Assembly (NCBI GenBank): GCA_013329055.1
Contig: DUKY01000015.1
Coordinates: 2,339 to 66,338, forward strand
Length of the DNA: 64,000 nt
DNA from: Nanobdellota archaeon
GTDB lineage: Archaea > Nanobdellota > Nanobdellia > Pacearchaeales > GW2011-AR1
Direction: 5' to 3'
Notes under the pieces: generated by a model
Database searches by the model: none
What the model was told of the DNA's origin: nothing
Seen by the model: the letters and a program-made list of their open reading frames with translations, nothing else
Program-made: the position numbers and the translations under genes
Part shown: one piece after another, positions 1 to 64,000 of the stretch
Layout of the letters: each line of letters begins with the position of its first letter
How positions within the stretch are numbered: the stretch's first letter is position 1

Positions 1-1
1 T

Positions 2-391
2 GTTTATTATGAAGGGCAATTAATTGATTTCAAAGAAGGTTTAGACGCTGTTATTGATATAGTTCCGTCTTTTGAAGGTCAGGGAATAAATCCATTAGGT
101 GCAGCAATTTACCTTTCTCCAAAGGTTTCTAAAGGCTTATTTGCACAGTTATATTTATTAGATGATGCATTTAATAATTATCCAACTCTTAAAATTGCAC
201 ATGTTGAATCTGATATGGTAATAAATAGTCTAAGAAGCATGGGTTACCAAGGCGGTGAGTTTATCTTCTATCAGGGGCTTAGAGGACCATTAAAAATCTG
301 GGAAGTAAATTATCCTGAAGATACAAAAGTAATCCCAGAATTCAAAGAAGTTCTTAATGGATATGCAAGATTTGATGAGGTTTTTTATTAA
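2..391 (+). CDS. 3' end of a CDS truncated by the window edge. Function unknown; an oligosaccharyltransferase-like C-terminus is only a guess from context.
   Basis: Open frame from base 2 to TAA at 389-391 (VYYEGQLIDFKEG...GYARFDEVFY*), followed by a T-rich tract. No motif recognised. Confidence 0.4.
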   Translation, partial: VYYEGQLIDFKEGLDAVIDIVPSFEGQGINPLGAAIYLSPKVSKGLFAQLYLLDDAFNNYPTLKIAHVESDMVINSLRSMGYQGGEFIFYQGLRGPLKIWEVNYPEDTKVIPEFKEVLNGYARFDEVFY

Positions 392-457
392 AAAAGATTC
401 GCATCCTTTTTGAAATAAAAAAAGAAAAATAAAAAAATAAATTTTAGTTCTGTGGAA

Positions 458-1372
458 TTATTCTTCAAATGGATAACTTAAACCATTTCCTGAATTATAT
501 AATTCAGAAATTTCATCAGCAGTTAATGCTCTATTCCAGATGCCAAGTTCGTCTATCTTCCCATCAAATTCTCCATAATTGTCTGGTCTGTCTAATACTC
601 CAATTGCTAATTGTGTATAGGCAATATCATTTAACCATCCCCCTCCATTTCCTGTTGTTTCCATCAATGAGCCATCAATATATATTGCAGATCTTGAGAT
701 TCCGTCAGAAGTATAAACTACATGATGCCAGCTATTGGTCGTTATTGCACCATTATTTGTTGAAATTGTTCCGACTGCTTGAACCGTAAAAGCTAATGCT
801 CCACTTTCGCCAATGTGTAACATAATCCATGGTTCGTAGTTGATTCCTGCACATAAAATACCCTCTGTTTCTCCTGAAATGCTGTTCACATTAATCCATG
901 TAGAAATGGTCCCCTCTGAAGATGAGCCAACTATATTTGGGATTGATACATAATTGCTCATTCCATCAAACTCTTTAGCATCTCCAATTATTCCCTCAGT
1001 ATTTGTAGCCCCATAGTTCGTTCCATCATAAATTCCATGAGAATCCAAAACATCTCCGTCAAATTTGTAATAGCTCACTAAACCTTTGGTTAATCCTGGT
1101 TCTTTGATAGTGTAATTTACAAGTAAGCCTCTTTCATAATACCATGTATGAACTTTTCCCTCATCGTCAGTTTCACTCCAGTTTATTGTAATCCCTTTAT
1201 TCCCTAATCCATTATTGTTCTCTGCAGCATAGTTAAAATTCTCTGAAGAATTTTCACCTTTTGCTGTAATTGCAACAATAGTCATAATTGTCGTAAAACA
1301 TATAACAACAAAAATTGCAAAAGACATACAAATAAATTTTTTTCCTTCATTAATTTGATTCATTTTTATCAT
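458..1372 (-). CDS. Membrane-anchored or secreted LamG / concanavalin-A-like lectin domain protein
   Basis: N-terminal hydrophobic anchor (FICMSFAIFVVICFTTIMTIVAI). Laminin_G_3-type signature: GLVSYYKFDGD..D..G..DG, STWINVNS, WHHVVYTSDG, IYIDGSL, IDELGIWNRALTADEISELY. Confidence 0.75.
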   Translation of the reverse strand: MIKMNQINEGKKFICMSFAIFVVICFTTIMTIVAITAKGENSSENFNYAAENNNGLGNKGITINWSETDDEGKVHTWYYERGLLVNYTIKEPGLTKGLVSYYKFDGDVLDSHGIYDGTNYGATNTEGIIGDAKEFDGMSNYVSIPNIVGSSSEGTISTWINVNSISGETEGILCAGINYEPWIMLHIGESGALAFTVQAVGTISTNNGAITTNSWHHVVYTSDGISRSAIYIDGSLMETTGNGGGWLNDIAYTQLAIGVLDRPDNYGEFDGKIDELGIWNRALTADEISELYNSGNGLSYPFEE

Positions 1373-1493
1373 TTATCTCCTTTCATCTTTATAAAATAGG
1401 ATTCTAAGAATCCATGATTCTATGAGAAGAATTATTGCCTTTATGAATCTTATAGAATTTTTGGGATAAATTTTTTTAAAAAATGTCTTAAAT

Positions 1494-2609
1494 TTATTTC
1501 AACGCCTCTTCATAAATCTCTCTTAATTTCTTATTTCGTTTTTCAATTGAAAACATACCATTAATAACTTCCTTTCTTGCTTCTTTTCCCATTTTCTCTC
1601 TTAACTTTTTGTCTTTTATTAAAATTTCAGTTTTTTTAATAAATTCATTTAACATATCTTTATTCATACATTCGTAATAGTATTTTTTCCAATCTTTAGA
1701 CAAATCTACCAATAATCCATACTTTCCATTCTTTAAAAGTTCAGCCTTTGCAAAAGTGTTTGATGTAACAATTGGCAATTCATATGCCATTGCTTCAGGA
1801 ACAGTAAAACCATAAGAATCTCCAAAACCTGGATAAAAAAATATGTCTGCAGAAGGATAAATTTTTTCAAATAATTCTTCTTGTGGGACTAAATCCATAA
1901 TTTTAATTTGTTTATTTTGAGAATATTTTTTTTTGAATTCTTTTGGAGTAGGGCAAATAAAAATAAATTCAATATTTGGATATTTTTTTGATAATTCATT
2001 AAAGACATAAAGAGTTTGTCTTCCTCCTTTGGCATCAAACCATCTAGCAACAAAAAGAATTTTTAAATTTTTATGAAGAATTTTTTTAAAATTTTTAATT
2101 GGTAAACCAAAATGTAAAATCTCAATTTTATCTAAAACTTTTTTATTTTCTAGGAATGCTTTTTCAAAAGATTTTTTACAATCTTCTGACCAGCAAATAA
2201 TCTTTTTGCAATATTCACTTTCTAATCGATTTTTGATTATCCATTTGCCTAATTTAGATTCTGCAATTTTTCCTCCTGCACTAACCCTATCCCAAACTTC
2301 TGTATCCACAACCCATGGTTTTTTATTTAAACTTAAACAATGTGCACAGTGAATTAAATCACAATTGGGGTTTAATGTATATGTTAAATTTGGTAATTGT
2401 AAAATATTCAAAATTTTTCTTAAGAAATTCTTAAACCTTCTCATAGCTTCAAATCTCTTGGATGAACCAATAATCTGCATTTTTTGTTTATTTGATTTTT
2501 TATAATTAACATAAGCCACATTTTTTGGAGGATATTCTAAAATATTTTTATAATAAGAACTATCTGGGAATTTCCAAGGATATTGCAAATGTATTTTGAT
2601 TTGTTTCAT
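1494..2609 (-). CDS. Glycosyltransferase, GT-B fold (GT4/GT1-like)
   Basis: C-terminal GT1 signature: SYGFTVPEAMAYELPIVTSN...LVD. Confidence 0.7.
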   Translation of the reverse strand: MKQIKIHLQYPWKFPDSSYYKNILEYPPKNVAYVNYKKSNKQKMQIIGSSKRFEAMRRFKNFLRKILNILQLPNLTYTLNPNCDLIHCAHCLSLNKKPWVVDTEVWDRVSAGGKIAESKLGKWIIKNRLESEYCKKIICWSEDCKKSFEKAFLENKKVLDKIEILHFGLPIKNFKKILHKNLKILFVARWFDAKGGRQTLYVFNELSKKYPNIEFIFICPTPKEFKKKYSQNKQIKIMDLVPQEELFEKIYPSADIFFYPGFGDSYGFTVPEAMAYELPIVTSNTFAKAELLKNGKYGLLVDLSKDWKKYYYECMNKDMLNEFIKKTEILIKDKKLREKMGKEARKEVINGMFSIEKRNKKLREIYEEALK

Positions 2610-2642
2610 AATATTTATTAATGAAGTTAAGTTATAAATTTT

Positions 2643-3479
2643 ATGAAAAATAAAACAATGAGTCTAAAATTAACAACAGATAAATTAAAATATCAAAATT
2701 TAAATAAGCAGGAAAAAAACCAGCAGTGGTGGGAAGAATTGCCTATGACTTATGAAGATTGGGATTCAAAAAAAAGAATTCCCGAAACAAAAGAAGATTT
2801 TTTAGAAATTGAAAAAAGATTTTTAGAAGAAAGTCCTTTTATTAAAAATCAATTTAATTTTAAAAGATTCAAAAATAAAAAAGTTTTAGAAATCGGTTGT
2901 GGGTCTGGAGCTGTTAGTTGTTTATTCGCAAAAAATGATGCAAAGGTTACAGCAGTAGATATCACCAAACAAGCCATTAATCTCGTAAAAACAAATGCGA
3001 AATTACAATGCTTGAATATTAATGCTTTACAGCAAGATGCCGAAAAATTAACTTTTGCAAAAGAAAATTTTGATTATGTTTTTTCCTGGGGGGTATTGCA
3101 TCATTCTCAAAATACTTTAGATGCATTTAAACAAGTGGAGAGAGTTTTGAAAAAAGGTGGTTCTGGTTTAATAATGGTTTATAATAAAAATAGTGCTAGA
3201 TATTATATTAACGGATTAAATTGGTTAATTTTAAAGGGAAAAATTTTCAAAGGATATAATCTGAGAAATGTTCAAGATTTCTATACTGATGGGTATTATC
3301 ATAGACATTTTATTCCAAATGAATTAAAACAAGAATTGGAAAAACTTGGATTAAAATGTACTAAAGTATTTACAACGCACATGGGTCATAGGATGCTTCC
3401 GTTTGCCCCCCTATGGTTTGAAAAATGGATTAAGAATAATTATGGGTGGTTGTTAGTTATAGAATTTGAAAAAAGGTAA
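2643..3479 (+). CDS. Class I SAM-dependent methyltransferase
   Basis: Motif I VLEIGCGSGAVS, then the acidic loop AVDIT and FDYVFSWGVLHH. Confidence 0.75.
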   Translation: MKNKTMSLKLTTDKLKYQNLNKQEKNQQWWEELPMTYEDWDSKKRIPETKEDFLEIEKRFLEESPFIKNQFNFKRFKNKKVLEIGCGSGAVSCLFAKNDAKVTAVDITKQAINLVKTNAKLQCLNINALQQDAEKLTFAKENFDYVFSWGVLHHSQNTLDAFKQVERVLKKGGSGLIMVYNKNSARYYINGLNWLILKGKIFKGYNLRNVQDFYTDGYYHRHFIPNELKQELEKLGLKCTKVFTTHMGHRMLPFAPLWFEKWIKNNYGWLLVIEFEKR

Positions 3480-3499
3480 ATCTTTCATTTCTATTATTA

Positions 3500-4219
3500 C
3501 TATAATATTCTAACTGTAACTGCTCCACCATTTCTATGTAGATAACCAATATATTCATACTTTATTTTGTTTTTTTTCACAAATTCTTGAAAGGCTTTGA
3601 ACTCCCCTTGTTTCCAATTAGCATGGTTAAAATAATCATCAAATAAAATAATTGTACCTGATTTTATTTTATGACCTAATAAGTCCAGCACTGTTTTAGC
3701 AGAAGAATATAAATCTCCATCCATATGAATAAAAGAAATCTTTTCATTATTTGCTTTTTTTAAATATTCCTTTATACCTTCTTCGAACCATCCTTTTATT
3801 AATCGAACATTGGAGTTAACCTTGGGTAATTTACCTCCTAAATTAAAAACATCCTTTTCATAACCTGTTCTCCAATCTTCTGGAAATCCTACAAATGAAT
3901 CAAAACCTATAACTGTTTTATTTGTGAAACTTGAAATAAGATTAATTGTATCACCTTTATACACTCCAAATTCTAATATATCCCCCTCTTTATCAGCACT
4001 ATTGACCGCATGTTTGAAAAACTCCGGAATGGTTTTAAAACTTCTAACCTTTGGCATATTTTTTAAAATATATTCTGCTGTTTCTTTCGCAGCAATATTA
4101 CTTATTTGGCATTCCAAGTTAATTATATTATTTAGATATACTCTTTCAGTTATTTTGTAAACATATTTATGCAACATTCTGTCTATTCTTTGTTTTATAT
4201 TCATATTACTAATCATCAA
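3500..4219 (-). CDS. TylF / macrocin-O-methyltransferase-like sugar O-methyltransferase
   Basis: GDILEFGVYKGDT, IHMDGDLYSS and ILFDDY are typical of the TylF (Methyltransf_24) family. Confidence 0.7.
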   Translation of the reverse strand: MMISNMNIKQRIDRMLHKYVYKITERVYLNNIINLECQISNIAAKETAEYILKNMPKVRSFKTIPEFFKHAVNSADKEGDILEFGVYKGDTINLISSFTNKTVIGFDSFVGFPEDWRTGYEKDVFNLGGKLPKVNSNVRLIKGWFEEGIKEYLKKANNEKISFIHMDGDLYSSAKTVLDLLGHKIKSGTIILFDDYFNHANWKQGEFKAFQEFVKKNKIKYEYIGYLHRNGGAVTVRIL

Positions 4220-4345
4220 AATTAATTTAAAAATATTTGTGCATTTTAATCTCTTATTTAAATGATTTTTTTCTATTTCCTTATTAAATCTAAAATAAAT
4301 TTAATCTTTAGAAAATTTAATAAATCTTCTTTGTGCTTTAATAGT

Positions 4346-4726
4346 ATGAACAAAATAATTTCTGGGAATATTAACAATGATATAAAAAATAATCCCAAAA
4401 AAAATGGTTGGTTTATGGGTCATTTTATGAATGACAATTCTCCTTTCAAAAATAGTGATTTTGAAATAAAATGGGGAAATCATAAAAAAGGTATTATTAA
4501 ACCCATTTTAGGATTAAATAAAACTGCTAAAACCATGAGCATTTTAATTAGTGGGAAAGTTCTTATTAAATTTACAGAAGAAAAAGAAGTAATACTCTCA
4601 AAGCAAGGAGATTATGTCTTTTGGGGTGCTGGTATATATCATGGATCCGAAGCATTAACAGATGCAGTTACATTAACTATTAGATGGCCTTCTATTCCAA
4701 ATGATCAAGAACTTTTTAAAAAATAA
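4346..4726 (+). CDS. Cupin-fold protein. The start is moved to the internal ATG at 4346.
   Basis: The track ORF 4262-4726 begins in low-complexity sequence. From MNKIISG onward the beta-rich pattern (WGNHKKG...ISGKVLIKF...GDYVFWGAGIYHGSEA) looks like a cupin. Confidence 0.45.
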   Translation: MNKIISGNINNDIKNNPKKNGWFMGHFMNDNSPFKNSDFEIKWGNHKKGIIKPILGLNKTAKTMSILISGKVLIKFTEEKEVILSKQGDYVFWGAGIYHGSEALTDAVTLTIRWPSIPNDQELFKK

Positions 4727-4852
4727 ATTTATTTTGAAATCTTTCCTTAAAAATAACTTATCTCTAAATGTTGCACTTTACTAGTGATTTAAGATATTAT
4801 AATAACACTTCAGAGATTATATACTTATCATCTTATTTTATTTTCTATAAAC

Positions 4853-4922
4853 TATAAATGTGTAAAATTATAAATGTGTAAAATTATAAATGTGTAAAAT
4901 TATAAATGTGTAAAATTATAAT
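4853..4922. repeat. 16-bp tandem repeat (tataaatgtgtaaaat), 4 full copies plus a partial copy
   Basis: Exact copies at 4853, 4869, 4885 and 4901, with a partial copy from 4917. Lies about 35 nt upstream of the ATG at 4956. Each unit carries a TATA-like ttataaat. Confidence 0.95.
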
Positions 4923-4955
4923 AATATTAATAAACTTATATTTATTTATCAAATA

Positions 4956-6125
4956 ATGAGTAAAAAAAATGTTGATATTGTTTATGCTGTTGCATCTAAA
5001 CTAGGAAGTATTGGGATTGGAACAATTGCATATCATGCTATCAAAAAAGTTAATGATTCTCCGAATCTTTCTTATAATATTTTTTGTAGAGGTTATGATA
5101 ATAAATTAGATTTAAAATCAAAAAGCATTAAATCTTATGGATATTTAGAAACAATTTCATTGCCACTTAGATTTTTAGAAAAAAGTTTAGGATTAACATT
5201 AAATCCATTTAAATATATAAATTATTTTTTTGGTAAACTAATTAATAAAAATCTTCCTAATTGTAAGATTTATCATACCTGGGTTGGATTTGCTCCTGAA
5301 GCAATAATGAATGCTAAAAAAAATGGTGCTACATTAATCTTAGAAGGGGCCAATAGTCATCCCTTAAATTATTCAAAAATTTTAAATAAAGAATATAATA
5401 AATTAGGATTAAAAGAATTTTTAATAGATCCGAATTCATGGGAAAAACAATCTGAAATACTAAAAGAATTTGATTACGTGACCTGCACTTCTGATTTTGT
5501 TTATAATTCTTTTTTAGAAAGAGGTTTTAGTAAAAAACAATTAATCAAAATGCCTTATGGTGTTGAATTAAAAAATTTTAAAGTTAAGAATCATGTTAAC
5601 AAAAAATTAAAGTTTGTTTTTATTGGAAGTATACAAGTTAGAAAAGGGATTTACTACTTATTAAAAGCATGGGATGAGTTAAAATTGAAAGATGCTGAGT
5701 TAATTATTGTTGGAAGAGTTTGGGCTGATGCAAAAAAAATAGTTGATAAATATAAAGATAATAATACGATTAAATTTGTTGGCTTTGAGTCAAATCCTCA
5801 AAAATATTTAGAGAGTTCTGATGTTTTTGTTTTTCCTACTCTTGAAGAGGGGTCTGCCCTTGTCACATATGAGGCTATGGCCTCAGGTTTGCCATTAATA
5901 ACAACATTTAATTCTGGTACTATTGCAAGAGATAAAAAAGAAGCATTAATTGTTCCCGCAGGAAATGTTGAAGCGTTAAAAGAAAAAATAAAGTATCTTT
6001 ATGATAATCCCAAAATTATTTCTAAAATGGGAAAAGATGCAAGAAAAAGGGTTGAACAGTTTTCTTGGAAAGATTATGGGGAAAGAATTGCTAAATTTTA
6101 TGAAGAAATTTTAAATAAAAAATGA
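4956..6125 (+). CDS. Glycosyltransferase family 4 (GT-B)
   Basis: VFVFPTLEEGSALVTYEAMASGLPLITT... is the EX7E-type GT4 signature. Confidence 0.8.
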   Translation: MSKKNVDIVYAVASKLGSIGIGTIAYHAIKKVNDSPNLSYNIFCRGYDNKLDLKSKSIKSYGYLETISLPLRFLEKSLGLTLNPFKYINYFFGKLINKNLPNCKIYHTWVGFAPEAIMNAKKNGATLILEGANSHPLNYSKILNKEYNKLGLKEFLIDPNSWEKQSEILKEFDYVTCTSDFVYNSFLERGFSKKQLIKMPYGVELKNFKVKNHVNKKLKFVFIGSIQVRKGIYYLLKAWDELKLKDAELIIVGRVWADAKKIVDKYKDNNTIKFVGFESNPQKYLESSDVFVFPTLEEGSALVTYEAMASGLPLITTFNSGTIARDKKEALIVPAGNVEALKEKIKYLYDNPKIISKMGKDARKRVEQFSWKDYGERIAKFYEEILNKK

Positions 6126-7102
6126 TTAATGGCAAAATTTTAATTACAGGGGGGGCAGGATATATTGGTTCACACGTTGTTAGGCATTTAATAAATGAGG
6201 GGATAAGCCCAAGTGACATTGTTATTTTTGATAATTTAGAAAGAGGAAATATTGAAATGATTCCAAAAGAAGTAATATTTGAAAAAGGAGATTTGCAAAA
6301 TAAAGATGATATTAAAAAAATATTTTTGTTGAACAAAATTTCTTACGTAATTCATTTTGCAGCATATGCTTATGTGGGGGAAAGTATGGTTTTTCCGGAA
6401 AAATATTTTGAAAATAATGTTTGTGGGGGATTGAACTTATTGAATGCTATGATTGAAAATAATGTAAAAAAGATAGTTTTTTCTTCTAGTTGTGCAATTT
6501 ATGGGAATCCTAAGGTTCTTCCGATAATGGAAAACAATGATAAAATTCCTATTAACCCTTATGGTCTATCAAAATTAATGTTCGAAGAAATTTTGAAATG
6601 GTATGATAAAATTCATGGTATGAAAAGTATTTGTTTAAGATATTTTAATGTTGCTGGTGCGGGAGATGGGATTGGTGAGAAACATGAACCTGAAACTCAT
6701 GTAATCCCTCTTCTTATTCAAGCATCAATTTCAGAAAATGAATTTAAAATTTTTGGTGATGATTATAAAACTCCTGATGGGAGTTGCATTAGGGATTATG
6801 TGCATGTTTCAGATTTAGCTGATGCTCATTATAAAGCATTGAATTATTTAATCTCTAAAAATGAATCTAATCAATTTAACATTGGTAATGGTAATGGAGT
6901 AAGTATATTTACTCTTATCAAAAAAGTTGAAGAAATTACTAGGAAAAAAGTAAAATTTGTTCTTCAACAAAGAAGAGAAGGAGATCCCCCTATCTTAACC
7001 TCCAATTCAACAAAAGCAAATGAAATTTTAAACTGGAAAGCAACAAAAGATATTAATGACATTATTAAAGATGCTTATCTTTGGGAATCAAAAAAAATTT
7101 AA
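6122..7102 (+). CDS. galE: UDP-glucose 4-epimerase
   Basis: ILITGGAGYIGSHVV, SSSCAIYG, YGLSKLMFE (YxxxK), DGSCIRDYVHVSDLA. Length 326 aa. Overlaps the upstream GT by 4 nt. Confidence 0.8.
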   Translation: MINGKILITGGAGYIGSHVVRHLINEGISPSDIVIFDNLERGNIEMIPKEVIFEKGDLQNKDDIKKIFLLNKISYVIHFAAYAYVGESMVFPEKYFENNVCGGLNLLNAMIENNVKKIVFSSSCAIYGNPKVLPIMENNDKIPINPYGLSKLMFEEILKWYDKIHGMKSICLRYFNVAGAGDGIGEKHEPETHVIPLLIQASISENEFKIFGDDYKTPDGSCIRDYVHVSDLADAHYKALNYLISKNESNQFNIGNGNGVSIFTLIKKVEEITRKKVKFVLQQRREGDPPILTSNSTKANEILNWKATKDINDIIKDAYLWESKKI

Positions 7103-7162
7103 CCTTGAATCTTTTCTTTAAAGGACACATAAAATTTAAAAGTTGTTTTATTCTAAAATAAT

Positions 7163-8212
7163 ATGAAAAAAGAAATAAAAGTGAAATTAAATGGATTTTC
7201 TGGGCAATATGAAAACCCTTCGGATTACCTTAAAAAATATTTCCCTATAAAAGTTTTTAATGATAATTTTAATGTCAAATTTGTGAATAATCTCGATGAA
7301 GCAGAGATTATCTTTGAGTCTACTGTGCGTAGTAGTGATTATAAATTTTTAAATGAAAAGAAAAAAAAAGTAATTATTATTTCAGGGGAAGATTTATTTA
7401 AAGAAAGAGACGTTTTTAATCTAATTGAATCTGTTGTCCATAAACTAGGGTTTAAAGAAGAGAAATGGAAAATTATGGATAAAATAGACTCTGTTCTTCC
7501 AAAATTTGTATCAAGTATTCCAATAATTTATTTCTTTCCAAAATTTTTAAAATATGTTAAAAAAATTTCACGTGGAGAGATAAAAAATGCATATGCTCTT
7601 GTTCAAAATGATATGAATGGGGAGAATATTTTCATCCTTCCCTGCTTTTTTCATACTCTTTATTATGACCTGCCTAAATTAATTAAAAATAATAATAAAA
7701 AAATACAAGATAGAAAAAAATTTTGTGCTTTTATTGTTTCAAGTAATTCTTCAAGAGAAAGAGTTCATTTCTTCAAAAAATTGTCTAAATACAAAAGAGT
7801 AGACTCTTATGGGAAGGTTCAAAATAATATGGGCAATCAATTATTCAAATCAAATTGGAATACAAATAATGAGGTTTATAAAAATTATAAGTTTGTAATC
7901 GGTTTTGAAAATAATTTTGCAAAGGAGTATATCTCTGAAAAAGCACAAGTTCCTATGCTTTCAGGTGCAATTCCAATTTATCGTGGGGCTCCAAACATTC
8001 ATGAATATTTTAATACAAAATCTTTTATTAATTATGATGATTATGGAAGTGATGATAAGGTGATTAAAAAGATCATAGAATTAGATCAAGATGATGAAAA
8101 ATATCTTAAAATGGCAAATGAGCCTTGGTTTGTAGATAATAAAATCCCTAAGATTTTTAAAGAAAAAGAAATGGAATTAATTAAATTTTATAAAAAAATA
8201 CTAGAGTCATAA
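7163..8212 (+). CDS. GT10-family alpha-1,3/4-fucosyltransferase
   Basis: FCAFIVSSNSS.RERVHFFKKLSKYKRVDSYGK and YKFVIGFENNFAKEYISEK match the two conserved GT10 FucT motifs. Confidence 0.75.
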   Translation: MKKEIKVKLNGFSGQYENPSDYLKKYFPIKVFNDNFNVKFVNNLDEAEIIFESTVRSSDYKFLNEKKKKVIIISGEDLFKERDVFNLIESVVHKLGFKEEKWKIMDKIDSVLPKFVSSIPIIYFFPKFLKYVKKISRGEIKNAYALVQNDMNGENIFILPCFFHTLYYDLPKLIKNNNKKIQDRKKFCAFIVSSNSSRERVHFFKKLSKYKRVDSYGKVQNNMGNQLFKSNWNTNNEVYKNYKFVIGFENNFAKEYISEKAQVPMLSGAIPIYRGAPNIHEYFNTKSFINYDDYGSDDKVIKKIIELDQDDEKYLKMANEPWFVDNKIPKIFKEKEMELIKFYKKILES

Positions 8213-8328
8213 TACCTTTGATATTCTTTTAAAAACAAACTTTTTATTGATAACAATAAATTATAATAAAGTATATAAACCTTATTTTATGTTTTGTGCT
8301 ATGGAAAAAGGATTGGTTAAATTCTAAT

Positions 8329-9630
8329 ATGAAATCTAGTTTTATTGTTACTAGTAGCAAACAAAATTATAAACCTTTTAGAAATCAACCTTTAGGGGAG
8401 TTATATTTATCGACAATCCTAGAGCAACATTTTAAAGATCAATTGGATGTTTCTATGATTGATTTAAGGTCAATAAATCCTGATGATGCAATTTATCACG
8501 TTCCAGAAAGGGATGTTTATATGTATTCAGTTACAACACTTGATTATTTGGATACTAAAAGGATAGTTGGTGAAATTAGACAAATATATCCTAATGCAAA
8601 ACATATTGCTGGTGGACCACATATTGAGGCACTGCCAGAAGAATCTTCAAAGATTTTTGATGCTATCTCTCTTGGTAAAGGCGAAGAATCAATAAAAAGA
8701 ATGATTGAGGATATCTCCAATTCAAGGTTAAAAAATTTGTATAAGCAAGAGGGAAATATTGATTTTTCTTCATATCCTTATGCTTCAAGAAAATTTCTTC
8801 CAAAATCTGCAATAGCACAATCTGGAATTTTAAATGGGGAGAATCGCGATTTAAATGGGACTTCAGTTTTGTTTTCAAGAGGATGTCCTTTTCAATGTTA
8901 TTTTTGTGCAAATCAAAATAAGGGTAAAACAATTTTTACCCCATTTGAAGTTATGGCTGAAGAGATTGCATATTTAAAAAGAGAGTATGGGGTTGAGGCT
9001 TTAGCTATTAAAGATGATAATGGAATACCCGTAAATAAGAAAATTGCTAAACCTTATTTAGAAACCATTGCTAAAGCTGGAGTTAAATGGAGAGGTCAAA
9101 GTAGAGCTAATGGAATTAGTAGGGATTTTGTTAAACTTGCTAAAGAGTCTGGATGTGTCGAAATTGCAGTAGGAATTGAAAGTGTCTCTGAAAAAGTATT
9201 AAAAAATATAAATAAGAAAATAGAATTAGAGCCTGCAAAAAAATATTTAAAAATGCTTAAAGAAGAAGGAATAGATCGAAGATTATTACTTATCACTGGG
9301 CTCCCCGGAGAACCAAAAGATATTGCAGATAGAACAATAGAATTTATTAAAGAGACTGAACCTTCTTCTGTTTTGTTTTCAATACTTTGTCCTTTGCCTG
9401 GAACTGAGATGTATAGAAATCCTAAGAGATTCGGGATGAAAATTGATTATAATGTGCCTTTTGATTGTTATATCCCTTCAGTTGGAAGATTTGACGAGAA
9501 TGAAAAGCCCAGACAAATATTTGAATATGAAGAAGTAACCCCTTTTGGAAAAGGAATGTCTATGGAAGAGATTTTTAAGAACCATGCTAAAGTTCAAGAT
9601 TTTTTAAGGAAAAATAATTTAATTTTTTGA
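8329..9630 (+). CDS. B12-binding-domain radical SAM enzyme (rSAM-A). Start moved to the ATG at 8329.
   Basis: N-terminal cobalamin-binding-like region ending in HIAGGPH. SRGCPFQCYFCAN is the CxxxCxxC cluster motif. The track start at 8296 is GTG. Confidence 0.8.
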   Translation: MKSSFIVTSSKQNYKPFRNQPLGELYLSTILEQHFKDQLDVSMIDLRSINPDDAIYHVPERDVYMYSVTTLDYLDTKRIVGEIRQIYPNAKHIAGGPHIEALPEESSKIFDAISLGKGEESIKRMIEDISNSRLKNLYKQEGNIDFSSYPYASRKFLPKSAIAQSGILNGENRDLNGTSVLFSRGCPFQCYFCANQNKGKTIFTPFEVMAEEIAYLKREYGVEALAIKDDNGIPVNKKIAKPYLETIAKAGVKWRGQSRANGISRDFVKLAKESGCVEIAVGIESVSEKVLKNINKKIELEPAKKYLKMLKEEGIDRRLLLITGLPGEPKDIADRTIEFIKETEPSSVLFSILCPLPGTEMYRNPKRFGMKIDYNVPFDCYIPSVGRFDENEKPRQIFEYEEVTPFGKGMSMEEIFKNHAKVQDFLRKNNLIF

Positions 9631-9778
9631 GAGGTTATTTTTCTGATTTTATTAAAAAACAAATTAATTTTATATGATTAATATTCATTTTTTTAGATTA
9701 TTATTTATCTGTCAAAAATATTTAAAATGCATTTTTAAATATACATAATTTTAAAAATAAAAATTTCATATCCAAATT

Positions 9779-11167
9779 ATGGTTAGTGAAAAATGTAATC
9801 CTTTTGAAGAAGGACAATTAGATTTAATGCTGATTAATCCTAGTCTTGATTTTAAACAAGATAGGAAAATTATTGATTCTCTAAGAGTGAATCAAGAAAT
9901 CCCTAGACAAATGGCTGCACAAATTGGTATAGGGTATTTACTGGCAGCAGCAAAAAAAGAGAATTTGAAAGCAGAATTTATTGATATGGTTGCTTATGAA
10001 ACTTCTGTAAATAGTCTTTTGGATTATATCGATGAAAAAAAACCTTCTGTGGTTGGTTTAAGTGCTTTTACAGTACAAGTCAAATCTGCCGGAAATATTG
10101 CGGATAAAATAAAAGATAGATTCCCCGAGATTAAAATCGGTTTAGGTGGTCCCCATGCTACTGCTATGCCTAAAGAAACTTTAGATGAATTCAAAGGCTT
10201 TGATTTTGTCGTGTGTGGTGAAGGAGAAAAAATTATTCCTCAGTTATTAAATTCTAAATTATCTGAAATTAAGGGGGTTATTACCAGAGGAAAAAAAGAC
10301 CTTTCTTATGACCGAATTCAGAATCTTGATGAACTTGCTTTTCCCGCTTGGGAAAAATTTGACCTCTCAAGATATCCTGGTGCTGATCCTCATGGTACAA
10401 ATCAAGAATTGCTTTTAAGTACAAGCAGGGGTTGTGCAAATAATTGTGTTTTTTGTGCTCGTCCTTATGGAAAAAATAGAATCTATCGTTCAAATGAATC
10501 AATTCTTGGAGAATTAGAGAGAAATATAAAAGATTTTGGATGTGAAGCAGTTAATTTCTGTGACGAAACTTTTACTGCAAATATTGAATATAGTTCTGAA
10601 CTTTTTAATGAATTCATTAAAAGAGGATTAAATAAAAAAATTCGATGGAGTTGTGAAACAAGAGTTGATACCGCAACACCTGAACTTTTTAAATTAATGA
10701 AAACTGCTGGATGTTATTATATCTTTTTTGGTTTTGAAAGTGGAGATGATGACATGTTAAAAAAAGCAGGTAAGGGGTTTAATGTTGAAAGAATAAAAAA
10801 ATCTATTGGGTGGGCTAAAGATGCAGATATTGTTTGTGCCGGAAGTTTCATTTTAGGATTGCCTGGAGAAACAGAAGAAACAGCTAGAAAATCTATTGAA
10901 TTAGCAAAAGAATTAGATATTTATTCAACAACATTTCCAATTGCAGTTCCATTTCCTGGAACTGTTATGAGAAAGATGGCAGAGCGTGGACAATCTGGAC
11001 TTAAAATTTTAACTAACAATTGGGATGATTATGGCAAGCAATATCCTGGAGTAATGGAAAGTAATACATTGAGTATTAATCGTCTTAGAGAATTACAAAA
11101 TATTGCTTATACTTATAATCCTAAAAAAGAATTTCCAACGAGTCTTCTAACAAAATTAGGACAATAG
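9779..11167 (+). CDS. B12-binding-domain radical SAM enzyme (rSAM-B)
   Basis: VGLSAFT...GLGGPHAT (B12-like domain), STSRGCANNCVFCARP (CxxxCxxC), GFESGDD. Confidence 0.8.
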   Translation: MVSEKCNPFEEGQLDLMLINPSLDFKQDRKIIDSLRVNQEIPRQMAAQIGIGYLLAAAKKENLKAEFIDMVAYETSVNSLLDYIDEKKPSVVGLSAFTVQVKSAGNIADKIKDRFPEIKIGLGGPHATAMPKETLDEFKGFDFVVCGEGEKIIPQLLNSKLSEIKGVITRGKKDLSYDRIQNLDELAFPAWEKFDLSRYPGADPHGTNQELLLSTSRGCANNCVFCARPYGKNRIYRSNESILGELERNIKDFGCEAVNFCDETFTANIEYSSELFNEFIKRGLNKKIRWSCETRVDTATPELFKLMKTAGCYYIFFGFESGDDDMLKKAGKGFNVERIKKSIGWAKDADIVCAGSFILGLPGETEETARKSIELAKELDIYSTTFPIAVPFPGTVMRKMAERGQSGLKILTNNWDDYGKQYPGVMESNTLSINRLRELQNIAYTYNPKKEFPTSLLTKLGQ

Positions 11168-11186
11168 ATTAAAAATTTTAATTAAA

Positions 11187-12137
11187 TTAACTTTTTATAT
11201 TCTCCTTATACCAATAAATTGTTTTTTGAATCCCCTCCTCCAAAGAAACTTGTGGTTCCCATCCAAAATTTTCTTTTGCTTTAGAACAATCAAGAGCTAA
11301 TTTTGTTTTAATTGTAGGTTTTGTGGAGTCATATTCTATCCCTAAATTTTTCCCGGAAATATCAATAATTTTTTTAACAAGATCACTTACTGAAATAGAT
11401 TTACCTAAACCAACATTAACCAATTCATACGGTGTTTGTTGTTTATCAATAGCTTTAGAGATAAAATCTACCATATCCAATACATATAATAAATCTCTTT
11501 CTTCTTCTCCGGTTCCCCAGACATTAATTTTATTTCCTTCCTTTGCCTGCATAACTTTTGTAATTGTAGCTCCAAAAACATGAGATTTTTCTAAATCAAA
11601 TCTATCATATGGTCCGTAAAGATTTGAATGTCTCATTGCAGTAAATTTAGTCTCTCCAAAATTTGAAAATAATTTGCACATATCTTCTAAATAAACTTTC
11701 ATTTTTCCGCAAGCAAGATATTTTTCGGGGATTTTTTCATGAGAAAATGAATCTTCTTTTACAGGGATATCACTTGAACCATACATTGTTGTACAGCTAG
11801 GGAAAATAACATGCGAAACTCCTTGTTCAAAAGCTTCTCTAAATATCAATGTATTCATAATAACATTTTCAGTTGTATGCACGTAAGGTCTATCAATTAT
11901 ATCTTTGGAACCAGTACAATAAGCAGCTGCCTGAATAATTATATCTTTTCCTTTAATAATTCTATTAACATCTTCTTTTTTTGTTAAATCTGCTTCAAGA
12001 AAATTTATTTTTGAATTGTTATAAGGCATTGATTTAAAATAAGTTCCAAAAACTTCATAACTCTCTTTATCGGAAAAATATTCTGCAACATTTCTCCCAA
12101 TAAATCCTGTTGCTCCACAAATTAAAATTTTTTTCAT
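11187..12137 (-). CDS. NAD-dependent sugar epimerase/dehydratase (extended SDR), paralog 1
   Basis: ILICGATGFIGRNVA Rossmann motif. 316 aa. Close paralog of 12825-13778. Confidence 0.75.
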   Translation of the reverse strand: MKKILICGATGFIGRNVAEYFSDKESYEVFGTYFKSMPYNNSKINFLEADLTKKEDVNRIIKGKDIIIQAAAYCTGSKDIIDRPYVHTTENVIMNTLIFREAFEQGVSHVIFPSCTTMYGSSDIPVKEDSFSHEKIPEKYLACGKMKVYLEDMCKLFSNFGETKFTAMRHSNLYGPYDRFDLEKSHVFGATITKVMQAKEGNKINVWGTGEEERDLLYVLDMVDFISKAIDKQQTPYELVNVGLGKSISVSDLVKKIIDISGKNLGIEYDSTKPTIKTKLALDCSKAKENFGWEPQVSLEEGIQKTIYWYKENIKS

Positions 12138-12150
12138 TTTTTAAATCTCA

Positions 12151-12828
12151 TTATTTTTTAAATTCTTTTGGTCGACCATCAATAATTATGTCCTCAATAT
12201 TTTTTGTATTATAATGTGTATAAATTTTTTTTGCTAATTCTTTTGGGTCTAAACCATATGTGAATTCTGGTCTTGTTTTTATTCTGGTAGGATATACTCC
12301 AATAACATATATTCCATTCTCTTTTGCTTCTAACTTAAGTGTATCTGTAAAACCTTTTAATCCCCATTTATTAGCACAATGAATTGTTCTAAATTTTTGA
12401 TTAGTAATTCCAGAAAAAGAATTAATATTTATAATCGTCCCTTCATTTTTTTTTAAAAAATGTTCATAAATCCTTTGAGTAATTTGAATGGGTGAAATAA
12501 GATTAATTATAATTGATTCATAAGTTTGTTCAGGAGTTCTTTGATTTAATGGTAAACCAGGGCATGGGGTTCCAGCATTATTAATAAGCACAGAAATATC
12601 TTTTCTTTTGGCTTCGCTATATAATGCCTTTATTGTTTCAGGATATTTTAAATCCCCTCGAACAACAATTCCTTCAACTCCATATTTAGAAACTTCTTCT
12701 TGGACTCTTTGCAAATCTTTTTCATCCCTTCCATGAAGAATAATGTTGTATCCATTTTCCGCAAAGACTAATGCTAGTTCTTTTCCTAATCCTTTACTTG
12801 AGCCAGTTATTAATGCTGTTTCATTCAT
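12151..12828 (-). CDS. Classical short-chain dehydrogenase/reductase, atypical at the active-site Tyr position
   Basis: ALITGSSKGLGKELA (TGxxxGxG), NNAG, NINSFSG. The expected YxxxK position reads HCANK. Confidence 0.7.
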   Translation of the reverse strand: MNETALITGSSKGLGKELALVFAENGYNIILHGRDEKDLQRVQEEVSKYGVEGIVVRGDLKYPETIKALYSEAKRKDISVLINNAGTPCPGLPLNQRTPEQTYESIIINLISPIQITQRIYEHFLKKNEGTIININSFSGITNQKFRTIHCANKWGLKGFTDTLKLEAKENGIYVIGVYPTRIKTRPEFTYGLDPKELAKKIYTHYNTKNIEDIIIDGRPKEFKK

Positions 12829-13778
12829 TTTATATTTTCCTTATACCAATCAATTGTTTTTTGAATCCCCTCATCCAAAGAAACTTTTGATTCCCATCCA
12901 AAAACTTCTTTTGCTTTAGAACAATCAAGGGCCAATTTTGTTTTTATTGTCGGTTTTGTTGTATCGTATTCTATTTCTAAATTTTTTCCTGAAATATCAA
13001 TAATCTTTTTAACAAGATCACTTACTGAAGTAGATTTACCTAAACCAACATTAACTAATTCATACGCTGTTTGTTGTTTTTCAATTGCAGTTTCAATAAA
13101 TTTTACAAGGTCATCGATATAAAGTAAATCCCTTTCTTCTTCTCCTGTTCCCCAAACTTTAATCTTGCTTCCGTCTGGTGCTTGCATAACTTTAGTAATT
13201 GTAGCTCCAAAAACATGTGATTTTTCTAAATCATATTTGTCATATGGACCATAGATATTGGAATGTCTGAATACTGTATGTTTTGTTTTTCCCAATCTTG
13301 AAAAAAATTCACAAGCCTTTTCTAAACTAACTTTCATCCATGCAGCACCAAAATATTTATCTTCAACTTCTCCTGTAAAATCTGTCTCTTTTAATGGTGC
13401 ATCGTTCCATGGAGGATACATAACTGTACAACTTGGAAATATAAAGTTTTCAACAGAATTTTCAAATGCAGACCTCAATAATAAATGATTTGTGATAGCA
13501 TTATCTGTGACATGTATGTAAGGTTTACTAATTATATCTTTTGCTCCTGATGTTGTTGCGGACATTTGAATAACTATGTCTTTTCCTTTAACAACTCTAT
13601 CAACATCTTCTTTTTTTGTTAAATCGGCTTTAAGAAAATTTATCTTTGAATTGTCATAAGGTATTGATTTAAAATAAGTTCCAAAAACTTCATAATTCTT
13701 TTTATCCGAAAAATATTCTGCAACATTTCTTCCGATAAATCCTGTTGCTCCGCAAACTAATATCTTTTTTTTATTCAT
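12825..13778 (-). CDS. NAD-dependent sugar epimerase/dehydratase (extended SDR), paralog 2
   Basis: ILVCGATGFIGRNVA. The N- and C-terminal thirds are nearly identical to 11187-12137, while the middle is diverged. Confidence 0.75.
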   Translation of the reverse strand: MNKKKILVCGATGFIGRNVAEYFSDKKNYEVFGTYFKSIPYDNSKINFLKADLTKKEDVDRVVKGKDIVIQMSATTSGAKDIISKPYIHVTDNAITNHLLLRSAFENSVENFIFPSCTVMYPPWNDAPLKETDFTGEVEDKYFGAAWMKVSLEKACEFFSRLGKTKHTVFRHSNIYGPYDKYDLEKSHVFGATITKVMQAPDGSKIKVWGTGEEERDLLYIDDLVKFIETAIEKQQTAYELVNVGLGKSTSVSDLVKKIIDISGKNLEIEYDTTKPTIKTKLALDCSKAKEVFGWESKVSLDEGIQKTIDWYKENIK

Positions 13779-14770
13779 TTTGTTTTAAATACATCATACC
13801 TTTTATTAATAATCTCTTTGTTCTCTTTATACCACTCCATAGTTTCTTTTATCCCTTCTTCTAAAGAAATTTTGGGTTTCCATCCAATTAATTCTTCTGC
13901 TCTGGAAATATCAAAAATTCTTTTTTTGTCTCCAGACGGTTTATCTATTAACCATTTAATTTCTGGTTTTTGATCAAGATTGCTAACTATTGTTTCTACT
14001 AAATGTTTAATAGTATATCCACTTCCACTTCCAAGATTCATTGGTTTAAATGGTCCTGGGCAATTTTCAACTGCCATAAGCATCCCTCTTGCAACATCTT
14101 TTGCATGAATAAAATCTCTAAGTGGACTTCCATCTCCCCAAACTTCAAAAGGATTGTGCCCTTGCATTGCTCTATGAATCAATGAAGGAACAACCATTGA
14201 ACTTTCTGGATCAAAATTATCATAAGCCCCATAAACATTTGCTGGTCTTACAATTGCAATTTTATCCCATCCATACTCTTTTGCATATGTTTCAGCTTGA
14301 AGTTCACCAACTCTTTTTGCCCATCCGCCATACCAATCATTTTTCGATGGAAATGTATCCCAAACATCATCTTCTTTAAAAACTTCTGCAGGAGAATATA
14401 CACCGATTGTACTTGTATAAAGAAATCTTTCAACACCTTCTTTGTGTGCTGCTTCCATCATATTAGTATTAAATCTTAAAAAATTAACCATTATTGTCGA
14501 CGGTCTTTCTTGAACTGTTTTTGGAGAACATTTTATACCAATTAAACTAAAAACAAAATCCATACCTTTACAAGCTTTTGCACAATTTTCATATTCTCTT
14601 AAATCATATTGCATAAATTCTGTATTTGGGTGAACTCTTGATTTATCACATAAATCTGCAACCCTAACATTTGATCCCCTATTAACTAAATCTTCAACAA
14701 CACATTTTCCAATCATTCCTGCTCCCCCTGTAACTAAGACATTTTTATTTTTGTAAAAATTATTATCCAT
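13775..14770 (-). CDS. NAD-dependent sugar epimerase/dehydratase/reductase. Start moved to MDNNFYK.
   Basis: VLVTGGAGMIGKCVV. The ATG at 14770 lies 1 nt after the stop of the upstream aminotransferase, so the longer track ORF would overlap it by 41 nt. Confidence 0.7.
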   Translation of the reverse strand: MDNNFYKNKNVLVTGGAGMIGKCVVEDLVNRGSNVRVADLCDKSRVHPNTEFMQYDLREYENCAKACKGMDFVFSLIGIKCSPKTVQERPSTIMVNFLRFNTNMMEAAHKEGVERFLYTSTIGVYSPAEVFKEDDVWDTFPSKNDWYGGWAKRVGELQAETYAKEYGWDKIAIVRPANVYGAYDNFDPESSMVVPSLIHRAMQGHNPFEVWGDGSPLRDFIHAKDVARGMLMAVENCPGPFKPMNLGSGSGYTIKHLVETIVSNLDQKPEIKWLIDKPSGDKKRIFDISRAEELIGWKPKISLEEGIKETMEWYKENKEIINKRYDVFKTK

Positions 14771-14771
14771 T

Positions 14772-15917
14772 TTATTCTCCCCCAAAATATTCATGCAACT
14801 TTTTAGAAGCATAATCTAAATCTTTTTTTGTTAAAAATTGATGAATACCAAAATGAAGTCCATTATCTCCGATATATTCTGCTTCGGGAAATTCACCTTT
14901 TTTATACCCTAAATATTCAAAAGCTCCATGTTGTGTTGGCATGCTTCCAAAATTTCTTTTGCATTGTATCCCTTTTGATTCTAAAAACTCATATAATTTT
15001 GCATAGTTGTGTTTTGGATCTTTAAGGGTGATGCTAAAAGCATGAGGAGAAACAACTTCATGAGGTTCTTCTTGAACAAAATATGCAACATCTTCTAAAT
15101 CTTTTGTTGCTTGAGTTAAATAAATTAAATTATCTTTTCTTTTTTCAAAAATTTCCCAAAAGTTTTGAATTTCCGGAATACCTATTGAAGCAGTTAAATC
15201 ATTCATTCTGAAATTAAGACCATACCTTAAATGATCAAAATAAAGTGAACCTGGTTTTCTTCCGTGATGTTTTACTGAATCTGTGATATCTCGAATTTGT
15301 TTTGAATTTGTAGAAAGCATTCCCCCGTCCCCACATGAAACAATATGTGCAACATAATAACTAAATGCAGCAGCATCTCCAAATGTCCCTAAAAATTTAT
15401 CTTTATATTTTCCCCCATGAGATTCACAGCAATCTTCAATAATTCTTAAACCATATTGCTGTGCGATATTAGTAATTTTATCCATCTCACAAGGTTTTCC
15501 CATGGTATGAACTGCCATTATTGCTCTTGTCTTTGGAGTTATTTTTTCTTCGATCAAATCAGTATTAATATTCATAGTATCTCTTTTAACATCTACAAAT
15601 TTTGGTGTAAACCCTGCAGCTCTAATACTATTTCCAACTGCTGCAAATGCAAGTGCCGGAGCAATAACTTCATCTCCTGGAAGTACTTTATCATAATTCC
15701 CCTTTGAAGCAGTGTCATATAATGTCATTAATGCCGCCATATCTGCCGCAGTTCCGGAACTCATTGCAATATTATATTTGTAACCAAATAATTTACCCCA
15801 TGATTCTTCTAATAATTTAACTTTTTCCCCCCCGGAAACTTTACTAGTCTTAACACAATCCTCCAAATATTTTTTTGCTTCTTTACTTACTTTTAAATTT
15901 CCAAATGCAATTCTCAT
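14772..15917 (-). CDS. DegT/DnrJ/EryC1/StrS-family PLP-dependent sugar aminotransferase
   Basis: Fold-type I pattern (SSGTAADMAALM, IEDCCESHG, FSYYVAHIVSCGDGGM). About 380 aa. Confidence 0.75.
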   Translation of the reverse strand: MRIAFGNLKVSKEAKKYLEDCVKTSKVSGGEKVKLLEESWGKLFGYKYNIAMSSGTAADMAALMTLYDTASKGNYDKVLPGDEVIAPALAFAAVGNSIRAAGFTPKFVDVKRDTMNINTDLIEEKITPKTRAIMAVHTMGKPCEMDKITNIAQQYGLRIIEDCCESHGGKYKDKFLGTFGDAAAFSYYVAHIVSCGDGGMLSTNSKQIRDITDSVKHHGRKPGSLYFDHLRYGLNFRMNDLTASIGIPEIQNFWEIFEKRKDNLIYLTQATKDLEDVAYFVQEEPHEVVSPHAFSITLKDPKHNYAKLYEFLESKGIQCKRNFGSMPTQHGAFEYLGYKKGEFPEAEYIGDNGLHFGIHQFLTKKDLDYASKKLHEYFGGE

Positions 15918-16025
15918 GTGAATGAATATTATAAATCATTTATAAATTTAATTATAATTAAATTGTTTATTATTTAGTAACTACAGAATCTAAAATTATT
16001 TAAATAAATATTTCATTTTTTTAAA

Positions 16026-16907
16026 ATGGAAGAATATAATTTATTAAAAAAAGATTTTTTTGGAAAAGAACAAAAAATTAATATTTATAAAAAAATTTAT
16101 GAAATAAGAGAATTTGAAAAACAAGCTAAAAAATCTTTTGATGTAGATTCAATTAAATGCCCCATTTATCTTTCAATAGGTCAGGAATCAATCTCAGCAA
16201 CTATTTCAGAATTCTTTAAACCAGATTATATCTTTACTCAACATAGGGGGCATTCAGTATATATTGCCTTTGGAGGTAACAAAGATAAATTAATTGATGA
16301 ACTTCTTGGAAAGGATATTGGGTGCAATAAAGGTAAAGGAGGTTCCCCCGGAATACAGGATTTAAATATTGGAATGATTGGACATCATGGGCTTATTGGA
16401 GAAAATGTCCCTCTTGCAGTCGGTGCAGCATTAGGGGCACCAGAAAAAAAAATTCTATGTGTATTTGGAGATGGTGCTGTAGAAGAAGATTATATCTTTT
16501 CTTCAATTACTTTTGCATTTACTCATAAATTACCAATATTATTTATCTGTGAAGATAATAATTTATCAATACTAACAAAAAAAGCAGAAAGAAGAAGTTG
16601 GGAAATAACTGATGCATTAAAAGGTATTGGTATGCCTGTAGCAGATATTCTTGATGATCCAAAATTAATCGCTCAAAAGGTAAATGAATTTAAAAATAAT
16701 TTGCCTGCATTTATCAATTGCAGGACTTGCAGACATTTATGGCATGTTGGAACCGGACAAGATGAAATACCTTCAATAGATCGGTTAAAAGAATTTAAAA
16801 ATTCATTATTAAATGAGGGAATTGATTTAAATGAATTAACTAAAATTGAAGAAAAAATTAAATTGGAGAATGAAGAATTATGGAAAAAACACTTGCCGAA
16901 ACAATAA
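16026..16907 (+). CDS. TPP-dependent 2-oxoacid dehydrogenase E1 alpha-like subunit
   Basis: TPP-binding motif VFGDGAVEEDY...ICEDNNLSI (GDG-x24-NN). E1-alpha-like length. Confidence 0.7.
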   Translation: MEEYNLLKKDFFGKEQKINIYKKIYEIREFEKQAKKSFDVDSIKCPIYLSIGQESISATISEFFKPDYIFTQHRGHSVYIAFGGNKDKLIDELLGKDIGCNKGKGGSPGIQDLNIGMIGHHGLIGENVPLAVGAALGAPEKKILCVFGDGAVEEDYIFSSITFAFTHKLPILFICEDNNLSILTKKAERRSWEITDALKGIGMPVADILDDPKLIAQKVNEFKNNLPAFINCRTCRHLWHVGTGQDEIPSIDRLKEFKNSLLNEGIDLNELTKIEEKIKLENEELWKKHLPKQ

Positions 16908-17788
16908 AAGAAATAACTAAGAATCATCTTGAATTGAATAATGGATTGATTTTAGGGCAATGTTTGAGTGCAGTTGGATGGGTAAATAATACTGTGCCGG
17001 ATACAAAAAATCTCGTTGAACTTCCAATGACCGATGTTGCAGGGGGAGGAATTGCTGCAGGAGCTGCAATTGTTGGAAGAAGACCAATTTTCGTAGTTCG
17101 GTTTCAAGATTTTATGTATTTAAATTCAAGCATGCTCATTAATTATGCTGCTAAAGCAAAAGAATTATTTGGTATTTCTGCACCGGTTTTTATTAGAGCT
17201 TTAGCTACAGAAAAAAAGGGTACAGGTCCAACACATTCCGGGATAATTCATAGCATGTTTATGTATGCTCCTGGTTTTAGAGTTTGTGCACCAATGACTC
17301 CGGGGGAATATAGAGAGATTTGGAAGGATTTTATGGAACATGATAGTCCAATGTTTGTAAGTGAACATCGGCATAGTTTTAATCAAATAGATGAAATTAA
17401 AGATATAATTTTACCCGATTCTCAAATAACTATTTATGGTATTGGTTATGCCAGATTTAATGTTTTAAAAGCCTTAGAAATTTTAACTCGACAAGGAATA
17501 AAATGCAATTTTATAAATCTTCTTTGGTTAAAACCATTAAAATTAACTCATGAAAAAATTGAATCTTTAACAAAAACCAAAATTGGTTTAGTAGTAGATT
17601 CTGGTTTTGAAATTGCCGGTGCTTCTCAATCCATTGCTTATGAATTGATGAAAAAAACAAAAATTTATGTGGAAGCATTAGGTGCAGAAGATAAACCTGT
17701 TGGAACTGCAGAAAGATATGAGAATGGTACCCCAAGTGTAGAAAAAATTGTAAATAAAGTAAAAGAATTAATTAAACTTAAAGATTAA
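16880..17788 (+). CDS. TPP-dependent E1 beta-like subunit (transketolase pyrimidine-binding plus C-terminal domains)
   Basis: PMTDVAGGGIAAGAAIVGRRPIFVVRFQDFMY and the C-terminal transketolase_C-like region. Overlaps the alpha gene by 28 nt. Confidence 0.7.
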   Translation: MEKTLAETIKEITKNHLELNNGLILGQCLSAVGWVNNTVPDTKNLVELPMTDVAGGGIAAGAAIVGRRPIFVVRFQDFMYLNSSMLINYAAKAKELFGISAPVFIRALATEKKGTGPTHSGIIHSMFMYAPGFRVCAPMTPGEYREIWKDFMEHDSPMFVSEHRHSFNQIDEIKDIILPDSQITIYGIGYARFNVLKALEILTRQGIKCNFINLLWLKPLKLTHEKIESLTKTKIGLVVDSGFEIAGASQSIAYELMKKTKIYVEALGAEDKPVGTAERYENGTPSVEKIVNKVKELIKLKD

Positions 17789-18276
17789 TTTTCTTTTAAT
17801 TCAAAATAATCTTTAAGTATTTTCCAAGTTTCAATAAAAAATTTTTCTTCGATTAATTCTTCTTTTAGAAATATCTTTCCTCGTTTTCCTTCTTTAATCG
17901 GAAATTTAATTACTTCTTCAAATTCTTTTTCTGAAAGAATAGCTTCAAAAATAAAATGTTTGCATTTTTTCCCAAAAATATTAATAAATTCATTAAGGAA
18001 TACCTCTTTACTCTTCTCTAAGATAATCTTTGCAACAGGGGGTTCTAATTCTTCATCCAATTCTCTTTTTAATGTATCATAAGCATTTTCTTCTTTTTCT
18101 CTTCCCCCTCCAAAAAAACAGTATTTAAGATGATATTCTGGAATCCAGTAAGTTTCATCTTTTTGTTGAAAATAAAACTTACTTCTTTCTTTGTTTGCAA
18201 TGACCAATCCAACTCCTGTAAACATTTTTTCTCCTTTGGTATTGAAAATATAACAATCTTTAAAAAAGTAATTCAA
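17785..18276 (-). CDS. NUDIX hydrolase
   Basis: Nudix box GGGREKEENAYDTLKRELDEELE. The true start may be the internal Met at 18225. Confidence 0.7.
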   Translation of the reverse strand: MNYFFKDCYIFNTKGEKMFTGVGLVIANKERSKFYFQQKDETYWIPEYHLKYCFFGGGREKEENAYDTLKRELDEELEPPVAKIILEKSKEVFLNEFINIFGKKCKHFIFEAILSEKEFEEVIKFPIKEGKRGKIFLKEELIEEKFFIETWKILKDYFELKEN

Positions 18277-18287
18277 TATTTAAATAG

Positions 18288-19265
18288 ATGACAAAATCTT
18301 TAATTACAGGAACAACAGGGATGGTCGGTTCTCATTTAGCAGAATTTTTATTAAAAAAAGGTGAAGAAGTTTATGGTACTCGTAGATGGAGAAGCAGAAT
18401 GGATAACTGCAGGGGTTTTGAAGATAAAATTATTTGGGTCAACATGGAATTAATTGATGCACATTCTGTAAGAAATGCCATTGAAAAAATAAAACCGGAT
18501 GTAATTTATCATTTAGCTGCACAAAGTTATGTTGTTGATTCTTTGGATGAACCTACAGCAACAATTGAAATAAACACTTTAGGAACATTACATATTTTAG
18601 AGACAGTTAAAGAAATGAAAAAGCGAGAAGGATACAACCCAATAATTCATGTTTGCAGTAGCAGTGAAGTTTATGGTCAAGTAAAAGAAAACGAAGTTCC
18701 AATTAATGAAAATAATCAATATCGTCCAGCTTCACCTTATGCTATTGGAAAATTAGGTGCAGATATGCTGGCAAGATGGTATTTTGAAGAGTATGGTCTT
18801 AAAACAATTAGAACACGTATGTTTACGCATACTGGTCCACGAAGAGGAGACGTTTTTGTTGTTTCTGCATTTTCAAAACAAATTGCAAAAATTGAAAAAG
18901 GCTTACAAAAACCAATTTTAAAAGTAGGAAATTTAGAATCAGTTAGAACTTTTGCCGATGTAAGAGATACTGTTCAGGCTTATTATTTATTAACAAAACA
19001 TTGTAAACCCGGTGAAGTTTATAATATTGGCGGAAGTCGTACAATGAAAATTGGTGAAATGTTAAAAATTCTTTTAAGTTTTTCACCTTTAAAAGATAAA
19101 ATAAAAATTGAAGTTGACCCTAAATTATTAAGAAAAACTGATGTAACTTATCAAATTCCAGATACAACAAAATTCAAAAAAGAAACTGGATGGGATAGTC
19201 CAATACCTTTAGAAAAAACTTTAGAAGATACTCTTAATTATTGGAGAGAAGAAATTAAAAGATAA
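18288..19265 (+). CDS. NDP-sugar dehydratase/reductase of the GDP-mannose 4,6-dehydratase / Rmd branch
   Basis: LITGTTGMVGSHLAEFLL, SSSEVYG, YAIGKLGAD (YxxxK), HTGPRRG. Confidence 0.65.
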   Translation: MTKSLITGTTGMVGSHLAEFLLKKGEEVYGTRRWRSRMDNCRGFEDKIIWVNMELIDAHSVRNAIEKIKPDVIYHLAAQSYVVDSLDEPTATIEINTLGTLHILETVKEMKKREGYNPIIHVCSSSEVYGQVKENEVPINENNQYRPASPYAIGKLGADMLARWYFEEYGLKTIRTRMFTHTGPRRGDVFVVSAFSKQIAKIEKGLQKPILKVGNLESVRTFADVRDTVQAYYLLTKHCKPGEVYNIGGSRTMKIGEMLKILLSFSPLKDKIKIEVDPKLLRKTDVTYQIPDTTKFKKETGWDSPIPLEKTLEDTLNYWREEIKR

Positions 19266-19326
19266 TTTTAGAGTTTTAAAATCGAATTATAATTAAATTT
19301 ATAAATCAATTCTTCATAAACCTTTT

Positions 19327-19890
19327 ATGATGAAAAAAGCACTTATTATAACAGGTAATCTTGTTCAGGATCATGAATTTATTTATCCTTATTATCGATT
19401 AAAAGAAGAGGGTTTTCAAGTTGTTACAGCATTAAAAGATGCAAAATTCTGTGTAGGAAGTTTAGGAACAAATATCCCCTCAGACAAAGATGCAAAAGTT
19501 ATATCTTATGAAGAAATGAAAATCGGAGATTTTGATTTAATCGTTATTCCTGGAGGAGCTAAATGCATGGAATATCTAAGACAAAATCAATTAGTTTTAG
19601 ATTTCATAAATAAATGGAATCAAGAAGGAAAAATTATTTCTAGTATTTGTCATGGTGCACAAATGCTTATTTCTTCGAAAATTGTTAAGGGAAGAAAAAT
19701 TTCTGGATATTATAGTATAAAAGATGATATAAATAATGCTGGAGCAATATATGTTGATGCTCCTTTTGTGACTGATAAAAATATTGTTAGTTGCCCACAT
19801 TACAAATATTTAGGGGATTGGATGAAAGAAACTATTAGGCTTTACAAAGAAAAAAATGGTTCAAAAGATTCTTCAAACGGACTTAGATAA
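19327..19890 (+). CDS. DJ-1/PfpI family (class I glutamine-amidotransferase-like) protein
   Basis: LVIPGG...SICHGAQMLI nucleophile-elbow Cys-His. Confidence 0.7.
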   Translation: MMKKALIITGNLVQDHEFIYPYYRLKEEGFQVVTALKDAKFCVGSLGTNIPSDKDAKVISYEEMKIGDFDLIVIPGGAKCMEYLRQNQLVLDFINKWNQEGKIISSICHGAQMLISSKIVKGRKISGYYSIKDDINNAGAIYVDAPFVTDKNIVSCPHYKYLGDWMKETIRLYKEKNGSKDSSNGLR

Positions 19891-20617
19891 AGAAACTCTT
19901 TCGAAAATCCCTAGAATTGTTAACAAGGCTTTAGATAATTTTGATTTTTCGAATGTAATTGTAATTAAACCTTGGGGGAAAGAATATTTATCTTATCGTG
20001 GGATTGATACAGATATTTGGACATTGCACATAAAAAAAGATTGTGGGACATCAATGCACTGTCATCCTAAAAAAAGGACGAGTTTAATAGTACTGGAAGG
20101 AGAAGTTATTTCTTCAACTTTAAAAAATGAATATCATTTAAAAGAAGGAGAAATGGTTCTTTATGAAAAAGGAGTTTTTCACTCGACAAAAGCTATTTCT
20201 AAAAAAGAAGCATTAATTATGGAACTTGAAAGTCCTCCTGAAAAAACAGATTTGGTAAGATTAAAAGATGAATATGGTAGAGAAAAAAAGGGTTATGAGG
20301 CTCAAGAAGAAATGTGTTTTGATTTATCCAAACATGAGAGGATTTTTTTAAATGGAGATGATAAACATAGAAAAGTTGGAAAAATGTGTATCTCTATAAG
20401 GAAATTTGAGAATTATGAAAAGTTTATGGATTATATAAAACATAATAAAAAACTGATAAATATTCTAATTGAAGGAGAAATTGTAAATATTGAAGGCAAA
20501 AAAATTTATTTGCCTGGAGAGCTTGTGGATTTTAATTTAATTGAAAATGAAAAATTAAAAATTTTAAAATTAATTAAAATAATGACTATTCAAAAAAATA
20601 TTTTTGATCATGATTAA
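19856..20617 (+). CDS. Cupin-domain protein, phosphomannose-isomerase type II C-terminal-like
   Basis: KPWGKEYL...HIKKDCGTSMHCHPKKRTSLIVLEGEV is a cupin motif. The only available start overlaps the upstream gene by 35 nt. Confidence 0.5.
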   Translation: MVQKILQTDLDKETLSKIPRIVNKALDNFDFSNVIVIKPWGKEYLSYRGIDTDIWTLHIKKDCGTSMHCHPKKRTSLIVLEGEVISSTLKNEYHLKEGEMVLYEKGVFHSTKAISKKEALIMELESPPEKTDLVRLKDEYGREKKGYEAQEEMCFDLSKHERIFLNGDDKHRKVGKMCISIRKFENYEKFMDYIKHNKKLINILIEGEIVNIEGKKIYLPGELVDFNLIENEKLKILKLIKIMTIQKNIFDHD

Positions 20618-21255
20618 TGGAATTTAAAGGCATATTATTTGATCTTGATGGAACATTAATTGATAGTATGAGGGATAATTTTCTAGCTTGGAAAACTGCA
20701 TTAAAAAATGAAAATATCTCAATAACTGAAGAAGAATATTATCCTTTAGAAGGTCTGCCTGTTCTTGAAATTGCGAAATTCTTCCTTAAAGAAAAAAATT
20801 ATCCCCTGGAAAAAATCCAAAAAATCGTTGAACTTAAACATAAATTTTATAAGGAGAACCATAAAATTAATTTTTATGTAGGAGTTAAAGAATTAATTGA
20901 CTATGTTAAATCTAAAAATATCCTCATTGCTATTGTCACTGCAAGCTCTTATGAAAAATTATACCAAACTGTTCCAAAAGATTTTTTAGATAAATTTGAT
21001 TGTTTAATTTCCGGGGATTGCACAAAAAAGGGAAAACCCTTTCCTGATCCTTATCTTACTGCGACAAAGAAATTAGGTTTAAATCCTAAAGATTGTATTG
21101 TAATTGAAAATGCTCCTATTGGTGTTCAATCTGCGAAAAATGCAAAGATATATTGCATTGCAATAGGTTCAACAGTTTCAAAAGAAAGATTAAATAATGC
21201 AGATTTTTTTGTAAATAAATTCGAAGATTTAATTAATCTAAAACAATTTCAATAA
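20617..21255 (+). CDS. HAD-superfamily hydrolase/phosphatase (beta-phosphoglucomutase-like subfamily)
   Basis: FDLDGTLIDS (motif I), VTASS (motif II), KGKPFPDPY, IENAPIGVQSA. Confidence 0.75.
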   Translation: MEFKGILFDLDGTLIDSMRDNFLAWKTALKNENISITEEEYYPLEGLPVLEIAKFFLKEKNYPLEKIQKIVELKHKFYKENHKINFYVGVKELIDYVKSKNILIAIVTASSYEKLYQTVPKDFLDKFDCLISGDCTKKGKPFPDPYLTATKKLGLNPKDCIVIENAPIGVQSAKNAKIYCIAIGSTVSKERLNNADFFVNKFEDLINLKQFQ

Positions 21256-21322
21256 TTTTAATGCCTAATCTTCCATTATATAAAAATTTATAAAGAAATT
21301 TGTCAATTGAAATTTATTAAAA

Positions 21323-23371
21323 ATGTCAAATTATAAAGCACTAATTTTAGCAGGTGGATTTGGAACAAGACTTCAGGAAGTTGTAAAAAATGTCCCAAAA
21401 CCAATGGCTTCAATTGCAGGAAAACCTTTTTTAGAGCATCAAATAAGATTTTTAAAAAAACATGGAATTGAAGATATAATCCTTGGTGTGCATTATAAAT
21501 CTGGAATTATAAAATCTTATTTTGGAAATGGAATGAGGCAAGATGTGAAATTAACTTATTCTGAAGAAGAGACACCCTTGGATACAGGTGGAGCAGTAAA
21601 ATTAGCACAAAAATATATTGATGGACCTTTCTTAGTTTTAAATGGTGATTCTTATTCCGACGTTAATTTAAATGAATTTATTAAATTTCATGAGATTCAA
21701 AAGACTCCTGGAAGTATGGTTTTACAAAGTTTAGACTCAATAGAACATTATGGGAATGTAGAATTGCAAGGAAACCTCGTTACAGAATTTAAAGAAAAAG
21801 CATCACAAGGCAAAGGCTTAATCAATGCTGGAATTTATTTATTTAAACCTGAAATTTTAGATCAAATTCCAGAATCAACAAAAATCTCTTTGGAAAAAAG
21901 TGTTTTTCCAAATTTAGTAAAAGATAAAAAAATATCCGGATTTGTTCATGATGGTTATTTTATGGATATAGGTAGACCTGAAACTTATTTTCAATTCAAA
22001 AAAGATTTTTTAGAAAGGTTGCAATCTTCAACAGATCTCGAATTAAGAGAAGCCTTAAGAAGAATGTATGATCAAGGTTCTGATATATTATTTATGGTTG
22101 ATTCAGATAAAAAATTTCTGGGTTTATTAACTGACGGAGTAATAAAAAGATATTTGATTAACGGCGGAGATTTTAATGTTAAAGTGACAGATGCAATGAT
22201 TAAAGAACCGGATAATTTAGCAATAATTACTGATAGTGAAGAAAAAATAAAAAAACATCTTCAAGAAGGGGTAAAACAACTTCCTGTGCTTGATGAAAAT
22301 GGAAGGATTCATGACATCCGTTTTAGAACAGAAGAGCTAAAAGAAGAAGAATATCCAACTATCCGTGGAAAAACTCCTTTAAGAATAAGTTTTGCCGGAG
22401 GTGGTACAGATATGCCCTATTTTTTTGAAGAATATGGTGGAGCAGTAATAAGTACTACAATTGATAAATATTGCAGAATTACTGCAAAAAAAAGAGGAGA
22501 TTCAAAGTTAGTTATTGATTCAGATATGGTTGATAAAGAAGCTGTTTTTGATACTGAAAAATTAATTTATGATGGGGGAACATTTGATTTAGTAAAATCA
22601 GTATATAATTTAGTTAATCCTGGTTGTGGAATAGATTTATTTTTAAATAATGATATTCCTCCTGGAAGAGGATTAGGTTCTTCAGCAACCTTCGCAGTTT
22701 TATTAACTAAGATTTTAGGAAAATTAAAAGGAACGGAATTTGGAGATGAAGATCTTGCGGAAATAGCATATAAGGCTGAGACGCAGGAATTAGCAATTAA
22801 GGGAGGAAAACAAGATCAATATGCAGCGATTTTTGGGGGATTCAAATGGATTGAATTTGGAAATGGTGATAAAAAAATCATGCACCCTTTAAGAATAAAA
22901 GAAGATACTTTAAATGAACTTCACAATCATCTTACACTTTGTTATACCGGAAAAGGACATCAATCAACTCATCAACAAAAATCATTAGCAAAAAGTTATA
23001 ATGAAGATCGTTCAAAAACAATTGAAAGATTAAAAAGAATAAAAGAAGGTGCAATATTAACTAGAGATTATTTGCTTTCTCCAACACCAAATTTTAAAGG
23101 GATAGGAGAAATTTTACATCAATCTTGGTTAGCTAAAAAAGAAGTTTCATCAGCTGTAACTAATGAAAGAATTGATAGTCTTTATCAAATTGGAAGAGAC
23201 AATGGTTGTTATGGGGGAAAACTTCTGGGGTCTGGCGGAGGGGGGTATATATTATTCTTTCATTCTCCTGAAAAAAGAAATAAGTTAGAAAAATCTCTTA
23301 TTAATGAAGGTGGGGAAATCCTCGATTTTAATTTTGCAAATGACTGTGCTACAATTTGGAATGGAAAATAA
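21323..23371 (+). CDS. Trifunctional-architecture protein: sugar-1-phosphate nucleotidyltransferase + CBS pair + GHMP sugar kinase (HddC-CBS-HddA-like)
   Basis: N-terminus ALILAGGFGTRLQEVVKNVPKPM. Middle CBS-like segment (FLGLLTDGVIKRYL...LPVLDENGRIHDIRF). C-terminus RISFAGGGTDMPYF and PPGRGLGSSATFAV (GHMP motif). Confidence 0.75.
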   Translation: MSNYKALILAGGFGTRLQEVVKNVPKPMASIAGKPFLEHQIRFLKKHGIEDIILGVHYKSGIIKSYFGNGMRQDVKLTYSEEETPLDTGGAVKLAQKYIDGPFLVLNGDSYSDVNLNEFIKFHEIQKTPGSMVLQSLDSIEHYGNVELQGNLVTEFKEKASQGKGLINAGIYLFKPEILDQIPESTKISLEKSVFPNLVKDKKISGFVHDGYFMDIGRPETYFQFKKDFLERLQSSTDLELREALRRMYDQGSDILFMVDSDKKFLGLLTDGVIKRYLINGGDFNVKVTDAMIKEPDNLAIITDSEEKIKKHLQEGVKQLPVLDENGRIHDIRFRTEELKEEEYPTIRGKTPLRISFAGGGTDMPYFFEEYGGAVISTTIDKYCRITAKKRGDSKLVIDSDMVDKEAVFDTEKLIYDGGTFDLVKSVYNLVNPGCGIDLFLNNDIPPGRGLGSSATFAVLLTKILGKLKGTEFGDEDLAEIAYKAETQELAIKGGKQDQYAAIFGGFKWIEFGNGDKKIMHPLRIKEDTLNELHNHLTLCYTGKGHQSTHQQKSLAKSYNEDRSKTIERLKRIKEGAILTRDYLLSPTPNFKGIGEILHQSWLAKKEVSSAVTNERIDSLYQIGRDNGCYGGKLLGSGGGGYILFFHSPEKRNKLEKSLINEGGEILDFNFANDCATIWNGK

Positions 23372-23397
23372 TATTACTACTTTAATTTATTAAAATT

Positions 23398-24693
23398 TTA
23401 TCTTAATTCTTTATCCATCTCTTCTCGAATTCTAATTAAATCATTAGATGTCAACTCATCTGTTCTGACTTCACAAGAATATTCTCCTGGTTTTCCCTTG
23501 GCAACTGATCTTTGAGAGGAAAAATTGATATTATTGAAATATAACCCATTCCATTCCCTTGTATATCCGTCATATTTTGTGGAAGGTTGAGAATGATTGT
23601 ATATCGTTGATCCTGGATAGGGGGTCATAATTGTAACATCAAAATTATTAGGTTTGTTTTCTTTTAGCCAATCTATTGTTTTTTCAATATCTTTATATGT
23701 TTCAGATGGATGCCCAATTATTGTAAACGCTTTATATGTCAAACCTGCATCCATAATCATCTTAGCCGCTTGAGAATTTATTTCCGGTGTTGTGCCCTTG
23801 TTTGTCATTTTTAATATTCTTTCAGATCCACTTTCAACACCTGAACATAACTCGACAAAACCAGCTTTTACTAATGCCTCAAGAGTTTCTGGATGCTTTA
23901 CTAATAAATCTGAACGAATAAATCCTCTATGCTGATAATTCCTATCTTTCAACAATTCTGAAATTTTCATAAGTCTTTTTGGATTTACATTTACTTCATC
24001 ATCATACCACATAAAAGATTCAAACCCAAAATTTTTATTCAAATAATCTAATTCTTCCAAAATTTTTTCTGGGCTTTTGCTTCTAGGTATTTTATACATC
24101 TCTATATCTCTTCCACAGCAAAAAGTACATTTAAATGGGCAACCTCTTTGAGTAACAATTGTTGTTGTTGACTTGCCTTTTAATGAATATTCGTATGAAA
24201 GTATGTCTATTAATTTTCTATCTGGTATGGGTTTTTCATTTATATCTTTAATTAATTTTTGGACATTCCAACCCTTTTGTAAATTAAAAGGATCAATTTC
24301 ATCACCTTCCCCTACTACTATGTGATCAAATTCCATTAATGGCTTGATGTTCACATCTTCTGTTCTTCCATTTTTCATTAAAGAATAAATTGCTGAAGGA
24401 TGAGCTCCACCAATAATTGTTTTAATTTTTGGTATCTTTTTCTTTAGTTCTTTGTGTAATTTATATGTATCAACAAATTGTGGTGTTGTTGATGAAAAAC
24501 CTATATGTGTTTCATCTTGAATCTCATTGAACATTTTTTTCAAAGGATTTTCATTGCCACATAAGTCTATAATTCTCGCATTATATCCTTTTTCTTTCAA
24601 TGAAGTTGTTAATTGTAGCAAACCTGAATTTGGAAAAACTTTATCATTTATTAAAAAAGGTGAAGGGGGATTAATTAAAGCAATTTTTTTCAT
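23398..24693 (-). CDS. B12-binding-domain radical SAM enzyme (rSAM-C)
   Basis: MKKIALINPP..., IIGGAHPS, TQRGCPFKCTFCCG (CxxxCxxC), GVESGSE. Confidence 0.8.
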   Translation of the reverse strand: MKKIALINPPSPFLINDKVFPNSGLLQLTTSLKEKGYNARIIDLCGNENPLKKMFNEIQDETHIGFSSTTPQFVDTYKLHKELKKKIPKIKTIIGGAHPSAIYSLMKNGRTEDVNIKPLMEFDHIVVGEGDEIDPFNLQKGWNVQKLIKDINEKPIPDRKLIDILSYEYSLKGKSTTTIVTQRGCPFKCTFCCGRDIEMYKIPRSKSPEKILEELDYLNKNFGFESFMWYDDEVNVNPKRLMKISELLKDRNYQHRGFIRSDLLVKHPETLEALVKAGFVELCSGVESGSERILKMTNKGTTPEINSQAAKMIMDAGLTYKAFTIIGHPSETYKDIEKTIDWLKENKPNNFDVTIMTPYPGSTIYNHSQPSTKYDGYTREWNGLYFNNINFSSQRSVAKGKPGEYSCEVRTDELTSNDLIRIREEMDKELR

Positions 24694-24763
24694 AGAAAAA
24701 AGAGATAAATTTTATTTAAAAATATATTGGTAATCTATTATCTTTTAAAATAAAATTATGACT

Positions 24764-25678
24764 CTAGAATTTGTTTCTAATGAAAGGATTAAATTTTTTT
24801 AAAATTCGATTAAAACTTTTTTTAATAAAAAATCTAGAATAAACTTTGCTATACTTTTTGTTTATTTTAATCTTTTGTTTTTGGAAGTTGCCTATTGGTG
24901 AGTATCTTCGTATTGGTATTGAAGGATCAACTTCAGTTGTATGTGTGGCATCTTTGCCAAATCCGATATTTGTAACAAGATTATGCTTTGGTATAATGCA
25001 AACTCCATTGAGAAGTCCACAAATAACTGTCCATTGATAATCTGAGGTTTGTATTTTTCCTTCATAAAATGCTTGAATTATTTGTTGAGATTTTATAGCA
25101 ATTAATAATCCTTCTTTTCTTAATTGTCGAAAAAAGAATTTAATTCTAACTTTGGGCCATATTTTTAAATTTACATCTTGATGTTTCCATGCTCTTTTCC
25201 ATGTTGCCCAACCCCAAAAATTAAATGCTGTATCTGAAAAGAAATAATCTTCTTTAATTTTTGTTATTTCTCCTACATTTGTACCAGAAATATGCATTAC
25301 TCTTTCATCATCTTTATACATCTTTAACATTTGGCTACAAAAATCAAAAAAGGCCTCACTTGTTAGAACATCATCTTCAATAATAATCCCATATTCTTCC
25401 TCTTTAAACATCATTTTCATAGCATTATCAAATGATTCTTCAATACCTTTATTTTTTTTATTAAATACTTTCTGAACTTTGCAATTCCAATCTACTTGTG
25501 AGACAATACTTCTTACTTTTTCTACTTTTTCTCTTTCTTCCTCATTTCGTGGGCCGTCTACAGATATATAAAGTTTCTTTGGTTTTACTTTTCTAATCTC
25601 TGCAAATGTTTTTTCAGCTGCCCAAGGTCTATTAAATGCTACAAATAATATTGGCACATCTAATTGTTTTTTTTTCAT
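24764..25678 (-). CDS. GT-A-fold nucleotide-diphospho-sugar transferase, paralog 1
   Basis: PILFVAFNRP...LYISVDGPRN...IIIEDDV (DxD-like). Paralog of 28836-29768. Confidence 0.55.
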   Translation of the reverse strand: MKKKQLDVPILFVAFNRPWAAEKTFAEIRKVKPKKLYISVDGPRNEEEREKVEKVRSIVSQVDWNCKVQKVFNKKNKGIEESFDNAMKMMFKEEEYGIIIEDDVLTSEAFFDFCSQMLKMYKDDERVMHISGTNVGEITKIKEDYFFSDTAFNFWGWATWKRAWKHQDVNLKIWPKVRIKFFFRQLRKEGLLIAIKSQQIIQAFYEGKIQTSDYQWTVICGLLNGVCIIPKHNLVTNIGFGKDATHTTEVDPSIPIRRYSPIGNFQKQKIKINKKYSKVYSRFFIKKSFNRILKKFNPFIRNKF

Positions 25679-25763
25679 ATTTTCAAATCTAATATTTTTT
25701 AATTATATAAAACATCTAAAAAACTTTATATACTTATCCTTAGTTTTTTTGATTAAGAATAAA

Positions 25764-26399
25764 ATGAAAATTGTTATCTATGGTGCAGGTGGGCATGGCA
25801 AGGTAATTTATGATGCCGTAATTAGTGAAGGAAAGAATGAAGTGATTGGATTTATTGACGATGGAAAAAATAAGGGGGAAAATATTCTAGATTGTGAAAT
25901 TTTAGGTGGAAAAAAAGATTTAGAAAAATTAATTAAAGAAGGTAAAATTGAAGGGATTATTGTTGCTTTTGCAGATGTTACAGGGGCTAATAAGTTAAGA
26001 GAAAAATTTAATCATGAATTTAAAAGTATTGGATTAAAAGTAGTTGGGGTTATTCATCCAATGGCTATTATTTCAAATTATGCTTCCATTCATCCAACAG
26101 CACAAATCTTGGCTGGAGCGATGATTTCTGTTGGAAGCAAAATTGGTGAAGGGACAATTGTCAATCATTATGCTAAAGTAGATCATGATTGTAATATTGG
26201 AAATTATGTGCATTTGGCTCCAAATGCTACTTTGTGTGGAAATGTTTCTGTAAATAATTATTCCTATATTGGGGCATCTTCTTCGATAAAAGAAAAAATA
26301 AAAATTGGAAAAAGTGTTATTGTTGGTATGGGTTCAGCAGTAATAAATGATGTTTTGGATTTTAGAAGAGTAATTGGTGTCCCAGCTAAAGAAAAATAA
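25764..26399 (+). CDS. NeuD/PglD-type sugar N-acetyltransferase (left-handed beta-helix). Start moved to the ATG at 25764.
   Basis: KIVIYGAGGHGKVIYDAV N-terminal domain followed by hexapeptide repeats (IHPTAQI..GAMISVGSKIGEGTIVNH...). Confidence 0.75.
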   Translation: MKIVIYGAGGHGKVIYDAVISEGKNEVIGFIDDGKNKGENILDCEILGGKKDLEKLIKEGKIEGIIVAFADVTGANKLREKFNHEFKSIGLKVVGVIHPMAIISNYASIHPTAQILAGAMISVGSKIGEGTIVNHYAKVDHDCNIGNYVHLAPNATLCGNVSVNNYSYIGASSSIKEKIKIGKSVIVGMGSAVINDVLDFRRVIGVPAKEK

Positions 26400-26402
26400 T
26401 AA

Positions 26403-27530
26403 TTAATTTTGATTTAAAATTGTAAGCCCTTCTTTTAAATTTTCTACTATATAATCTATCTCTTCTTCTTTTAAATTACTGTAAAACGGAAGAGCAATAG
26501 TTCTTTTTGAAAATTTTTCTGCATTTGGGAATTCCCCCCCGGTAAATCCAAATTTTTCTTTAAAAACTGGTTGTGTATGAATGCATGGAAAATATGCTCT
26601 GGATGAAATACCTTTTCCTTCGAGATATTTTATCAAATTATCTCTAATTTTTTGATCTACTTGAATAAAAAAGATATACCAACTGATTTTTATATCTGGA
26701 AATTTTGGTGGAAGTCTAATTCCTTTTATCCCTTTTAATTTTTGAATATATTCATTAGCAATTTTTTCTCTTTTTGAAAGGATTTCATCAATTCTTTGCA
26801 TTTGAGCACAACCAAGTGCACAACTCAGTTCATTGATCCAATAATTATATCCTATCCTTTCATGTATTGCCCATCCATAATCTGCACTTCCATGATGTCT
26901 TAAACTCTTGCATAGTTTTGCAATTTTTTCGTCTGATGTTACAATCATTCCCCCTTCACCTGTTGTTATTTGTTTATTTGGAAAAAATGCAAATGTAGCA
27001 ATATTTGCTTTTTTACCCACTCTTTCACCTTTGTATTCTGAACCAATTGCTTCACAAGAATCTTCTATAACATAAAGATTATGTTTTTTTGCAATCTCCA
27101 TGATTTTATCCATGTCACATGGATATCCAAAATAATCAACAGTAAGAATTGCTTTAGTTTTTGGGGTAATCTTTGCTTCTATTTTTGTAGGATCAAGATT
27201 TCCTGTTTCTGAATCAACATCTGAAAAAACAGGGGTTACTCTTTCCATCATTAAACAACTTGTAGATGCAATAAAGCTAAGTGGTGTAGTTATAACTTCA
27301 TCCCCTTCTGTTAATCCCAATGCCTTAACTGCTAAATGAAGTGCACTAGTCCCACTATTTACTGCTATTGCATAAGGAACATTAATATAATTAGCTATTC
27401 TTTCTTCAAATTCTTTTAATTCTGGTCCCCTACTAATTATTGGGCTTTTTAATACTCCCACGACTCTTTCAATTTCTAAATCAGTTATATCTTGAGATGA
27501 AAGGGGTATGTTCCTCTTAATTTTTTCCAT
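26403..27530 (-). CDS. DegT/PglE/PseC-type PLP-dependent sugar aminotransferase
   Basis: NSGTSALHLAVKALG, IEDSCEAIGSEY, FAFFPNKQITTGEGGM (PLP-Lys region). Confidence 0.8.
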   Translation of the reverse strand: MEKIKRNIPLSSQDITDLEIERVVGVLKSPIISRGPELKEFEERIANYINVPYAIAVNSGTSALHLAVKALGLTEGDEVITTPLSFIASTSCLMMERVTPVFSDVDSETGNLDPTKIEAKITPKTKAILTVDYFGYPCDMDKIMEIAKKHNLYVIEDSCEAIGSEYKGERVGKKANIATFAFFPNKQITTGEGGMIVTSDEKIAKLCKSLRHHGSADYGWAIHERIGYNYWINELSCALGCAQMQRIDEILSKREKIANEYIQKLKGIKGIRLPPKFPDIKISWYIFFIQVDQKIRDNLIKYLEGKGISSRAYFPCIHTQPVFKEKFGFTGGEFPNAEKFSKRTIALPFYSNLKEEEIDYIVENLKEGLTILNQN

Positions 27531-27619
27531 ATCTTATTAAATAGGATTATCTTTTTTAAAACTTTATATTGATATTTTTACAGCAAAATCTTTAAAAATG
27601 AATTTCTTCTCGTTTTCTT

Positions 27620-28717
27620 ATGAGAAATAATCATGTTATTCAAGAAGATTTAAAGAATATTTCTGAGGAACTTCATGACCTCTCATATAATCTTCAAGGA
27701 AAAACAGTATTAATTACTGGGGGTGCAGGATTTTTAGGAAAATATATTGTTTACTCTTTACAATATCTTAACGAAAACAAATTTACGAATCCATGTAAAA
27801 TTATTGTTTTAGATAACTATATTGTTGGAACAAAGGGAATTTTTGATAAAGACCCAAATTTGCAAATTATTGAGCAAGATATTATAAAACCATTTGATAT
27901 AGAAGGGAATGTTGATTATATTTTTCATGCTGCAAGTATTGCTTCTCCTGTTTTTTATCATAAATATCCTATTGAAACTATTGATGTTGGTTTTTTTGGG
28001 ACAAAAAATATGCTTGAATTAGCAAGAGAAAAAAAAGTAAAAAGTTTTATGTTTTTTAGTTCAAGTGAAGTATATGGAAATCCTCCTGCTGATATGATTC
28101 CAACCCTTGAATCTTATAATGGAAATGTTTCCTTTACCGGTCCTAGGGCTCATTATGATGAACCAAAAAGACTTGGAGAAACTCTTTGTATGACTTATGA
28201 AAAAGTACATAAGGTCCCAGTAAAGGTCGTAAGGCCATTTAATATTTATGGTCCTGGAATGAGGTTAGATGATGGAAGAGGAATTACTAATTTTGTAGTT
28301 CAAGGATATAAAAAATCTAAAATTTTTGTATATGGCAACGGAAGAAATACTCGTACATGGTGCTATATAAGTGATGCAATAATTGGGCTTTTTAAAATAC
28401 TTCTTTCAGAGAATCAGGGACAAGCTTACAATCTTGGAACAGATAGGGGGGAAATTGAGATGGTCGACCTTGCTGAATTGACTTCAAGTTTGATGGAAAA
28501 TAATCCTGAAGTAATCTTTGTTGATGGACCGATTAATGTTTATAAAGACGCAGATGTAAATCGAAGATGTGCAAATATCAATAAAATTAGGTCAGAACTA
28601 AAATTCGAACCCAAGGTTAGTTTAGTTCGTGGATTAAGGAGGTTTATTCTTTGGACTGGGGAAGAATTAAAAAGACAATCTTTAATTGAAAAAACTTCTT
28701 ATTTTAAAAAAGAATAA
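27620..28717 (+). CDS. UDP-glucuronate decarboxylase (UXS)/ArnA-C-like extended SDR
   Basis: VLITGGAGFLGKYIV, ASPVFYHKYPIETIDVGFFGTKNMLELA, SSSEVYGNP, YDEPKRLGE. Confidence 0.6.
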   Translation: MRNNHVIQEDLKNISEELHDLSYNLQGKTVLITGGAGFLGKYIVYSLQYLNENKFTNPCKIIVLDNYIVGTKGIFDKDPNLQIIEQDIIKPFDIEGNVDYIFHAASIASPVFYHKYPIETIDVGFFGTKNMLELAREKKVKSFMFFSSSEVYGNPPADMIPTLESYNGNVSFTGPRAHYDEPKRLGETLCMTYEKVHKVPVKVVRPFNIYGPGMRLDDGRGITNFVVQGYKKSKIFVYGNGRNTRTWCYISDAIIGLFKILLSENQGQAYNLGTDRGEIEMVDLAELTSSLMENNPEVIFVDGPINVYKDADVNRRCANINKIRSELKFEPKVSLVRGLRRFILWTGEELKRQSLIEKTSYFKKE

Positions 28718-28835
28718 ATTTTTAGTGCTAGCAAGGTTATATTTACTCAAAAAAAGATGAGAGTAGATTAATTAAGATTGTTTTTCATAAAATCTATTAA
28801 TGATATTTTTAAAAATATTGTTATGATATAACTTT

Positions 28836-29768
28836 ATGCAAAAATTCAAATTAACAACTCCAGTATTATTTATGGTTTTTAATAGGTTAGATACTACTAA
28901 ACAGGTTTTTGGAGAAATCAAAAAAGCAAAACCCCAAAAACTTTTTATTGCTTGTGATGGTCCAAGAAATACAGAAGAGAAGAAAAAAACAGATGCTGTT
29001 CGAAGTTATATCCTTAAAAATATTAGTTGGAAATGTGAAGTAAAAACCTTATTTAGAGAAAAAAATTTAGGATGCAAATATGCTGTTGCTGGAGCAATTG
29101 ATTGGTTTTTTGAAAATGTTGAACAAGGGATAATTTTAGAAGATGATTGTTTACCATCACAATCTTTTTTTAGATTTTGCCAAGAGATGCTTGAAAAATA
29201 TAGTGATAATCCAGAAATTATGCACATTTCTGGAACAAATATTGAAATTAAATCCAAAATAAAAGAAGATTATTTTTTTTCAAATGTCTTTAATGTTTGG
29301 GGTTGGGCAACATGGAAAAGGGTATGGAAAAAATATGATGTTGGCATGAAAGGTTGGCCACAGTATAGATGGACTTTTTTTAAATTTTTAAGAAAATATC
29401 CTCTTTTTAATAAAATTAATACTTTAAGGATTTATGAATTAACTTATAGTAATAAAATTAATACATGGGATTATCAATGGGGATTTGCGTGTAAAATTAA
29501 TAATGGGTTAGCAATTATCCCAAAAGTAAATTTAATAACTAATTTAGGGTTTGACGAAGGAACTCATACAACTAATTACAAAAAAAATGAAAAAACTTTA
29601 GAAAGATTTAAACTGGACTTTCCTTTGAATGAAAATAAAATCGTTGAGCCTCGAGTAAATTATCTTAAAAGTTATTTAAGTTTTTTTTCAAATTTTAGTC
29701 TATTTTCATTTTATGATTTTTTCAGTTATTTGTTGAAAAAAATATTTAAAAAATTAGGTAAATTTTAA
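28836..29768 (+). CDS. GT-A-fold nucleotide-diphospho-sugar transferase, paralog 2
   Basis: PVLFMVFNRL...LFIACDGPRN...IILEDDC...MHISGTNI...WGWATWKR. Colinear with 24764-25678. Confidence 0.55.
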   Translation: MQKFKLTTPVLFMVFNRLDTTKQVFGEIKKAKPQKLFIACDGPRNTEEKKKTDAVRSYILKNISWKCEVKTLFREKNLGCKYAVAGAIDWFFENVEQGIILEDDCLPSQSFFRFCQEMLEKYSDNPEIMHISGTNIEIKSKIKEDYFFSNVFNVWGWATWKRVWKKYDVGMKGWPQYRWTFFKFLRKYPLFNKINTLRIYELTYSNKINTWDYQWGFACKINNGLAIIPKVNLITNLGFDEGTHTTNYKKNEKTLERFKLDFPLNENKIVEPRVNYLKSYLSFFSNFSLFSFYDFFSYLLKKIFKKLGKF

Positions 29769-29830
29769 TCAAAGTTATATATATAAATAGTTATGGAAAA
29801 GGTTTTAAACATCTAACTTAAATAAGTTTT

Positions 29831-31129
29831 ATGAAAAAAAGAATTTTATTAATTGATCCCCCTTTTCAAAAGTTTATGAATTTTTCTAAAAATGGCATTC
29901 CAATAGGATTACTTTCTTTAGCAGGAGAGTTAAAATCTAAAGGTAATATTGTGAATGTATTTGATGCCGATTATAATCCAAAAGGCAATCCTTATCCTTT
30001 TATTGCAAAATTAAATCATTATGATGAATATTTAAGTGGGATTAATAATTTAGATCACGTTATTTGGAAAGATATAGAATCACAAATAAAATCCTATAAT
30101 CCGGAGGTAGTTGGAATTTCTCTTATTTCAACAAAATTAAAAAGTGGATTAATTGTTGCTAAAATTGCTAAAGATTTAGGTGTACAAAGAATAATCGCTG
30201 GCGGTCCGCATGTAACAATTTATCCCGAAGATGCCTTTGGAGAAGATAGTTGTATTGACAGTGTTATTCAAGGTGAAGGAGAAAATGTTTTTGAAAAAGC
30301 TTTAACTGAAAAAATTGTTAAGGCAGAAAGAATAAAAGATATTAAAAAATTGGCTTGGCCTGCCAGAGAATCTCTTATTAATTTAAAAGATTATTTACCC
30401 AATGATTTGGGGTTTGTAATGAGCTCCCGTGGTTGCCCTGGTTCTTGCAATTTTTGTTGTTCAGAAAGTTTATGGGGCAGGTCTATACGTTTTAGAGAGA
30501 TTGATGATGTTTTAAATGAAATGGATTCTATTCATAAAAATTATGGGACTCAAAAGTTTTATTTGGTTGATGATACTTTCACACTAAATCGTAAAAGAGT
30601 AGAAAATTTTTGTGAAGGCATACAAAAAAGAAATTATAAATGGAGTTGTTTGACAAGGGTTGATAGGTTGAACGAGAATATGCTTGAAAAGATGTCTCAA
30701 TCTGGTTGTTCTATGGTAAAAGTTGGTATTGAAAGTGGAAGTCAAAAAGTTTTGGATTTAATGAATAAAGAAATTAATCTTACCCAAATAAAAAGAGCAG
30801 CAAATTTATTAAATAAGTTTTCTATGCCTTGGTTGGCTTATATCATGGTTGGTGTTCCTGATGAAACTTCTGAGGATGTGGATAAAACGATTCAATTAAT
30901 TGATGAGATTCGACCTTCATATGTTAGTGCCGCAATCTATACCCCTTATCCTGGGACTAAATTTTCCAAAAAGAACAAAGTAATTGATTTTGCAAGAGAA
31001 GAGGCAAATCACCATAGTTTAAAAGTTTTAGCTGGAAATGTCCCAAGAGAAAAAATAATTGAATTTATGGAGTTTGCGGATAAATATAATTCAAATTCTA
31101 AACCTGCTAAAATAATCTATAAATGTTAA
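29831..31129 (+). CDS. B12-binding-domain radical SAM enzyme (rSAM-D)
   Basis: MKKRILLIDPP..., IAGGPHVT, SSRGCPGSCNFCCSE (CxxxCxxC), GIESGSQ. Confidence 0.8.
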   Translation: MKKRILLIDPPFQKFMNFSKNGIPIGLLSLAGELKSKGNIVNVFDADYNPKGNPYPFIAKLNHYDEYLSGINNLDHVIWKDIESQIKSYNPEVVGISLISTKLKSGLIVAKIAKDLGVQRIIAGGPHVTIYPEDAFGEDSCIDSVIQGEGENVFEKALTEKIVKAERIKDIKKLAWPARESLINLKDYLPNDLGFVMSSRGCPGSCNFCCSESLWGRSIRFREIDDVLNEMDSIHKNYGTQKFYLVDDTFTLNRKRVENFCEGIQKRNYKWSCLTRVDRLNENMLEKMSQSGCSMVKVGIESGSQKVLDLMNKEINLTQIKRAANLLNKFSMPWLAYIMVGVPDETSEDVDKTIQLIDEIRPSYVSAAIYTPYPGTKFSKKNKVIDFAREEANHHSLKVLAGNVPREKIIEFMEFADKYNSNSKPAKIIYKC

Positions 31130-31210
31130 TTTATTTATTCAATAAATTTAAAAATTTTAAAAATAATTATAATCTATTATAAAAAAGAATGAAGGAAATT
31201 TTCAATTAAA

Positions 31211-32095
31211 ATGATCCTTAAAAATTTTGAGATACATATTGTGCACTATGAATTATTAAAAGAAAGAAGAAGTTATTTAGAAAAACGGTTAAAATATTTT
31301 GGTTTAGAAAAATTTTGTTTTTGGCATATCCAAAAAATAAATCAGGATTTTTCAAATCTTAAAAAAAAATATTATAAATTTGATAAAGATATTTGGACGG
31401 AAAGAATTAAATTTTCTCATGATAAAATTACTCCTTCTATTATGCCTCGTGAATTATCGCATGGTGATATGAAACTCGGAATTAATGAACTAAAGCTTTT
31501 TGATTTTCTTGCAGAAAGAAAAGGGAATAATATCTATCTTATTTTAGAAGATGATGTAATTTTGGAAGAAAATTTTTTAGACAAACTAAAAAAAATATTA
31601 AGAATTTTACCCAAAGATTTTGATATTGCTTATACTGATTTTGGTGTAAATGATGCAAAAAAATATTTATCTGTAGATAATCTTCAATTTAAAAAATTAG
31701 ATAAAAATCATAAAAAAACAAGAACTACTGCATCATTTTTTATAAATTCGAAATCTGCGAAAAAATTTTCCAGGGATATAAAACCTTTTACACTCCCTTT
31801 AGACCATGAATTAAGATACTGGGAAGTAAAAAAGAATTACAATACTTATTGGTTAAATGGTTATTTAACTTATCAAGGGACTATTTATGGAGATATTTAT
31901 CCCAGTTCATTATTTCCAACAAGAGTTAAAGAATATTATCAGAGAATTCCTTTTTATAAAAAAATTATTTTAGATTTTATTAAAAATACTGAAGCAAAAA
32001 GGTTTAATAAATCAATTTTCAGTAAAATTCAAGTTAATTTGTTAGATTTATTGATATTTTTAAAGAATTCTATCCATGTATTGGATAAGAGATAA
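31211..32095 (+). CDS. Putative glycosyltransferase, GT25-like
   Basis: The N-terminal IHIVHYELLKERRSYLEKRL, the ELSHGDMKLGINE segment and LILEDDVILEENF resemble GT25 (LPS glycosyltransferase) motifs. Confidence 0.45.
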   Translation: MILKNFEIHIVHYELLKERRSYLEKRLKYFGLEKFCFWHIQKINQDFSNLKKKYYKFDKDIWTERIKFSHDKITPSIMPRELSHGDMKLGINELKLFDFLAERKGNNIYLILEDDVILEENFLDKLKKILRILPKDFDIAYTDFGVNDAKKYLSVDNLQFKKLDKNHKKTRTTASFFINSKSAKKFSRDIKPFTLPLDHELRYWEVKKNYNTYWLNGYLTYQGTIYGDIYPSSLFPTRVKEYYQRIPFYKKIILDFIKNTEAKRFNKSIFSKIQVNLLDLLIFLKNSIHVLDKR

Positions 32096-32126
32096 AATTA
32101 AAAAGTAATTTTTATAAAGTTTATTT

Positions 32127-33068
32127 ATGGAATTTAAAGTGAAAAAGATTATCTTAAAAACAGATAAGGATTTTTTTATTGTTTTATCTAAAAAAAAATT
32201 AGAAAAATTTCTCTTTTTGACTTCTATTGATTTTAAAAAGAAGGCTTTTTCATCAATTTTTTTAAATCCTTTTTATTTTTTTGATATTTTAATTATTTTT
32301 ACTAAGAGCGTTATTAGAAAAGTATTTGGGGTAAAACCGGCTCTTTCTGAATATTCTTTAATGAAAAGAATAAGCAGTACACCTTATTTTGATAAAATTA
32401 TTGAATTAAATTTAATTTTTAATGATAGTCAAAAAGTTAACTTCAATATGAATAATTTTCATTTATTTAATCTCACGGGGGATATAATTGGAATTTTTGT
32501 AAAAAATCAGTATAACATTAATTCTGAGAAGATTAAAGGAAAGATTATCTTAGATTGTGGTGCACATCATGGGGCATTTTCATTTTTATGCATTTTACTT
32601 GGAGCTAAGAAAGTTTATTCTTTTGAACCCCTCTCTAAAACTTTTGAAATTTTAAATGAGAATATTAAATTGAATAAATTTGAAAAAAATATTTTATCTT
32701 TCAAAAATGCTATTGGAAATGAAAGCTCTTCTGAAAAAATTTTTTTTGACAATATTGCCGATGGTTCTGCTTCCTTAAATAAAGTTCATGGTAAATTTGA
32801 ATTAGTTAAAGTTATTGGACTGGATGATTTTATTAAAAAAAATAATCTAAAGGATGTTGGTTTGATTAAGATGGATATAGAAGGAAATGAAGAAAAAGCT
32901 CTTTTAGGGGCAAAAAATTTAATTCATAAAGATAAACCGATATTAACATTGTCTGCATATCATAAAGCTGATGATAAAATTGTTTTACCTCGTGTTATCA
33001 AATCTCTCAATAAAAATTATAAAATTAAACTCCTTAATCGTTTTGAAGAAGATTTTTATTGTGAATAA
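32127..33068 (+). CDS. FkbM-family methyltransferase
   Basis: ILDCGAHHGAFS ... IKMDIEGNEEKAL. An N-terminal hydrophobic stretch suggests membrane association. Confidence 0.7.
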   Translation: MEFKVKKIILKTDKDFFIVLSKKKLEKFLFLTSIDFKKKAFSSIFLNPFYFFDILIIFTKSVIRKVFGVKPALSEYSLMKRISSTPYFDKIIELNLIFNDSQKVNFNMNNFHLFNLTGDIIGIFVKNQYNINSEKIKGKIILDCGAHHGAFSFLCILLGAKKVYSFEPLSKTFEILNENIKLNKFEKNILSFKNAIGNESSSEKIFFDNIADGSASLNKVHGKFELVKVIGLDDFIKKNNLKDVGLIKMDIEGNEEKALLGAKNLIHKDKPILTLSAYHKADDKIVLPRVIKSLNKNYKIKLLNRFEEDFYCE

Positions 33069-33123
33069 ATTCTCCGAAATTTATTCTAAAAACCCTTAAA
33101 AATCCCTTTCTCTTCTCTTATTC

Positions 33124-34911
33124 ATGTGCGGAATAAATGGTTTTAATTTTATCAATAAGCCTCTCTTAAAGCAAATGAATTATTCAATCGCTCATAGGGG
33201 TCCTGATGCAGAAGGTTCTTTTTTTGATAAAAATATTTCTTTAGGGCATAGGCGTTTAGCAATTATTGATTTATCTCAAAATGGGGCACAACCAATGACT
33301 TATATTCATAAAAAAAATAAAGTCACAATAACATTTAATGGAGAGATTTATAATTTTCAAGAGATAAAGGAAGAATTGGTAAAATTAGGATATAAATTTA
33401 AATCTAATTCTGATACTGAAATAATATTGGCTTCATATCTTGAATGGGGAAAAGATTGTGTTAAAAAATTCAATGGAATGTGGGCATTTTGTATTTATGA
33501 TCCTCAAAAACAAATTTTATTCTTATCTCGTGATAGAGTAGGAAAAAAACCCCTATATTATTATTTTGATAAAAATAAATTTATTTTTTCTTCAGAAATA
33601 AAAGGAATATTAAAACACAAAATAAAATTTGAATTAAATAAAGATGCAATTGATTTATATTTTTCATTAGGATTTATTCCAGCACCTTATTCGATTTATA
33701 AAAATATAAATAAATTAGAACAACGACAATCTTTAATCTATAATCTTAAAACAAATAATTTAGAAAAAGAATATTATTATGAATGGCCAAATTATAACCC
33801 CCAAAAAAAGAATTTTAAACAAGAATTTTATAACTTAATTAAAGACTCAACTAAATTGAGAATGATCTCTGATGTTCCTTTAGGGGCATTTCTTTCAGGA
33901 GGACTCGATTCTTCAACAATAGTAAATTTTGCACAAATGTTTAATAAAAATATTAATACTTATTCAATTGGTTTTGAAGGAAAATATGATGAAACTCCTT
34001 ATATAAATATCACAAAAAATCATTTTAAAACAAATCATCATCATAAATATTATACTGAAAAAGATTTTAAAAATCAATTAAAAGAAATCTTTTATTATTT
34101 TGATGAGCCTTTTTCGGATTCTTCAATGTTTCCGACGGAATTTCTAACAAAATTCGCAAGGGAAGAATTAACTGTATCTTTAAGTGGAGATGGTGGTGAT
34201 GAAGTTTTTGGTGGTTATCCGAGATATAAATATGCACTACAATTAACAATTTTAAGAAAAATGCCTAAATCAATTAGAAAATTATTAATGTTTATACCCT
34301 ATTCAAAATTAAAAGAAGGTTTAAAATTAAGTTTACTCTCAAAAGAATCATTTTATTCCGAAGCTAGAACAGATTTTTTTAAGCCTCAAATTACAAGGGA
34401 AATTTTAGAAAAAAGATTAAAAAAATGTTTAGAAAAGACAAATAATGATTTAATTCAAGCAGTAAGATTAATGGATATTGAATTTTATACCCTGCCAGAT
34501 AATTTTTTAACAAAAGTTGACAGAGCTTCAATGGCAAATGCTATGGAAATAAGATGCCCTTTCCTAGATTATCGATTAATTGAACTTTCAATGCAATCCC
34601 CCTCAAAAAATATTGTCTCAATGTTTAATGAAAAAAATTTATTTCGTGAAATAATAAAAGATTTTTTACCGTCAAGAATAATAAATAAGAAAAAACAAGG
34701 ATTCACTCCACCGATAAATGATTGGATAACAAAACCAGAATATAAAAAAGAACTTGAAAAAAGCTTAGAAGAATTAAAAGAAATATTGCCAAAAGAATGG
34801 ATTCAATTTTATCCCGCTAAAATTTTTCCGACAAACTCTTTAGTGCATAATAATTATAAAATTAGATTATATCTGTTTTATAGATGGTATAAATACTGGA
34901 ATAAAAATTAA
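33124..34911 (+). CDS. asnB: Asparagine synthase (glutamine-hydrolysing)-family amidotransferase
   Basis: MCGI N-terminal nucleophile Cys2, HRGPD, and FLSGGLDSS (PP-loop). Confidence 0.8.
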   Translation: MCGINGFNFINKPLLKQMNYSIAHRGPDAEGSFFDKNISLGHRRLAIIDLSQNGAQPMTYIHKKNKVTITFNGEIYNFQEIKEELVKLGYKFKSNSDTEIILASYLEWGKDCVKKFNGMWAFCIYDPQKQILFLSRDRVGKKPLYYYFDKNKFIFSSEIKGILKHKIKFELNKDAIDLYFSLGFIPAPYSIYKNINKLEQRQSLIYNLKTNNLEKEYYYEWPNYNPQKKNFKQEFYNLIKDSTKLRMISDVPLGAFLSGGLDSSTIVNFAQMFNKNINTYSIGFEGKYDETPYINITKNHFKTNHHHKYYTEKDFKNQLKEIFYYFDEPFSDSSMFPTEFLTKFAREELTVSLSGDGGDEVFGGYPRYKYALQLTILRKMPKSIRKLLMFIPYSKLKEGLKLSLLSKESFYSEARTDFFKPQITREILEKRLKKCLEKTNNDLIQAVRLMDIEFYTLPDNFLTKVDRASMANAMEIRCPFLDYRLIELSMQSPSKNIVSMFNEKNLFREIIKDFLPSRIINKKKQGFTPPINDWITKPEYKKELEKSLEELKEILPKEWIQFYPAKIFPTNSLVHNNYKIRLYLFYRWYKYWNKN

Positions 34912-35039
34912 AATAATTATTAGTATTGCATAATCAAAGAAATCTTAGTTAATTAAAATCCCCCTAAGAGCGAAATAAACTAATTAAGATAAACTTTTCT
35001 TTACATATATAAACAAAAGTTTACAAACTTTAATTATTA

Positions 35040-36146
35040 TTAAACTTTCTCAATAATCTTCAAAAATTCTGTTTTATATTTTTGAATTTCATATTCTTGT
35101 AAAAATCTTTCTCGTCCTTCATAACCCATTTTTTCTCTTAGTTTTGTATCCTGTAACTTTTCTAAATAATCTGCAATCTCTTGAACAGTATTTTTTTTAA
35201 GTATAAAACCCGTTTTATTATGTTGAATTATTGTTGGTATTGCTGCAATTCCATTAGCAATAACAGGTAAACCAAACATCATTGCTTCAATGATTACTCT
35301 CCCGAAAGTTTCTAATTTATATTCTGTAGGAAAAACTAAAACATTTGAATTTTCAAGGAATTTTTCTTTTTCTTTTCCAACTTTTTTACCTAAATATTTA
35401 ACTTCTTTTTTTAAATCATGTTCTTTTATAATAGAATTAAATTTTTTTTCGTCTTCTTTTCTTGTCCAAGCCCCAATAAAATTCCCTTTAAATTTAATCT
35501 TTTTATTTTTTAGAATTCTACAAGCTAAAAGTAATTTTAACCAACCCTTACTTTCATCCATGTTTGATAAGAACAAAATCTCTAAAGATTCTTTTTCTTT
35601 TCTTTTCTTTAATATCTTATCAATTTCTTTTTGAGTCAATTCGTTTTTAATTGCATTCGGTAAAACATAAATGTTTTTTTTATCAATTAAATTATGTAAA
35701 TCTTCAACTAATGATTTATCTAAAACAATTGCTTTTTTTCCTTTAAGCATTTCAATAAGTATCTTTTTATTTTTATCCCAAGATTCTTCAGTAATTCTGC
35801 TTCGAATATGAAATATAACTTTTTTACCTGAGAATTTTTTTATTTGTTTTACAAAATAAGAATCTCTAATTAATCCTAAACCAGATGTGGCAGGAACAAA
35901 ATAAATAATATCTGGTTGAAATTCTCCAATTAACTTTTTAATCTGTTTTTTAACGATAAAGAATCCTTTAATTTTATCTAAATTAAAATGTCCAACATCT
36001 TTGACATTTTTAGAATAATTTAATTTAATATTTTTAACTTCAAATTTATTTGATTTTTGCAATATTTCTAAACACATTTGACTTGACATTGCACTTCCAT
36101 AATGTGGGGGTGGAAGCGGACTTAAAAATAATATTTTTTCATTCAT
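35040..36146 (-). CDS. Glycosyltransferase family 4 (GT-B)
   Basis: VLVFPTEYKLETFGRVIIEAMMFGLPVIAN. Confidence 0.75.
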   Translation of the reverse strand: MNEKILFLSPLPPPHYGSAMSSQMCLEILQKSNKFEVKNIKLNYSKNVKDVGHFNLDKIKGFFIVKKQIKKLIGEFQPDIIYFVPATSGLGLIRDSYFVKQIKKFSGKKVIFHIRSRITEESWDKNKKILIEMLKGKKAIVLDKSLVEDLHNLIDKKNIYVLPNAIKNELTQKEIDKILKKRKEKESLEILFLSNMDESKGWLKLLLACRILKNKKIKFKGNFIGAWTRKEDEKKFNSIIKEHDLKKEVKYLGKKVGKEKEKFLENSNVLVFPTEYKLETFGRVIIEAMMFGLPVIANGIAAIPTIIQHNKTGFILKKNTVQEIADYLEKLQDTKLREKMGYEGRERFLQEYEIQKYKTEFLKIIEKV

Positions 36147-36832
36147 TCTAATTTTATCCCTTTAAGGTATTTTAATCCAATAAAACTTTTTTTAATTTTC
36201 TTAAAAGCTCTTTTTGGATTAGTAATCCCTAAATAAACTGATTCTACTCCCATATTTTGCAAAATATTAGGGCATTCTTTTTTTCTTTTAAGTAAAAAAT
36301 CCAATGCTGCACCAACATTAAAAATTTTATTAACTTTAATAGAATTAAAAATTTGATTTGCAAGAATTTCCTGTTTAGGGTTCCCAACACAAATCCATAA
36401 ATAATCTGTTTTAAAATTATTTATCTTTTGAATCATTTTTATTTTTTCTTTATTTGAAAATTCCATTTCTTTAATGAAAGGGGGATTATATGCCCAAATC
36501 TTTTTCTTTGGAATTTTTGTTACTTTTGATAATCGTTCAATTTCTGAAATTTCAAGTCCAATAAAAAAATGTTTTTTATCTCTTGCGAAATCATCTTGTA
36601 AAAAATTTCTTGTAAAACTTGGACCCCTTTCTTGTAAAATTTTAAGTTTTTTAGCAACAGGTTTGCCATCTGGAAAATTTAAATTATTTTTAGAATTTAT
36701 GCTTTTTTGAAAAAGTTTATTATTATTAAAAAGCCAAAGACTATACAGATTTAAAAAATTAAAAATTTTCTTTTTTCCAAATTTTGCTTCTATTAAAGGA
36801 TTTTTTTTTGTAAAAACTAATTTATTTAACAT
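36143..36832 (-). CDS. WecB/TagA/CpsF-family glycosyltransferase (GT26)
   Basis: NFPDGKPV..., YLWICVGNPKQEILANQI. 4-nt overlap with the downstream GT4. Confidence 0.7.
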   Translation of the reverse strand: MLNKLVFTKKNPLIEAKFGKKKIFNFLNLYSLWLFNNNKLFQKSINSKNNLNFPDGKPVAKKLKILQERGPSFTRNFLQDDFARDKKHFFIGLEISEIERLSKVTKIPKKKIWAYNPPFIKEMEFSNKEKIKMIQKINNFKTDYLWICVGNPKQEILANQIFNSIKVNKIFNVGAALDFLLKRKKECPNILQNMGVESVYLGITNPKRAFKKIKKSFIGLKYLKGIKLE

Positions 36833-36882
36833 CTCTTTTTTAATGTAAATAATTATAAAAATCTATTTGTTTTAATATTTAA

Positions 36883-37938
36883 ATGAAAAAAGCATTAATT
36901 ACCGGTATTACCGGGCAAGATGGCTCTTACCTCGCAGAATTGCTTTTAGAAAAGGGATATGAAGTTCATGGACTTATTAGAAGATCTGCATCTATTAACA
37001 CATGGAGAATTGAGCATTTATATAATGATAAAAATATATTAGATAAAAAACTTTTTTTACATTACGGAGATTTAACTGATGCAATCTCTTTAACAAATTT
37101 ATTGCAAAAAATTCAACCTGATGAAATTTATAATTTAGCCGCTCAAAGCCATGTAAAAATTTCTTTTGAAATCCCTGAAATTACTGCTAACATTGATGCT
37201 TTAGGAACATTAAAATTATTAGAAGCAATAAAAATTTTAGGCTTAGAAAAAAAGACTAAATTATATCAAGCTTCTACTTCAGAATTATATGGAAAAGTTT
37301 TAGAAATCCCTCAATCTGAAAAAACTCCTTTTTATCCTCGAAGTCCTTATGGTGTAGCAAAATTATATGGATTTTGGATAATAAAAAATTATAGAGAAGC
37401 ATACAATTTATTTGCTTGTAATGGAATCTTATTTAATCATGAAAGTGAAAGAAGAGGATTTAATTTTGTAACAAGAAAAATAACTTTAGGGTTGTCAAAA
37501 ATTAAATTAGGTAAGCAGGATTTTTTAGAATTAGGTAATTTAGATTCAAAAAGAGATTGGGGGCATGCAAAAGAATATGTAAAAGCAATGTGGCTAATGT
37601 TACAGCAAGAAAAACCACAAGATTTTGTGATTGCGACAGGAGAAACTCATAGTGTTAGAGAATTTATTGAAGTTTGCTGCAAAGAGCTTAAAATCGATTT
37701 AGAATGGTCTGGAAAAGAGATAAATGAGGTTGGTATAGACAAGAATACTAAAAAAATAATTATAAAAATAAATCCTAAATATTTTAGACCTACAGAAGTA
37801 GACATATTAATCGGGAATCCAACAAAAGCAAAAGAAGAATTAGGTTGGGTTGCTAAAACCAAATTTGAAGAATTAGCAAGATTAATGATAAAGCATGATT
37901 ATAATTTAATTAAAGAAAATAAGGGGATTTTATATTAA
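36883..37938 (+). CDS. gmd: GDP-mannose 4,6-dehydratase
   Basis: [54 protein letters not shown]. Confidence 0.9.
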
Positions 37939-37939
37939 A

Positions 37940-38881
37940 ATGGAAAAAGATTCAAAAATTTTAATCTTAGGAGGAAATGGTCTTTTAGGAAGTGCAATTA
38001 ATCGGGAATTAAAAAAACACAATTATCAAAATATTTTATCTCCCAGAAGCAAAGAAGTTAATCTTTTGAATAAAAATTCTATTGATAATTTATTGAAATC
38101 TGAAAAACCTGATAATCTTTTTATGGTTGCAGGATTAGTTGGTGGGATAATGGGCAATAAAAAAAGACAAGCAGATTTTTTATATCAAAATTCAATTATG
38201 ATACTTAATTTGCTTGAATCAGCAAAAGAAAATTCTTTAGGGTCTAAAATCCTTTATACCGGTTCATCATGCATTTATCCTAAAATTAATCCTCAGCCAA
38301 TAAAAGAAGAACGATTTATGAAAGGAGAACTTGAAGAAACTAATAAAGGCTATGCTGTCGCAAAAGGCATGGGAATTGTTGCATGCCAATTATATCGTGA
38401 GCAATATGGTATTGATGCAAATTGTGCAATGCCAACAAATCTTTATGGTTTAAAAGACACTTATGATTTAGAAAATGGGCATATGATTCCAGGATTAATT
38501 AAAAAATTTTTACTTGCAAAAAGAGATGGAACTGATATAACCCTCTGGGGTACAGGAAATCCTCGAAGAGAAGCACTTTACTCAGAAGATTGTGCAGATG
38601 CATTAATTTATTTAATGAAAAATTATTCCTCTCCGGAAATTGTGAATATTGGAACAGGATTTGACTATTCTATTAAAGAATTTGCTGAAATATTAAAAAA
38701 AGAATTGAAGATTAATATTAATCTTAAATGGGATTTATCAAAACCAGATGGCACTTTTGAAAAAAGAACAGATATTTCAAGATTAAAAAATATTTATCCG
38801 GAATTTTCCCCCAGAAGTTTTGAAAAGGGTTTAAGTGAAATAATAAATAACAAAGATGAATTAAAAAGAATTTTAGGTTAA
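37940..38881 (+). CDS. fcl: GDP-L-fucose synthase (GDP-4-keto-6-deoxymannose 3,5-epimerase/4-reductase)
   Basis: ILILGGNGLLGSAI, GSSCIYPK, YAVAKGMG. Lies immediately downstream of gmd. 313 aa. Confidence 0.8.
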   Translation: MEKDSKILILGGNGLLGSAINRELKKHNYQNILSPRSKEVNLLNKNSIDNLLKSEKPDNLFMVAGLVGGIMGNKKRQADFLYQNSIMILNLLESAKENSLGSKILYTGSSCIYPKINPQPIKEERFMKGELEETNKGYAVAKGMGIVACQLYREQYGIDANCAMPTNLYGLKDTYDLENGHMIPGLIKKFLLAKRDGTDITLWGTGNPRREALYSEDCADALIYLMKNYSSPEIVNIGTGFDYSIKEFAEILKKELKININLKWDLSKPDGTFEKRTDISRLKNIYPEFSPRSFEKGLSEIINNKDELKRILG

Positions 38882-39459
38882 TTTTTAATCCTTTTTTCAA
38901 ATAATTCTTTTTCGAATAATTCGCAGATTACATGAATTACAAAAATATGCATCTCCTGTATTCTTGGGGTATTTTTTGAGGGGATGATAATGTTATAATC
39001 ACATAATTTTCCCATTTTACCCCCATTATTGCCTAATAATCCAATTGTGATTATTTTGTTTTTTTTAGCTTCTTCTAATGCGGTAATCAAATTTTCAGAA
39101 TTTCCGGATGTTGAAATAGCAATAAATATATCCCCTGGTTCTCCCTGAGCTTCAATTTGTCTCCTAAAAACATGTTCATATCCATAATCATTTCCAATAG
39201 CAGTAAGAATAGATGTATTCGTTGTTAATGCAATTCCCGGCAATCCTTTTCTTTCCATTTTGTATTTACCTACAATTTCTGCGATAAAGTGTTGAGCATC
39301 TGCCGCAGAACCCCCGTTTCCAGCAACTAAAAGTTTATTTCCTCTTTTATATGCATTAATGAGTAACTGACTAACTTGGTGTATTGAATCTATCTCCTGA
39401 AATAATTCTTTTTTAACCTTTAAAGACTCTTGAATCGACTTATTAATTATGTCATCCAT
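38878..39459 (-). CDS. gmhA: D-sedoheptulose-7-phosphate isomerase (SIS domain)
   Basis: GNGGSAADAQHFIAEIVGKY, ISTSGNSENL. 193 aa. Confidence 0.85.
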   Translation of the reverse strand: MDDIINKSIQESLKVKKELFQEIDSIHQVSQLLINAYKRGNKLLVAGNGGSAADAQHFIAEIVGKYKMERKGLPGIALTTNTSILTAIGNDYGYEHVFRRQIEAQGEPGDIFIAISTSGNSENLITALEEAKKNKIITIGLLGNNGGKMGKLCDYNIIIPSKNTPRIQEMHIFVIHVICELFEKELFEKRIKN

Positions 39460-39569
39460 AAAAAATAATATATTTTTTCAATTAATAAAGTTTGTCCAAA
39501 AATTTTTACTCCTCGACATCAATGAAAATTATTAGAAAATCTTTTAAAATTGATATTTCTTATCACTTT

Positions 39570-40103
39570 ATGAAAAAAGCAATTTTTTTGGATAGAGATG
39601 GAGTAATAAATAAAAAAGCAATTGAAGGAGAATATATCTCTTCATTTAATGAATTTGAATTTTTACCCGGGGTTTTGGAAAGTTTGAAAAAAGTTCCTAA
39701 AACAGATTATTTATTAATTATTGTTACAAATCAAAGAGGTATTGCAAGAAAAAAGATTTCTATAAATGATTTAGAATTAATTCATAATAAAATGTTAAAT
39801 GAAATGGATAAATATGGAATAAATATTGATAAGATTTATTTTTGTCCACATAATTATGGTGAATGTAAATGTAGAAAACCTGATGTTGGAATGATTGAGA
39901 TGGCAGAAAAAGATTTTAAGATTGATATGGAAAATAGTTGGATGATAGGGGATTCTTTATCTGATATTGAATTAGGAATAAAAAAAAGATTACAAACTGT
40001 TTATCTGGGAAATAATTTGGAAACAAAGATGATATCTAATTATAGTTTTGATAATTTATCTAACGCAATTGATTTAATATTATCTCTTTCTAAAAAATAT
40101 TAA
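39570..40103 (+). CDS. gmhB: D,D-heptose 1,7-bisphosphate phosphatase (HAD IIIA). Start moved to MKKAIFLDRDG.
   Basis: FLDRDGVIN, VTNQ.GI, the Zn-finger-like CPHNYGECKCRKP, and GDSLSD. Confidence 0.8.
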   Translation: MKKAIFLDRDGVINKKAIEGEYISSFNEFEFLPGVLESLKKVPKTDYLLIIVTNQRGIARKKISINDLELIHNKMLNEMDKYGINIDKIYFCPHNYGECKCRKPDVGMIEMAEKDFKIDMENSWMIGDSLSDIELGIKKRLQTVYLGNNLETKMISNYSFDNLSNAIDLILSLSKKY

Positions 40104-41432
40104 TCCAAATAAAAACATATATCTGCTTATAATTGTAGCAACACATGAGCCAATTACTGCCTGCATCATTCCTTGAGGAAGTAATGCTATTATAAATAAA
40201 TAATTTAATATAATATTAATTAATGTTGAAATTATCAAAAGAACTGAATACATTTTTGTCTTTTTTTGAATAAAGTAATATGACCCATAAAGACCACAAA
40301 GTGGTATATTAATTAATAAAAGAGAAAGTAATTGCAATAATAAAACTGCATTTATATATTCTTTCCCGTAAATAATTAATATAATCCATTTAGCAAAAGT
40401 AAATGTAAAAATTGTTGCAGAAATTGCTATTAAACCTGTAATTATCATTCCTTTATTAAATCCTTTTTCAAATTGCTCTCCTTTTAATTTACTTAAAATC
40501 GGAAATAATGCTGTGCCCGAAAATGCAACAATTGCTGTGGCTGAACCAATTAAATTAAATGCCGCTTGAAAATAACCCAAAAATATAGACTCAACAAAAT
40601 GTCCTAATATAAGTAAATCAATGCTTCCAAAAAATAATCCTGACAGAGCAGTAATTGATAAAGGCAAAATAAATTTATTTAATTCTTTTTTTTCGTCTTT
40701 CGTTAATTGTTCTTCTTTTATCTCAATAAATTTTTGTTTGTGAATTGAAAAATATAAAAATAACATTCCGACAAAATATGCAAAAGTTATAACTAAAAAG
40801 ATTATTAATAATAAAATTTCATTATTTACTTTTCCTAAAAATAATATAATTGCCAAAGGAACAAAAATTAACCTAAGAAATTGAACAATTGTTTCATTAA
40901 TTAGCCCGATTTTTAAATTATTTTGTGCAACAAAAAAGTAAATAAAATAAGTCATTAGTTGATAAGTTGGAATATATAATGCTCCTGCAAGAAGTGCATA
41001 AAAAATTGGTTTATTGTAATAAATATTTGAGATATAATAACTTGTTACAATCAAAATAAAGGAAATTATAACTATTAAAATTAATTTATATTTAAAAAGA
41101 AAATTATAATATCCCTTTGCCTTTTTCTTATCTATATCAATGTTTTTTGCAATAAATGTTAATAATGCTGTCCCAATTCCAAAGTCTGAAAAAGCCATGA
41201 ATAAGACTATTGTTGAAAGTGCTAAACCATAAAGTCCGTAAAGTTCTGGCATTAATAATCTTGCAACAACTATTGTAAAAATTATTGAACTAATTTTATA
41301 AACTAAACTTGTAGCGATTTGGTAAGTTGAATTTTTAATCGCCTGCCCGGTATTTCCTGAAAAATCTCTTTTTTTTAATCTTTGAAAAATATTCAAAAAA
41401 TCTTTTTCTTCTTCTTTAATAAAATTTTCCAT
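40080..41432 (-). CDS. Wzx-like oligosaccharide/polysaccharide flippase (MOP superfamily)
   Basis: 450 aa with about 12 hydrophobic segments. The N-terminus has the GNTGQAIKNSTYQ pattern typical of polysaccharide biosynthesis (Polysacc_synt) proteins. Confidence 0.7.
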   Translation of the reverse strand: MENFIKEEEKDFLNIFQRLKKRDFSGNTGQAIKNSTYQIATSLVYKISSIIFTIVVARLLMPELYGLYGLALSTIVLFMAFSDFGIGTALLTFIAKNIDIDKKKAKGYYNFLFKYKLILIVIISFILIVTSYYISNIYYNKPIFYALLAGALYIPTYQLMTYFIYFFVAQNNLKIGLINETIVQFLRLIFVPLAIILFLGKVNNEILLLIIFLVITFAYFVGMLFLYFSIHKQKFIEIKEEQLTKDEKKELNKFILPLSITALSGLFFGSIDLLILGHFVESIFLGYFQAAFNLIGSATAIVAFSGTALFPILSKLKGEQFEKGFNKGMIITGLIAISATIFTFTFAKWIILIIYGKEYINAVLLLQLLSLLLINIPLCGLYGSYYFIQKKTKMYSVLLIISTLINIILNYLFIIALLPQGMMQAVIGSCVATIISRYMFLFGLIFFRKR

Positions 41433-41520
41433 ATTATAATTAAATTATCTTTCCTTTTAATTATTATCTTTAAATGGCATAATTTATCAAATTATTGATT
41501 CAAGATTTTGCACTAAAAAG

Positions 41521-41574
41521 GTTTCCATTTGTAATGGAAACTTTTATCGATTTGTTTCCATTACAAATGGAAAG
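41521..41574. promoter_or_regulatory. Twin 21-bp palindromes in a divergent promoter region
   Basis: gtttccatt-tgt-aatggaaac (41521-41541) and its near-exact reverse complement gtttccatt-aca-aatggaaag (41554-41574), 12 nt apart, between the flippase (-) and an epimerase (+). Confidence 0.6.
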
Positions 41575-41690
41575 GCAAATTCACAATAAGAATAATCCCT
41601 GCATGGAAATGGTTTCTCAATTAGTTTTAGATTTTAATTTAGCTTTTTAATTGGCATAATCTTTTTAAGTCCATAATTCTCTTGAAATTT

Positions 41691-42527
41691 ATGAAAATTG
41701 GAATAACAGGAGAAAAAGGTTTAATTGGATCTTTCTTAAAACAAAGATTAGAAAAAGAAGGAAATGAAATTGTTTTAACTTGTGATTTAAGAGATGGAAA
41801 AAATATCCTTGATCTAAAGAATTATACTTCTACTGAAAAAATTGATGCAATGTATCATTTGGCAGCACATTGTAAAATCAATCAATCAATTTCAAATCCT
41901 GAGTACACTCATTTAGTAAATTCAGAGGGAACTTTTGCAGTAATTGAATTTTGCAGAAAAAATAATATTCCCAAAGTAGTAAATTTTTCGTCTTCAAGAG
42001 TTTTATCTTCTGAAAGAAATCCTTATACTGCTTCAAAACTTTACGGAGAAGAACTTTGTAAAGGTTATAGAGATTCATATGGCTTAGAATATTTAATAAT
42101 CAGACCTTCAACAGTTTATGGTCCAATGTGGGATGAAACAAAAAGATTAATGCATCTTTTCTGTGTAAATGCATTAGAAGATAAACCTTTGGAAATTTAT
42201 GGAAATCCTAAAACTAAAACATTAGACTTTACTTATGTTGATGATTTTGTTGATGCAATAATCTTAGCAACAAATAATGAATGGAATAAGGAATATAATA
42301 TTAGTGGAGGAAAAGAATATAATATTTATTCTCTTGCAGAACAAATTATAAGAAAAACTGAAAGTAAAAGTAAAATAATTGTAAAACAACCTGAAATTGC
42401 ACAACCTCAGGAAGTTTCTGTAGATATTTCTGCAATTGAAAAATTAGGTTTTATTCCAAAAATATCTTTAGAGGAAGGTGTAGACAGAACTTTAGATTTT
42501 TATAAAAAGTATTTGGGGAAAAATTAA
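41691..42527 (+). CDS. NAD-dependent epimerase/dehydratase (extended SDR). Start moved to the ATG at 41691.
   Basis: MKIGITGEKGLIGS, SSSRVL, YTASKLYGE (YxxxK). Confidence 0.7.
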   Translation: MKIGITGEKGLIGSFLKQRLEKEGNEIVLTCDLRDGKNILDLKNYTSTEKIDAMYHLAAHCKINQSISNPEYTHLVNSEGTFAVIEFCRKNNIPKVVNFSSSRVLSSERNPYTASKLYGEELCKGYRDSYGLEYLIIRPSTVYGPMWDETKRLMHLFCVNALEDKPLEIYGNPKTKTLDFTYVDDFVDAIILATNNEWNKEYNISGGKEYNIYSLAEQIIRKTESKSKIIVKQPEIAQPQEVSVDISAIEKLGFIPKISLEEGVDRTLDFYKKYLGKN

Positions 42528-42536
42528 CTCCTCGTA

Positions 42537-43010
42537 TTAAATCCCATCCGCCTCTTCAATAAACTTCAATTTTTTATATTTGAAATAATCATAAATTATT
42601 GAAAATTTATCTAATCTCGTATGACCATAAAAAAAGTTATGAAAAATATCAAGCATTAAATGAAATGCAAAACCAAATAAGACAAACAAAAAATAAGGTG
42701 AAACAAAATCTCCCAGTAAAAATAAAACAAACAGTACTTCAATACCATGCAAAAAACAAAATCCCATATAAATCTTTTTTCTTTCTTTTTGGTCTAATTG
42801 TTTTAATTTTTTGCCGTGTTCTATAAACCAACTATAAGAATTTTTTAAACTCCAATTATTTTTTTTGTGAACATAATAAAAATAATGATCAATATCAATT
42901 AATACACTCGACAAAAGAACAATTGCCCCGGCAATTAATGAAAAATCAAAAAAATAAACTAACCCTCCTGAAAGTATTAAACCTAAAATAAAATGAGTTA
43001 TGGGTAGCAT
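42537..43010 (-). CDS. YdjM-like membrane-bound metal-dependent hydrolase
   Basis: MLPITHFILG...DIDH... with 4 hydrophobic segments. Confidence 0.5.
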   Translation of the reverse strand: MLPITHFILGLILSGGLVYFFDFSLIAGAIVLLSSVLIDIDHYFYYVHKKNNWSLKNSYSWFIEHGKKLKQLDQKERKKIYMGFCFLHGIEVLFVLFLLGDFVSPYFLFVLFGFAFHLMLDIFHNFFYGHTRLDKFSIIYDYFKYKKLKFIEEADGI

Positions 43011-43011
43011 T

Positions 43012-43461
43012 TTAATCTAGAATTTTTGAATCTTTAATAACTTTTTGAACCGCAATAGCAATATTTTTTTCAATTTTGTTAAACCATTTATATTCTGAAC
43101 TTGTAGAATCAACTTTGATTTCCTCTTTTGGATTTTTTAATCGAGCCAAATAAGTCATATTTATCGTATGAATTCCAGTCTTTAAATCCTCAAATGACCC
43201 TTTATCAAAAACCGTTTCATAAACCCCTAAAAATTTTTCAATTTCAATTTCACAACCAATTTCTTCAAATGCCTTTCTTTTAACAGCATTAATAAGTGAT
43301 TCTTTTTTATGAATCCTCCCCCCAATTAAAGCCCATTTATTCTTTTCCGGTTCTTCATTTCTTTTTATAAGAAGAATTTTTTTCCCCTCGTGAATCAATA
43401 AATCAACACAACAAATCGGAATTTCTTCAAGAATATCTTTATATTTTTCACTAGAAATCAT
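43012..43461 (-). CDS. NUDIX hydrolase, possibly GDP-mannose mannosyl hydrolase-like
   Basis: Nudix box GGRIHKKESLINAVKRKAFEEIGCE. The N-terminal PICCVDLLI...LLIKR pattern resembles NudD/WcaH. Confidence 0.6.
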   Translation of the reverse strand: MISSEKYKDILEEIPICCVDLLIHEGKKILLIKRNEEPEKNKWALIGGRIHKKESLINAVKRKAFEEIGCEIEIEKFLGVYETVFDKGSFEDLKTGIHTINMTYLARLKNPKEEIKVDSTSSEYKWFNKIEKNIAIAVQKVIKDSKILD

Positions 43462-44309
43462 TTTTTAAAATCGCAATTTTCTGAAATTGCTCCTTTAATT
43501 TCAAGCCAATCTTTATTTTTCCTCAATCGTTCATTAAGTCTCCATGCTTCTTCTAAAAAATAAGGACGATAATTGTTTTCTCTTGCCAGATAAATTAAAG
43601 CATTCAAATCTTTTGGGAAACATTTTCCTCCAAAACCTAAATCCCCATCATGTCCAGGAACATTTAGATTTCTCCCAATTCTCTCATCCAAAAGAACAGC
43701 ATTTTTTATTGTATTGTAATCAATATTCATTGATTTGCAAATCTGATAAAACTCATTAGCAGCTGCTATTTGTAATGTCAACATAACATTTGCCATATAT
43801 TTTACCATTTCAGCTTCTTTTGTAGTCAAATGAATATAATTAGCGTTTGGAAAAATTGGTTTGTAAATATCTTCAACTTTTTTTCCACACTCCTCTTTAT
43901 TTGCTCCAATTATTATTCGGTTAGTATTCTTCATATCCTCTAATGCAAATTTTTCTCTTAAAAACTCAGGATTAAATGCAAAATCAAAAGGATATTTTTG
44001 TTCTAAACTGTCAGTGGTTCCTGAAACAGCTGTCGAACGAATTATTACTAGGGGTTTGTTATTCATCTCTTGTGTAACCTCGGTTAATGTTTCCAATGAA
44101 TTTTTTATTGGAGAATAATCTATTTTTCCACTAGGCATCATTGGAGTTGGAACTGACAAAAAAATTGCTTCTGCGTCTTTTAATTTCAATAAATTTTCCA
44201 AATAACCTTTTTTTGGATCAATGTCATAAGGTATAATTTCATGTACTGATTCTAATACCTTTGCTGTTGTTCCCCCCACAAAACCCATGCCCATAAATCC
44301 GATTTTCAT
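43458..44309 (-). CDS. Short UDP-glucose/GDP-mannose dehydrogenase-family protein
   Basis: MKIGFMGMGFVGG NAD-binding motif and the catalytic-Cys motif GGKCFPKD. At 283 aa the C-terminal nucleotide-sugar domain appears to be absent. Confidence 0.6.
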   Translation of the reverse strand: MKIGFMGMGFVGGTTAKVLESVHEIIPYDIDPKKGYLENLLKLKDAEAIFLSVPTPMMPSGKIDYSPIKNSLETLTEVTQEMNNKPLVIIRSTAVSGTTDSLEQKYPFDFAFNPEFLREKFALEDMKNTNRIIIGANKEECGKKVEDIYKPIFPNANYIHLTTKEAEMVKYMANVMLTLQIAAANEFYQICKSMNIDYNTIKNAVLLDERIGRNLNVPGHDGDLGFGGKCFPKDLNALIYLARENNYRPYFLEEAWRLNERLRKNKDWLEIKGAISENCDFKK

Positions 44310-44311
44310 TT

Positions 44312-45838
44312 TTACTCATTAATCCCTTTAATCATATCTGAAAATGCAGGTCTGGTAATTAAAACTCCAACAGTAACACCAATCATAGTAGTAATTGCAA
44401 AACCTTTCAATAATCCTGCTCCAGCCCATAATAAAGGTAGCAATGCCACAACTGCAGTAAAATATGCTCCTAAAATAATCGAAAATGCCCTCTTAAGCTT
44501 TTGTTTAAGACTCAATGATTCCTTCTGTTTAGACTCATCCAAAATAATTATTTGACTATCAATACCCGTACCAATTGTAGCTAAAATACCTGCAATACTA
44601 AGTAGATCAAGATTCCATTCAATAAAAGAAGCAATACCCAAAATAATTATAATCTCCGAAAAAACTGTCATTAATAATGCCATTGAAGATTTAAAATTTT
44701 TATATCTAATGAAAATAACTAATGCAACAGCAAGTATTGCAGCTAAACCGGCAAATAAAATAGACCGAATAAATTCTTTTCCTAGTAATGGTGAAATTGT
44801 ATCTAATTTAATAATTTCTAATTCATAAGGTAAACTACCTGTAATTAAAATTGTCTGAAGCTTATGCATATTTACATTTGCAGCATCATATGCTTCTGAT
44901 TGGTCTGCCCCTGTTCCTGAACCGGAAATTGAAATCTGAGTAGTAACAGTTCCTTTCAACCCCTCGCTAATTAATAATGTATCAACTAAGTTATTATCTA
45001 AATATAAATCTAAAGGTTTTTCTAAATAATTCCCTTGAGTAGAACTATTAACTTTTAATTTATCAGTAATTTCGGCATGTTTTGTTGCAGCATTTTCACT
45101 CAAATAAATTGTAAATCTAAAATTACAAAAATATCCCTCGTTAGATTGCTGGCATGTTTCAATTCCTGCACATCTTGCATCATTTCTGCAAACAGAAGAA
45201 ATATCTTTATCCCCTCCGACAAATACAGTCTCATTTCCAATCTTTGCTTCAAATTTACCCTGCTTTGAAATCAACTCCTCTAAATCTTTTGGAGTCGCCC
45301 CGGCAATTTCAATAAGCATATAATTCTTTCCGCTTAAATCTGTAATTGCCTTAATATTCATATCAGCGATACCATAAACATTTAATCTATTTCTAATAAC
45401 ATCAACTAAATCCCTCAATTCTTCAGTTGAAAGGTCTTTATCTTTTGCTTGAATAAGTGCTCGTGAACCCCCTGCTAAATCTAAACCTGTTTTAATATTT
45501 GTTTTAGGAATATCCGTAACAATAATCTCCGGAGCAGAATTTGTAAATAAAATAATCTCTGAATCTTTAGTATTAATTATCGTTTTAACATTTTCATCTG
45601 TTAAATATTTCCCTTGAATGATTCTTGTATAATCTTCTAAATTATTGATATCTTCCCCATCAACCCCTGTAATAACTTGTCCTTGTTTTAATCCTTGAAT
45701 AAATGCAGTAGAATTTGAATCAATGCTTGTAATAATCACTCCTTTTTGCATAAATGTTGGAGGAATGCCAAATATTGAAATTAATGACATAACTAAAATA
45801 ATTATTAATATCCAAATTCTCCATGTTAATTTCATCAT
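44312..45838 (-). CDS. secD: Protein-export membrane protein SecD
   Basis: TGLDLAGGSRALIQ and the C-terminal 6-TM block (IAGILATIGTGIDSQIIILDE). Confidence 0.85.
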   Translation of the reverse strand: MMKLTWRIWILIIILVMSLISIFGIPPTFMQKGVIITSIDSNSTAFIQGLKQGQVITGVDGEDINNLEDYTRIIQGKYLTDENVKTIINTKDSEIILFTNSAPEIIVTDIPKTNIKTGLDLAGGSRALIQAKDKDLSTEELRDLVDVIRNRLNVYGIADMNIKAITDLSGKNYMLIEIAGATPKDLEELISKQGKFEAKIGNETVFVGGDKDISSVCRNDARCAGIETCQQSNEGYFCNFRFTIYLSENAATKHAEITDKLKVNSSTQGNYLEKPLDLYLDNNLVDTLLISEGLKGTVTTQISISGSGTGADQSEAYDAANVNMHKLQTILITGSLPYELEIIKLDTISPLLGKEFIRSILFAGLAAILAVALVIFIRYKNFKSSMALLMTVFSEIIIILGIASFIEWNLDLLSIAGILATIGTGIDSQIIILDESKQKESLSLKQKLKRAFSIILGAYFTAVVALLPLLWAGAGLLKGFAITTMIGVTVGVLITRPAFSDMIKGINE

Positions 45839-46707
45839 TTTTTAGTCTCCATATACCATTTTAGAATTGAAACATTAGTAATCCACGTATTAAACATATC
45901 AAAAATTAAACCAATTGAAAGAATAGTAAAAATTTGTGTCAAAACAATTGAAAAAGATTGAACAATTAATAATGCAACAAGTACTGCCATTAGTGAAGTC
46001 AATGTCATAGTCATTCCTGTTTTAAATGCACCATGAATCCTTTGATTTAATGACCCCTCACTTCTTTTCAGAAGTCTGGTTGTAAGTAAAATATCTGTAT
46101 CAACAGAATAACCAATAAGCATTAAGAAAGCAACAATACCCGCACTTGACATCTTTATTCCAAATAAATCTACAACAACTAAAGTCATAATAATATCCGC
46201 AAATGCTGAAATAATAACTGCTACTGAAGGAACAAAAGTTCTGAATAAAATAAAAACAATTATCCCCATAAAAACAAACGCAAATAAAATTGCAATTAAT
46301 AATTGTTTATAAAAATTTTCACTTAAAGTTGAACCGGTAAATTCAAAACTTGAGTTTTCACTTGTTAATTCATATCCAAGATATTCTTCTAAAATTAATT
46401 TAGCTGTCTCTCCATCTGTTTTTGTTTCAATAATTAATGCCTTTTGTTCTTTAGTAATTAAATCATAAATTTCTCTTGTGTTCATCTCTTCAAGCTTATT
46501 ATTAAGATCTTCTTTTAACTTCACTGCATCAATATTATCCGTAATTGTAACTGTTGTACCACCGGTTAAAGAAATATCTTTGTAAATAAAATCATTATTT
46601 TGTGAATAAAAAAATCCAAGATATACAAATGATGACACTAAAAGTAAAACTGAAAACAATAATAAATGCTTATAATATTTATTATGTAATTTTGATAAGC
46701 TTTCCAT
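45835..46707 (-). CDS. secF: Protein-export membrane protein SecF
   Basis: 290 aa with a C-terminal TM block (AFLMLIGYSVDTDILLTTR). 4-nt overlap with secD. Confidence 0.85.
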   Translation of the reverse strand: MESLSKLHNKYYKHLLLFSVLLLVSSFVYLGFFYSQNNDFIYKDISLTGGTTVTITDNIDAVKLKEDLNNKLEEMNTREIYDLITKEQKALIIETKTDGETAKLILEEYLGYELTSENSSFEFTGSTLSENFYKQLLIAILFAFVFMGIIVFILFRTFVPSVAVIISAFADIIMTLVVVDLFGIKMSSAGIVAFLMLIGYSVDTDILLTTRLLKRSEGSLNQRIHGAFKTGMTMTLTSLMAVLVALLIVQSFSIVLTQIFTILSIGLIFDMFNTWITNVSILKWYMETKK

Positions 46708-46776
46708 GTTATATTGTTTAATTGAAAGTTTAAAAAGATTCTGATAAAGGAAACATTGATTTTAAATTAAAAAAAT

Positions 46777-47211
46777 TTATTCTTCTGGGTATATTTGTAT
46801 TTCTTCAAATTTAAAATCTCCTTTATTTTTGAAGATTGTCAAATAATTTTTCCCTTTAACAACAAGGTCATTGAAACCATCTAAATCCATGTCCATAATC
46901 TCATATTCATAAAAACTTCCCATAGGGTGGTAAGGGATATTTAAGTTTAATAATTTTTTTTCAAATGTATTATTTTTTAGATTTTTTAATAGCATTAATC
47001 TATGTGTATTTTCTTCTCCATCTTGATTTTTTTTCATAACCCCTGTATCATATATAATTTCTGGAAAATTGTCTCCATTTAAATCTCCGACTACCATTTG
47101 GTATCCTTCTCTTGGTTTATATATTGACAAATCGTTTGCTTTAACGTTATGTGCATAATTTCCAATGATTGAAGCTCCTAACAAAAATATTCCTAATATT
47201 GGCTTTTTCAT
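46777..47211 (-). CDS. Small secreted FG-GAP/VCBS-repeat-like protein
   Basis: Signal peptide MKKPILGIFLLGASIIG. Ca-binding-like GDLNGDNFPEIIYD and DMDLDGFNDLVV. Confidence 0.5.
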   Translation of the reverse strand: MKKPILGIFLLGASIIGNYAHNVKANDLSIYKPREGYQMVVGDLNGDNFPEIIYDTGVMKKNQDGEENTHRLMLLKNLKNNTFEKKLLNLNIPYHPMGSFYEYEIMDMDLDGFNDLVVKGKNYLTIFKNKGDFKFEEIQIYPEE

Positions 47212-47303
47212 TCTTCCAACAAATTTTTATTGTTTAAAAGAATTATTGTTTTATAATATTCTTTAACCAAAATTAATAAAAGTCTTCTATTCTATCTTTT
47301 TAA

Positions 47304-49715
47304 ATGATTCAACTCACTCCTGGAATGCAACAATATATGAAAATTAAAAATGCAAATCCGGATTGCATAATTCTTTTTAGAATGGGCGATTTTTATGAAA
47401 CTTTCTTTGAAGATGCAAAAACTGTTGCCAGAGAATTAGAAATCACACTAACTTCAAGAGGAAAAGGTGAATTTAAAGCCCCTTTAGCAGGTCTTCCGTA
47501 TCATGCACTTGACCCTTATTTAGCAAAATTAGTGAAAAAAGGGTACAAGGTAGGAATAGTTGAACAAATCGAAGACCCAAAAAAAGCAAAAGGGTTAGTA
47601 AAAAGAGATTTAGTAAGAATCATCACCCCCGGAACAGTCGTCGAATCTTTAATCCTTGAACAAGGGTCAAATAATTATATTTTAAGTTTTGTAAAAGACA
47701 ACGATGAATTTAGCATAAGTTTTTGTGACCTCTCTACCGGAGAATTTTTAACAACAAGACTAAACTTGGACCAATTTTTAAATGAGTTAAAAAGAATCAA
47801 CCCCGCAGAAATTATTTTTCCAATGTCTTTAGAAGAATCAGAATTTATTTTAAATTTAAAAAAAGATCATTTAATTAATTCTTACGATGATAGATTTTTT
47901 TATCATGAAAAAGCAATGGAAGTTTTAAATAATCATTTTAAAACATTAAATTTAGATGGTTTTGGAATACAAGATAAATTAATGCAAAGTTCTTCAGGAG
48001 CATTATTATCCTATTTAAAAAATACACAGCAAAATGCTCTAACTCATATAAATAAAATTCAAAAATACGAATTAAATAATTACATGTATTTAGATAATGC
48101 AACCATTAGAAATTTAGAATTATTAAATAACATAATCTTGCAAAGTGAAAATTCTACATTGTTAGGAGTGCTTGATAAAACAAAAACTCCGATGGGAAAA
48201 CGTTTAATTAAAAGATGGATTATTTCGCCTTTAATAGACAAAGATGCAATTCAAAATCGTTTAGATTCTGTTGAAGAATTAAAAGAAAATATTTTTTTGC
48301 GTTCTGATTTAAATAATTCTTTGCAAAATGTTTACGACATTGAAAGATTAATTGCAAGAGTAGCATATGGTAACGCAAATCCTAAAGATTTGGTTGCATT
48401 AAAACAATCATTAACATTCTTGCCTAAAATTAAAGAACTTTTAGAAAAAACTAAAAGTTTTGAATTGCAAAAAATTTCTAAAATTCCTGACTTGGAAATG
48501 GCAAGAAAAAAAATTCAGGATGCAATAAAAGATGAGCCAAATACAATTATCCGTGAAGGAAATATTATTCGTAATGGCTATAACTCTGAATTAGATGAAT
48601 TGCGGGAATTAACCCATAACACAAAAAAATATTTAACAGAATTAGAAGAAAGAGAAAGACAACGTTCAGGAATAAAATCCTTAAAAATTAATTATAATCG
48701 TGTTTTTGGATATTACATTGAAATTACAAAATCAAATCTTCACTTAGTCCCAGAGGATTATATCCGTAAGCAAACTCAGGTTAATTCAGAACGTTTTATC
48801 ACCGAAGAATTAAAAGAAAAAGAATCTAAAATATTGGGTGCAGAAGAAAGAATCTTTGAACTTGAACAGGAATTATTCTTTAAATTATTAGAAGATTTAA
48901 AACAATATGTCCCTCAAATTCAATTAGCTTCAAAAATAATTGCAAAACTTGATTGTTTTATTTCTTTTGCAATTGTCTCAGAAGTCAATAATTATTGTAA
49001 ACCCTCTTTTAATTCATACGGAATTTTAGAAATAAATTCTTCAAGGCATCCTGTAATAGAAGCATTTTCAAATATTGATTTTATAACAAACTCTTGCAAT
49101 CTTAATAATGACAAAAGGACAATGATTATTACCGGACCAAATTTAGCAGGAAAATCTACATATCTAAGGCAAATAGCATTAATTTGTTTAATGGCACAAA
49201 TAGGTTGTTTTGTCCCTGCAAAAAGTGTAAATCTTCCAACCATTGATAGAATTTTTAGTAGGATCGGAGCATACGATGATCTTGTTCACGGGCAATCAAC
49301 TTTTATGGTAGAGATGAGCGAAACAGCAAATATTTTAAATAATGCCACAAAAAATTCTTTAGTAATTTTAGATGAAATTGGGCGTGGAACTTCAACTTAT
49401 GACGGTGTATCGCTGGCATGGGCAATTGCCGAATATTTGAATAACAAAATACAGGCAAAAACTTTGTTTGCAACACATTATCATCACTTAAATAAAATGG
49501 AACAAATGTTTAAAGGAATAAAAAATTATAACATTGCAATAGAAGAAACAAATGACAGGATAATCTTTTTAAGAAAAATTATCGAAGGCGGAACAGACAA
49601 AAGTTATGGAATTCAGGTTGCAAAACTTGCAGGAGTGCCGGAAGCTGTTGTAAATTCTGCAAAAAGAATTATGAACTTAATTGAAGAAGGAAAGTGGGAT
49701 AAATTTGAGAATTAA
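47304..49715 (+). CDS. mutS: DNA mismatch repair protein MutS (bacterial MutS1 type)
   Basis: TPGMQQYMKIK...FRMGDFYETFFEDA (mismatch-binding FxE), Walker A GPNLAGKST, STFMVEM, DEIGRGTSTYDG. Confidence 0.9.
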   Translation: MIQLTPGMQQYMKIKNANPDCIILFRMGDFYETFFEDAKTVARELEITLTSRGKGEFKAPLAGLPYHALDPYLAKLVKKGYKVGIVEQIEDPKKAKGLVKRDLVRIITPGTVVESLILEQGSNNYILSFVKDNDEFSISFCDLSTGEFLTTRLNLDQFLNELKRINPAEIIFPMSLEESEFILNLKKDHLINSYDDRFFYHEKAMEVLNNHFKTLNLDGFGIQDKLMQSSSGALLSYLKNTQQNALTHINKIQKYELNNYMYLDNATIRNLELLNNIILQSENSTLLGVLDKTKTPMGKRLIKRWIISPLIDKDAIQNRLDSVEELKENIFLRSDLNNSLQNVYDIERLIARVAYGNANPKDLVALKQSLTFLPKIKELLEKTKSFELQKISKIPDLEMARKKIQDAIKDEPNTIIREGNIIRNGYNSELDELRELTHNTKKYLTELEERERQRSGIKSLKINYNRVFGYYIEITKSNLHLVPEDYIRKQTQVNSERFITEELKEKESKILGAEERIFELEQELFFKLLEDLKQYVPQIQLASKIIAKLDCFISFAIVSEVNNYCKPSFNSYGILEINSSRHPVIEAFSNIDFITNSCNLNNDKRTMIITGPNLAGKSTYLRQIALICLMAQIGCFVPAKSVNLPTIDRIFSRIGAYDDLVHGQSTFMVEMSETANILNNATKNSLVILDEIGRGTSTYDGVSLAWAIAEYLNNKIQAKTLFATHYHHLNKMEQMFKGIKNYNIAIEETNDRIIFLRKIIEGGTDKSYGIQVAKLAGVPEAVVNSAKRIMNLIEEGKWDKFEN

Positions 49716-50152
49716 GAAATCCTTATATTCTCTTCTTTAATTGTATTTAAAATTAAACTTGTCTCAGTTTTTTTAATAAAATCATATTCCTGAATTTTTT
49801 TCAAAAAAGTATTTAATGATTTTCTGTTTTTGAATTTTGCAATCATCATTGCATCAAAATCTCCGGTTATATCATAAATCGCAAAAACATTTGGTTCTTT
49901 ACTTAATTTTTTTTCAGCTTCTTTGAACATTCCGTGTGTTATTCGCATGTTTATTATTGCACTAACATCATAGCCTAACTTTTCATAATCTAAATTGATT
50001 GTATGATTCTTAATCACTTTTTCTTTTTCCAGCTCCTTCATCCTCTTTAGCACAGTAACGCCTGACACACCGACAAAACTTGCAATTTTTCTATATGAAC
50101 GATTAGAGTTTTCCAGTAAAACATTTAATATCTTTGTGTCAATTTGGTCCAT
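49712..50152 (-). CDS. Lrp/AsnC-family transcriptional regulator
   Basis: DQIDTKILNVLLENSNRSYRKIASFVGVSGVTVLKRMKELE HTH plus a C-terminal RAM/AsnC_trans_reg domain. Confidence 0.85.
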   Translation of the reverse strand: MDQIDTKILNVLLENSNRSYRKIASFVGVSGVTVLKRMKELEKEKVIKNHTINLDYEKLGYDVSAIINMRITHGMFKEAEKKLSKEPNVFAIYDITGDFDAMMIAKFKNRKSLNTFLKKIQEYDFIKKTETSLILNTIKEENIRIS

Positions 50153-50289
50153 TTTTACTTAGCAAATGATTAATTTATTTGTCAATATTTTTAATACACT
50201 TAACAAATATATAAACTTTTTCAATAAAATTAACAAATGTTAATTAATTTTGCCAAACTGTTAATAAACATTTAATTCTTAACTTAAAA

Positions 50290-50472
50290 ATGGAATATAA
50301 AATAAAATCAGCAAAAGAACAAAGAACCTGCAAATATCAAGGAAGTTGTAAAGTTGGTGAGTGCAATGGAAGAAGCCAGCAAAGTGGTGTTTATCATAAT
50401 TGTTACCAGCCACTTCCGAAAATTATTCGTGGAGACTTATTCTTGAAAAAAGGTCTATTAAAAAAACTGTAA
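50290..50472 (+). CDS. Small Cys-rich hypothetical protein (weak call)
   Basis: 60-aa ORF upstream of mutL with 5 Cys (CKYQGSCKVGECNG...NCYQ). No recognised motif. Confidence 0.25.
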   Translation: MEYKIKSAKEQRTCKYQGSCKVGECNGRSQQSGVYHNCYQPLPKIIRGDLFLKKGLLKKL

Positions 50473-50518
50473 TTTTTTAAACATAAATTAATAAAAATAG
50501 TTTGTTTTTATTTCTTTA

Positions 50519-52249
50519 ATGGTAATTAAACTTCTTGATAATTCGATAATAAACAAAATCGCCGCAGGAGAAGTCATTGAAAGGCCTGCTTCAGTCGTTA
50601 AAGAATTATTAGAAAATTCTTTTGATTCAGGAGCAGACGAAATAAAAATAGAAATCTATGACGCAGGAATAAAAAAAATTAAAATTTCAGATAATGGTTC
50701 AGGGATGACTAAAGAAGATGCCTTGATTTCATATAAGCGTCATACAACTTCAAAAATAGCTAATGAAGAAGATTTATTTTCAATTAATTCTTTAGGTTTT
50801 CGTGGTGAAGCTTTAGCCTCAATTGCCGAAATTTCAAATTTAAAAATAATCACCAAAACTTTTGATTCTTCTTTAGGAACATTTATTGAAGTTGAAGGAG
50901 GTAAATTAATAAAAGAAGAACAGATTGGATGTTCAAACGGAACAATAATCGAAGTAAATGATTTATTTTTTAACGTTCCCGCAAGAAAAAATTTTCTTAA
51001 AAGTAATGAAATTGAACTTTCAAAAATAATTAATATCATTACAAAATATGCTTTAATAAAAAATGATGTTTCAATTAAATTAATTCATAATAATAAAGAA
51101 ATTTTAAACTCCCATAAAACTAATTTCTTAATTAATAATATTATCTTTGTTTATGGTCCTGAAATTGCAAAAGATTTAATCAATGTAAATTATGAAGAAA
51201 ATGGAGTTATCGTTAAAGGTTATATCTCAAAACCTGTATTAACACGGGCAGATAAATCTGACCAGTCTTTATATGTAAATAAAAGATATGTAAAAAATAA
51301 TATTATTTCGCAAGCAATTTATGAAGCGTATAAAACTTTACTTTTTATAAATCGTCATCCTGTTTTTATCTTGGAAATATTAATCGATCCAAAAGAAATT
51401 GATGTAAATGTTCATCCCGCAAAAACTGAAATTCGTATTAAAAAAGAAGAATTAATTTCAGGAATTATTTTTAATTCAATAAAAAATGCTTTTCAAAATA
51501 GCAATTTAATTGTTTCTGCTTCGCTGGAAAATGAAACAAATCATAAATCGATAAAAAAATATGAATTTGCAAAAGATAAGCAATCTGTCTTAATGGTTAA
51601 AGATGATTCAAATTATCTTTCAACAAATCTTTATTCGGAAAAATCCAATTTTACTAAGAAAAAAAATATTTTTGAAAATTTTTATCTGCTTGGGCAAATT
51701 AATAAGACTTATATTATTGGAGAAAATCCTGAAGGATTAATTGTTCTTGATCAGCATGCTGCAGAAGAAAGAGTTAATTATGAAAAATTTATGAATGAAA
51801 AAAAATCCGGAGCGATCAAAAAACAAAATCTATTAACCCCAAGAATAATCGAATTAACACCTGTTCAATATCGTGCGGCATTAAATAATAAAACTTTCTT
51901 TGAATCTTTAGGTTTTAATTTTGATGATTTTGGAAATAATTCAATAAAATTAACAACTATCCCAGAAATTTTTGGAAGGTTAAAATCAACTTTATTATTA
52001 GATGTTATTAATGAGCTTGTAAATTTAAAAGGAAAAATTGTCGACAAAGAAATTGAAGAAAGAATAATTCGTTTTGCATGCCGTGCATCAGTAAAAGCAG
52101 GAGAAGAATTAACAAGTGTAGAAATGCGACAGTTAATAGAAAATTTAGGAAAAACTGATAATCCTTATTCATGTCCACACGGAAGACCAACTTTGATAAG
52201 TTTCAGTATTGCAGATTTAGAAAAAAAATTTAAGAGGACTGGTTGGTAA
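50519..52249 (+). CDS. mutL: DNA mismatch repair protein MutL (endonuclease-type)
   Basis: GHKL ATPase motifs (AAGEVIERPASVVKELLENSFDSGA, DNGSGM, GFRGEAL). C-terminal DQHAAEERVNYE and CPHGRPT endonuclease motifs. Confidence 0.9.
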   Translation: MVIKLLDNSIINKIAAGEVIERPASVVKELLENSFDSGADEIKIEIYDAGIKKIKISDNGSGMTKEDALISYKRHTTSKIANEEDLFSINSLGFRGEALASIAEISNLKIITKTFDSSLGTFIEVEGGKLIKEEQIGCSNGTIIEVNDLFFNVPARKNFLKSNEIELSKIINIITKYALIKNDVSIKLIHNNKEILNSHKTNFLINNIIFVYGPEIAKDLINVNYEENGVIVKGYISKPVLTRADKSDQSLYVNKRYVKNNIISQAIYEAYKTLLFINRHPVFILEILIDPKEIDVNVHPAKTEIRIKKEELISGIIFNSIKNAFQNSNLIVSASLENETNHKSIKKYEFAKDKQSVLMVKDDSNYLSTNLYSEKSNFTKKKNIFENFYLLGQINKTYIIGENPEGLIVLDQHAAEERVNYEKFMNEKKSGAIKKQNLLTPRIIELTPVQYRAALNNKTFFESLGFNFDDFGNNSIKLTTIPEIFGRLKSTLLLDVINELVNLKGKIVDKEIEERIIRFACRASVKAGEELTSVEMRQLIENLGKTDNPYSCPHGRPTLISFSIADLEKKFKRTGW

Positions 52250-53203
52250 TTATCCCAAACTCAAAATTAATTTAGCAATTATCTCTTCATTATGTCGAAC
52301 TAATGAAGTTTCTGAAATTAAATTCTCTCCAATAAATTTCGCCTTAAATTTTTTAAAATTTTCAGAATCAATTTTTACCGTCTGAGATTCTTCGCCCTTA
52401 TATTTATCCAATCTTTCTTGCGAAGGCATTTTTGAGTTATAAATTACATAATCAAGACAATCTTTTCCTAAGTACTTAATTAATTCATTCAAATGTTGAG
52501 TAATAGTAAAATTATTTGTTTCACCCTTTTTTGTCATAAGATTGCAAACGTAAACTTTTTTTGCTTTTGATTCATTTATTGCATTTGAAATATTTTCAAC
52601 AACCAAATTCGCAATTGTACTTGTATAAAGATCCCCCGGACCCAAAACAATTATATCTGCTTCTTTAATTGCTTTAATTGCCTTTTCATGTGCAAAAGCA
52701 TATGGCTCTAAAAATAATCTTTTAATTTTTAAATTTGAATTATGTTTGGGTATATCAATATTGGTTTCCCCCTTAACAATTTCACCGTTTTCTAACTCTG
52801 CACAAAGATTGCTTTTCTCAAGTGTTACAGGTAAAACATTTCCTTTAACATTTAGAATTTTGCATGCCGAATTAATCCCTTCTTCTTCTGTTCCTGTTAT
52901 TTTTGTTAAAGCAGTTAAAATTAAATTACCCATTGAATGATTCTTTAAACCTGCTCCTTCTTTAAATCTATATTCAAAAAGTGTTCTCATAATCTCTCGA
53001 TTTTCTGAAAGAGCAATAATGCTTCTTCTTATATCCCCTACAGGAAGAGTTCCAAATTCATCAATAAGCCGACCAGTTGAACCCCCTGAATCCATCATGG
53101 AAACAATTGAAGTTAAAATACAGTCATGTTTTTTCAATCCACTAAGAAGCGTATAAATTCCTGTTCCTCCGCCAATTAAAACTATTCTTTTCGGGTTTTT
53201 CAT
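52250..53203 (-). CDS. YvcK / CofD-like (UPF0052, gluconeogenesis-factor family) protein
   Basis: IVLIGGGTGIYTLLSGLK...SMMDSGGSTGRL...GDIRR. Confidence 0.75.
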   Translation of the reverse strand: MKNPKRIVLIGGGTGIYTLLSGLKKHDCILTSIVSMMDSGGSTGRLIDEFGTLPVGDIRRSIIALSENREIMRTLFEYRFKEGAGLKNHSMGNLILTALTKITGTEEEGINSACKILNVKGNVLPVTLEKSNLCAELENGEIVKGETNIDIPKHNSNLKIKRLFLEPYAFAHEKAIKAIKEADIIVLGPGDLYTSTIANLVVENISNAINESKAKKVYVCNLMTKKGETNNFTITQHLNELIKYLGKDCLDYVIYNSKMPSQERLDKYKGEESQTVKIDSENFKKFKAKFIGENLISETSLVRHNEEIIAKLILSLG

Positions 53204-53223
53204 AAATTTTCAAAGAATTAATG

Positions 53224-53763
53224 TTATTTATAATTTATGAATTTATCACGAATTAATCCATTTTCTTCGCAATATTTCCAAAAATCATCTGAAGTATCAA
53301 AATTGGGGCAAACGGTTATAATCTCTTTTCTTTTTTGATGAAGTTTTGCTTCACGACCTAATTTTGAAAGGTAAGTTCCAACAAGATAATCTTCTGGTGT
53401 AAGTATTTTATTCAATTCTTGATATAGCCCTGTAGCGATTTTTTGTTTCTGTTTATCTTCCCTGACCTCAATAAAATTTATTGCCCAATAATTTGGAAGT
53501 TCACCCAAGTCATTATAGACTCCTGTTTTTAAAACACCAACAATTGATCTTGGATCTTCTTTTATTTCTTTAGCCAAAATAAATCTTGTAATATCCGGAG
53601 AAATCATTTTTGCCGGAGAAAAAAAATTAAATCCTTTAAAAACTTCTTGGCCTTCCTGATTTATTCTTAATGGGATTTTCCAATTTGTTCCTTCCAGTAG
53701 TTCTTCTTTCAATTTTTCTTTGCTCTTGCATTCAAAATATAAATTTTTCATAAAATTATCCAA
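53224..53763 (-). CDS. Hypothetical protein (possible acetyltransferase-like fold; weak)
   Basis: 179-aa ORF. KQKQKIATGLYQELNK faintly resembles GNAT motif A. Confidence 0.45.
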   Translation of the reverse strand: MDNFMKNLYFECKSKEKLKEELLEGTNWKIPLRINQEGQEVFKGFNFFSPAKMISPDITRFILAKEIKEDPRSIVGVLKTGVYNDLGELPNYWAINFIEVREDKQKQKIATGLYQELNKILTPEDYLVGTYLSKLGREAKLHQKRKEIITVCPNFDTSDDFWKYCEENGLIRDKFINYK

Positions 53764-53793
53764 CTTATATGGTTTATAAATTTTTTTAAAATA

Positions 53794-53988
53794 TGCCCGG
53801 ACCTGTTCTCCTGCCTTCGCACGAAACTTTATGGATTATTATTTCTACCACGAAGTTACTCGTCGAACCCTTGGGTTCTTCATCCCAGAAATGCGCGGAC
53901 CTGTTCTCCTAACTTCGCTCGAAATCATTTGGATTATTATTTCTACCACGAAGTTACTCGTCGAACCCTCGGGTTCTTCATCCCGAAA
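53794..53988 (-). repeat. Two tandem units of about 97 bp directly 3' of tRNA-Gly, each a T-arm/acceptor copy split by an insert
   Basis: Units at 53794-53891 and 53892-53988. On the minus strand each reads ..CCGAGGGTTCGA-[about 66 nt]-GGTCCG(C/G)GCA, versus tRNA CCGGGTTCGAATCCCGGTCCGCGCA. Confidence 0.9.
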
Positions 53989-54060
53989 TGCGCGGACCGG
54001 GATTCGAACCCGGATATTCTGCTTGGAGGGCAGAAAGTCTAGCCATTGACCTATCCACGC
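53989..54060 (-). tRNA. tRNA-Gly (anticodon UCC by manual fold)
   Basis: GCGTGGA-TA-GGTC-AATGGCTA-GACT-T-TCTGC-CCTCCAA-GCAGA-ATAT-CCGGG-TTCGAAT-CCCGG-TCCGCGC-A. G1:C72, C2:G71, G3:C70 and A73 fit archaeal Gly. Loop position 33 reads C. Confidence 0.8.
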
Positions 54061-54143
54061 ATAATATTATTTATTAAACTTTTAGTTTTAAATTTTATTG
54101 TTTTTTATAATTGGTTTTTTAATTAATTTAAAACCTAAAAAAA

Positions 54144-54269
54144 CGCCCGAGACAGGATTTTGCTTTCAATCACTCTCTAAATTTTTGGATTATTTTTCTC
54201 GTGTAATTGTTCGACCTGCGATTTCAAACTTATTTGAATTTAAGCAGGATTCAAATCCTTTTTAAAAAC
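54144..54269 (-). repeat. Partial copy of the tRNA-Arg 3' portion with a T-loop insertion
   Basis: Minus strand: ATCGCAGGTCGAA-[about 52 nt]-AAATCCTGTCTCGGGCG, versus tRNA GTCGCAGGTTCAAATCCTGTCTCGGGCG. A 17-nt exact copy of the tRNA 3' end lies at 54144-54160. Confidence 0.85.
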
Positions 54270-54344
54270 CGCCCGAGACAGGATTTGAACCTGCGACCTA
54301 AGCATTAGGAGTGCTTCGCTCTATCCAGGCTGAGCTACTCGAGC
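54270..54344 (-). tRNA. tRNA-Arg (anticodon CCU)
   Basis: GCTCGAG-TA-GCTC-AGCCTGGATA-GAGC-G-AAGCA-CTCCTAA-TGCTT-AGGTC-GCAGG-TTCAAAT-CCTGT-CTCGGGC-G. A clean 75-nt cloverleaf. Confidence 0.9.
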
Positions 54345-54351
54345 AAATGGA

Positions 54352-54632
54352 TTTGGAAGAAAACTCAGAAAATTGAAAAAATTCTCTGGGACTTCAACAG
54401 ACAGTGCAGTTGAAGTGATTCGAACTCTTCCCATTCGAATCTTAATGCGGAAGAAAACTCAGAGAATTCTTTTCATTCTCTGGGACTTCAACAGACAGTG
54501 CAGTTGAAGTGATTCGAACTCTTCCCATTCGAATCTTTATGTGGAAGAAAACTCAAAGAATTTTTTCAATTCTTTGGGACTTCAACAGACAGTACAGTTG
54601 AAGTGATTCGAACTCTTCCTATTCAATCTTTA
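54352..54632 (-). repeat. Three tandem units of about 93-94 bp directly 3' of tRNA-Leu (acceptor/T-arm minihelix-like copies with a two-hairpin insert)
   Basis: Units at 54352-54445, 54446-54539 and 54540-54632. Each reads (minus strand) ..TGGGAAG-AG-TTCGAATC-[insert]-TTTCTTCC(A/G/A)(C/C/A)A. Confidence 0.9.
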
Positions 54633-54716
54633 TGTGGAAGAAAGGATTCGAACCCTCGCAGGCACTAAGCCACTGGAGCCTTAATCCAGCCCGTTTGACC
54701 GCTCCGGCACTTCCAC
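54633..54716 (-). tRNA. tRNA-Leu (class II, long variable arm; the anticodon loop UUAAGGC gives a formal anticodon of AAG)
   Basis: GTGGAAG-TG-CCGG-AGCGGTCAA-ACGG-G-CTGGA-TTAAGGC-TCCAG-TGGCTTAGTGCCTGC-GAGGG-TTCGAAT-CCTTT-CTTCCAC-A. 84 nt. Confidence 0.8.
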
Positions 54717-54750
54717 ATATAGTTTTTTAGAAGATTTAGTTTTTAATAAT

Positions 54751-55078
54751 TGTGGAGCGGGAAAACGTTTGACCCGAGCGATTTCATATGCTCTAAATCT
54801 GTTTACGTAACTTACGCATATGGGATTGCGAGTTGAGCAATTACGATTGCAATAAATTCTGAAAAGTAAATTTGAAAAATCGCAAGCGTGGTTGTGAGTA
54901 ACGTAGGCACTTCCACATTTTTGAGGAGTGGGAAAACTCGTTTGACCCGAACGATTTCATAAGCAATAAATTGCTTGCGTATCTTTAACGCGAGTGAGAT
55001 CGTGAGTTGAAAGTTTTTGTCCAACTTCCGATAACCCCTGATTTTGGACAAGGGCTTGAGTTTCTCCGGCACTTCCGC
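54751..55078 (-). ncRNA. Two head-to-tail tRNA-Leu 5'-fragment units (acceptor 5' strand plus D-arm split by structured inserts of 105-135 nt). Function unknown.
   Basis: U2 (55078->54919): GCGGAAGTGCCGGAG-[insert]-CGGGTCAAACGAGTTTTCCCACTCCTCA. U3 (54916->54751): GTGGAAGTGCC-[insert]-GGGTCAAACGTTTTCCCGCTCCACA. Neither has an anticodon arm or a T-arm. Confidence 0.6.
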
Positions 55079-55112
55079 ATTATTCTATTTAAAGCAATAA
55101 AAGAAATCTTTT
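55079..55112 (-). promoter_or_regulatory. Putative archaeal promoter of unit U2 (copy 1 of a duplicated 34-nt segment)
   Basis: Minus strand AAAAGATTTCTTTTATTGCTTTAAATAGAATAAT abuts GCGGAAG. About 30 of 34 nt match 55264-55297. AT-rich TATA-like elements are present. Confidence 0.5.
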
Positions 55113-55137
55113 AATCCTTTTGGATTTGAATTTTATT

Positions 55138-55263
55138 TTCGAACCCTCGCAGGCACTAAGCCACTGGAGCATTAATCCAGCCTAGTTTGATCCGAAGGTT
55201 TTCGCGAACTTTCCCAATTGCCCTTGATGTGAGCAAGGTTGTGAGTAGCGTAAGCACTTCCGC
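55138..55263 (-). pseudogene. tRNA-Leu-like gene body, either incomplete or requiring non-standard processing
   Basis: GCGGAAGTGC-[59-nt insert, 55195-55253]-CGGATCAAACTAGG-CTGGA-TTAATGC-TCCAG-...GAGGGTTCGAA, then unrelated sequence. No T-stem 3' strand or acceptor 3' strand follows. 45 nt match tRNA-Leu with 1 mismatch, at anticodon position 36. Confidence 0.6.
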
Positions 55264-55297
55264 ATTATTATGATTAAAGCAATAAAAGAAATCTTTC
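55264..55297 (-). promoter_or_regulatory. Putative promoter of unit U1 (copy 2 of the duplicated 34-nt segment)
   Basis: Minus strand GAAAGATTTCTTTTATTGCTTTAATCATAATAAT abuts GCGGAAG. Confidence 0.5.
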
Positions 55298-55301
55298 TGA
55301 T

Positions 55302-57440
55302 TTAATTAGGGAATCTTAAAAAGTTCATATTTCGAGTCGAAAGGGCTAATAATTCATTTTGACTATAAAGTTTGTTGTATATTGCTGCTTCTGTTGCAGG
55401 ATCACTACCCGAAAAAATTTCATAATAAGTAGCCCCTTTAATCTTTTTAATACTTTTAATACCTACTAAATGACCATATCCTGTTTTAGGATCCAACTTC
55501 TGAACAATCATATCCCCTGGTCTAAGATCATTAACATTATTGATTGGAATTAAAGTTTTAACTAATGAGCCTGTATTTGTATTAGCTTGTACACTTTCGA
55601 CATATTCTTTAAATTGTTGATTTTTAAGATTTTCATCGTATGTTTTAACAATAACTTTTCCAGAACTAAAAATGGAATATTCATCCTTAGAAAATCTTAA
55701 AGTTTCTCCATTAGCTATTTTATATCCGAAATCTTCAATGTTCCCTTTTTCAAGTTCATTATAGTGATATAAAGCATCAAGTTCAATTTGTGTATCTGAA
55801 CATTTTTGTTCTTTAGAATCAACAATTAAATTTAAAACATCTTTGTTTTGTTTTTTAAGTACTGGAGTTTTAAATCTATTCCCAAATGCATCATAATAAT
55901 AATACGTGTTAGTATTTTTTATTACCGGAAATCCTTCTATAAATTCAGAATAGCCAACTTGGGCATTTCCATTCTTTATACCTAATGTTTCTGCAAAATA
56001 TCCTCTTTGCTTTTCTGAATCAATTTTATAAGCAGAAGATGTATCCAAATTCAAATCATACACTTGGATTTTTTCAGGAGTATCATAATGAATTACCATA
56101 TCTGATTGTGTAGTAAAAACACTATCATCTTTAATATTTGTATAAACTTTTCCATTGTCTGCTTTTAAATTCCATGCTCCATTTTGAATTTCAAATTTTC
56201 CATCTGCATTTATATCTAATGAAATAGGTTTGTTATCCGGAGAAATTTTAGAAATCTCTAAATTTCCTCCATTTACCGTAAATTCTAATTTTCCTTTTCG
56301 TGGTGTAAAAGAATCTGAATATTTTTCTTCAATAAATTCCGGAAATATTTTGTTATCTTTTGTTAAACTCGAAGTAAAACCTTCTCCTCCTAACCAGATT
56401 TTTTTATTTCCATAATTAAAATAATTCTCGCCTTTATGTGACAAAGCATTAAACTCCTCGTCATAGTAAACATTTAAATCTGCATTCTGAGTTTTATGAT
56501 TTATTCCGTCAATTGTCGCATCAGTTCCTTCCAAAACCTTTACAATTTTTCCATTTTCAACTGTAACTCTTCCCATCTTTCCATCTAAACCTTTAATTTC
56601 ATTCCCATCAAATTTAAAATCACTTTTACTTTGATATATTGCTTCTCCTTTAGGAATATCTTCGCCCTTTAGAATTGTTCCAAAATCTTCTGAACCTTCA
56701 GGAATTTCAATTTTTGGCGGTTCATTATTATTAACATTATAAATAACCCTTGAATTAGGTGGTGCTTTAAAATCTCCTTTTCCAAAATCATAAACTCCTC
56801 CACTTTCATTTGTTGTAAAACTTGCATTAATGATCTTTCCTGTCGAATCAATCTCTATAAATGATGGAAGCTTAGCTTCACTTTGCGATTTAATATTTTC
56901 AAATTTTTTACCTGAGATTTCCAAACTTGCATTCTCTCCGAATGTTAACCTGCTAATTCCTTCTTTTTTTTCAAATGTAACCCCTTTTACACTAATCTCT
57001 TCTTTGTTCAAATTTTCACCAATTAAATCTCCGATTTGTACGTTTTCTCCACCTCCAAATTTCATTGCCCCTTCAATAATTTGTCCTTCTCCATCTATTT
57101 TTAAGGGTTCAATAATCTCTGCTCCATTTTGTTCCAAATTGTCCACCTTTTCGAGGGTATTAATAATTGGTCCTGCTTCAGGTGCAACTTCACTTGCAAC
57201 ACCCCTTGTTTCTTCATAAACCTTTGGCATAAGCCCTTGTGCATTTACATAAGTCATACATGTATTTACTTCTGAATTTGGGTCACAGTGTGTTAAAGCT
57301 TGGCTCTGTATTATTTGAACTACTAAAACTATAAGTGCTGCAACTACTGCCGTTGCTCCAATAATTCCTTCGCCGGAACTTGCTGGAATAGTCCCAATCA
57401 TTAACATCATTGCAAAAATAATAACCAATAGTTTTTTCAT
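55302..57440 (-). CDS. Large (712 aa) secreted or membrane-anchored surface protein, function unknown
   Basis: N-terminal signal plus a second hydrophobic segment (MKKLLVIIFAMMLMIGTIPA...IIGATAVVAALIVLVVQII). Gly/Asn/Lys-rich and beta-rich body. 4-nt overlap with the upstream gene. Confidence 0.6.
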   Translation of the reverse strand: MKKLLVIIFAMMLMIGTIPASSGEGIIGATAVVAALIVLVVQIIQSQALTHCDPNSEVNTCMTYVNAQGLMPKVYEETRGVASEVAPEAGPIINTLEKVDNLEQNGAEIIEPLKIDGEGQIIEGAMKFGGGENVQIGDLIGENLNKEEISVKGVTFEKKEGISRLTFGENASLEISGKKFENIKSQSEAKLPSFIEIDSTGKIINASFTTNESGGVYDFGKGDFKAPPNSRVIYNVNNNEPPKIEIPEGSEDFGTILKGEDIPKGEAIYQSKSDFKFDGNEIKGLDGKMGRVTVENGKIVKVLEGTDATIDGINHKTQNADLNVYYDEEFNALSHKGENYFNYGNKKIWLGGEGFTSSLTKDNKIFPEFIEEKYSDSFTPRKGKLEFTVNGGNLEISKISPDNKPISLDINADGKFEIQNGAWNLKADNGKVYTNIKDDSVFTTQSDMVIHYDTPEKIQVYDLNLDTSSAYKIDSEKQRGYFAETLGIKNGNAQVGYSEFIEGFPVIKNTNTYYYYDAFGNRFKTPVLKKQNKDVLNLIVDSKEQKCSDTQIELDALYHYNELEKGNIEDFGYKIANGETLRFSKDEYSIFSSGKVIVKTYDENLKNQQFKEYVESVQANTNTGSLVKTLIPINNVNDLRPGDMIVQKLDPKTGYGHLVGIKSIKKIKGATYYEIFSGSDPATEAAIYNKLYSQNELLALSTRNMNFLRFPN

Positions 57441-58186
57441 TGTTCAACAATAAATATCCAATTTAATTTCTTTTCGGAAGTATCTTCTTTGTCATTTATT
57501 AAAAACCAAATAATATCATCTTCATATATTGATGGGTCTTCATGAGGGACTGCCAAAATATTAACATTGTTCTTTTCAGAGATTTCTTCTAAACATGTTA
57601 AACAAATAGTTCCCGGATTTTCAATGTACGATTTGATGATTTCTACTGATGCTTCATGGAACTTTTTAAGGTCATAATCTAAATTTGTTTCTGTATTAAA
57701 TCGTGATTTATCTTCTCCTTTAATAACTGTTATTTTATTAAGCATTTTAATCTCAATGTTCTCTTCATTTATCTTTGCTAAAATTGAATAATTTTCATTC
57801 TCTATCTCAAACCCCCGTGTTTTATAACTCTCTAAATCAAAACAGGAATTTAGATTCTCTGAAATATATTTTGCTAATTCTTCTTTAATAATTTCTATTG
57901 TAGGCGTATAATTTTTTGATTCTAAAAAATAATAAGGAATATCTTCAGTAAAATAGACTATTGAAGTTTCAAAAGGGACATCATAATAACCCCCATGTGA
58001 TGCAATGTAATGAACTCCTTCTTCGCTAGTTGTTTCAAAACAAGATTGAAATTCATTATAAACTGGGTCTATACTTTCAGGGATTCCTCCAATTTTAAAA
58101 GAATCTCTTGAAAGAAATATAATCGCTGTAAGAGCAATAACTACAACTGCTATTATTATGAATATTGTAACCTGTCCTCTTTTCAT
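57437..58186 (-). CDS. Protein with an archaeal class III (type IV pilin-like) signal peptide. Start moved to MKRGQ.
   Basis: MKRGQVTIFIIIAVVVIALTAIIFL is a KRG/Q cleavage-type motif followed by a hydrophobic helix. The track ORF extends to 58231. Confidence 0.6.
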   Translation of the reverse strand: MKRGQVTIFIIIAVVVIALTAIIFLSRDSFKIGGIPESIDPVYNEFQSCFETTSEEGVHYIASHGGYYDVPFETSIVYFTEDIPYYFLESKNYTPTIEIIKEELAKYISENLNSCFDLESYKTRGFEIENENYSILAKINEENIEIKMLNKITVIKGEDKSRFNTETNLDYDLKKFHEASVEIIKSYIENPGTICLTCLEEISEKNNVNILAVPHEDPSIYEDDIIWFLINDKEDTSEKKLNWIFIVEQ

Positions 58187-58271
58187 AAATATCTTAAATA
58201 AACACGCGTTATAAAATTTGTGATTTTTCAAGATAAAAAGCTTTATAAAGTAGGAAAATTAGATAATTTTG

Positions 58272-58384
58272 AAGACGGCCATAATAGGTTGGAAATACCT
58301 GTTCCCATCCCGAACACAGAAGTTAAGCTTCCTATGTTAATGACTGTAGTGCCCGACAAGGTGCAAACTCATTAAGCTGTCTTT
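58272..58384 (+). rRNA. 5S ribosomal RNA (stand-alone)
   Basis: CCCATCCCGAACACAGAAGTTAAGC hallmark. The terminal helix AAGACGGC/GCTGTCTT closes the molecule. Confidence 0.85.
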
Positions 58385-58444
58385 CATTTTCTTTTAAAAT
58401 GCATTTAATGTAAGTTCTGCATCAATAACTTCTCTAGGCATTAT

Positions 58445-58651
58445 TTAAGAATATCCATAATATTTTTTTTCCATTAAAGTATATTTTCTTAATATCTTTT
58501 GAGCATCTACTTTCTCAAATGGATTTAATCCTTCAAATGGATTTTTCATAAATCTTGTTCTCAATTCTAACGGGCTGATATCTTTCATCTCTTCTAGTGT
58601 CATTCCAATTTTCTTTTCTATATTCTCAAAATATTTTTGTAGATTATTCAT
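58445..58651 (-). CDS. Small hypothetical protein (68 aa)
   Basis: ORF only; no motif recognised. Confidence 0.35.
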   Translation of the reverse strand: MNNLQKYFENIEKKIGMTLEEMKDISPLELRTRFMKNPFEGLNPFEKVDAQKILRKYTLMEKKYYGYS

Positions 58652-58699
58652 CCTCTCAATAACCCAAAGGTCTTTTAAATATTTAATCTATATAAAAAT

Positions 58700-58957
58700 A
58701 TGAAAAAAATCTCTAAGTCTCAAATTCAAAAAGATATTCATGAATTCTTTATAAATATTAAAGAAAAAACTCCAAAAGAAATTAAAAAAATAAAACGTCT
58801 GGCAATGAAAGATAATATAGCATTAAAAGAATTAAGAAAAACTTTTTGTAAAAAATGTTTAAACCCTTATAATAATCCTAAAATAAGAATTAAAAATAAA
58901 ATTAAAATTATAGTTTGTAATAATTGTAATTATATTTCAAGATATAAATTAAAATAA
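58700..58957 (+). CDS. rnp4: RNase P protein component 4 (Rpp21/Rpr2-like zinc ribbon)
   Basis: LRKTFCKKCLNPY...IRIKN...VCNNCNYISRY matches the Rpr2 CxxC...CxxC pattern, with a basic N-terminal helix. Confidence 0.6.
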   Translation: MKKISKSQIQKDIHEFFINIKEKTPKEIKKIKRLAMKDNIALKELRKTFCKKCLNPYNNPKIRIKNKIKIIVCNNCNYISRYKLK

Positions 58958-58960
58958 AAT

Positions 58961-59161
58961 TTATGATTTCTTAAACTTACTAATAAGTTTAATCAAATCT
59001 TGTTGCCCTAAGAAAACTGATCTGCAACACATTCTATTTAATCCCATTTCATCTAGAACTTTCTTTGAATCTTCGCCGTCTTCCTTAACTCTTCTCTTGT
59101 ATTCTTCCCAAAGTTGAGCAATCGGTTTTCCACATGCAAAACATCTAATTGGAATTATCAT
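58961..59161 (-). CDS. rpoN: DNA-directed RNA polymerase subunit N (Rpo10)
   Basis: MIIPIRCFACGKPIAQLWEEY...GLNRMCCRSVFLG. 66 aa. Confidence 0.9.
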   Translation of the reverse strand: MIIPIRCFACGKPIAQLWEEYKRRVKEDGEDSKKVLDEMGLNRMCCRSVFLGQQDLIKLISKFKKS

Positions 59162-59241
59162 AATATTATTCTTCTATCTTAGTTTTTAAAGCTTACGATA
59201 TTGGATTTTTAGAATCGCCCCTCAAAATTTTTCTGGGTTAA

Positions 59242-59285
59242 AAAAATTTATAAATAAACAGATCTTCAATTATTTATAAATTTTT
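59242..59285. promoter_or_regulatory. Perfect 15-bp inverted repeat of TATA-box-like sequence with a 14-nt spacer
   Basis: aaaaatttataaata (59242-59256) / tatttataaattttt (59271-59285), between rpoN (-) and a small + ORF. Confidence 0.55.
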
Positions 59286-59340
59286 GAATTTTATTTTGAT
59301 AATATTTAAAAATAAATTATAATACATAAAATTAAGAAAA

Positions 59341-59499
59341 ATGGCAAAACCAATCAAATCTGTTCAAACATTAACTGGAAGTGAAGCTGATTTATTTTTA
59401 AAAAAAATGATCTTTGTAGAAAGAAGTAAAGTTACTTTAGAACAAAAAAAGATGGCAGAAGATATTAAAAAAAATATTGGTTTATTATCTGTCTGCTAA
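59341..59499 (+). CDS. Small ORF (52 aa) absent from the supplied track; hypothetical
   Basis: ATG at 59341 to TAA at 59497-59499: MAKPIKSVQTLTGSEADLFLKKMIFVERSKVTLEQKKMAEDIKKNIGLLSVC. Its 3' end overlaps the convergent GNAT gene by 15 nt. Confidence 0.35.
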   Translation: MAKPIKSVQTLTGSEADLFLKKMIFVERSKVTLEQKKMAEDIKKNIGLLSVC

Positions 59500-60075
59500 A
59501 GTTTTAATAAATGGAAGTATATCCATATACATCGGGGTTTCTCTATCATTTCTATTTTTATAAATCTCAAATCCCATTTTTTTATAAAAATGTAATGCAT
59601 CTTTTTTTGGGTCTGAATTTCTTTTTGCATCAAGATAAATAAAACGGCATCCAACATCTAAACTTAATATAAACGCTTTATTTATTGAAAACTGTATTAA
59701 TAAAGTTCCTAAACCTTTTTTTAGATATTTATTCTTTACACATAATCTGCATATTTTTAACGCAGGTAAAGATTTGAAATTTATCCCTTTGTCTTTAAAT
59801 TTTTGTGATAATTCAGAATTTATATTATTTAATTTAACGCAATCTGGTGTTAAAGTTATATATGCAATTAATTCGTTTGTTTGTCTTAAAAACCAAAGAT
59901 AAGTTGCGGAGATTCTCCTATCTTGCTGGTTGAATGCATCTTCAATTAAGAAGTCTACCAAATCTTGTTCATCAGAATTAAAATCTTTTAAAATTTCTGC
60001 ATGGACTTTTGATAATTTTTCAATTCTCAATTCTTCAGGTTTTATCTTATCCTCCCCTTTTCTGAATAAATTCAT
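59485..60075 (-). CDS. GNAT-family N-acetyltransferase, resembling the TacT/AtaT/KacT toxin-type branch
   Basis: DFNSDEQDLVDFLIEDA... and LPALKICRLCVKNKYLKKGLGTLLI...RFIYLDA...ALHFYKKMGF match the F-x-[SC]-x4-L-[DV]-x-[FW]-L and P-A-x-L-[LI]-G-R-L-A-V...KGLG pattern. Confidence 0.6.
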   Translation of the reverse strand: MNLFRKGEDKIKPEELRIEKLSKVHAEILKDFNSDEQDLVDFLIEDAFNQQDRRISATYLWFLRQTNELIAYITLTPDCVKLNNINSELSQKFKDKGINFKSLPALKICRLCVKNKYLKKGLGTLLIQFSINKAFILSLDVGCRFIYLDAKRNSDPKKDALHFYKKMGFEIYKNRNDRETPMYMDILPFIKTLADR

Positions 60076-60446
60076 TAAAAAATAAAAGATTAAATAATTT
60101 TAAACTTTTAGTTTACATTGGCTTTGTAGAAAGTTTATTTTTTGTTTTTTAAATTTTATAAATCCCCTCTATAAATTTTTGCTAAAGCAAAAAGACCCGC
60201 CCTTAAAAATATTTGAATTTCCAAGAAATTAGTATAAAATTCAAAAATTATTTTTTGCTTTCTACAGAGCAGTTTACATTATTTGGTCTTCAATTAAAAA
60301 ATCCAAAAATAAAAAATATTTTTAATTTTTTACAATTTTTATTCGTCCAAAACTTAAAATATAGAAACCCTTATAAACCCACATTTTCTACTTTATTCAT
60401 TCCAGGGTAAGAAACTAAAAAATGTTTTCCGCTAATATATTAAGAA

Positions 60447-61394
60447 ATGGTAACAAGAAAATCACCGAGAAAAGGAAGCTTGCAATTTTGGCCGAGAAAA
60501 AGAGCCAATAAATTCTTACCTAGAGTAAACTGGGATGTAGTCAATTCTGTCGGAAAAAGTTTAAAGGGTTTTATTGGATATAAAGTTGGAATGGTTTCTC
60601 TTTATGTAAAAGATAATACTAATGATTCAATGACAAAAGGAAAAAATATTGCTGTACCCTCAACAATTTTGGAATGCCCTGGCATGAAAATTTATTCTGT
60701 TCGATTCTATAAAGATAATAAATTAGTTACAGAGGTTTTATCTGAAAATTTTGATAAAGAATTAAAAAGAGCAGTAAAATTACCTGGGAAGAAAGATGGT
60801 AAAAAAATTGATGATGTTAAATCGCAAGAATATAATGACGTAAAAGTTATTTGTTATTCACTTGTAAAAAAGATTGGTTTAAAGAAAAAACCTGACTTAA
60901 GTGAAATTGGTCTTAAAGGAAGTCTTGAAGAAAAAATGCACTTTATTAAAGAAAAAATTGGAAAAGAAATATCAATTATCGATGTTTTTGGAAAAGGAGA
61001 ATTAGTTGATTTACGAGGACTAACAAAAGGTAAAGGTTTATCTGGTCCGGTAAGAAGATTTGGAATTCAATTAAAAAATCAAAAATCTGAAAAAGGTAGA
61101 AGAAGGCCGGGAAGTTTAGGTCCATGGCATCCGGCAAGAGTTATTTTCAGAGTTCCAATGGCAGGACAATTAGGAATGTTCACAAGAGTTGTTTATAATA
61201 ATAAAATTCTTGATTTAGGAAAATCAGAAGGCAAGTTTAAAAATATAAAAAATTATGGTGACGTAAAGACTGATTATATTATTGTTAAAGGATCTGTTCA
61301 AGGACCTGCAAAAAGACAATTATTAATTACAACTCCCTTAAGAGAGACAAAAAAAACTAAAAAGAAAAATTATGAATTAATAGAAATAAGATGA
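60447..61394 (+). CDS. rpl3: 50S ribosomal protein uL3 (archaeal type)
   Basis: PRKGSLQFWPRKRA..., GYKVGM, and RGLTKGKGLSGPVRRFG; synteny. Confidence 0.9.
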   Translation: MVTRKSPRKGSLQFWPRKRANKFLPRVNWDVVNSVGKSLKGFIGYKVGMVSLYVKDNTNDSMTKGKNIAVPSTILECPGMKIYSVRFYKDNKLVTEVLSENFDKELKRAVKLPGKKDGKKIDDVKSQEYNDVKVICYSLVKKIGLKKKPDLSEIGLKGSLEEKMHFIKEKIGKEISIIDVFGKGELVDLRGLTKGKGLSGPVRRFGIQLKNQKSEKGRRRPGSLGPWHPARVIFRVPMAGQLGMFTRVVYNNKILDLGKSEGKFKNIKNYGDVKTDYIIVKGSVQGPAKRQLLITTPLRETKKTKKKNYELIEIR

Positions 61395-62185
61395 AATCAA
61401 ATATTTTAGACATAGAAGGAAAGAAAAAAGGAACAATCGATTTACCAGTATGTTTTAATCAAACTGTTAGAGAAGATTTAATCGCTAAAGTTCTTGAATC
61501 AAAAAAAATCAAGCAACCTTATTCTCCAAGTCCTGTTGCAGGTCAGCAAGCTTCAGCAAGTGGTATTATCCAGCATCGAAGAAAAGTTTGGAAAACTGCA
61601 TACGGAAAAGGTATTTCAAGAATCCCAAGAAAAATTATGTCAAGAAGAGGTTCTCAATTTAATTGGGTTGGAGCAACTGTTCCAAATACACGAGGCGGTC
61701 GAAGAGCTCATCCTCCAAAAGTTGTTTCAATGATAAACACTTTAAAAATAAATAAAAAAGAAATGAAAGTGGCATTAATGTCTGCATTAAGTGCAACAAT
61801 CAATGCAAAAAATGTCATCAAAAGATATTTAAGTTTAAAAGATAAAAAAGTTGAAGGATTACCTTTCATCGTAGAATCAAGATTTGTCTCATTAAAAACA
61901 AAAGAATCATTATCTTCTTTAAAGAAAATTTTAGGAGAGTTATATCCTTTAGCAATACAGAAAAAAACAATTAGAAGCGGAAAAGGAACAAGAAGAGGAA
62001 GAAAATACAAGAACAACGCCGGATTATTATTGGTCCTTGGAAATGACGAAAAATACAAAACAACTGCTTTTGATGTAATTAATGTAAAAACATTAAGTGT
62101 TAATAATTTAGCAGAAGGTGTTCCGGGAAGATTAACTCTTTACACTGAAAATGCAATTAAAGATTTAGGAGAAAAATTCAAATGA
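61391..62185 (+). CDS. rpl4: 50S ribosomal protein uL4
   Basis: Position after uL3. RRGSQFNWVGATVPNTRGGRRAHPPK. Confidence 0.85.
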   Translation: MKSNILDIEGKKKGTIDLPVCFNQTVREDLIAKVLESKKIKQPYSPSPVAGQQASASGIIQHRRKVWKTAYGKGISRIPRKIMSRRGSQFNWVGATVPNTRGGRRAHPPKVVSMINTLKINKKEMKVALMSALSATINAKNVIKRYLSLKDKKVEGLPFIVESRFVSLKTKESLSSLKKILGELYPLAIQKKTIRSGKGTRRGRKYKNNAGLLLVLGNDEKYKTTAFDVINVKTLSVNNLAEGVPGRLTLYTENAIKDLGEKFK

Positions 62186-62418
62186 AACCAATTGTAACTG
62201 AAAAAGCTGTAATGATGATTGAAACTCAAAATATTTTAACATTTGTATTCGACCAGCGAAAAGGCAAAGAAGAAATAAAAAAAGAAATGGAAGATTTATT
62301 TGATATTAAAATAGAAAAAATAAGAACATTGATTCGTGGCAATAAAAAATATGCATATATTAAATTAAAAAAGGATTTCCTTGCAATTGACGTTGCAACA
62401 AAATTAGGACTAATGTAA
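62182..62418 (+). CDS. rpl23: 50S ribosomal protein uL23
   Basis: 78 aa. KPIVTEKAVMMIE..NILTFVFD. Synteny between uL4 and uL2. Confidence 0.85.
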   Translation: MKPIVTEKAVMMIETQNILTFVFDQRKGKEEIKKEMEDLFDIKIEKIRTLIRGNKKYAYIKLKKDFLAIDVATKLGLM

Positions 62419-62419
62419 A

Positions 62420-63121
62420 ATGGGTAAAAGAATTATTTCACGAGCAAGAGGAAAGGGAAGTCATACTTACAGAGTAAAAAGAAGAGCATTCAAATATAAA
62501 TTGCAATACCCGGCAAATTTAGAAGGAGAAGGAACTGTTGTAAAATTATTTGGTTCCCCTGCTCATACAACACCACTTGCAAAAATTATTGACGATAAAA
62601 AAGTAAATTTTTATATCCCTGCATTTAAAGGAATGATTGAAGGGCAAAAAATTAATTTTAGCGGATCAGAAATTAAAGACGGTAATATCTTCAAATTAAA
62701 TGATATCCCTGTAAAAACCAAGGTTTATAATATCGAATCTCGTCCCGGTGATGGTGGGAAATTCGTTAAAACTGCCGGAACTTGTGCGATAGTAAATCGT
62801 GTTATCGGGGATTTCGTGTATATTGTTATGCCCTCAAAGAAAGAAAAAAAATTCAATAAAAATTGTCGGGCAATAATTGGAACTGCTGCAGGTGCAGGAA
62901 GATTAGATAAGCCAATTATTAAAGCTGGTAAAAATTATCATATTAAAAAAGCAAGAAATAAATTATATCCAAGAACATCCGCTCTTAAGATGAACGCAAT
63001 TGATCATCCGTTTGGTTCTGGTAGAGGAAAGAACATCAAATCAAAGGTTGCAAAAAGAAATGCACCGAAAGGAAGAAGAGTTGGATTATTAAGGCCAAGA
63101 AGAACAGGTAAACAAAAATAA
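62420..63121 (+). CDS. rpl2: 50S ribosomal protein uL2
   Basis: MGKRIISRARGKGS...IESRPGDGGKFVKTAGT...MNAIDHPFGSGRG. Confidence 0.9.
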   Translation: MGKRIISRARGKGSHTYRVKRRAFKYKLQYPANLEGEGTVVKLFGSPAHTTPLAKIIDDKKVNFYIPAFKGMIEGQKINFSGSEIKDGNIFKLNDIPVKTKVYNIESRPGDGGKFVKTAGTCAIVNRVIGDFVYIVMPSKKEKKFNKNCRAIIGTAAGAGRLDKPIIKAGKNYHIKKARNKLYPRTSALKMNAIDHPFGSGRGKNIKSKVAKRNAPKGRRVGLLRPRRTGKQK

Positions 63122-63122
63122 A

Positions 63123-63434
63123 ATGACAGAAAGAATGATATATAATACTGAAACTAAAAAAGAACTATTAAACTTAATAGGTATTTTAAGAGAAGGAGAC
63201 ATTATTCAAACAGGTAAATATTTGTCAAATAATTCTGGTTTTATGGTAGATCATAAAGCATTATTGGCAGAGATTGATAATGGTAAAATTTTCATCTTAA
63301 GACATCAAACTGCTTATAATGATATAAGAGAAACAATCTTTAGTGAGGATGGAAATTTTTTATATTTACCTGTAAATTCAGTGGATTCAAATGAATATAA
63401 ACAACAATTAAAACAAGCAGGTATTTGGAAATAA
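63123..63434 (+). CDS. Unknown 103-aa protein inserted between uL2 and uS19
   Basis: ORF packed 1 nt after the uL2 stop, with its own stop 1 nt before the uS19 ATG. No recognisable motif. Confidence 0.5.
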   Translation: MTERMIYNTETKKELLNLIGILREGDIIQTGKYLSNNSGFMVDHKALLAEIDNGKIFILRHQTAYNDIRETIFSEDGNFLYLPVNSVDSNEYKQQLKQAGIWK

Positions 63435-63435
63435 A

Positions 63436-63843
63436 ATGGAAGAAAAAATAGAAATGAAGAAGAAGGAATTTAAATTCCAAGGAAAAGAATTAGCAGAATT
63501 AAAGTCTCTGGATGTTAGAGAGTTTGCTAAACTTTTAAGAGCAAGACCAAGAAGAACTATACTTAGAAATTTCCAAAAACTTGAATCTTTCATTAATCGG
63601 TCTAAGATAAAAATTCAGAAAAATAAAAACATTAAAACTCATAGCAGAGATTTAATTGTTGTACCGGAAATGATTGGTTGGAAAATTTCAATTCATAGTG
63701 GAAATAAATTTAATCCTGTTGAAATAACCGGAGAAATGTTAGGTCATGTATTCGGTGAATTTGCCCCAACAAGAGCAAAGATACAGCATTCTAAATCAGG
63801 TGTTGGAGCAACAAAAGGAACTAAACATAAGAGTAAAAAATAA
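63436..63843 (+). CDS. rps19: 30S ribosomal protein uS19
   Basis: SRDLIVVPEMIGWKISIHSGNKFNPVEITGEMLGHVFGEFAPTR. Confidence 0.9.
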   Translation: MEEKIEMKKKEFKFQGKELAELKSLDVREFAKLLRARPRRTILRNFQKLESFINRSKIKIQKNKNIKTHSRDLIVVPEMIGWKISIHSGNKFNPVEITGEMLGHVFGEFAPTRAKIQHSKSGVGATKGTKHKSKK

Positions 63844-63844
63844 A

Positions 63845-64000
63845 ATGACAGAAAAACAATATGCACCAACAAAAACTGAGAAAAAAACTCAGGCAGATGG
63901 AATGAATAAAAAACAAAAAACAAATGCTCCAATCGTTGATAAGTCAATTGCTGAAAAGAAAACAGACGAAAAAACTAGCAAAGCTGTTGAAGAAGTAAAA
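63845..64000 (+). CDS. 5' part of the next ribosomal operon gene, probably uL22 with a Lys-rich N-terminal extension. Truncated by the window edge.
   Basis: ATG at 63845 directly after the uS19 stop, with the frame open to the window end (MTEKQYAPTKTEKKTQADG...). Assigned by synteny only. Confidence 0.45.
   Translation, partial: MTEKQYAPTKTEKKTQADGMNKKQKTNAPIVDKSIAEKKTDEKTSKAVEEVK

What the first reader, a model, noticed from the sequence alone, without database searches (positions are those of the whole stretch)
53794..53988. Gly units: T-arm/acceptor copies of tRNA-Gly split after TTCGA, with loop-only variation in short palindromes
The two 97-98-bp units each end (minus strand) in GGTCCGCGCA or GGTCCGGGCA, which is the tRNA 3' end. 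They start with ..GAACCC(GA/AA)GGGTTCGA, which resembles the tRNA T-arm CCGGGTTCGA. Three small palindromes are preserved between the copies: GAACCC..GGGTTC, ACGA-GTAACT-TCGT and TTCG-(AG/TG)-CGAA. In two of these, substitutions between the copies fall in the loops. The second unit ends 30 nt upstream of the start codon of the next protein gene.
Basis: seen in the sequence. Interest (0 to 1): 0.6.

Follow-up and report, generated by a model that had tools for sequence, protein, structure and literature searches.

The report
Archaeal RtT-like repeats trailing tRNA-Gly
The two 97-98-base units after tRNA-Gly are copies of the tRNA's 3' end split by a structured hairpin, and they are a divergent archaeal version of the little-understood "RtT" repeats that follow tRNA genes in E. 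coli and many other bacteria.

Summary
Two tandem units (53892-53988 and 53794-53891, minus strand) follow tRNA-Gly(UCC), and each ends in the tRNA's last 10 nt (3 copies in the window against 0.08 expected).

Each unit is a T-arm/acceptor copy split after TTCGA. Two of the three "palindromes", however, are the two strands of one long covarying stem.

The units are not a local oddity. tRNAs of this Nanoarchaeia lineage and of other Woese-/Pacearchaeota are followed by one to five units or more, each ending in the cognate tRNA's 3' end.

The units' 5' box, GAUGA(A)GAACC-loop-GGUUCGACGAG, recurs just downstream of tRNA genes in DPANN archaea, Thermoplasmatota and several bacterial phyla. Rfam calls the Gammaproteobacterial copies RtT (RF00391, the E. 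coli tyrT-operon repeat and rttR sRNA). E. coli RtT has the same design, a tRNA-Tyr T-loop split after TTCGA.

The archaeal units replace the bacterial multi-hairpin core with one hairpin, and the Rfam model does not detect them. In this lineage that hairpin is also a dispersed, nested repeat module.

Copy number differs between near-identical strains. No RNA data exist, so co-transcription, cutting at the pseudo-3' ends and any function are inferred.

Verdict: a new archaeal variant of a known but poorly understood kind.

The parts
53989..54060 (-). tRNA-Gly(UCC). No CCA is encoded. The 3' end reads ...CCGGGTTCGAATCCCGGTCCGCGCA.
   Evidence: ARAGORN; Rfam tRNA model, 62.8 bits.
53892..53988 (-). 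Gly unit 1 (97 nt), made of linker TTTCGG, the box, a GA-bracketed hairpin, and a copy of the tRNA 3' end.
   Evidence: TRF; alignment; box HMM E=1.4e-5 in a 1.57-Mb database.
53957..53982 (-). Unit 1 box GATGAAGAACCCGAGGGTTCGACGAG. It contains the hairpin GAACCC(53971-53976)/GGGTTC(53963-53968) and the T-arm-like GGGTTCGA (53961-53968).
   Evidence: The same box, without the extra A, lies downstream of tRNAs in 69 GTDB loci.
53906..53959 (-). Unit 1 inserted hairpin ('core'): GA-GTAACTTCG-TGGTA-GAAAT-[AATAATCCAAATG]-ATTTC-GAG-CGAAGTTAG-GAG.
   Evidence: Covariation in 24 homologues. TGGTA is invariant in 24 of 24 and GA...GAG in 23 of 24. Minimum-free-energy fold.
53892..53901 (-). Unit 1 tail GGTCCGCGCA, identical to the last 10 nt of tRNA-Gly (end of the T stem, acceptor 3' strand and discriminator).
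53794..53891 (-). Gly unit 2 (98 nt), a more decayed copy. Box at 53859-53884, core at 53808-53861, tail GGTCCGGGCA at 53794-53803. Two substitutions break stem 1, and the tail change would put G opposite G3 of the tRNA.
   Evidence: box HMM E=3.8e-5.
54144..54269 (-). Single Arg unit after tRNA-Arg(CCU), which lies at 54270-54344. The unit has the T-arm copy TCGCAGGTCGAA, a decayed core that keeps AAATAATCCAAA, and the tail AAATCCTGTCTCGGGCG followed by T7.
   Evidence: Relative L096 has three intact Arg units with a complete, covarying core.
54354..54631 (-). Three Leu units between tRNA-Leu(AAG), at 54633-54716, and tRNA-Arg. They follow the same logic, a T-arm copy followed by hairpins and the tail TTTCTTCC(A/G)CA. 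The hairpin pair is different: ACTTCAAC..GTTGAAGT and CAGAGAAT..ATTCTCTG.
   Evidence: TRF period 94, 3.1 copies; folds with z-scores of -2.1 and -3.0; tail copies.
53224..53751 (-). Downstream protein gene (about 175 aa, no Pfam hit). TTTATAAA lies about 25-30 nt upstream of the ATG, just after unit 2.
   Evidence: The ATG, not the TTG, is the start conserved in L001 and L096.

Best explanation
The Gly units are RtT-type tRNA-trailer repeats in an archaeal, single-hairpin form.

**Shown: anatomy of one unit**
- Each unit is a partial copy of the 3' third of tRNA-Gly.
- Its T-loop is interrupted after A58 (GGGTTCGA|...|GGTCCGCGCA) by a hairpin of about 55 nt bracketed by GA...GAG.
- Upstream lies GAUGAAGAACCC, which pairs with the T-arm copy.

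**Shown: relatives**
- The same design, with the same box of about 27 nt, sits just 3' of many different tRNA genes in DPANN archaea, Thermoplasmatota and Proteobacteria.
- In each case the tail and the T-loop piece match the neighbouring tRNA.
- Rfam recognises Gammaproteobacterial members as RtT, the family of the E. coli tyrT repeats and of the sRNA RttR.
- Copy number changes between near-identical strains, and presence is patchy among related genomes.

**Inferred: how it works**
- The units are transcribed as the 3' trailer of tRNA-Gly. No run of 5 or more T separates the tRNA from the units.
- The trailer is cut into RNAs of about 97 nt at each pseudo-tRNA 3' end by the tRNA 3'-end machinery. 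In E. coli the annotated RttR runs from just after tRNA-Tyr to the unit's pseudo-CCA end.
- Arrays grow and shrink by unequal homologous recombination between units.
- The tails are kept like the tRNA by gene conversion.

**Not known:** what the released RNA does. The conserved GA-rich box and the invariant UGGUA and GAG loops suggest that a protein or the tRNA-handling machinery binds it. The window's own two copies look partly decayed.
For: **Anatomy in the window**
- Anatomy and chance controls.

**Generality in this lineage**
- 15 of 44 tRNAs in the first set of loci have downstream copies of their own last 11 nt; none has upstream or reverse-complement copies.
- All 15 belong to this lineage: Gly, Arg, Leu(AAG), Leu(CAA), Lys, Asn and one intron-bearing tRNA.

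**Other Nanoarchaeota**
- 13 of 57 tRNAs in other Nanoarchaeota loci have such copies.
- No copies lie kilobases away, so these are not ordinary integrated elements.

**Cross-domain box**
- GATGAGAACC-N1-6-GGTTCGACGAG gives 69 GTDB loci.
- After an HMM search there are 94 unique hits. Of these, 81 have a same-strand tRNA within 1300 nt upstream, usually 5-70 nt for the first unit, and 57 have a tail copy of at least 12 nt.
- The window's units score E=1.4e-5 and 3.8e-5 against this HMM.

**Link to the known family**
- RF00391 (RtT) hits above its gathering score on Gammaproteobacterial box-containing units in L141, L149, L169 and L192, at 48.5-52.6 bits.
- It scores 133-138 bits on the four E. 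coli tyrT/tyrV units.
- One of those units is the annotated rttR. It starts 7 nt after tyrV and ends on the pseudo-CCA.
- The E. coli unit reads AAGGTTCGA|CTCGAG...GAGTA|ATCCTTCCCCCACCACCA, against AAGGTTCGAATCCTTCCCCCACCACCA in tRNA-Tyr.

**Structure**
- Core covariation.
- Covariation of the hairpin's sixth pair.
- A closing helix between the 5' segment and the tail across the family: mean longest helix 5.23, against 4.41 ± 0.15 in permutations.

**Turnover**
- The window has 2 Gly, 1 Arg and 3 Leu units. L096 has 2, 3 and 2. L001 has 2 Gly units plus 3 extra cores.
- Among 26 other genomes with an identical tRNA-Gly 3' end, 5 have tail copies. L114 keeps only a truncated box.
Against: - The Rfam RtT model does not hit the window or any archaeal unit, even at E of 10 or less.
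- The central domain differs: one hairpin here, against the bacterial multi-hairpin CGAAGAAC/CCCGAAGGGCGAGG core.
- The family's closing helix is at chance level in the window's units. The 5' CGGG has lost its CCCG partner.
- Unit 2 carries changes that break stem 1.
- Unit divergence between strains (about 8-9%) is no lower than at third codon positions of the neighbouring gene (8-11%). The individual copies are therefore not clearly under purifying selection.
- G.U pairs outnumber A.C mismatches 29 to 11. Without one inherited column the count is only 13 to 11, so the RNA strand is not proven.
- No transcript data could be found.
- Part of the box (GAACC/GGTTCGA) could be re-derived from any T-arm. 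Only GAUGA and CGAG are independent evidence of common descent.
Confidence: 0.7

Rival explanations
1. A mobile hairpin module of MITE/REP type. In this reading the core and its relatives are non-autonomous mobile DNA that inserts into hairpin loops next to AAUCC-like sequence. Targets would be T-loops of spare tRNA 3' copies and the core's own loop. The units would be selfish DNA with no RNA role. This rival is not exclusive of the main explanation: it could account for how the inserted hairpin got there.
For: - The core pattern occurs in 7 contigs of one MAG and in 23 metagenome loci, mostly away from tRNAs.
- There it sits in elements of about 135-230 nt bounded by matched inverted repeats.
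- Those elements are found inserted in the apical loop of other cores (GAAAC-GATAA|element|ATCCACAAAG-TTTC). A coreless version also exists.
- Sequencing depth at the core is about 9 times that of its flanks.
- Copy number varies between strains, and divergence is near the neutral rate.
- Distribution among genomes is patchy.
Against: - No transposase or integrase is consistently nearby. One rve-family gene lies near one copy only.
- There is no target-site duplication.
- There are no hits in viral contigs.
- This reading does not explain why the 5' segment, the T-loop piece and the tail all track the cognate tRNA.
- It does not explain the cross-domain conservation of the box, whose bacterial members are a known processed RNA.
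Confidence: 0.25
2. Integration scars. In this reading the units are attR-like leftovers of site-specific integration of plasmids or viruses at the tRNA T-loop. These would be ordinary tRNA gene fragments, stacked in tandem by repeated integration or accretion.
For: - Direct repeats of the tRNA 3' end start in the T-loop.
- The array anatomy is att-E-att-E-att, ending in a tRNA-end copy.
- tRNA gene fragments from integration are described as a pervasive feature of prokaryotic tRNA gene sets (PMC9897764 abstract).
Against: - No tail copy lies more than 900 nt from its tRNA in about 1 Mb of loci, and no integrase genes are enclosed.
- Units have a uniform size of about 95-180 nt, and one conserved structured box is shared across Bacteria and Archaea.
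- A double-stranded DNA circle of about 100 bp is an implausible recombination substrate (inference).
- Against: the units are shown to be transcribed and processed like RttR.
Confidence: 0.1
3. A guide sRNA (C/D box or H/ACA) made as a dicistronic tRNA-sRNA precursor, as in Nanoarchaeum equitans. The GAUGA would be box C and the GA...GA motifs would be K-turns.
For: - N. equitans makes dicistronic tRNA-C/D sRNA precursors, and its tRNA-Gly(UCC) lies adjacent to one of its C/D box sRNAs (PMC3491384).
- The unit has GAUGA, and tandem GA...GA motifs flank its helices.
Against: - There is no D, D' or C' box at the required spacing. There is no pseudouridylation pocket, because the internal loop is only 5+3 nt.
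- An ACA follows the hairpin only in some copies.
- The best Rfam snoRNA match is 16 bits, with E=1.7.
- The box is shared with bacteria, which have no C/D or H/ACA RNPs.
Confidence: 0.03
4. Spare or alternative 3' halves of tRNA-Gly, to be joined to a 5' piece by archaeal splicing as in split or permuted tRNAs.
For: - Split and permuted tRNAs exist in Archaea. PMC3491384 covers Nanoarchaeum and PMC3218864 covers other archaea (listed).
- The units carry the acceptor 3' strand.
Against: - There is no bulge-helix-bulge motif at the hairpin boundaries. The two 3-nt loops face each other instead of being offset by 4 bp, as the sequence shows directly.
- The T-stem 3' strand is missing in the window's units.
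- The tail of unit 2 mismatches the tRNA 5' strand.
- An intact tRNA-Gly is already present.
- The same design occurs in bacteria.
Confidence: 0.02

Closest known systems
RtT RNA (Rfam RF00391): the repeats of the E. coli tyrT operon and the sRNA RttR
   Same: - It sits immediately 3' of a tRNA gene on the same strand, in tandem units.
- Each unit ends in a copy of the tRNA's 3' end.
- The T-loop copy is split after TTCGA.
- The conserved box is the same: GGAUGAGAA(c/g)C...GGUUCGA(c)uCGAG.
- The insertion is bracketed by ...CGAG and GAG....
   Different: - The archaeal units have one hairpin of about 55 nt in place of the bacterial multi-hairpin core of about 85 nt.
- They encode no CCA.
- The closing helix is short (T stem only) or, in this window, lost.
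- The Rfam model does not detect them.
- Here the inserted hairpin is also a dispersed multicopy module.
tRNA gene fragments left by integrating mobile elements (PMC9897764)
   Same: Partial 3' copies of a tRNA lie downstream of the intact gene.
   Different: - Copies lie 85-520 nt away rather than kilobases.
- No element genes lie between them.
- The copies are interrupted by a conserved structured insert and repeated in tandem.
[quoted passage not shown]
   Same: - A small structured RNA lies directly after a tRNA in a DPANN archaeon.
- The proposed release mechanism is tRNA 3' processing.
   Different: - There are no C/D boxes.
- The units copy the tRNA end.
- Homologues exist in bacteria.
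Modular bacterial intergenic repeats (REP/BIME, BOX and similar; from my own knowledge)
   Same: - They are built from hairpin modules with variable copy number.
- Modules are mixed and nested in intergenic DNA.
   Different: - Here the units are anchored to tRNA genes and are tRNA-specific at both ends.
- No RAYT-like gene was seen.

Membership tests
RtT RNA (RF00391) | Scores at or above the Rfam gathering threshold (45 bits) with the family covariance model. | tested here: not met
   No RtT hit in the window at gathering threshold or at E of 10 or less. No hit on 10 loci that hold archaeal units. E. coli units score 133-138 bits and other Gammaproteobacterial units 48.5-52.6 bits.
RtT RNA (RF00391) | Lies directly 3' of a tRNA gene on the same strand, often as tandem units. 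| tested here: met
   Unit 1 starts at the base after the tRNA-Gly discriminator; there are two units. E. coli is arranged the same way.
RtT RNA (RF00391) | Each unit ends in a copy of the cognate tRNA's 3' end. | tested here: met
   GGTCCGCGCA or GGTCCGGGCA at both unit ends, against 0.08 expected. Across the family, 57 of 81 units have such a tail. The copy here is 10 nt, against 19 nt in E. coli.
RtT RNA (RF00391) | Conserved 5' box GGAUGAGAAcC...GGUUCGAgucGAG, with the T-loop copy split after UUCGA. | tested here: met
   The window has GGGAUGAAGAACCCGAGGGUUCGACGAG, with one extra A. Box HMM E=1.4e-5 and 3.8e-5. The Rfam consensus and E. coli sequence are.
RtT RNA (RF00391) | Closing helix between a 5' G-rich segment and the T-stem/acceptor 3' strand of the tail, giving a minihelix-like shape. 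| tested here: inconclusive
   Across 52 units the mean longest helix is 5.23, against 4.41 in permutations. It is 6-10 bp in bacteria and 5-8 bp in some archaeal units (L204, L159, L151, L193). In the window it is only 4, which is chance level.
RtT RNA (RF00391) | Central multi-hairpin domain with CGAAGAAC and CCCGAAGGGCGAGG. | tested here: not met
   The window has a single hairpin with UGGUA/GAG internal loops and an AAUAAUCCA apical loop. The bacterial domain is shown.
RtT RNA (RF00391) | Released from the tRNA transcript as a discrete small RNA. | not testable with these tools
   Only 2-3-Mb SOLiD metatranscriptomes come from the same samples, and nothing from them laid on the region. In E. 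coli this rests on the rttR annotation and on Bösl & Kersten 1991, as cited in PMC3318445.
Archaeal C/D box sRNA | Boxes C (RUGAUGA), D' , C' and D (CUGA) spaced by 12-nt guides. | tested here: not met
   Only a GAUGA is present, with no CUGA at the required positions (sequence). The Rfam sR45 match is 16 bits, with E=1.7.
Archaeal BHB intron or split-tRNA half | A bulge-helix-bulge motif (3-nt bulges offset by a 4-bp helix) at the insert boundaries. | tested here: not met
   The boundary loops CGA and GAG face each other across the same junction (sequence).

The most novel reading that the evidence does not exclude
RtT-type elements may be one cross-domain family of structured RNAs embedded in a copied tRNA T-loop. 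The family would share a GA-rich core of about 27 nt, GGAUGAGAACC-loop-GGUUCGACGAG.

- It has re-targeted to at least ten tRNA identities, including Gln, Gly, Leu, Ser, Glu, Arg, Tyr and Asp.
- It has moved between Bacteria and Archaea.
- It could be a tRNA-dependent parasite, or a tRNA-mimicking regulator whose partner is part of the universal tRNA-handling machinery.

The DPANN single-hairpin form would be its minimal version.
Probability: 0.35. Interest if true: 0.8.

Novelty: new variant of a known kind. Interest (0 to 1): 0.6.

Why it matters
- **RtT is old but unexplained.** To my knowledge it has been known since the 1970s-90s as an E. coli tyrT curiosity of unknown function. It is filed in Rfam as a cis-regulatory element.
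- **The design is wider than thought.** The same design and the same box follow tRNA genes in DPANN archaea, Thermoplasmatota and several bacterial phyla, always tailored to the neighbouring tRNA. This points to a widespread class of tRNA-linked RNA, conserved or mobile, that current annotation misses in Archaea.
- **A minimal form helps experiments.** It gives a single-hairpin form for structure and binding studies.
- **It explains assembly breaks.** Contigs break at tRNA loci in these MAGs, and this accounts for it.
- **It warns tRNA and repeat annotators.** Pseudo-tRNA 3' ends occur in tandem next to real tRNA genes.

Tried and rejected
- **K-turn readings.** I tried two. In one, the hairpin GAACCC/GGGUUC is the C stem with GAC as the bulge. 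In the other, GUUC/GAAC closes the core. Each fits only some units. The Arg and Lys units place the loop on the wrong strand, and most dispersed copies have GUG instead of GAG. I left this as "GA-bracketed helices".
- **Hammerhead ribozyme.** GAUGAG-stem-CGA resembles CUGAUGAG-stem II-CGAAA. The invariant U4 and A14 are G and C here, so I rejected it.
- **C/D box, H/ACA, BHB intron and split-tRNA half.** All rejected; see the rival explanations.
- **tmRNA resemblance.** GGAUUCGACGGG in tmRNA resembles GGUUCGACGAG here. I noted it from memory only and did not test it.
- **Strand test by G.U against A.C counts.** The count is 29 to 11, but only 13 to 11 without one inherited column, so it is inconclusive.
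- **Selection test by strain divergence.** Units evolve at about the rate of third codon positions. This is uninformative because gene conversion among copies confounds it.
- **Exact-pattern searches.** The first genome search, with a 38-mer, found nothing. A search of viral contigs for the core found nothing.
- **RNA evidence.** Two searches and two lay-downs gave nothing usable.
- **Literature.** I found no paper describing RtT-like elements outside enterobacteria or in Archaea. The library is incomplete, and the original RtT papers are not held.

Full report
**What is in the window.** On the minus strand lies a tRNA cluster. The table lists it in 5'-to-3' order.

| Element | Coordinates | Note |
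|---|---|---|
| tRNA-Leu(AAG) | 54633-54716 | |
| Leu units | 54354-54631 | three tandem units of about 94 nt |
| tRNA-Arg(CCU) | 54270-54344 | |
| Arg unit | 54144-54269 | one unit of about 126 nt |
| spacer | | AT-rich |
| tRNA-Gly(UCC) | 53989-54060 | |
| Gly unit 1 | 53892-53988 | 97 nt; flagged finding |
| Gly unit 2 | 53794-53891 | 98 nt; flagged finding |

- The two Gly units are 93% identical.
- Each ends in GGTCCG(C/G)GCA, the last 10 nt of tRNA-Gly. That gives three copies in 64 kb against 0.08 expected.
- Each carries the 26-nt box GATGAAGAACCC(G/A)AGGGTTCGACGAG, against 0 expected.
- Two independent groundwater metagenome runs reproduce the sequence exactly.
- The organism is a DPANN archaeon. 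The neighbouring CofD-like gene is 99% identical to one in 'Candidatus Nanoarchaeia archaeon SMAG_U8054'. The window is 28% G+C, and the tRNA genes encode no CCA.

**Anatomy of a unit.** Read on the tRNA strand, unit 1 is:

TTTCGG | GATGAA-GAACCC-GA-GGGTTC-GA | C-GA-GTAACTTCG-TGGTA-GAAAT-AATAATCCAAATG-ATTTC-GAG-CGAAGTTAG-GAG-AACA | GGTCCGCGCA

- The other two 'palindromes' are the two strands of one 9-bp stem. That stem encloses a 5-bp stem and an apical loop.
- I aligned 24 homologous hairpins taken from Gly, Arg, Met and Asn units, a unit after an unassigned intron-bearing tRNA, and from dispersed copies. In this alignment 93.5% of cells pair and 8 of 14 pairs show compensatory changes. Controls with the 3' partner slid by 1-3 columns give 24-49%.
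- The 5' internal loop TGGTA is invariant (24 of 24). The 3' loop is GTG or GAG. The stem is bracketed by GA...GAG in 23 of 24.
- The two window copies differ by 9 substitutions and 1 indel. Three substitutions fall in stems, and two of those break pairs in unit 2. 'Loop-only variation' is therefore not established from the pair alone.

**The units are a habit of the lineage.**
- Of 44 tRNAs in the first set of loci, 15 have a copy of their own last 11 nt within 700 nt downstream. None has an upstream or reverse-complement copy. All 15 belong to this Nanoarchaeia lineage.
- The units after Lys, Arg, Gly, Met, Leu and Asn tRNAs are all partial copies of the cognate tRNA's 3' part, with hairpin modules inserted in or next to the T-loop. 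One example is Lys: GCGGG[TTC to C-GA-core-GA-GCA]GAATCCCGTCGAGGTCA.
- Copy number differs between close strains, which differ at 8-11% of third codon positions:

| Strain | Gly | Arg | Leu |
|---|---|---|---|
| Window | 2 | 1 | 3 |
| L096 | 2 | 3 | 2 |
| L001 | 2, plus 3 extra cores | not covered | not covered |

- Other Woese-, Pace- and Nanoarchaeota MAGs show the same habit for 13 of 57 tRNAs.
- Within one genome (L136) the T-loop copy tracks the cognate tRNA: GGTTCAACGAG after tRNA-Leu, whose T-loop is TTCAAAT, and GGGTTCGACGAG after tRNA-Gly, whose T-loop is TTCGAAT.
- No tail copy lies kilobases away. This argues against ordinary integrated elements.

**Link to a known family.**
- The 5' box is conserved far beyond this lineage. 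GATGAGAACC-N1-6-GGTTCGACGAG finds 69 loci among GTDB species representatives.
- These include Nanoarchaeota, Thermoplasmatota, Gammaproteobacteria, Burkholderiales, Opitutaceae and Chlamydiia.
- Nearly all lie shortly downstream of a tRNA (Gln, Gly, Leu, Ser, Glu, Arg, Tyr, Asp, Val and others). They are followed, 60-150 nt later, by a copy of that tRNA's T-loop 3' half, T stem and acceptor strand, plus CCA in bacteria. They are often tandem.
- Rfam's gathering-threshold scan names the Gammaproteobacterial ones RtT RNA, RF00391.
- In E. coli K-12 the four tyrT/tyrV units score 133-138 bits. The annotated sRNA rttR is exactly one unit: it starts 7 nt after tyrV and ends on the unit's pseudo-CCA.
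- A profile HMM of the box hits both window units at E of about 1e-5 in 1.57 Mb.
- The base that extends the box hairpin covaries (36 of 43 paired, against 24.3 in permutations).
- The base before GGTTC follows the cognate tRNA (43 of 65, against 23.9).

**Where the window's units differ from classical RtT.**
- The Rfam model does not detect any archaeal unit, even at E of 10 or less.
- The bacterial multi-hairpin core is replaced by a single hairpin.
- The Rfam structure closes the element by pairing a 5' G-rich segment with the tail's T-stem/acceptor strand. That helix is significant across my 52 units (5.23 against 4.41 ± 0.15). It is clear in bacteria (6-10 bp) and in some archaeal units. 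In the window's units it is at chance level, because the tail keeps only GG of the T-stem strand.
- Unit 2 also has stem-breaking changes, so the window's copies look partly decayed.
- Presence is patchy. Among 26 other genomes with an identical tRNA-Gly 3' end, five have tail copies. L114 keeps only a truncated box.

**A lineage-specific twist.**
- The inserted hairpin ('core') is itself a multicopy module. It occurs in 7 contigs of one MAG and 23 metagenome loci, mostly away from tRNAs.
- There it sits inside elements of about 135-230 nt bounded by matched inverted repeats.
- Those elements are found inserted in the apical loop of other cores, and a coreless form exists.
- This suggests that the variable hairpin of these RtT-like units is exchanged with, or colonised by, a family of intergenic repeat modules.

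**How it most likely works.**
- Shown: the anatomy, the tRNA-specific ends, the family link, the covarying stems, the copy-number turnover.
- Inferred by analogy with E. coli RttR, and because no run of 5 or more T separates tRNA-Gly from the units: the units are transcribed as the tRNA's trailer and cut at each pseudo-3' end into RNAs of about 97 nt.
- Also inferred: arrays change by unequal recombination, and gene conversion keeps the tails like the tRNA.
- The function of the RNA is unknown, here as in E. coli. [quoted passage not shown]
- No RNA data for this organism could be found.

**Verdict.** The units are a new, archaeal, single-hairpin variant of the known RtT kind. The cross-domain reach of the box is the most interesting result.

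Noticed in passing
L081 5930-5500 and 4000-3780 (minus); L082 4290-4545; L086 6180-5960 (minus): The core hairpin also sits in dispersed elements of about 135-230 nt. These are bounded by matched inverted repeats, AAAAAAGyGTrT..GATTTTAAC and GTTAAAATC..AyACrCTTTTTT. Such elements are found inserted in the apical loop of other cores, giving nesting, and a coreless version exists. The left repeat also looks like a BRE/TATA promoter. I could not tell whether these are MITE-like DNA or one large structured RNA.
   Followed up: partly
window 54354-54631; L108 8614-8815 (minus): The Leu units use a different hairpin pair, ACTTCAAC..GTTGAAGT and CAGAGAAT..ATTCTCTG. The same kind of hairpins occurs in units after Leu(CAA), Asn, Val and Gly tRNAs of relatives, and inside the long intron of a tRNA-Asn gene.
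   Followed up: partly
window 54345-54400; L096 6869-6925 (minus): The last Leu unit abuts tRNA-Arg by 7-8 nt. Its hairpin loop is a T-rich variant (TTTTTTCAAT) about 30 nt upstream of the tRNA in both strains. It may serve as the tRNA-Arg promoter.
   Followed up: no
window 54144-54269 versus L096 6420-6790 (minus): The window's single Arg unit has lost the 5' half of its core (ACGAGAAAAA instead of GTGGTAGAAGC). The relative L096 has three intact Arg units.
   Followed up: yes
L115 7191-7278: In a Pacearchaeota Arg unit, the core's apical-loop sequence ATAATCC runs straight into the tRNA tail (AATCCTACCGAGCGCG). It looks as if recombination occurred at the shared AATCC. The loop motif AAUAAUCCA resembles the 3' half of a T-loop.
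   Followed up: no
L001 position 1 (contig DATDUI010000060.1): The public MAG contig begins exactly after the Arg unit, so these repeats break short-read assemblies at tRNA loci.
   Followed up: no
window 52250-53203: Apart from the same species, the CofD/YvcK-like gene's best relatives (51-56% aa identity) include many bins labelled Saccharibacteria, Paceibacteria and other CPR bacteria, alongside Woesearchaeota. This may reflect transfer between DPANN and CPR, or mislabelled bins.
   Followed up: no
L114 about 4934-4960: Downstream of a Woesearchaeota tRNA-Gly only TTGGATGAGAACCCGA remains, followed by unrelated sequence. This is a truncated box relic, and it shows unit loss.
   Followed up: no
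window 4849-4921: A near-perfect 16-nt tandem repeat (AAATTATAAATGTGTA, 4.6 copies, 98% matches). I did not examine it.
   Followed up: no
window 58271-58385: A stand-alone 5S rRNA gene (67 bits) about 3.5 kb from the tRNA cluster. Relatives L115 and L139 also have a 5S gene near their Leu-Arg-Gly cluster.
   Followed up: no

Follow-up and report, generated by a model that had tools for sequence, protein, structure and literature searches.

A covarying hairpin repeat recurs beside duplicated tRNA 3' ends in AT-rich DPANN archaea

MITE-like elements resembling C/D box sRNAs have been described in Pyrobaculum calidifontis, and tRNA-sRNA dicistrons occur in Nanoarchaeum and Pyrobaculum, some of their sRNAs being separated from the tRNA gene before them by a few nucleotides (Lui et al. 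2018, PMC6009581). Together, these are the closest published parallels to the element that we describe here, a hairpin module of about 58 nt named K. The P. calidifontis elements, like K, are short archaeal modules of RNA type with a kink-turn-like GA motif, and are present in multiple copies, some of them between terminal inverted repeats. Unlike them, K lacks the C (RUGAUGA), D (CUGA), C' and D' boxes, the segments that would correspond to guides pair with each other, its loops are invariant instead of forming variable guides, and it is attached to tRNA 3'-end copies, an association unreported for the P. calidifontis elements.

Several better-known systems invite comparison. Bacterial REP/REPIN sequences are mobilised by RAYT/Y1 HUH transposases, and PATEs derive from IS200/IS605; what they have in common with K is resemblance only, namely a single imperfect hairpin tens of nucleotides long that folds in a strand-specific manner. 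As in REP/REPIN, K is intergenic and multicopy (about one copy per 35 kb on two contigs), with stems that covary between subfamilies, whereas it differs in its archaeal host, in having no identified Y1 transposase, and in its GA/GA foot, long invariant loops and tie to duplicated tRNA 3' ends. Non-canonical tRNA introns, which Fujishima and colleagues reportedly found in Thermoproteales in 2010 and proposed to transpose between tRNA genes, together with the split tRNAs of Nanoarchaeum and Caldivirga, share with K the interruption of different tRNA-derived sequences, including the T-loop, by similar short sequences. Units containing K, in contrast, have neither a BHB nor complete exons; the tRNA copies that K interrupts are fragments without function lying after an intact gene, and K also occurs outside tRNA sequence. 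Integrase att duplications likewise form direct repeats of tRNA 3' ends in arrays at the tRNA, freshest in the proximal position, but the K units are only about 95-130 nt long, lack an integrase, and combine one module, placed inside the T-loop copy, with the ends of six different tRNAs. Finally, the tandem G.A/A.G pairs of Kt-7 and of the box C/D kink-turn, which is bound by L7Ae, recur in 15/15 aligned copies of K, while its C-stem, unlike that of Kt-7, is context-dependent, being absent or irregular in most copies.

Here, we report that the sequence interrupting a partial tRNA-Arg copy belongs to this K family, found in a Rifle groundwater clade of DPANN archaea that are AT-rich (Ca. Nanoarchaeia, Woesearchaeota-like). 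The stretch analysed, referred to below as the window, covers 64 kb with a G+C content of 28% and belongs to a cellular genome, its gene content including an archaeal-type ribosomal protein L3, MutS/MutL, CofD, SecDF and a lone 5S rRNA. The GTDB species representative of this genome is a "Candidatus Nanoarchaeia archaeon" MAG, and CofD sequences identical to its own place it in Rifle groundwater metagenomes. When CofD was used as the route into GTDB, the nearest species besides the 99%-identical species representative was 56% identical, and no tRNA cluster was present near its CofD.

Two protein genes in the window are separated by 1.54 kb (53763-55302), and this gap accommodates three intact minus-strand tRNA genes: tRNA-Leu(AAG) at 54633-54716 and tRNA-Gly(TCC) at 53989-54060, both called by ARAGORN and Rfam, and tRNA-Arg(CCT) at 54270-54344, called by ARAGORN and matching the Rfam tRNA model at 64.4 bits. 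Each intact tRNA is followed by short units whose terminus is a copy of that tRNA's 3' end (hereafter, the tag), with three Leu-type units of 94 nt, one Arg unit and two Gly units of 98 nt in the window. The Gly units are on the minus strand and were delimited by TRF (period 98). The tRNA-Gly-proximal one (53891-53988) contains an intact K at 53903-53962, scoring 84 bits against R1, a covariance model built from 15 K copies with the window Arg copy excluded, and its tag GGTCCGCGCA equals the tRNA-Gly 3' end; the distal one (53793-53890) contains a K at 53805-53864 with two broken outer-stem pairs (81.5 bits), and its tag GGTCCGGGCA has one mismatch. The three Leu-type units (54352-54632, minus strand), defined by repeat and sequence comparison, carry a module other than K, composed of TTCGAATCAC and two hairpins, which is also found away from tRNAs in loci L117 and L137, and they end in variants of the tRNA-Leu acceptor 3' strand (CTTCCACA, CTTCCGCA and CTTCCAAA). 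Upstream of tRNA-Leu, sequence comparison revealed three tandem pseudo-copies of the tRNA-Leu gene (54721-55262, minus strand). Every one of them includes a promoter region, has an interruption after position 10-15 and is cut short. Within the pseudo-copies, R1 gives two weak matches to K-like feet on the plus strand, one reading GAG-CAATTACG[41 nt]CGTGGTTG-TGAG at 54832-54901 (18.4 bits, E=0.004) and the other at 54946-55009 (17 bits, E=0.012).

The Arg unit (54144-54269, minus strand) consists of a spacer, the 5' fragment of a T-arm, a K in degraded form and, as its tag, 17 nt copied from the tRNA-Arg 3' end. A first-pass annotation had read it as a partial 3' copy of tRNA-Arg broken inside the T-loop, and this description holds: on the minus strand, TCGCAGGTCGAA (54221-54210) is followed by the insert and then by AAATCCTGTCTCGGGCG (54160-54144), the intact tRNA-Arg gene just upstream being the parent of the copy. 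The T-arm 5' fragment (54210-54221) corresponds to tRNA-Arg positions about 47-58 and includes TCGCAGGT, which is specific to tRNA-Arg. The tag (54144-54160) is identical to the last 17 nt of tRNA-Arg (54286-54270), spanning the 3' part of the T-loop, the T-stem 3' strand, the acceptor 3' strand and the discriminator, and a T7 run follows at 54137-54143. The stem that had been proposed for the insert was likewise found, with CAATTAC (54209-54203) pairing with GTGATTG (54173-54167) over 7 bp, one of them G-U. R1 recognises the degraded K at 54160-54215 on the minus strand (31.2 bits, E=5e-7). Four nucleotides have been lost from this copy, AA stands in place of GA at its 3' foot, and its inner stem is weakened. 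Directly after the tRNA-Arg 3' end lies an inverted T-arm-like copy, AGGATTTGAATCCTGC (54244-54259, minus strand), with the T-loop motif on the plus strand at 54248-54258 and 12/17 ungapped matches to the reverse-complemented T-arm (shuffle p about 0.009). The interval 54222-54243 (minus strand), about 28 nt upstream of K, carries an AT-rich motif, TTAAATTCAAATAAGTTTGAAA, which sequence comparison showed to be common to the K units after tRNA-Ile (L114) and tRNA-Ala (L121), and which could be an archaeal TATA-type promoter.

The Arg and Gly inserts had originally been linked through a shared 11-nt core, and the exact 11-mer TTTGGATTATT does occur in the window only at 53928 (Gly unit) and 54184 (Arg unit), with a one-mismatch copy in the other Gly unit at 53830. 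Taken alone, this word is weak evidence, because its frequency at one mismatch is near chance (20 matches with up to one mismatch in the window versus 13.5 expected, no enrichment). The homology extends beyond the 11 nt, spanning the whole K hairpin. A 90%-identical homologue of the 175-aa neighbour protein is encoded on a short contig from a different Rifle sample (L085), and this contig and longer contigs of the same strain (L115 and L132) hold the same tRNA cluster. There, in the sister strain (L115/L085), three intact Arg units are arranged in tandem with a period of 129 nt; their insert, CAATTACG-TGGTAGAAGCAATAATCCATAAAGCTTCGTG-CGTGATTG, is a near copy of the Gly core with a different yet complementary outer stem, and the window Arg insert is a shortened, mutated form of it. 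The Arg and Gly inserts are thus one and the same element.

Apart from these inserts, no match to R1 in the window exceeds 18.4 bits, and no further copies of the Arg insert were found elsewhere in it. A third proposed relative, the ttttggattt at about 55120-55130, falls away: the nearest model match scores 12.3 bits (E=0.34), and in the sister strain the same Leu-side sequence, AAATCCAAAAGGATT, belongs to the native flank upstream of the tRNA-Leu pseudo-copies or to the junction of their duplication. Scanning metagenome contigs for the 18-nt core GTGGTAGAANNAATAATCCA retrieved 53 loci, about 20 of them true K relatives and the remainder chance matches within ORFs of unrelated contigs; at least 13 K loci are distinct, three of them on one contig. 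Searches with Rfam at gathering thresholds detected only tRNA, rRNA and RNase P RNA in the window and 12 related loci, relaxing the cutoff to E<=10 over 53700-55400 gave nothing credible, and no description of K was found in the literature. K is apparently an undescribed repeat family.

The alignment of 15 distinct copies (61 columns) defines an 8-bp outer stem, a 5-bp inner stem and an internal loop, UGGUA/GUG. Standard pairing is present in 95.9% of pair cells, and compensatory changes occur at 6 of the 13 pairs, compared with no more than 2 in controls with the partners slid by 1-3 columns; the same two helices were predicted independently by RNAalifold. Cells with G.U outnumber those with A.C by 16 to 4, an excess which implies that one particular strand of K folds. 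The terminal loop (AAUAAUCCAnnnn / AAUAAUCCA) and the internal loop are both invariant, although loop invariance is in part an effect of ascertainment, as a match to the retrieval pattern had to contain the loop sequence. GA on both sides of the foot (G4 A5 / G55 A56) is invariant in the 15 aligned copies, and 18 of the 19 copies checked have the GA/GA foot, all but the degraded Arg copy of the window. A 3-nt bulge with a C-stem of at least 3 bp was seen in 5 of those 19. In the Gly, L098, L096 and L121 units, the 3-nt bulge and a helix of 3-5 bp precede the foot, giving GUUC-GAC-GA...GA-GAAC, and here the foot may form a kink-turn of Kt-7 layout; in most remaining copies that helix is absent or irregular. 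No complementarity between the K loop and 5S rRNA, 23S rRNA or the 3' part of 16S rRNA was found.

K adjoins copies of the 3' ends of six tRNAs, those for Gly, Arg, Leu (L098), Ile (L114), Ala (L121) and Gln (L127); the tRNA-Ala is the spacer tRNA of an rRNA operon, and its tag was read from the sequence. Its orientation is that of the tRNA in 6/6 contexts, a T-loop-like TTCGA or TTCAA stands just 5' of K in every one of them, and in five the tag starts no more than 1 nt from the 3' end of the K model. Tags comprise 9-17 nt of tRNA, and the repeat can continue past the tRNA end into the trailer, for 44 nt in L114 and 35 nt in L115. The repeated segment at tRNAs varies from 9 to 53 nt, and since repeats run into the trailer, the duplication must have been made at the DNA level and not by way of mature tRNA. 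A second unit in L121 is a T-loop-to-3'-end copy that has no K; this unit, and the presence of K away from tRNAs, indicate that tRNA-end copies and K can exist apart from each other.

About half of the distinct K copies are located at non-tRNA sites, with neither a T-loop-like flank nor a tRNA tag, and the T-loop targeting that had been suggested is not a general property of the element; copies that have no tag run antisense to neighbouring genes. One 102-kb contig carries K at three places and another at two or three. In L092, K lies between 22-nt terminal inverted repeats 143 nt apart, in a MITE-like arrangement, and in L108 the same terminal repeats are 90 nt apart with K absent, representing an empty version of the L092 element. 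Dispersed copies and presence/absence at homologous sites, by which MITE-type elements are recognised, are thus both seen for K, and the further suggestion of a common, possibly mobile insertion sequence gains from the six tRNA contexts and from this polymorphism inside a MITE-like element. The insertion site within the MITE shows at most GAG microhomology and no clear target-site duplication, and the only inverted repeat of K is its own stem. In L125, another element of 68 nt is nested in the 5' stem of K, flanked by a duplication of about 10 nt. A viral or plasmid origin of K was rejected on two scans of IMG/VR with the K core, which returned only chance matches inside ORFs. Insertion at a fixed distance in the manner of CASTs, with a gap of 48-58 nt from the tRNA end to K, was also discarded, as the units' own 5' modules begin anywhere over a range of distances and no proteins take part.

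Copy number differs between closely related genomes. The single Arg unit of the window compares with three in L115/L085, its three Leu-type units with two in L115, its two Gly units with two in L115 and one in L085, and its three tRNA-Leu pseudo-copies with four in L001 and five in L115. Degradation is greater in the tags and stems of distal units, those of proximal units being perfect. The tRNA-Leu of the window ends in CTTCCACA and that of the sister strain in CTTCCGCA, and both variants are found among the tags of both strains. As read from the sequences, the two strains diverge by about 7% in the units and about 6% in plain spacer, a similarity which implies no extra constraint on the units.

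The best explanation, to which we would give an even chance, is that K is a structured repeat, either mobile or modular, residing in tRNA 3' ends that have been duplicated, and that the Arg unit is a decaying copy. K would be a piece of modular mobile DNA, lodged in a MITE-like element, at other intergenic sites and in tRNA-end copies; at tRNAs, it would come to mark the 5' border of duplicated T-loop-to-3'-end copies, in many cases including the trailer, directly downstream of the intact gene. Arrays of units would then expand and contract through DNA-level duplication or unequal recombination, with distal copies decaying, and K itself would probably be selfish or neutral, perhaps giving rise to a K-turn-like hairpin RNA through transcription together with the tRNA or directly after it. 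Several observations sit awkwardly with a mobile repeat: no transposase or recombinase is tied to K, the invariant loops, GA/GA foot and K-turn fit hint at a protein-binding RNA function, the co-orientation and the exact K-tag junction are unlike random insertion into a pseudogene, and an upstream TATA-like motif and T-runs or hairpins after the tags make the units resemble small genes.

Those same features are what one would expect if the K units were small-RNA genes, each with a promoter, a K-turn hairpin of the type bound by L7Ae and a functional tail derived from the tRNA 3' end, a possibility that we take seriously and yet find doubtful. The tail, being complementary to the 5' acceptor strand of the tRNA, would make the RNA a guide, decoy, chaperone or CCA-end binder, or might instead serve tRNA-like 3' processing, with the window Arg copy as a dying paralogue. 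Consistent with such genes, the invariant foot and loops are combined with covarying stems, the G.U excess is strand-specific, K-turn geometry is seen in the Gly, L098, L096 and L121 units, the K-tag junction is exact in five contexts, K always follows the orientation of the tRNA, the Arg, Ile and Ala units have a TATA-like motif 28-32 nt before K, and T-runs or hairpins resembling terminators come after the tags. Archaeal precedent is provided by the tRNA-sRNA dicistrons and MITE-like sRNA elements cited above (PMC6009581). The tags, however, drift away from their tRNA, with CCACA, CCGCA and CCAAA facing the CTTCCACA end of the window tRNA-Leu, and those of the distal Gly units are mutated. 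The window Arg K is degraded where a sister strain has three intact copies, copy number is unstable among near-identical strains, about half of the copies are untagged and antisense to neighbour genes, and the loop finds no complementary target in the rRNAs searched.

We think it unlikely that the units are att scars (attR-like), or miniature cis-mobilisable elements, of integrase-bearing plasmids or viruses, accreted at the tRNA by recombination in the region from the T-loop to the 3' end, with K as part of an att arm. This would account for direct repeats of the tRNA 3' end that sometimes run into the trailer and total 52-53 nt, for partial copies that begin in the T-arm, for inverted T-arm-like copies adjoining tRNA ends, and for the better preservation of the proximal unit, as accretion predicts. 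The T-arm and T-loop are said, following Williams in 2002, to be a crossover sublocation for integrases at tRNA genes. An attP is normally fixed to one tRNA, whereas a single K is associated here with the tags of six, and the T-loop copy is itself interrupted by K instead of standing intact next to it; a MITE and other sites that have no att-like repeat contain K as well. Neither integrase nor transposase domains are encoded by the six ORFs flanking the tRNA cluster, IMG/VR yielded no K core except for the chance ORF matches, and the compensatory changes and G.U bias point to a single-strand fold as opposed to a duplex binding site.

Quite unlikely, in our estimation, is a bolder view of K as the scaffold of a new class of archaeal small RNAs, each with a 3' tail duplicating the terminus of the adjacent tRNA gene and acting as a guide or as a tRNA-binding RNP. 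As a guide, the RNA could home a mobile element or recombinase to tRNA gene ends, by analogy with type V-K CRISPR-associated transposons, whose short tRNA-matching homing guides offer a parallel. As an RNP, the invariant UGG of its internal loop could pair with the NCCA end of the tRNA while the GA foot binds L7Ae. Under either variant, the unit arrays would be a record of the activity of the RNA.

That the units are tRNA 3' halves, or genes with a non-canonical T-loop intron cut at a BHB or relaxed BHB, is very improbable, and the data in hand largely refute it. Its appeal lies in the placement of the insert between T-loop and T-stem sequence, and in a host group of archaea known for disrupted tRNA genes, intact tRNAs of related contigs having BHB introns in their anticodon loops. 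A strict hBHBh' scanner recovered such introns in the tRNAs of L121 and L127, used as controls, and gave no candidate bracketing K in the Arg unit (about 54210/54160) or the Gly units; its background in AT-rich DNA is 16-23 matches per strand, and relaxed motifs were inspected by eye. The units have no BHB at their borders and no tRNA 5' half, and their T-arm cannot be restored: excision of the Arg insert would leave a 9-nt loop, TCGAAAAAT, not a 7-nt T-loop, and in the L098 unit the T-stem strands, as read from the sequence, are unable to pair. Upstream of the Arg and Gly units, there is no acceptor 5' strand, D-arm or anticodon arm. GCGCGGA, GCCCGGA and GCCCGAG occur in the window only as reverse complements of tags, and GCTCGAG only at the tRNA-Arg 5' end. 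A split tRNA with trans-spliced halves was rejected because no matching 5' piece, that is, no separate Gly or Arg 5' half, exists in the 64-kb window. K is present in non-tRNA DNA too, and was not found as an intron in the intact tRNAs examined. The Arg K unit takes no part in tRNA-Arg production, being neither an intron nor a split-tRNA half.

Known classes of structured RNA were considered as well. A box C/D sRNA was rejected, as RUGAUGA, CUGA and C'/D' are missing and the interior is an 8-bp helix with invariant loops, leaving GA as the only match; the best C/D-box match in Rfam was sR45 in a Gly unit, at 16.1 bits against a gathering threshold of 40 bits. An H/ACA guide RNA does not fit a paired interior with a small, invariant internal loop, and no known ribozyme, riboswitch or other Rfam family matched. 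Lastly, a chance resemblance of AT-rich words, which the near-random frequency of the one-mismatch 11-mer would allow, has negligible probability given the model match at E=5e-7, the intact sister-strain ortholog and the 15 covarying copies.

The finding has consequences for how these genomes are read. The K cluster explains assembly breaks within it, several contigs terminating inside the tRNA cluster; its units give gene callers false N-terminal extensions that run through them, and the tRNA fragments may confuse tRNA scanners. If K is only decaying repeat DNA, its main value is that of an annotation caveat and a marker of strain variation. R1 is a covariance model now usable for surveying these genomes. 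In the very small and dense genomes of these organisms, one would not expect 1.5 kb of repeats derived from tRNAs. Should K prove to be a repeat of mobile or modular kind, it would be, judging from our Rfam and literature searches, the first such family characterised in DPANN archaea. The consistent junction between K and tRNA 3' ends offers a testable case of either tRNA-end-directed insertion and duplication or a tRNA-linked sRNA.

K, the structured hairpin repeat of about 58 nt found in the two Gly units of the window and, in degraded form, in the Arg unit, also lies within a MITE-like element whose 22-nt terminal inverted repeats (AAAAATTGTTTTTAAGATTTAA) were located at L092:1047-1233 and L108:3095-3228. 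The arms of this element are separated by 143 nt when K is present, as in L092, and by 90 nt when it is absent, as in L108; further copies were found in contigs L125 and L128. Contig L125 also carries two copies of K (4690-4790 and 7000-7090, minus strand) in which a 68-nt element, TGAAAATTGCC...CACAGGTTA, is nested in the 5' outer stem, with a duplication of about 10 nt (CGAGTAACTT) on both sides of the insertion. In another archaeal contig (L121:1-6316), a K unit occupies the 16S-23S spacer of the rRNA operon, immediately 3' of the spacer tRNA-Ala, which itself contains a 58-nt BHB intron.

An inverted T-arm-like copy is present just 3' of tRNA-Arg (54244-54259), with counterparts in the trailers of tRNA-Leu in L098 and tRNA-Gln in L127. 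These copies, directly downstream of the tRNA 3' ends, form long inverted repeats together with the genuine T-arm, and sequence shuffling gave p values of ~0.005-0.02 across the three loci. In the Gly, L098, and L127 units, K is preceded by a GATGARGAACC module, possibly a relic of such an inverted T-arm. Separately, a CPR bacterial contig (CAZWUV010000001; L006:16750-17260) contains tRNA-Gly(GCC) at 16857-16931. Downstream of this gene come a small ORF that appears GIY-YIG-like by eye and, beyond it, a partial duplicate of the tRNA covering its 3' part (~17190-17245); the region upstream of the gene (16756-16840) holds a sequence that resembles a tRNA and contains an inserted hairpin. This locus may represent a separate, protein-coding element that likewise duplicates a tRNA 3' end.

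The three Leu-type units of the window (54352-54632) harbor a second repeat family, consisting of TTCGAATCAC and two hairpins, the second of which shows compensatory changes and a loop that is inverted among copies. Members of this family were also found at non-tRNA sites (L117 and L137). A strict BHB-like motif was flagged in units U2 (54521/54460) and U3 (54615/54554), where it competes with a stronger hairpin and is probably due to chance.

The adjacent tRNA-Leu (54633-54716) carries the anticodon AAG (A34), which is unusual for an archaeon; the same anticodon is present in the sister strain (L115). An upstream tRNA-Leu pseudo-copy (55138-55182) differs from the gene by a single base over 45 nt, which changes the anticodon to AAT.

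Elsewhere in the window, a near-perfect 16-nt tandem repeat, AAATTATAAATGTGTA, spans 4849-4921 (4.6 copies, 98% matches by TRF). The repeats of the Gly units have affected public gene calls: the 175-aa ORF is extended upstream across these units (53764-53990) in P0001 and P0002 (240 and 241 aa), one of which also runs across tRNA-Gly. These extensions are repeat-induced annotation artefacts. Between the window and metagenome scaffold L001 the tRNA cluster is identical except for one additional tRNA-Leu pseudo-copy of ~200 nt in the latter (L001:8230-8430; corresponding junction at 54772), and contigs L002, L003, and L005 all begin within the cluster. The repeat array therefore differs among strains or disrupts assembly.

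Within the tRNA-Leu pseudo-copies, a K-like hairpin was found at 54832-54901 and 54946-55009, on the plus strand and thus opposite to the pseudo-copies themselves. It has the foot and outer stem of K (GAG-CAATTACG...CGTGGTTG-TGAG) around a 41-nt interior unlike that of K, and is followed by the tRNA-Leu 5' end in reverse complement and then by a T5 run. This hairpin is possibly a member of a family that is sister to K.

Follow-up and report, generated by a model that had tools for sequence, protein, structure and literature searches.

The closest described class to the archaeal units reported here is that of the tRNA-linked repeats (TLRs) of Escherichia coli, which were reportedly described by Egan and Landy in 1978 and by Rudd in 1999. 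The 178-bp repeats that follow tyrT/tyrV in E. coli include a small RNA, RttR. In strain K-12, the tyrT repeats exhibit a T-stem/T-loop copy (AAGGTTCGAC), a hairpin insert ending in CTGAGT, and then AATCCTTCCCCCACCACCA. [quoted passage not shown] Here we analyse an array downstream of an archaeal tRNA-Leu gene, the elements of which are best read as copies, three of them at this locus, of a conserved three-hairpin tRNA-linked element for which a duplicate of the tRNA 3' end forms the base.

The whole stretch of DNA analysed (64,000 nt, "the window") has an overall G+C content of 28%. The ribosomal proteins encoded at positions 60447-63843 look archaeal-type, as judged by eye, and for two window proteins the nearest relatives bear archaeal or Nanoarchaeia names in public records; we take the source to be an archaeon of DPANN type. 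The host gene of the array is a tRNA-Leu(AAG) on the minus strand (54633-54716; identified by ARAGORN, 50.4 bits against the Rfam tRNA model), in which CCA is not encoded. Its last 21 nt read GTTCGAATC followed by CTTTCTTCCACA, and are copied by each unit of the array. Starting directly after A73 of this tRNA, the array occupies positions 54352-54632 of the minus strand and consists of three head-to-tail units of 93, 94 and 94 nt. An earlier note on this DNA, made from the sequence, had described three tandem minus-strand units of 93-94 nt after tRNA-Leu, and alignment, TRF and a k-mer count confirm this. TRF reports a period of 94 with 3.1 copies, 91% matches and a score of 462 (54354-54643), and the window contains three occurrences of the 17-mer GTTCGAATCACTTCAAC, where 0.07 would be expected. 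Neither the k-mer count nor our covariance model R1 revealed any further copy of the Leu-type unit within the 64-kb window.

Each Leu unit is composed of a T-loop copy (GTTCGAATC, tRNA nt 53-61) and a copy of nt 62-73, split exactly at the 61/62 junction by a 53-nt cassette of two hairpins. A short spacer lies 5' of the T-loop copy, and a third hairpin arises where its motif GAUUCGAAY pairs with that copy; in single-sequence folding and in RNAalifold, this hairpin (GATTCGAAT/GTTCGAATC) bridges each unit junction. Unit 1 (54540-54632, minus strand, 93 nt; R1 score of 87.2 bits at 54540-54613) exhibits the spacer TAAAGATTGAATAGGAAGA (54614-54632), the T-loop copy (54605-54613), hairpin 1 (54579-54604), hairpin 2 (54552-54578) and the tail TTTTCTTCCACA (54540-54551), identical to tRNA nt 62-73 at 11 of 12 positions. 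Unit 2 (54446-54539, minus strand, 94 nt; 85.1 bits) has the same parts: a spacer including GATTCGAAT (54520-54539), the T-loop copy (54511-54519), hairpin 1 (54485-54510), hairpin 2 (54458-54484) and the tail TTTTCTTCCGCA (54446-54457; identity of 10/12). In unit 3 (54352-54445, minus strand, 94 nt; 81.6 bits) the T-loop copy is at 54417-54425, hairpin 1 at 54391-54416, hairpin 2 at 54364-54390 and the tail TTTTCTTCCAAA at 54352-54363.

The details of these units agree with what had been noticed earlier. The unit 3' ends align as TTTCTTCCACA, TTTCTTCCGCA and TTTCTTCCAAA. The stem of hairpin 1 (CTTCAAC-N10-GTTGAAG) is invariant; the one difference falls within its loop, which reads TGTACTGTCT in unit 1 but TGCACTGTCT in the other two. 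The arms of hairpin 2 are CAAAGAAT/ATTCTTTG in the first unit, CAGAGAAT/ATTCTCTG in the second and CAGAGAAT/ATTTTCTG in the third, with a G:C to A:T double change in unit 1 and a minus-strand G.T pair in unit 3. The loop of hairpin 2 varies among the three units, and in unit 3 it is inverted: its sequence, TTTTTCA, is exactly the unit 1 loop (TGAAAAA) in reverse complement.

Trailers of this kind are not restricted to tRNA-Leu: all three tRNA genes of the 64-kb window (Leu, Arg and Gly) have trailers ending in a copy of their own 3' end. The tRNA-Arg(CCT) gene (54270-54344, minus strand) begins 7 nt downstream of the array. It is followed by a "type II" trailer unit of 126 nt (54144-54269, minus strand; repeat D12), found in one copy here and in one to three copies in sister strains, which runs from GCAGGTCGAAC, covering the 5' strand of the T-stem and the first part of the T-loop, through an insert akin to the Gly module, to AAAATCCTGTCTCGGGCG, the tRNA-Arg 3' end. 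The tRNA-Gly(TCC) gene (53989-54060, minus strand) is followed by two type II units of 97 and 98 nt (53794-53988, minus strand; TRF period 98, score 345), in the order GGGATGAAGAACCCGAGGGTTCGAC, a module ACTTCG-TGGTAGAA...-CGAAGT, and GGTCCGCGCA (the tRNA-Gly 3' end). On the other side of tRNA-Leu, three upstream units U1-U3 (54719-55265, minus strand) each begin with ATGYGGAAGTGCC, the 5' end of tRNA-Leu. These units are copies of the tRNA that have been truncated or rearranged, and are part of the array's unstable locus.

Related units were searched for in metagenome contigs with a pattern made of the T-loop copy and the base of hairpin 1 (GTTCGAATCACTTCAA-N12-TTGA), which matched 32 loci. 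Three of these (L107, L110 and L117) exhibit neither a second hairpin nor a tRNA tail, look like coding sequence, and were set aside. The cassette follows at least 16 different tRNA genes, namely those for Leu (four anticodons), Glu (two anticodons), Gly, Lys and Arg, on AT-rich archaeal contigs that are DPANN-like. The layout in 16 hosts is a spacer, GTTCGAATC, a cassette of 48-55 nt and nucleotides 62-73 of the host tRNA, and the identity to the host runs on for 1-18 nt past the tRNA end. When compared with its own host, the tail matches at 12 of 12 positions in most units and at 10-11 of 12 in the remainder. A locus contains one to four units, and an intact tRNA precedes the unit in every identifiable case. 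All strong covariance-model matches with an identifiable tRNA are downstream of it and on the same strand; the orientation in the tRNA direction that had been claimed for the window array therefore holds throughout the family. Hairpin 1 exhibits a near-invariant base (ACUUCAA...UUGAAGU), an apparent invariance to which the search pattern contributed, as it demanded the hairpin-1 base itself; hairpin 2 is conserved in structure and free in sequence. In the tRNA-Arg unit of contig L111, the T-loop copy tracks the host variant TTCAAAT, and the junction hairpin has a matching change in its upstream arm.

No description of this archaeal family was found in Rfam 15 or in the literature searched, and Rfam searches at relaxed thresholds with three loci returned no family for the units. 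In a genome collection not including the window genome, the pattern GGAAGNGTTCRAATC-N45-75-TTCTTCC matched no DPANN contig; the 57 bacterial and two methanogen-type archaeal loci from that scan were taken as chance matches by their record titles only. Two contigs (L002 and L113) end at these repeat arrays, and a third (L067) has a run of N within its Leu array.

Three sister lineages of the window organism were found through a small ORF beside the Gly array, with 11-19% difference between them at four-fold degenerate sites. Copy number varies by lineage: Leu arrays contain two, three or more units and Arg arrays one to three, and one sister lineage has the inner 57-nt module of its Gly unit four times over. 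Ten distinct Leu units were found in these three lineages, combining two junction types with two hairpin-1 types in mosaic fashion. As judged by the synteny of the CofD homologue, the nearest relatives outside this group (60-68% identity) have no adjoining tRNA cluster. The tRNA cluster is also absent beside more distant DUF4846 homologues, where the tRNAs have no downstream copy of the tail.

The earlier note had read the stem substitutions as compensatory. The three window copies alone give this claim little weight (one double change and one G.U pair), but in the wider family it is strongly borne out. A MAFFT alignment of 25 family members, which is not fitted to structure, exhibits 50 double-change cells over nine pairs against 19.5 ± 4.4 in shuffles. 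Its covariation score is 0.245 against 0.104 in shuffles, with none of 500 shuffles as high, and falls to at most 0.113 in a control where the 3' partner is slid by 1-3 columns. In an alignment of 35 distinct copies fitted to the covariance model, which for that reason leans towards structure, double changes occur in 16 of 21 stem pairs, and on each of the five measures none of 500 shuffles is as high. Among the ten sister-lineage Leu variants, two pairs exhibit double changes and one a G.U; the hairpin-2 pair 62-83 is broken (A.G) in four of the ten. Uncompensated stem changes in further copies, which had been named in advance as evidence against a selected structure, are seen at one position (CTCTG to CTCGG), while the bulk of the stems covary.

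The second part of that claim, that the pairing is specific to the minus-strand RNA, did not survive. On the tRNA-sense strand the family exhibits 21 G.U against 38 A.C cells, and 21 of these 38 correspond to one conserved C.A at the hairpin-2 base, which is a U.G on the opposite strand. Wobble pairs do not identify the strand. Single units fold with z-scores of about -2.6 to -2.8 relative to shuffles, equally on both strands, and the whole array with a z-score of -5.1. Given the equal folding energies and the unbiased wobble pairs, the hairpins may also act as DNA.

Evidence for selection on the hairpins comes from loci with shared gene order. The order RNase Z-like, S8e, TFB, tRNA-Leu, unit is common to L097 and L111 (the name RNase Z-like being assigned by eye from sequence), and L120 exhibits TFB, tRNA-Leu, unit. 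Protein identity among these three syntenic loci is only 58-86%. L111 and L120 nevertheless have the same hairpin 1, from which that of L097 departs at a single position; hairpin 2 is almost wholly changed, with its pairing kept. In the face of such protein divergence, the near-unchanged hairpin 1 and the kept pairing of hairpin 2 argue for purifying selection rather than neutral debris.

Taking together the observed architecture, host-matched tail, covariation, distribution and copy-number dynamics, we favour, with a probability of roughly 0.5, the reading that the array represents three tandem copies of an archaeal tRNA-linked repeat, a selected and co-transcribed trailer element that spreads by DNA recombination. 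Since tRNA-Arg lies 7 nt from the array, with no room for a promoter of its own, the array is probably inside a Leu-to-Arg transcript. Judging by this geometry only, transcription very probably reads through from tRNA-Leu to tRNA-Arg, and the array would be carried within their common precursor. It would be released by an RNase Z cut after A73 of tRNA-Leu and by the 5'-end maturation of tRNA-Arg, and its three hairpins would fold it into a compact trailer RNA. As the tail and the bases just past it reproduce the 3' context of the tRNA itself, the 3' end of a unit is probably formed like a tRNA 3' end. The conserved hairpin 1 and the T-loop motif are together a probable protein-binding site. 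Units may multiply and shrink through unequal recombination or slippage between the repeated T-loop/tail segments. As for the host-derived sequence on either side of the cassette, DNA duplication or recombination accounts for it more simply than selection on RNA.

The main rival to this reading gives the DNA a larger part. It regards the unit as a non-autonomous att-like cassette of about 80 nt, inserted by a recombinase at tRNA 3' ends: the tail would be the duplicated att core, the hairpins a recombination-site structure and the RNA incidental, and arrays would arise by repeated insertion or unequal crossing-over. We consider it possible, if on balance unlikely. T-loops are said, after Williams in 2002, to be an integrase crossover site, and the boundary of the cassette is at or beside the T-loop; a simple att recombination, however, would keep the T-loop and the tail contiguous rather than split. 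Direct repeats of the tRNA 3' end lie on both sides of the inserted segment, but they range in length from 12 to 30 nt, which does not resemble the target-site duplication of a transposase. An identical hairpin-1 type is found after different tRNAs, and one tRNA type is followed by different hairpin-1 types in different contigs (for instance Glu-CTC in L115 and L128). The strain-to-strain differences in copy number point the same way. The unit of L111 is followed at a distance of 94 nt by the start of a gene for a tyrosine integrase (PF00589) and, farther along, by one for a reverse transcriptase, and L098 contains a head-to-head inverted unit pair sharing a TTCGAA palindrome; the integrase neighbour and the inverted pairs fit a mobile DNA element and count against the trailer-RNA reading. 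Partial tRNA genes in archaea are, moreover, commonly the product of integrating elements (PMC9897764, PMC3293823).

Against these observations, no integrase is found among the called genes around the window locus, nor in most other loci of the family, and the unit is far below the size of any known integrative element. The family pattern has no match in 2.9 million viral contigs, where searches with the 17-mer of the unit, the 3' end of tRNA-Leu, the module of the Gly and Arg units and the motif of the upstream units likewise yielded either nothing or chance matches in coding regions (L065, L090). At the syntenic loci, a constant hairpin 1 beside a hairpin 2 that diverged with compensation looks like long vertical descent under differential constraint rather than recent spread.

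The earlier note had interpreted each unit as the acceptor/T-arm top half of a tRNA carrying an insert. In its full form, this proposal predicts a minihelix cut by RNase P and RNase Z into a CCA-tailed small RNA, which we regard as improbable. The T-loop copy and the 3' strands of the T and acceptor stems are indeed present; the minihelix itself is not. The acceptor helix reduces to GGAAGA/TCTTCC, found in the minimum-free-energy fold of unit 1 of the window lineage: these are the only pairs, 6 bp shifted by one against the 7 bp required, and the positions equivalent to pairs 1:72 and 2:71 (the latter being column pair 16-96) are open in nine of the ten sister-lineage variants. A 5-bp T-stem around the T-loop copy could be given by AAGAG/C..TTTT, but the T-loop sequence lies 53 nt from the 3' strand, and in the L097 and L108 units the flanks of the T-loop copy are not complementary, so that the T-stem is not kept. 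The tyrT repeats of E. coli have a 5' segment GGGGAAGG complementary to the tail CCTTCCCC, yet most other archaeal hosts lack such a segment: the position of GGGAAGA reads GAGGAGA, GAGAACAA, AGCCGG and others, regardless of the host acceptor stem. GGGAAGA, taken for the 5' acceptor strand, is really the loop of the junction hairpin and mismatches the host tRNA in relatives. Consistently, the RNAalifold consensus fold of the Leu units is one of three consecutive hairpins with no closing acceptor-like helix, in which GTTCGAATC pairs with the upstream GATTCGAAT and not as a T-loop. The Rfam tRNA model does not match the units at E-values up to 10. The Leu unit is not a minihelix, and its hairpins are real and selected.

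A purely neutral origin, from decayed tandem duplicates of tRNA-Leu or from att scars whose hairpins are kept by template-switch mutation in palindromes, is less probable still. Rearranged tRNA-Leu pieces do abound at the locus, GGAAGAGTTCGAATC would result from a deletion running from the AAG in GGAAG to the AAGAG in a T-stem variant, and the inversion of the hairpin-2 loop is a DNA-level event. The divergence of Leu units between sister lineages (5-7%) is also about that of neighbouring intergenic spacers. On the scale of the whole family, however, a cassette with covarying stems and a host-matched tail is kept in contigs whose proteins are only 58-86% identical, which disfavours a neutral origin since neutral sequence would be erased, and the same precise 61/62 junction recurs in 16 hosts.

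The least probable of the developed alternatives, and in our view a very doubtful one, is that the units are intron-bearing 3' exons to be joined to upstream 5' fragments or to a tRNA body. T-loop introns occur in some archaea, and the cassette is placed at the site of such introns. The upstream 5' fragments end at GGTTCGAA, and the A71/G71 variation of the unit tails parallels a T2/C2 variation in these fragments. Yet no BHB motif (a 4-bp helix with 3-nt bulges) is seen at the 61/62 junctions by inspection, the anticodon loops of the 5' fragments read AAT, AAA and similar with stem mismatches, and of 17 host loci no more than 4 have 5' copies upstream. An intact tRNA always stands ahead of the unit, which itself has neither D nor anticodon arm. 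Other candidates were set aside: C/D box sRNA (boxes absent from the Leu units, the sole Rfam trace being a sub-threshold 16-bit sR45 match in a Gly unit), a retroelement primer-binding site (instead of being complementary to the tRNA end, the tail repeats it, and it lacks a CCA complement), an IS200/IS605-type mini-element (the hairpins abut the junctions rather than lying 10-20 nt inside), an integron attC (core sites do not fit), an intrinsic terminator (hairpin 2 is followed merely by a T4 run) and CRISPR (no spacers).

For the annotation of DPANN genomes, the tRNA-linked repeat deserves attention in its own right, as its units break assemblies (L002, L113, L067) and can be mistaken for tRNA fragments. 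Compared with known systems, it recalls att remnants and CIMEs in being a direct repeat of the tRNA 3' part after an intact tRNA, with a strain-variable arrangement and, in L111, an adjoining integrase. Here, however, the repeat is interrupted by a conserved structured cassette and flanks about 80 nt of gene-free sequence, and most loci are without an integrase, as the viral contigs are without a match. REP, BIME and other palindromic extragenic repeats are likewise short, conserved hairpin units that cluster at the 3' ends of genes in tandem or inverted order, with covarying stems and variable loops. The archaeal units differ from them in being tied to tRNA 3' ends with a host-specific tail, and are not dispersed in the 64-kb window; all identifiable metagenome copies are at tRNA 3' ends, which is not the distribution of a dispersed REP or MITE repeat, and we know of no RAYT-type transposase for them. 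With the non-canonical introns and split tRNAs of archaea they share the occurrence of related inserts, in different tRNA species, at one set position close to the T-loop, but the insert is in a 3' fragment, follows an intact insert-free gene and, by inspection, is without a BHB.

The E. coli TLRs remain the nearest parallel. Like them, the archaeal units lie directly downstream of a tRNA (or, in E. coli, a 5S rRNA) on the same strand, with few copies per locus (one to five in E. coli, one to four in the archaeal family), and the split-T-loop layout is common to the tyrT repeats and the archaeal units. The tyrT 5' segment GGGGAAGG can pair with its tail as GGGAAGA does in the window, and two short motifs recur: GGATGAGAA in the spacers of L120, L121 and L108, and TTCGAGCGAA..GAGAAC in the window Gly units. 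Beyond such short motifs, no alignable homology of the two sets as a whole was shown. The E. coli tail is of 18-19 nt with CCA, whereas the archaeal tail is of 12 nt with no encoded CCA; the insert, in the E. coli copies read here, is of about 65-70 nt (in units of about 178 nt) against about 53 nt with two covarying hairpins; and the split is at about 58/59 against 61/62. The archaeal family, furthermore, belongs to another domain of life and extends over many contigs of varied G+C content. That the archaeal units form a functional, previously undescribed class, the counterpart of the TLRs with one mechanism in both domains, is a tentative proposal that we would on balance not expect to hold; if true, the shared mechanism would be either an RNA exploiting the tRNA 3'-end machinery or a T-loop-specific recombination cassette. 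In either case, the archaeal family opens the TLR question to comparative and biochemical study (of a hairpin-1 protein, of RNA release, of a recombinase), for it brings to a layout found in very different organisms dozens of diverged copies, covariation, a defined 61/62 junction and a host-tracking tail.

Comparison of the lineage represented by the locus L091 with the window (55302-57440) places a breakpoint of recombination between lineages within the tRNA cluster. This lineage matches the window at 100% identity in its DUF4846 gene and its upstream units, while the genes that flank the tRNA cluster on the side away from DUF4846 diverge by 3-4%.

The upstream units, partial copies of tRNA-Leu located at 54719-55265 on the minus strand, number three in the window versus four or five in the sister strains (the corresponding regions of L067/L068 and L072/L076). 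Every copy opens with the 5' end of tRNA-Leu. In some upstream units the D-loop is interrupted by about 125 nt of inserted sequence; some extend through the anticodon and variable arms and terminate at GGTTCGAA. Their anticodon loops exhibit AAT, AAA, AAG or CAA. The upstream units look like rearranged pseudogenes, variable in number from strain to strain. Independent assemblies are interrupted at the trailer arrays, which consist of repeats 3' of the tRNAs: L002 stops near the Gly trailer array, L113 terminates within the Leu array, and L067 carries a run of N within the latter. Copy numbers derived from short-read assemblies should accordingly be read with caution.

The tRNA-Leu gene of the window (54633-54716) exhibits the anticodon AAG, as it does in all three sister lineages; this A34 is unusual for archaea, which normally have G34. 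In the locus L076, tRNA-Leu (3787-3872) begins with GCGGAAG and ends with CTTCCAC, leaving a C2.A71 mismatch. This reflects either a recombined tRNA 3' end and unit tail, or a chimeric metagenome assembly across the repeats. Within the Leu array, the loop of hairpin 2 (the second hairpin of the cassette) reads TTTTTCA in unit 3, the exact reverse complement of TGAAAAA in unit 1 (window 54364-54390 versus 54552-54578). This difference looks like a DNA-level flip of the loop between its inverted arms. The T-stem of tRNA-Arg has undergone a compensated change to GAAGG/CCTTT in two loci (L070, 3-79; L091, about 3729-3803), and the trailer unit of the same tRNA retains GCAGG...CCTGT. Accordingly, the Arg trailer has not been continuously homogenised with its tRNA.

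A second cassette type, ACTTCG-TGGTAGAAnnAATAATCC...-CGAAGT, interrupts the T-loop copy on the minus strand of both the Gly trailer (window 53794-53988) and the Arg trailer (54144-54269). It is also found 3' of tRNA-Lys in an unrelated contig (L098, 1820-1925), and its 57-nt inner module occurs on its own four times in L091 (4080-4460). The contig L098 further contains units in inverted orientation (1965-2258), one of them head-to-head with a forward unit and sharing a TTCGAA palindrome with it; the tails of the inverted units match none of the tRNAs found in that locus. In another locus (L111, 6719-10238), a tyrosine integrase gene is located 94 nt 3' of a unit; beyond it come an unknown ORF and then a reverse transcriptase gene on the opposite strand. 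This region may represent an element that inserted itself at the tail of the unit.

The tRNA-linked repeats of the E. coli K-12 tyrT locus (1286709-1287540) share GGATGAGAA, 5' of the T-loop copy, with the archaeal spacers of three compared loci (L120, L121 and L108), and TTCGAGCGAA..GAGAAC with the Gly units of the window (53892-53988). These short motifs common to E. coli and archaeal repeats may result from chance or from joint derivation from tRNA sequence.
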